Assembly: GCA_002189035.1 (NCBI GenBank)
Contig: NEEC01000359.1
Coordinates: forward strand, 1-18,411
Source of the DNA: Utricularia gibba
Lineage: Eukaryota; Plantae; Magnoliophyta
DNA length: 18,411 bases
Direction of reading: 5' to 3'
Made by a program: the position numbers and the translations under genes. The notes under the pieces are model-generated. The model was given only the letters and a program-made list of their open reading frames with translations. It did not search any database and was not told the DNA's origin. Position 1 is the stretch's first letter; each line of letters starts with the position of its first letter. Shown one piece after another: positions 1 to 18,411 of this stretch.

Positions 1-6
1 AGTTGG

Positions 7-12
7 AAAAAA
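7..12 (-). terminator. Relic RNA polymerase III oligo-T terminator (T6) just 3' of the 5S-like segment; repeated in each monomer
   Basis: AAAAAA on + (TTTTTT on -) begins 3 nt downstream of the aligned 5S 3' end. This call depends on the 5S interpretation. Confidence 0.4.
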
Positions 13-15
13 GTC

Positions 16-134
16 ACATGCTACATCATGAATTTCGTGGCATCACTTATCCCAACACTGTTATATAATCTGGATATGCTTAAATATTTATTTTTAATGA
101 ATCCCGGTGCACGTGTGATTTTTAGGCTGCACCC
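16..134 (-). pseudogene. Highly degenerate 5S rRNA-like segment (copy 1; present once in every 535-bp monomer)
   Basis: Minus strand reads GGGTGC-17 nt-TGCACCGG(G)AT...TGGGATAAGTGATGCCACGAAATTCATGATGTAGCATGT, then GACTTTTTT. Plant 5S consensus (recalled) is GGGTGC-17 nt-TGCACCGGAT...TAGGATGGGTGACCTCCTGGGAAGTCCTCGTGTTGCACCC followed by an oligo-T. Length and spacing match; identity is ~53% by manual alignment. Confidence 0.55.
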
Positions 135-3100
135 CGAATGATGATGCGCAATGAGATGACTATGTCGCACATCCTGATCCGCGAAGCACCGCTCGCATAA
201 CATGCAGATCCTTGCTCTTCATAGCACACTGTTGGGAAGCCCTATTCGAGCTCCAAGTATTATAATTTGGAGTTACGTTTGTCCGATAACTGTGGACATA
301 TTAAAAAAGGGCCACAACGAAAAAGTGTCTCACGTGGCATTCCGTGGTGACTGCATTTAATAATGTGCTTCTTGTTCTCGAAATTGATGGAAACAACATA
401 CAAGTCAAAAGAATCAAATAGCCACTAGAGACATGGTATACGGGAATGGTGCATCAAGAATCAGAAGTATCCTAGCAACTAAATGCATCAATCAACAGCC
501 AAAACATATGGTGTCAGACTTCATCTACTATGCGATCAAGTTGGAAAAAGTCACATGCTACATCATGAATTTCGTGGCATCACTTATCCCAACACTGTTA
601 TATAATCTGGATATGCGTAGATATTTATTTTTAATGAATCCGGTGCACGTGTGATTTTTAGGCTGCACCCCGAATGATGATGCGCAATGAAATGACTACG
701 TCGCACATCCTAATCCGCGAAACACCTCTCGCATAACATGCAGATCCTTGCTCTTCATAGCACACTGTTGGGAAGCCCTATTCGAGCTCCAAGTATTATA
801 ATTTGGAGTTACGCTTGTCCGATAACTCTGGACATATTAAAACAAGCCACAACGAAAAGTGTCTCACGTGGCATTCCGTGGTGACTGCTTTTAATAATGT
901 GCTTCATGTTCTCGAAATTGATGCGAACAACATAGAAGTCAAAAGATCAAATAGCCACTAGAGACATGGTATACGGGAATGGTGCATCAAGAATCAGAAG
1001 TATCATAGCAACTAAATGCATCAATCAACAGCCAAAACATATGGTGTCAGACTTCATCTACTATGCGATCAAGTTGGAAAAAAGTCACATGCTACATCAT
1101 GAATTTCGTGGCATCACTTATCCAACACTGTTAATAATCTGGATATGCGTAAATATTTATTTTTAATGAATCGTGCACGTGTTATTTTTAGGCTGCACCC
1201 CGAATGATGATGCGCAATGAGATGACTATGTCGCACATCCTGGTCTGCGAAGCACCGCCGCATAACATGCAGATCCTTGCTCTTCATAGCACACTGTTGG
1301 GAAGCCCTATTCGAGCTCCAAGTATTATAATTTGAGTTACGTTTGTCCGATAACTGTGGACATATTAAAAACAAGCCACAACGAAAAGTGTCTCACGTGG
1401 CATTCCGTGGTGACTGCTTTTAATAATGTGCTTCATGTTCTCGAAATTGATGCGAACAACATACAAGGCAAAAGAATCAAATAGCCACTAGAGACATGGT
1501 ATACGGGAATGGTGCATCAAGAATCAGAAGTATCATAGCAACTAAATGCATCAATCAACAGCCAAAACATATGGTGTCAGACTTCATCTACTATGCGATC
1601 AAGTTGGAAAAAAGTCACATGCTACATCATGAATTTCGTGGCATCACTTATCCCAACACTGTTATATAATCTGGATATGCGTAGATATTTATTTTTAATG
1701 AATCCGGTGCACGTGTGATTTTTAGGCTGCACCCCGAATGATGATGCGCAATGAGATGACTATGTCGCACATCCTAATCCGCGAAGCACCTCTCGCATAA
1801 CATGCAGATCCTTGCTCTTCATAGCACACTGTTGGGAAGCCCTATTCGAGCTCCAAGTATTATAATTTGGAGTTACGTTTGTCCGATAACTCTGGACATA
1901 TTAAAAACAAGCCACAACGAAAAGTGTCTCACGTGGCATTCCGTGGTGACTGCTTTTAATAATGTGCTTCATGTTCTCGAAATTGATGCGAACAACATAC
2001 AAGGCAAAAGAATCAAATAGCCACTAGAGACATGGTATACGGGAATGGTGCATCAAGAATCAGAAGTATCATAGCAACTAAATGCATCAATCAACAGCCA
2101 AAACATATGGTGTCAGACTTCATCTACTATGCGATCAAGTTGGAAAAAAGTCACATGCTACATCATGAATTTCGTGGCATCACTTATCCCAACACTGTTA
2201 TATAATCTGGATATGCGTAAATATTTATTTTTAATGAATCCGTGCACGTGTGATTTTTAGGCTGCACCCCGAATGATGATGCGCAATGAGATGACTATGT
2301 CGCACATCCTGATCCGCGAAGCACCGCTCGCATAACATGCAGATCCTTGCTCTTCATAGCACTGTTGGGAAGCCCTATTCGAGCTCCAAGTATTATAATT
2401 TGGAGTTACGTTTGTCCGATAACTGTGGACATATTAAAAAAGGGCCACAACGAAAAGTGTCTCACGTGGCATTCCGTGTGACTGCATTTAATAATGTGCT
2501 TCTTGTTCTCGAAATTGATGGAAAAACATACAAGTCAAAAGAATCAAATAGCCACTAGAGACATGGTATACGGGAATGGTGCATCAAGAATCAGAAGTAT
2601 CCTAGCAACTAAATGCATCAATCAACAGCCAAAACATATGGTGTCAGACTTCATCTACTATGCGATCAAGTTGGAAAAAAGTCACATGCTACATCATGAA
2701 TTTCGTGGCATCACTTATCCCAACACTGTTATATAATCTGGATATGCGTAGATATTTATTTTTAATGAATCCGTGCACGTGTGATTTTTAGGCTGCACCC
2801 CGAATGATGATGCGCAATGAAATGACTACGTCGCACATCCTAATCCGCGAAGCACCTCTCGCATAACATGCAGATCCTTGCTCTTCATAGCACACTGTTG
2901 GGAAGCCCTATTCGAGCTCCAAGTATTATAATTTGGAGTTACGCTTGTCCGATAACTCTGGACATATTAAAAACAAGCCACAACGAAAAGTGTCTCACGT
3001 GGCATTCCGTGGTGACTGCTTTTAATAATGTGCTTCATGTTCTCGAAATTGATGCGAACAACATACAAGTCAAAAGATCAAATAGCCACTAGAGACATGG

Positions 3101-4825
3101 TATACGGGAATGGTGCATCAAGAATCAGAAGTATCATAGCAACTAAATGCATCAATCAACAGCCAAAACATATGGTGTCAGACTTCATCTACTATGCGAT
3201 CAAGTTGGAAAAAAGTCACATGCTACATCATGAATTTCGTGGCATCACTTATCCCAACACTGTTATATAATCTGGATATGCGTAAATATTTTTTTTAATG
3301 AATCCGGTGCACGTGTTATTTTTAGGCTGCACCCCGAATGATGATGCGCAATGAGATGACTATGTCGCACATCCTGGTCTGCGAAGCACCGCTCGCATAA
3401 CATGCAGATCCTTGCTCTTCATAGCACACTGTTGGGAAGCCCTATTCGAGCTCCAAGTATTATAATTTGGAGTTACGTTTGTCCGATAACTGTGGACATA
3501 TTAAAAAACAAGCCACAACGAAAAGTGTCTCACGTGGCATTCCGTGGTGACTGCTTTTAATAATGTGCTTCATGTTCTCGAAATTGATGCGAACAACATA
3601 CAAGGCAAAAGAATCAAATAGCCCCTAGAGACATGGTATACGGGAATGGTGCATCAAGAATCAGAAGTATCATAGCAACTAAATGCATCAATCAACAGCC
3701 AAAACATATGGTGTCAGACTTCATCTACTATGCGATCAAGTTGGAAAAAAGTCACATGCTACATCATGAATTTCGTGGCATCACTTATCCCAACACTGTT
3801 ATATAATCTGGATATGCGTAGATATTTATTTTTAATGAATCCGGTGCACGTGTGATTTTTAGGCTGCACCCCGAATGATGATGCGCAATGAGAATGACTA
3901 TGTCGCACATCCTAATCCGCGAAGCACCTCTCGCATAACATGCAGATCCTTGCTCTTCATAGCACACTGTTGGGAAGCCCTATTCGAGCTCCAAGTATTA
4001 TAATTTGGAGTTACGTTTGTCCGATAACTCTGGACATATTAAAAACAAGCCACAACGAAAAGTGTCTCACGTGGCATTCCGTGGTGACTGCTTTTAATAA
4101 TGTGCTTCATGTTCTCGAAATTGATGCGAACAACATACAAGGCAAAAGAATCAAATAGCCACTAGAGACATGGTATACGGGAATGGTGCATCAAGAATCA
4201 GAAGTATCATAGCAACTAAATGCATCAATCAACAGCCAAAACATATGGTGTCAGACTTCATCTACTATGCGATCAAGTTGGAAAAAAGTCACATGCTACA
4301 TCATGAATTTCGTGGCATCACTTATCCCAACACTGTTATATAATCTGGATATGCTTAAATATTTATTTTTAATGAATCCGTGCACGTGTGATTTTTAGGC
4401 TGCACCCCGAATGATGATGCGCAATGAAATGACTACGTCGCACATCCTAATCCGCGAAACACCTCTCGCATAACATGCAGATCCTTGCTCTTCATAGCAC
4501 ACTGTTGGGAAGCCCTATTCGAGCTCCAAGTATTATAATTTGGAGTTACGTTTGTCCGATAACTCTGGACATATTAAAAACAAGCCACAACGAAAAGTGT
4601 CTCACGTGGCATTCCGTGGTGACTGCTTTTAATAATGTGCTTCATGTTCTCGAAATTGATGCGAACAACATACAAGTCAAAAGAATCAAATAGCCACTAG
4701 AGACATGGTATACGGGAATGGTGCATCAAGAATCAGAAGTATCATAGCAACTAAATGCATCAATCAACAGCCAAAACATATGGTGTCAGACTTCATCTAC
4801 TATGCGATCAAGTTGGAAAAAAGTC

Positions 4826-4943
4826 ACATGCTACATCATGAATTTCGTGGCATCACTTATCCCAACACTGTTATATAATCTGGATATGCGTAAATATTTA
4901 TTTTTAATGAATCCGGTGCACGTGTGATTTTTAGGCTGCACCC
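4826..4943 (-). pseudogene. Degenerate 5S rRNA-like segment, representative indel-free copy (copy 10)
   Basis: 118 nt: GGGTGCAGCCTAAAAATCACACGTGCACCGGATTCATTAAAAATAAATATTTACGCATATCCAGATTATATAACAGTGTTGGGATAAGTGATGCCACGAAATTCATGATGTAGCATGT. Manual alignment to plant 5S gives 22/33 matches in the 5' part, ~20/45 in the middle and ~22/40 in the 3' part. Confidence 0.55.
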
Positions 4944-7900
4944 CGAATGATGATGCGCAATGAGATGACTATGTCGCACATCCTGGTCCGCGAAGCACCT
5001 CTCGCATAACATGCAGATCCTTGCTCTTCATAGCACACTGTTGGGAAGCCCTATTCGAGCTCCAAGTATTATAATTTGGAGTTACGTTTGTCCGATAACT
5101 CTGGACATATTAAAAACAAGCCACAACGAAAAGTGTCTCACGTGGCATTCCGTGGTGACTGCTTTTAATAATGTGCTTCATGTTCTCGAAATTGATGCGA
5201 ACAACATACAAGGCAAAAGAATCAAATAGCCCCTAGAGACATGGTATACGGGAATGGTGCATCAAGAATCAGAAGTATCATAGCAACTAAATGCATCAAT
5301 CAAAAGCCAAAACATATGGTGTCAGACTTCATCTACTATGCGATCAAGTTGGAAAAAAGTCACATGCTACATAATGAATTTCGTGGCATCACTTATCCCA
5401 ACACTGTTATATAATCTGGATATGCGTAAATATTTATTTTTAATGAATCCGGTGCACGTGTGATTTTTAGGCTGCACCCCGAATGATGATGCGCAATGAA
5501 GCGACTATGTCGCACATCCTGGTCCGCGAAGCACCCTCGCATAACATGCAGATCCTTGCTCTTCATAGCACACTGTTGGGAAGCCCTATTCGAGCTCCAA
5601 GTATTATAATTTGGAGTTACGTTTGTCCGATAACTGTGGACATATTAAAAACAAGCCACAACGAAAAGTGTCTCACGTGGCATTCCGTGGTGACTGCTTT
5701 TAATAATGTGCTTCATGTTCTCGAAATTGATGCGAACAACATACAAGCAAAAGAATCAAATAGCCCTAGAGACATGGTATACGGGAATGGTGCATCAAGA
5801 ATCAGAAGTATCATAGCAACTAAATGCATCAATCAAAAGCCAAAACATATGGTGTCAGACTTCATCTACTATGCGATCAAGTTGGAAAAAAGTCACATGC
5901 TACATCATGAATTTCGTGGCATCACTTATCCCAACACTGTTATATAATCTGGATATGCGTAAATATTTATTTTTAATGAATCCGGTGCACGTGTGATTTT
6001 TAGGCTGCACCCCGAATGATGATGCGCAATGAAATGACTATGTCGCACATCCTGGTCCGCGAAGCACCTCTCGCATAACATGCAGATCCTTGCTCTTCAT
6101 AGCACACTGTTGGGAAGCCCTATTCGAGCTCCAAGTATTATAATTTGGAGTTACGTTTGTCCGATAACTGTGGACATATTAAAAAAGCCACAACGAAAAG
6201 TGTCTCACGTGGCATTCCGTGGTGACTGCTTTAATAATGTGCTTCATGTTCTCGAAATTGATGCGAACAACATACAAGAAAAAGAATCAAATAGCCCCTA
6301 GAGACATGGTATACGGGAATGGTGCATCAAGAATCAGAAGTATCATAGCAACTAAATGCATCAATCAACAGCCAAAACATATGGTGTCAGACTTCATCTA
6401 CTATGCGATCAAGTTGGAAAAAAGTCACATGCTACATCATGAATTTCGTGGCATCACTTATCCCAACACTGTTATAATCTGGATATGCGTAAATATTTAT
6501 TTTTAATGAATCCGGTGCACGTGTGATTTTTAGGATGCACCCGAATGATGATGCGCAATGAAATGACTACGTCGCACATCCTGGTCCGCGAAGCACCTCT
6601 TGCATAACATGCAGATCCTTGCTCTTCATAGCACACTGTTGGGAAGCCCTATTTCGAGCTCCAAGTATTATAATTTGGAGTTACGTTTGTCCGATAACTG
6701 TGGACATATTAAAAACAAGCCACAACGAAAAGTGTCTCACGTGGCATTCCGTGGTGACTGCTTTTAATAATGTGCTTCATGTTCTCGAAATTGATGCGAA
6801 CAACATACAAGGCAAAAGAATCAAATAGCCCTAGAGACATGGTATACGGGAATGGTGCATCAAGAATCAGAAGTATCATAGCAACTAAATGCATCAATCA
6901 AAAGCCAAAACATATGGTGTCAGACTTCATCTACTATGCGATCAAGTTGGAAAAAAGTCACATGCTACATCATGAATTTCGTGGCATCACTTATCCCAAC
7001 ACTGTTATATAATCTGGATATGCGTAAATATTTATTTTTAATGAATCCGGTGCACGTGTGATTTTTAGGCTGCACCCCGAATGATGATGCGCAATGAAAT
7101 GACTATGTCGCACATCCTGGTCCGCGAAGCACCTCTCGCATAACATGCAGATCCTTGCTCTTCATAGCACACTGTTGGGAAGCCCTATTCGAGCTCCAAG
7201 TATTATAATTTGGAGTTACGTTTGTCCGATAACTGTGGACATATTAAAAACAAGCCACAACGAAAAGTGTCTCACGTGGCATTCCGTGGTGACTGCTTTT
7301 AATAATGTGCTTCATGTTCTCGAAATTGATGCGAACAACATACAAGGCAAAAGAATCAAATAGCCCTAGAGACATGGTATACGGGAATGGTGCATCAAGA
7401 ATCAGAAGTATCATAGCAACTAAATGCATCAATCAACAGCCAAAACATATGGTGTCAGACTTCATCTACTATGCGATCAAGTTGGAAAAAAGTCACATGC
7501 TACATCATGAATTTCGTGGCATCACTTATCCCAACACTGTTATATAATCTGGATATGCTTAAATATTTATTTTTAATGAATCCCGTGCACGTGTGATTTT
7601 TAGGCTGCACCCCGAATGATGATGCGCAATGAAATGACTACGTCGCACATCCTAATCCGCGAAACACCTCTCGCATAACATGCAGATCCTTGCTCTTCAT
7701 AGCACACTGTTGGGAAGCCCTATTCGAGCTCCAAGTATTATAATTTGGAGTTACGCTTGTCCGATAACTCTGGACATATTAAAAACAAGCCACAACGAAA
7801 AGTGTCTCACGTGGCATTCCGTGGTGACTGCTTTTAATAATGTGCTTCATGTTCTCGAAATTGATGCGAACAACATAGAAGTCAAAAGACTCAAATAGCC

Positions 7901-10900
7901 ACTAGAGACATGGTATACGGGAATGGTGCATCAAGAATCAGAAGTATCATAGCAACTAAATGCATCAATCAACAGCCAAAACATATGGTGTCAGACTTCA
8001 TCTACTATGCGATCAAGTTGGAAAAAAGTCACATGCTACATCATGAATTTCGTGGCATCACTTATCCCAACACTGTTATATAATCTGGATATGCGTAAAT
8101 ATTTATTTTTAATGAATCCGGTGCACGTGTTATTTTTAGGCTGCACCCCGAATGATGATGCGCAATGAGATGACTATGTCGCACATCCTGGTCTGCGAAG
8201 CACCGCTCGCATAACATGCAGATCCTTGCTCTTCATAGCACACTGTTGGGAAGCCCTATTCGAGCTCCAAGTATTATAATTTGGAGTTACGTTTGTCCGA
8301 TAACTGTGGACATATTAAAAACAAGCCACAACGAAAAGTGTCTCACGTGGCATTCCGTGGTGACTGCTTTTAATAATGTGCTTCATGTTCTCGAAATTGA
8401 TGCGAACAACATACAAGGCAAAAGAATCAAATAGCCCTAGAGACATGGTATACGGGAATGGTGCATCAAGAATCAGAAGTATCATAGCAACTAAATGCAT
8501 CAATCAAAAGCCAAAACATATGGTGTCAGACTTCATCTACTATGCGATCAAGTTGGAAAAAAGTCACATGCTACATAATGAATTTCGTGGCATCACTTAT
8601 CCCAACACTGTTATATAATCTGGATATGCGTAAATATTTATTTTTAATGAATCCGGTGCACGTGTGATTTTTAGGCTGCACCCGAATGATGATGCGCAAT
8701 GAAGCGACTATGCCGCACATCCTGGTCCGCGAAGCACCTCTCGCATAACATGCAGATCCTTGCTCTTCATAGCACACTGTTGGGAAGCCCTATTCGAGCT
8801 CCAAGTATTATAATTTGGAGTTACGTTTGTCCGATAACTCTGGACATATTAAAAACAAGCCACAACGAAAAGTGTCTCACGTGGCATTCCGTGGTGACTG
8901 CTTTTAATAATGTGCTTCATGTTCTCGAAATTGATGCGAACAACATACAAGGCAAAAGAATCAAATAGCCCCTAGAGACATGGTATACGGGAATGGTGCA
9001 TCAAGAATCAGAAGTATCATAGCAACTAAATGCATCAATCAAAAGCCAAAACATATGGTGTCAGACTTCATCTACTATGCGATCAAGTTGGAAAAAAGTC
9101 ACATGCTACATAATGAATTTCGTGGCATCACTTATCCCAACACTGTTATATAATCTGGATATGCGTAAATATTTATTTTTAATGAATCCGGTGCACGTGT
9201 GATTTTTAGGCTGCACCCCGAATGATGATGCGCAATGAAGCGACTATGCCGCACATCCTGGTCCGCGAAGCACCTCTCGCATAACATGCAGATCCTTGCT
9301 CTTCATAGCACACTGTTGGGAAGCCCTATTCGAGCTCCAAGTATTATAATTTGGAGTTACGTTTGTCCGATAACTGTGGACATATTAAAAAAGGGCCACA
9401 ACGAAAAGTGTCTCACGTGGCATTCCGTGGTGACTGCATTTAATAATGTGCTTCTTGTTCTCGAAATTGATGGAAACAACATACAAGGAAAAAGAATCAA
9501 ATAGCCCTAGAGACATGGTATACGGGAATGGTGCATCAAGAATCAGAAGTATCCTAGCAACTAAATGCATCAATCAACAGCCAAAACATATGGTGTCAGA
9601 CTTCATCTACTATGCGATCAAGTTGGAAAAAAGTCACATGCTACATCATGAATTTCGTGGCATCACTTATCCCAACACTGTTATACACTCTGGATATGTG
9701 TAAATATTTATTTTTAATGAATCCGGTGCACGTGTGATTTTTAGGATGCACCCCGAATGATGATGCGCAATGAAATGACTACGTCGCACATCCTGGTCCG
9801 CGAAGCACCTCTTGCATAACATGCAGATCCTTGCTCTTCATAGCACAGTGTTGGGAAGCCCTTTTCGAGCTCCAAGTATTATAATTTGGAGTTACGTTTG
9901 TCCGATAACTGTGGACATATTAAAAACAAGCCACAACGAAAAGTGTCTCACGTGGCATTCCGTGGTGATTGCATTTAATAATGTGCTTCATGTTCTCGAA
10001 ATTGATGCGAACAACATACAAGGCAAAAGAATCAAATAGCCACTAGAGACATGGTATACGGGAATGGTGCATCAAGAATCAGAAGTATCATAGCAACTAA
10101 ATGCATCAATCAAAAGCCAAAACATATGGTGTCAGAATTCATCTACTATGCGATCAAGTTGGAAAAAAGTCACATGCTACATCATGAATTTCGTGCATCA
10201 CTTATCCCAACACTGTTATACACTCTGGATATGCGTAAATATTTATTTTTAATGAATCCCGTGCACGTGTGATTTTTAGGATGCACCCGAATGATGATGC
10301 GCAATGAAATGACTACGTCGCACATCCTGGTCCGCGAAGCACCTCTTGCATAACATGCAGATCCTTGCTCTTCATAGCACAGTGTTGGGAAGCCCTTTTC
10401 GAGCTCCAAGTATTATAATTTGGAGTTACGTTTGTCCGAAAACTGTGGACATATTAAAAACAAGCCACAACGAAAAGTGTCTCACGTGGCATTCCGTGGT
10501 GATTGCATTTAATAATGTGCTTCATGTTCTCGAAATTGATGCGAAAACATACAAGGCAAAAGAATCAAATAGCCACTAGAGACATGGTATACGGGAATGG
10601 TGCATCAAGAATCAGAAGTATCATAGCAACTAAATGCATCAATCAAAAGCCAAAACATATGGTGTCAGAATTCATCTACTATGCGATCATGTTGGAAAAA
10701 AGTCACATGCTACATCATGAATTTCGTGTCATCACTTATCCCAACACTGTTATACACTCTGGATATGCGTAAATATTTATTTTTAATGAATCCCGTGCAC
10801 GTGTGATTTTTAGGATGCACCCCGAATGATGATGCGCAATGAAATGACTATGTCGCACATCCTGGTCCGCGAAGCACCTCTCGCATAACATGCAGATCCT

Positions 10901-11354
10901 TGCTCTTCATAGCACACTGTTGGAAGCCCTATTCGAGCTCCAAGTATTATAATTTGGAGTTACGTTTGTCCGATAACTCTGGACATATTAAAAACAAGCC
11001 ACAACGAAAAGTGTCTCACGTGGCATTCCGTGGTGACTGCATTTAATAATGTGCTTCATGTTCTCGAAATTGATGCGAACAACATACAAGGCAAAAGAAT
11101 CAAATAGCCACTAGAGACATGGTATACGGGAATGGTGCATCAAGAATCAGAAGTATCATAGCAACTAAATGCATCAATCAAAAGCCAAAACATATGGTGT
11201 CAGAATTCATCTACTATGCGATCAAGTTGGAAAAAGTCACATGCTACATCATGAATTTCGTGGCATCACTTATCCCAACACTGTTATACACTCTGGATAT
11301 GCGTAAATATTTATTTTTAATGAATCCCGTGCACGTGTGATTTTTAGGATGCAC

Positions 11355-11830
11355 AATAATATATACTTTTTAGATTTTAAAAATCAATTATTATATTTAT
11401 ATATTAGCTATGCTTGTGTTTAAAAACTATCAATTCGAATTTAAATATTATAAACTAAATTATATGAATTATTTATTTAGTTACAATATTTATTATTATA
11501 TTAATATCATTTCTTAATTTTTTTTAAATCTAGAATTATTTATCATTTTTTAAATTCTTTTATTTTTATATTTCATTGATTTTACTTTGATGTTTCTAGA
11601 CAATTAGGTTTGTACTTTTCAATGTGTCCTAAATAATTAGACACATACTTTACAATATACTTAAAGAGTAGTTCTTGGTTACCCATAACATCAGTTACCA
11701 CTTTGTATTTAAAATATTATTACTAATATTAAAATTCTAAAACTACTAAAATAAAATTTTATTTGTTTACAATTGACTGTTACAATTTTATTATTTAAAC
11801 AAATATTAATCTTTTTTTTTCATTACTAAT
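11355..11830. other. Very AT-rich low-complexity spacer adjoining the 535-bp array
   Basis: Long A/T runs, almost no CpG, no ORF, and no similarity to either satellite monomer seen by eye. Confidence 0.7.
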
Positions 11831-12300
11831 TGTCAATTGTTGACCACCATCCAATGCTAGTCACCCCACCACACTCACAATGTAATGACTCATTCGTATT
11901 GTCTAAAACAAGTATTTTTCACCATCGCAATGTATATTGATGTCACGTGAACTTTGGCCTATTCATCTTTTCACAAATGCATTCGGGCCACCCTTGGAAT
12001 GTTATGTCATATTTAAAAAACAATATAATTCAATATTTTGATATTTATAGTTGTCACCTGAATTTTGACATATTCACCATTTATAAAGAGAAAGGTGCTC
12101 TCCATCGGGATGTGTGCCATGATTGTGTGGCTCGTTGAGATTCCAAATACGATCATGAGATTTTTAACAAAGGAGGTTGGATTAATGTATTACAAAAGTT
12201 CATACATGCACGATCTACAGGAGCTTCCTAGTTATCCAACCCCTAGTAGTGTAATGACCAAAGCCAAGACAACCTCAAAATGTAGCTTTTTTCAACCGAT

Positions 12301-13229
12301 TGATGTCCAGTGACATCACTCAATTTTGGCATGCTCAATATTCATTCATAGGGGGGAGGGGCATGGGTGAGGTGCTCTCATAGGTGATAGGCCCCACCCT
12401 AGGGTGCCTTGCATCTCTAATGAAACACCATAAAGTTTTTCGATGTTGAGATATCTAGCATTGTCGCCTTCGTTTTGGCATATTCAACATATATATGTCA
12501 TGACATGAGGTGAAGTAGCCCAAGTTGGTCGAAACCTCCTTGTGTGGTGACAAATGTCAATTAGGAGGTTGGTGAAGGTATTGCTTGAGGAGGGGTGACA
12601 ACTAGTGTAGGTTGAGAGGTTTATTAGGAGTTGTGCAGAGCTAGCAAAAACTAGCTAAAGCTGGCGGGAGCTAGTGAGAAGTTTGTTGGCACTGACGGAA
12701 GTCGACACTCACGGGTAGTAGCTGGTGAGAGCTGGTGGGAATTGTTGGCCGCTTGGATGAGTATTGCATGTTGCATGACAGGACACATGGCATGGGTTGA
12801 GCAAGGCATGGGTAATGCATGTGATAGGAAGGTGGATTGTTTGAGCGAGTGTAATGGATGGGAGTTATGGTTAGGGGTGCGATTGTTCATGAAATGGCAC
12901 AACCACCTAAAATGGCACCAAGAAGTATAAAAGGAGAAGGAAGGGCATGCCAAGAGAGGAGGAGAACGACATGCTAAATTCATGCAGAATGTTCCATTTT
13001 GAAGGTTGATCGCACTAGAAGGGAATGGTAAAGAGTTATGGAAGTATACAATAGTGTAGACTTAGCTTTTGAGTCTTTCAAGATGAGGTTTGGATTGTAG
13101 CCAAGCACTCTGACGACAACCCTTAGGGGGTGTGAGTGTGTAGAGAAGCTTATGTGAGCCTTCAGGTAGAATGAAAAAGAGTCTCCTTGGTCAAAACCCT
13201 TATCAACATTCAATGTGCATTCTACATCA
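12301..13229 (+). repeat. Putative 5' LTR (~930 bp)
   Basis: The 3' end ...TCTACATCA (13229) directly precedes the PBS. TGATGT at 12301 is the reverse complement of the terminal ACATCA, matching the TGATG...CATCA termini typical of CRM LTRs. An alternative TGATGT start lies at 11938. No second LTR is available to confirm the start. Confidence 0.5.
12926..12932 (+). promoter_or_regulatory. TATA-box-like motif (TATAAAA) within the putative LTR
   Basis: AAGTATAAAAGGAG lies ~300 bp upstream of the LTR end, a position consistent with an LTR U3 promoter. Confidence 0.45.
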
Positions 13230-13232
13230 ATT

Positions 13233-13243
13233 TGGTACCAGAA
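13233..13243 (+). other. Primer-binding site, degenerate tRNA-iMet type
   Basis: CA-ATT-TGGTACCAGAA versus canonical TGGTATCAGAGC, located 3 nt after the LTR end and ~20 nt before the gag ATG. Confidence 0.75.
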
Positions 13244-13263
13244 GGAGGGCAAGGCTGTTGGCA

Positions 13264-14190
13264 ATGACAGGAAATAGTGGAAGAGGTTTTTCTCATCATG
13301 TGCATTCTAGAAATTGAGATTTTTACTTATTGGAGCAGCATTGTGATACTTTAGAAGCACAACTCAATCAAATGATCACGAACATGAAACAATTGGTATT
13401 GCAACAAGCTCGTATTCTAGTAGTCCCTCATTGGGTACCATCTTTGAGTGAATAAGAACACTTTTCATCTAGTAAATTTGAAGCCAAGAGAGATCATTGG
13501 TGGGGTATTCAATCTCACAGTATCAACAATGATGTGGATTGTCAATGGAAGAATAGTTTTAAAATTGAAATTCTTGAATTTTCTGGAACATTATAGAACG
13601 AGGAGTTTTTTGATTGGTTAGCCACTGTTGAAGAAGCCCTTAATTTTAAGAACATACCGAACAATCACATGATAGCCTTTGTTGCTACAAAATTTCAAGA
13701 ACCAGCTTCAAGATGGGCAAATGAAAACTACAAAGTTGAGAGAAGATTAAGAAGTCTCTCAAAAAGCAATTTCTTTTCTAAAATATCAAAGAATTTTATT
13801 TCAACAATCCCAGAGTTTAAGACAATGTCCGACGCTATGGAAGAGCATGTCAGAGATTTCTATCAATTAATTGCTCGAGTTGATCTTCAGGAGACCGACG
13901 ATCAACTTCTAGAGTGATACATTTCCAACCTTTCCCCTCTTATTTAAGATGTTCTGAATTTGTTTGATCCCTTGTTAATTGAAAAGCTTACCAATGTGTT
14001 TTAGTGGTAAAAATACGATGGAAAAAGGAGGACTCACATTCAAGCAGTCCTACCGTTAGTACTCCCTCACCAACCAAAGAACCATTTTCCTTTTCTATGG
14101 TAAATCCATCGGTGACCCATCCAATCGTAAATGAACTCCTAGTTTAAAGTGCTATACATGTCAGTTTGACCATAAACAAGTAGAGTGTAA
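13264..14190 (+). pseudogene. gag: Disrupted retrotransposon gag with zinc-knuckle remnant
   Basis: From ATG 13264: ...FKIEILEFSGTL*NEEFFDWLATVEEALNFKNIPNNHMIAFVATKFQEPASRW...EEHVRDFYQLIARVDLQETDDQLLE*YISNL. Knuckle CYTCQFDHKQVEC at 14150-14188. In-frame stops and frameshifts present. Confidence 0.85.
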
Positions 14191-14387
14191 GAAGTTTGGA
14201 AAACTAACTATGAAGGTTGAGAATGTTGAGGGATTTGAGGATGATGACGAGGATGTTCGCTTTTCCAATTTATTTGAAGAAGCTATTGAGGAAGAATTTG
14301 TGAGTGGCGATGTGGTGGTGGGTGAAGTGGCAACTTTGTTTAGCTTCAATTGCTTATAGTAACAACTTATAGTTGAAAAATAATATG

Positions 14388-14732
14388 GTTCAAATTACTT
14401 GTACAATAAAGAGAAAGATTTGTAGAGTAGTGATTGATTTCAAATTGGAAGATGCTGTTTCGAAATTGGCATTAGAGTGTGAGTTTCATACGAAGTCGTA
14501 CCATATTGCTTGGTTAGAAAAGCGAGAAGTTCTCAAGGTAGATAAGTGGACTCATGTTACATTCTCTATTGAAAAGGTCTTTAAGGATGAAATTTGGTGT
14601 GATATGATCAAGATGGATCTATGTCATTTACTCTTGAGCCGACCTTGGAAGTATGATCGCAATATAATGCTTACTGGGCAAGCAAATACTTATTCATTCT
14701 CATTTCGGGGCACCAAAGTGGTATTGTTACCA
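14388..14732 (+). pseudogene. Aspartic protease domain remnant (catalytic D-S/T-G motif lost)
   Basis: Within ORF 14373-14840: VQITCTIKRKICRVVID-FKLEDAVSKLAL...YHIAWLEK...DEIWCDMIKMDLCHLLLSRPWKYDR...ANTYSFSFRGTKVVLLP. Confidence 0.85.
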
Positions 14733-14953
14733 AACCGACCAAATTCAAATGACATTATTGTTTCTGTGAACTTGTTCCTTGGCAGGCAACTTATTGAGGA
14801 GATTGGAGGCTCTATAGCTGTGTTACTAATGACTAAGTAGTTGAAATCGCCACAAACAAAATATCCAGATGATACAAAAGAGATATTAGATACCTTTTTT
14901 AAGGTCTTCTCGACTAAACTCCTTGATGTTTATCCCTCTTGCATGATATTTAA

Positions 14954-15520
14954 CACCATATTGATCTTGTCTCAGGTTTATCTTTACCCAATAGAACCCA
15001 TTATCGTATGAGTCTTAGGGAACATCAAGAACTTCGAAAGCAAGTTAAAGTCTTGTTAAGGGCTACATTCGAGAAAGTTTGAGTCTATGTGTTATCTTTG
15101 CCATCTTGATATCCAGAAAGATGACACTTGGAGGATGTGTGTTGATATTCGAATTATCAACAAGATCACTATCAAATATCATTTTTTCTATTTTGACGTT
15201 AAATGATCTTTTGGACCAAATTCATGGAATCAAGGTTATTATACACACTAGGTTTAAAGAGTAGATATAATTGGATAAGAATCTGCCTGGGGACAAATAC
15301 AAGTACTTTCATGCGTGCAATGAATCAGCTATTTCTTCTTTTTATTGGTTGTTTCTAAATTGTTTATTTCGATGACATGCTAATCTTTAGTTGATAGTGA
15401 TTCTTTCAAACACCATGTTCAAGAGGTTCATAGAGTTCTCAAATAAGGATAGTTTTTTGGTTCTCCTCACAAGTGTATCTTCATTGTTCCCAAGGTGATA
15501 TTCTTAGGATATATCATTTA
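14954..15520 (+). pseudogene. Reverse transcriptase domain remnant
   Basis: HHIDLVSGLSLPNRTHYRMSLREHQELRKQV, WRMCVDIRIINKITIKY, LNDLLDQIHG, STFMRAMNQ, VYFDDMLIFS (YFDD at 15365-15376) and IFLGYII, spread over several frames with stops. Confidence 0.9.
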
Positions 15521-15790
15521 TGGTTATGCATTGAAAATGGTTCTCACAAAGGTGTGTGCATTCTAGGCATGACTATCACCCTCAACACTTATGAAAATTT
15601 GATGTTTTCATGATCTAGCATCTTTTCATTGATGGTTTTTTCCTCATTTTAGCTCTCTTATGGCGTCGATGACTGATTGCATAAAAGGAAGCTCCTTTAT
15701 TTGAACCATAGTAGTTGAAGATGCATTTCAATGACTAAAGAATATTCTTATGACACCTCATGTGCTCATCTTTCCAAACTTTCTCAATCA

Positions 15791-16139
15791 TTCGAGCTGC
15801 ACTGTGATGCATCAATGTCTGGAGTTGGCACTATCCCAAAGTCAGGCAGGCTGTTGAATTGCATATTTTAGTGAGAAGGTGGGCATCGAAAAGTCTAATT
15901 ACTCCACCTATGATCTAGAGTTGTTTTCGTTGGATCAAACTATCAAACATTGGTGACATTATTTGTTACAACAAGATTTCATCTTATGGACTGATCATGA
16001 TTCACTAAAGCATTTGAAGTCATAGGATAAGGTTTCACCTCATCATGTTAAGTGATTTTCGTACCTACAACAGTTTACGTGGTCTATCAAGCACAAGAAT
16101 GAGTGTCAAAATCGAGCAACTGATGCACTAAGTCGTAAA
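15791..16139 (+). pseudogene. RNase H domain remnant
   Basis: FELHCDAS, IAYFSEK, NYSTYDLEL, IKHW*HYL, WTDHDSLKHL, YLQQF and NRATDALSRK are recognisable gypsy RH motifs with stops. Confidence 0.88.
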
Positions 16140-16258
16140 CAATCTTGTTTGTTCATATTGAAGATAACTGTTGTTGGCTTCGAGATCCTAACATCTCTCA
16201 ATGCTATGGATCCTTACTCTCCTTTGTGATGGAAGGCCTAACCGGTGGATTTCCTACT

Positions 16259-16385
16259 GATTATACCTTGTTGAATGAGAATTTATTCAAGGGCTATCGA
16301 TTTTGTATACTAGACTCTAGCCTATGTCTTCATCTAATTCATGAGGTACATAGTGAGAGGCATGTAGGTTGATACCGTACACTAT
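16259..16385 (+). pseudogene. Integrase N-terminal (Zn-binding) fragment, truncated
   Basis: DYTLLNENLFKGYRFCILDSSLCLHLIHEVHSERHVG*YRTL matches the gypsy 'L(C/R)IP..SLR..II.E.H..GH.GRD(K/R)T' region. Similarity stops after this; no DDE core, PPT or 3' LTR seen. Confidence 0.75.
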
Positions 16386-17047
16386 TCTCACCATTGGCGC
16401 TCTCGTGTCAATTTCTAAGTTGATGTCCTGCTTATAAGTTTTCCATCTTTCATTGACACTGTCTTCTACACCATGTTTAATGAAAGTCACTACAGGTGAA
16501 AATCCTGATTATTTCACCATGTTTGATGAAGATTATTTTGGCATGTTGAGTTGAAGGTTCATATATCTAATGACAGGGAGCTACGTGGGATCCTGATGGG
16601 CGTATGCTACTCCTTTCATTCTTGGAATCGTGTACATTAGGTTCAATTCACTTTGCATCCAGACCGCCATCACTAGGTTTATCTCAATTTTTCTGAATGC
16701 CTATTTAATTGTAGTTCTGAGATATAATTTCTTCTAAGTTGAACAATAATGGCCTCTGTTATCATTGTGGGTTAACCTCGTCACCTCCTTTGCATGATTT
16801 CCCCGCCAACGCCCCCAAAACATCATTTTGATATGCAGTCATGGTTTCCATTTCAGATGCGCATCTGCTTCCGGTTGAGTTGCCAGAGATCAAAACCTTG
16901 ATTGGCAGGTAGGCAAACCCGATTTCAAGTGTCTGAGGATTTGTCCTCTTTCAGCGGACTGCATGTACTAGATTGATATGTTTGGAATACCTTATGTAGG
17001 TGTCTCTTTATGTTTTTATTGTTAATTCATTGGATCCTGGAATATTC

Positions 17048-18411
17048 TGGCTGCCTACATGGTTTCTCAAGGAAAAGCTTGTCGTTTTTGGGCTGGTGAT
17101 GTCGTTGTGAACTTCGTTCTGACCCAAGGTTCTCTGACTCCTTTGCCACATCGGGTCCTACTCGACGAAAATCGTGCTGCACTTATTGAAGTTAGGATGT
17201 CATAAGCACCCAAAATGGTTTTTCTCAACCGCATGCTTTATATCTGAGGAGGCGCTCTCGTGGGGCAACGGTATCGAGAAGGAGGTCGAGTCGAGCTCGG
17301 GCCCATAGTCATTTGTTGCTCGGCAAAAAACTTGATGCATTTCTTAACGTTGGGTTTTAATTGGCTGCCTACATGGTTTCTCAAGGAAAAGCTTGTCGTT
17401 TTTTGGCTGGTGATGTCGTTGTGAACTTCGTTCTGACCCAAGGTTCGGTCTGACTCCTTTGCCACTTCGGGTCCTACTCGACGAAAATCGTGCTGCACTT
17501 ATTGAAGTTAGGATGTCATGAGCACCCAAAATGGTTTTCTCAACCGCATGCTTTATATTTGATAAGGCGCTCTCGTAGGGCAACGGTATCGAGCAGGTGG
17601 TCGAGTCGAGCTCGGGCCCATAGTCATTTGTGGCTCGGCAAAAAACTTGATGCATTTCTTAACGTTGGGTTTTAATTGGCTGCCTACATGGTTTCTCAAG
17701 GAAAAGCTTGTCGTTTTTGGGCTGGTGATGTCGTTGTGAACTTCGTTCTGACCCAAGGTTCGGTCTGACTCCTTTGCCACTTCGGGTCCTACTCGACGAA
17801 AATCGTGCTGCACTTATTGAAGTTAGGATGTCATGAGCACCCAAAATGGTTTTCTCAACCGCATGCTTTATATTTGATAAGGCGCTCTCGTAGGGCAACG
17901 GTATCGAGCAGGTGGTCGAGTCGAGCTCGGGCCCATAGTCATTTGTGGCTCGGGCAAAAAACTTGATGCATTTCTTAACGTTGGGTTTTAATTGGCTGCC
18001 TACATGGTTTCTCAAGGAAAAGCTTGTCGTTTTTGGGCTGGTGATGTCGTTGTGAACTTCGTTCTGACCCAAGGTTCGGTCTGACTCCTTTGCCACATCG
18101 GGTCCTACTCGACGAAAATCGTGCTGCACTTATTGAAGTTAGGATGTCATAAGCACCCAAAATGGTTTTCTCAACCGCATGCTTTATATCTGAGGAGGCG
18201 CTCTCGTGGGGCAACGGTATCGAGAAGGAGGTCGAGTCGAGCTCGGGCCCATAGTCATTTGTTGCTCGGCAAAAAACTTGATGCATTTCTTAACGTTGGG
18301 TTTTAATTGGCTGCCTACATGGTTTCTCAAGGAAAAGCTTGTCGTTTTTTGGCTGGTGATGTCGTTGTGAACTTTCGTTCTGACCCAAGGTTCGGTCTGA
18401 CTCCTTTGCCA
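17048..18411. repeat. Tandem satellite array, ~315-bp unit (dimer of ~157-bp subunits), 4 complete copies + partial; truncated by right window edge
   Basis: TGGCTGCCTACATGG recurs at 17048, 17362, 17677, 17993 and 18308 (periods 314, 315, 316, 315). The monomer differs from the 535-bp repeat. Confidence 0.98.

Follow-up and report, generated by a model that had tools for sequence, protein, structure and literature searches.

A 535-bp satellite of Utricularia gibba that probably descends from a 5S rDNA unit

The satellite array

The window analysed here is a stretch of 18,411 nucleotides of Utricularia gibba DNA (contig NEEC01000359.1, forward strand), and its positions 1-11354 are taken up by a tandem array of a satellite of about 535 bp. 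Anchor search and MAFFT alignment resolve this array into 21 complete monomers of 530-537 bp and one truncated unit, and the complete monomers share a mean pairwise identity of 0.970 (range 0.942-0.996, n = 21). On its position-1 side the array continues beyond the window. The satellite reaches a very high summed word depth in the richest DNA run, and contigs 88-97% similar to it occur in sequencing runs labelled as three other organisms (B, C and D). A search of published full text with six 20-mers of the satellite returned no paper, and the literature on Utricularia 5S genes or satellites yielded nothing relevant. The features treated below are as follows, the names given to parts of the monomer being those of the interpretation that we favour.

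1..11354, minus strand: array of the ~535-bp satellite, 21 monomers and a truncated unit; the 5S sense is the minus strand
4811..5346, minus strand: representative monomer, with a 119-nt putative 5S relic and a probable former spacer of ~417 bp (anchor search)
4825..4943, minus strand: representative putative full-length decayed 5S rRNA gene relic (minus-strand consensus 404-522)
134, 670, 1200, 1734, 2269, 2800, 3334, 3871, 4407, 4943, 5479, 6012, 6542, 7077, 7612, 8148, 8683, 9218, 9753, 10288, 10822, minus strand: equivalent relic starts
4817..4822, minus strand: oligo-T run (T6), 3 nt past the 3' end of the relic, at the expected site of a pol III terminator
11236..11354, minus strand: terminal truncated unit, whose local alignment to the consensus begins at 406, the relic starting at 404

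The neighbours of the array in the window are a fragment of a retrotransposon and a second satellite, of 315 bp.

A 5S-like segment in the monomers

On the minus strand, the 21 monomers each carry a segment of 114-119 nt (mode 118) that runs from GGGTGC through TGTAGCATGT. The succession of GGGTGC, 17 nt and TGCACCGGAT is exact in 13 of the 21 segments and is present with small variation in 20, and in all 22 copies the 3' end is followed by GAC and then, from 3 nt past the relic, by the run of five to six T that is expected of a 5S gene as its oligo-T terminator. The reference 5S genes used for comparison are plant genes from metagenome contigs and not from the host, and were confirmed with Rfam at 70-115 bits; they have the same layout of GGGTGC, 17 nt and TGCACCGGAT, are 119 nt long and carry their T-runs 0-8 nt downstream. 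An earlier note on this DNA had described this layout, including the oligo-T run, in the satellite, and it proved to be real and to recur copy by copy in the array.

Alignment of the whole gene

Homology to 5S was assessed with a test that is global on the gene side and local on the satellite side, in that the whole 119-nt gene is forced to align, with dinucleotide shuffles as the null. The best such alignment fell exactly on the segment and the strand that had been claimed, with 65 matches, 23 transitions, 29 transversions and 4 gap columns (52 substitutions), so that the approximately 64 matches in approximately 120 columns counted by hand in the earlier note are reproduced as 65 identical positions in 121 columns (54%). 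Its score was reached by 9 of 60,000 dinucleotide shuffles under neutral scoring and by 1 of 60,000 when transitions were scored at -0.5, which gives an empirical p of 1.5e-4 to 1.7e-5 for whole-gene collinearity, and by none of 411 real non-5S plant chunks. Against both shuffled monomers and shuffled 5S the z-score was 5.3-8.2 with a gap-open penalty of -4 or -6. The significance depends on a scoring picked after the data had been seen, since with a lenient gap penalty the p of the global test is only 0.02-0.1. In the same test a reversed 5S query scored as the null, the 315-bp satellite of the window gave z values of 0.8 and -0.6 as a control, and a search for a second 5S-like segment in the monomer's own spacer found none (z 0.19 and -0.53).

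When parts of the gene were searched separately, positions 1-35 landed alone at consensus 404 (z 5.2) and positions 81-119 at consensus 485, and, only when transitions were scored leniently, positions 50-119 landed at consensus 452; the central part of the gene, positions 36-80, found no placement alone at the collinear position. The best-preserved part of the relic is gene positions 1-35, from the first nucleotide onwards. To judge from these alignments, each monomer keeps one collinear, full-length relic that extends from the first nucleotide to the terminator position and is about 54% identical to plant 5S.

Local, profile and covariance searches

Standard searches gave a different picture. 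Rfam reported no 5S in the window at the gathering score and none at E<=10 on 1.1 kb. Our own plant-only covariance model, derived from 22 plant 5S genes and searched with the filters switched off, returned as its best result 9.7 bits (E 0.45) in one monomer and in a shifted register, which is not significant, and unrelated DNA of the window reached 9.0 bits with the same model. Only the TGCACCGGAT island was recovered by nhmmer --max with a 5S profile (E 1.5-3), local Smith-Waterman alignment at +1/-1 or +2/-3 gave p 0.15-0.2, and blastn with ordinary scores gave E 0.1-0.2. In a relaxed blastn search against 120 loci, monomer positions 407-536 matched only a 5S gene and its terminator. The earlier note had expected standard rRNA annotation to overlook the relic, as Rfam indeed does; it had also put forward a covariance search with filters off and a Smith-Waterman comparison with shuffles as checks on itself, and here the absence of a significant match in the first and a score no better than the null in the second amount, or nearly amount, to the outcome that it had said would speak against it. 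Homology of the segment to 5S beyond chance is thus seen in the global test and not in the local ones, which are non-significant, and the claim of a 5S origin survives only because testing the gene for collinearity along its whole length is more powerful than local tests.

The remainder of the monomer and the sequence preceding the relic were compared with those of other plants. Against the 120 loci, blastn of the monomer gave two weak matches (L113 and L114), neither of them in a 5S spacer, and when the 45 nt preceding the relic were aligned, anchored, with 249 distinct plant 5S upstream sequences (47 types), the p was ~0.7. Because spacers evolve fast, this lack of similarity to the spacers and upstream regions of other plants is uninformative.

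These results bear on the simplest alternative, namely that the satellite is unrelated to 5S, that a 10-mer, a 6-mer and a T-run fall by chance in a 5S-like register, and that the alignment has been over-read. Every standard local or profile detector being non-significant is what such a coincidence would predict, as is the lack of spacer or upstream similarity; an identity of 54% is near that of the best gapped alignments of shuffles, which average 61 matches but with about 10 gap columns; and very many windows were screened and the favourable gap penalty was picked afterwards. We nevertheless consider coincidence unlikely in view of the empirical p and the failure of all 411 real sequences to reach the score, the null results with the reversed query, the second satellite and the spacer, the collinear landing of gene blocks that were searched separately, and the terminator run that stands in register in all copies. 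The full-length collinear alignment, the terminator in register and the clean negative controls instead favour the proposal of the earlier note that the monomer is a former 5S unit, gene and spacer together.

State of the relic

The relic is dead and is not a functional 5S gene. At the box coordinates of plant 5S genes, box A agrees with the plant consensus in 7/15 positions, the intermediate element in 2/6 and box C in 10/18, and neither of the degenerate motifs published for box A and box C occurs on either strand of the monomer. Base pairs of the consensus structure can still form at 20 of 37 positions, and the minimum-free-energy fold lacks the 5S topology and is no better than that of shuffles (z +0.76). 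The covariance score lies far under the gathering threshold of 38 bits. The lack of a covariance match and of a 5S fold, together with the eroded promoter boxes, bears out the earlier assertion of non-function; of its description of helix I and boxes A, IE and C as broken, the part on the boxes stands and the part on helix I does not, as 7 of the 9 pairs of this helix can form, two of them as G-U wobbles. The array presumably has no RNA function and is repeat DNA of the heterochromatin type.

Erosion of the promoter region is also relevant to a second alternative, in which the monomers would be a tandem array of a Cassandra-type TRIM (LTR and internal domain), so that the 5S relic would have arrived with a mobile element and not from an rDNA array. 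The LTRs of Cassandra elements contain 5S sequence together with a pol III promoter and a terminator, and the elements make up long tandem arrays that look like 5S rDNA (PMC7215508), and in some families LTR and internal domain together measure about 500 bp (bioRxiv 10.1101/2023.07.14.548913); as in the satellite, such arrays consist of head-to-tail units of ~0.5 kb with one 5S-like segment each (PMC7215508; bioRxiv 10.1101/2023.07.14.548913). Cassandra, however, retains an internal control region that looks functional, a primer binding site (PBS) for methionine tRNA and also a polypurine tract, none of which was found in the monomer. The PBS (TGGTATCAGAGC) occurs nowhere in the monomer with <=2 mismatches; matches of 9/12 occur about as often per monomer as chance predicts, the best two are antisense to 5S, and the sole sense-strand match is situated about 55 nt upstream of the relic and not downstream. 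The published search signature is missing from both strands, as are the box A and box C motifs. Moreover, the similarity to 5S that is universal in Cassandra is the internal control region of ~70 bp, which is here the worst-preserved part: no conserved core of this kind was seen, gene positions 36-80 finding no collinear place by themselves and the boxes being eroded. A Cassandra origin is in our judgement very improbable.

The most far-fetched of the alternatives is that the monomer is a decayed fragment of a protein-coding sequence, such as a transposon ORF1, and that its likeness to 5S is incidental. Of the five longest monomer ORFs (35-72 aa), none had a Pfam match better than E 0.046, the matches present were to unrelated families and under the cut-off, and there was no significant match to a transposase or to a Myb/SANT-like ORF1.

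Origin, decay and turnover

We conclude that the 535-bp satellite probably descends from a nuclear 5S rDNA unit, made up of the 119-nt gene and a spacer of ~417 bp. Such a unit would have lost its function and would then have evolved as ordinary satellite DNA, in which unequal crossing-over, gene conversion or re-amplification could preserve an identity of 97% among copies as the whole family drifted away from 5S. The divergence of the relic from 5S is about 0.7 substitutions per site after Kimura two-parameter correction and is at least 20 times the divergence between copies, and for this reason the decay appears to long predate the last homogenisation. Per-site variation is 0.0168 in the relic and 0.0172 in the rest of the monomer. 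The 88-97% similar contigs in runs labelled as three other organisms incline us towards a long-lived family with repeated turnover. The one well-supported variant of the relic among those listed was present in all of the listed contigs from C and D and in one of the two from B, and it is the 5S base under the neutral alignment; within the array, two of five variant events were polarised towards 5S, which are too few to weigh.

Two elements of the earlier scenario are harder to sustain. The first is decay driven by methylation, which had been proposed because about 20 of some 52 substitutions were C>T or G>A. The count itself is confirmed at 17-21 of 52, depending on the scoring, and the case for methylation is weak: transitions make up 0.44 of the substitutions as against 0.345 +/- 0.06 in null alignments (p ~0.06), the observed/expected ratio of CpG in the monomer is 0.90, and the variants among array copies comprise 21 transitions and 28 transversions. 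The second is the proposed order of events, decay of a pseudogene followed by its re-amplification, which is not established and is indistinguishable from a course in which an entire array decayed steadily while evolving in concert.

Relation to known systems

The birth of satellites from 5S rDNA is a known kind of event, to which this satellite would add one member. With functional plant 5S arrays (RF00001) it has in common a 119-nt gene, a T-run and a spacer of a few hundred bp, the functional loci fetched having periods of ~290-1000 bp; it differs from them in that its gene is dead and scores far below 38 bits, where functional plant genes reach 70-115. A close parallel is the satellite of the Plantago lagopus B chromosome, which is reported to have been traced to 5S rDNA (Kumke et al. 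2016, ref. 113 in PMC12692304) and which is likewise a plant satellite of 5S origin in large arrays outside the functional role of 5S. By its description, the Plantago satellite is recognisably 5S-like, whereas the relic here has diverged by ~46% and escapes searches of the Rfam, HMM and BLAST type. Satellites derived from 5S are also reported as PcP190 in hyloid frogs, with a unit of ~190 bp (PMC11675491; Vittorazzi et al. 2011), and as 5SHindIII in the fish Hoplias malabaricus (Martins et al. 2006, ref. 111 in PMC12692304). Like the satellite in the window, these are by the same accounts tandem repeats that combine a region of ~120 bp resembling transcribed 5S rDNA with a variable remainder, and long-lived across species; they are, in contrast, animal satellites with shorter units in which the 5S-like region is conserved, whereas the relic here is as variable as the remainder of its monomer. 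The Phaseolus khipu satellite (528 bp), which was considered as a possible identity, is a different sequence.

As 5S-derived satellites are a described kind, the earlier view that a half-decayed 5S combined with high homogeneity is unusual was too strong, and knowledge of how satellites arise is unchanged by this case. What the satellite would provide is a plant example of a housekeeping RNA gene array that has become bulk satellite, with a relic missed by annotation of the Rfam, HMM and BLAST type and still recovered by the test of whole-gene collinearity. The rDNA origin of old satellites may be under-counted, and an alignment that is global in the query, combined with a shuffle null, is a cheap search for such origins.

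The end of the array

In the 5S sense the array starts at nucleotide 3 of the relic, in the terminal truncated unit, and AT-rich non-satellite DNA lies immediately upstream. As a random breakpoint has a chance of only ~1% of lying 3 nt or less from the pol III start, the array could conceivably have been founded by a copied pol III read-through transcript that began at +1 and extended through the spacer into further units, the copy being integrated as cDNA or made circular before it expanded. This is a long shot, drawn from the single junction at the one array end that lies in the window; if true, such transcript seeding would represent an RNA-mediated birth of a satellite array.

The satellite and plant 5S genes

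The repetitive and coding features considered here are as follows:
1-11354, head-to-tail satellite array, identified by a repeat finder and an anchor search
14373-14840, plus strand, ORF of 155 aa with no Pfam match
17048-18411, second and unrelated satellite of GC about 0.47, whose 4.3 copies with a period of 315 bp are 97% alike and continue past the window end

The array comprises 21 complete monomers of 530-537 bp each and a truncated last unit; Tandem Repeats Finder did not detect it because the longest period of that program is 500. Aligned with MAFFT, pairs of monomers were on average 0.970 identical (range 0.942-0.996), and GC was 0.41 across the array, falling to 0.28 immediately past its end. 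The satellite was present in metagenome runs labelled 'plant' and 'aquatic', and in the public run that contains most of its words their depth, summed over the monomer, reached 10^5-10^6, so the family is very abundant in the organism of that run.

The earlier note had read each monomer as carrying a decayed 5S rRNA gene on the minus strand, and the layout it described was recovered: 21 minus-strand segments of 114-119 nt (mode 118) extend from GGGTGC to TGTAGCATGT, and GGGTGC followed after 17 nt by TGCACCGGAT is exact in 13 of them and found in 20 when small variation is allowed. GAC and a run of 5-6 T directly follow the 3' end of this relic in all 22 of 22 copies. For reference, real sequences were taken from metagenome contigs (120 loci fetched with a 24-mer probe). 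Rfam found many full-length 5S genes at 70-115 bits in 20 of these loci, and 22 distinct plant-type genes of 119 nt were extracted, which share with the satellite segments the 5' hexamer, the 17-nt spacing to TGCACCGGAT and the length, and have T-runs 0-8 nt downstream. Four loci (L028 at 609-727, L016, L030 and L075) held 5S arrays with many degenerate copies, scoring from 115 down to 39 bits with Rfam, and a pair of 5S genes in L004 is separated by a tRNA gene.

Alignment to the 5S gene

Profile and local searches gave little sign of 5S. Rfam had no match at gathering scores in the entire window, and no 5S at E<=10 on 1.1 kb with laxer filters. In a covariance-model search, a check proposed in the earlier note, a plant model built from the 22 genes and run with filters off reached at best 9.7 bits (E 0.45), in one monomer only and with the register shifted, and unrelated DNA at 14.0 kb scored 9.0 bits. 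With nhmmer --max only the TGCACCGGAT island was returned (E 1.5-3), and blastn gave E 0.1-0.2. The local Smith-Waterman score, a check also proposed in the earlier note, was equalled by 15-20% of dinucleotide shuffles under +1/-1 or +2/-3. By two of the three outcomes named beforehand in that note as telling against it, the 5S claim would fail.

As the hypothesis concerns a complete gene, whole-gene alignment was used: the 119-nt 5S was aligned globally to either strand of a monomer and a quarter, end gaps in the satellite being free. Minus-consensus 404-522, precisely where the relic had been claimed, gave the best alignment, which has 65 matches, 4 gap columns and 52 substitutions (23 transitions and 29 transversions). 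When gaps were penalised leniently (-2/-1), the score exceeded that of shuffles modestly (p 0.02-0.1), and with gap-open -4 or -6 z was 5.3-8.2, against shuffled monomers and shuffled 5S alike. The observed score was reached by 9 of 60,000 shuffles under neutral scoring, by 1 of 60,000 with transitions at half cost, and by none of 411 real plant chunks lacking 5S under three schemes. In the same test the reversed 5S scored at null level, and noise-level 5S scores were obtained for the 315-bp satellite (z 0.8 and -0.6) and for the monomer's own 417-bp remainder.

Gene blocks were also searched one by one over the entire monomer, on both strands and with two scoring schemes. Blocks 1-35 (z 5.2) and 81-119 were placed collinearly at 404 and 485 under both schemes, block 50-119 at 452, also collinearly, only when transitions were penalised less, and the gene middle (36-80) was the sole block without a collinear placement. 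Relaxed blastn of the monomer against the 120 loci matched positions 407-536 to a 5S gene and its terminator, with no other comparable match. Since the gap penalty was picked after the data had been seen, the whole-gene p-values were discounted by about an order of magnitude, and they are still small. Five such T-runs per 536 nt on the 5S-sense strand give a chance of ~0.1 for one in an 11-nt window, so that the in-register T-run adds roughly another factor of ten. The satellite is a real feature, and it is most likely derived from 5S rDNA.

Cassandra TRIM elements build tandem arrays that mimic 5S rDNA (PMC7215508); that the satellite is an array of such elements is unlikely. Their defining features are a polypurine tract, a primer binding site (PBS) for methionine tRNA, and an internal-control core of ~70 bp that is conserved. 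The monomer has no PBS at 2 or fewer mismatches, and the published Cassandra search signature was not found in it either. Matches of 9/12 to the PBS were at chance level and mostly on the opposite strand, the one in 5S sense lying upstream of the relic instead of downstream, and preservation is best at the gene's 5' end rather than in the control region. A protein-coding origin of the monomer had no Pfam support, and its sequence is not related to that of the khipu satellite of Phaseolus, which is about as long. Satellites derived from 5S rDNA are already a described kind: they are known from Plantago lagopus and the fish Hoplias (works cited in PMC12692304) and, as PcP190, from frogs (PMC11675491).

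Decay and age of the relic

At the box coordinates of plant 5S genes, the relic agrees with the plant consensus at 7/15 positions of box A, 2/6 of the intermediate element and 10/18 of box C. Only 20 of 37 consensus base pairs can still form. Helix I, described earlier as broken, retains 7 of 9 pairs, two of the seven being G-U wobbles, and is less broken than that. Folding of the relic RNA does not surpass that of shuffled sequence (z +0.76), and per-site variation among copies is equal in the relic and the rest of the monomer (0.0168 vs 0.0172), thus giving no sign of constraint. Judged by these features of its sequence (eroded boxes, lost pairs, no 5S fold, no sign of constraint), the relic is dead.

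By our own Kimura two-parameter arithmetic on the alignment counts, relic and 5S differ by ~0.7 substitutions per site, a value that approaches saturation and that optimisation of the alignment biases downwards; copy-to-copy divergence is ~0.03, and decay therefore long preceded the last homogenisation. This pattern fits either one dead unit that was re-amplified, as first proposed, or the joint decay, under concerted evolution, of an entire array that had been orphaned. Runs assigned to three further organisms contained contigs 88-97% alike, which makes the decayed family older than the array in the window. At 4878 and equivalent positions of other monomers, a T to G variant (5S sense) accounted for 36% of depth in the run richest in satellite words; G was carried by every aligned contig of two of these organisms (C and D), by one of two contigs of the third (B) and by the array's terminal unit. 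G, which is the 5S base under neutral alignment, likely represents the older state.

Methylation-driven decay, also suggested earlier, found little backing: transitions made up 0.44 of the substitutions, where null alignments have a share of 0.345 +/- 0.06 (p about 0.06), and variants among copies comprised 21 transitions vs 28 transversions. CpG observed/expected in the monomer was 0.90, with TG and CA in excess. The methylation argument is a weak one.

Array end and neighbouring DNA

One array end lies within the window, the other outside it. At 11352-11360 the array, in 5S sense, starts at relic nucleotide 3 and abuts AT-rich DNA unrelated to it. If breakpoints fell at random, the chance of a junction so near the pol III start would be ~1%. 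This may be coincidence, or a hint of a founder seeded by a transcript or a circle. The adjoining ~500 bp (11355-11850) are very AT-rich, with a GC of about 0.28 and numerous short runs of A or T, and have no similarity to the satellite. For the ORF at 14373-14840 the nearest ESM Atlas clusters were plant retroviral-type aspartyl proteases (RVP_2) and gag-pol proteins (scores 0.92-0.96), and it is probably a degenerate fragment of a Ty3/gypsy-type retrotransposon. Minus-strand ORFs of 86-156 aa without Pfam match run throughout the 315-bp satellite and are probably spurious.
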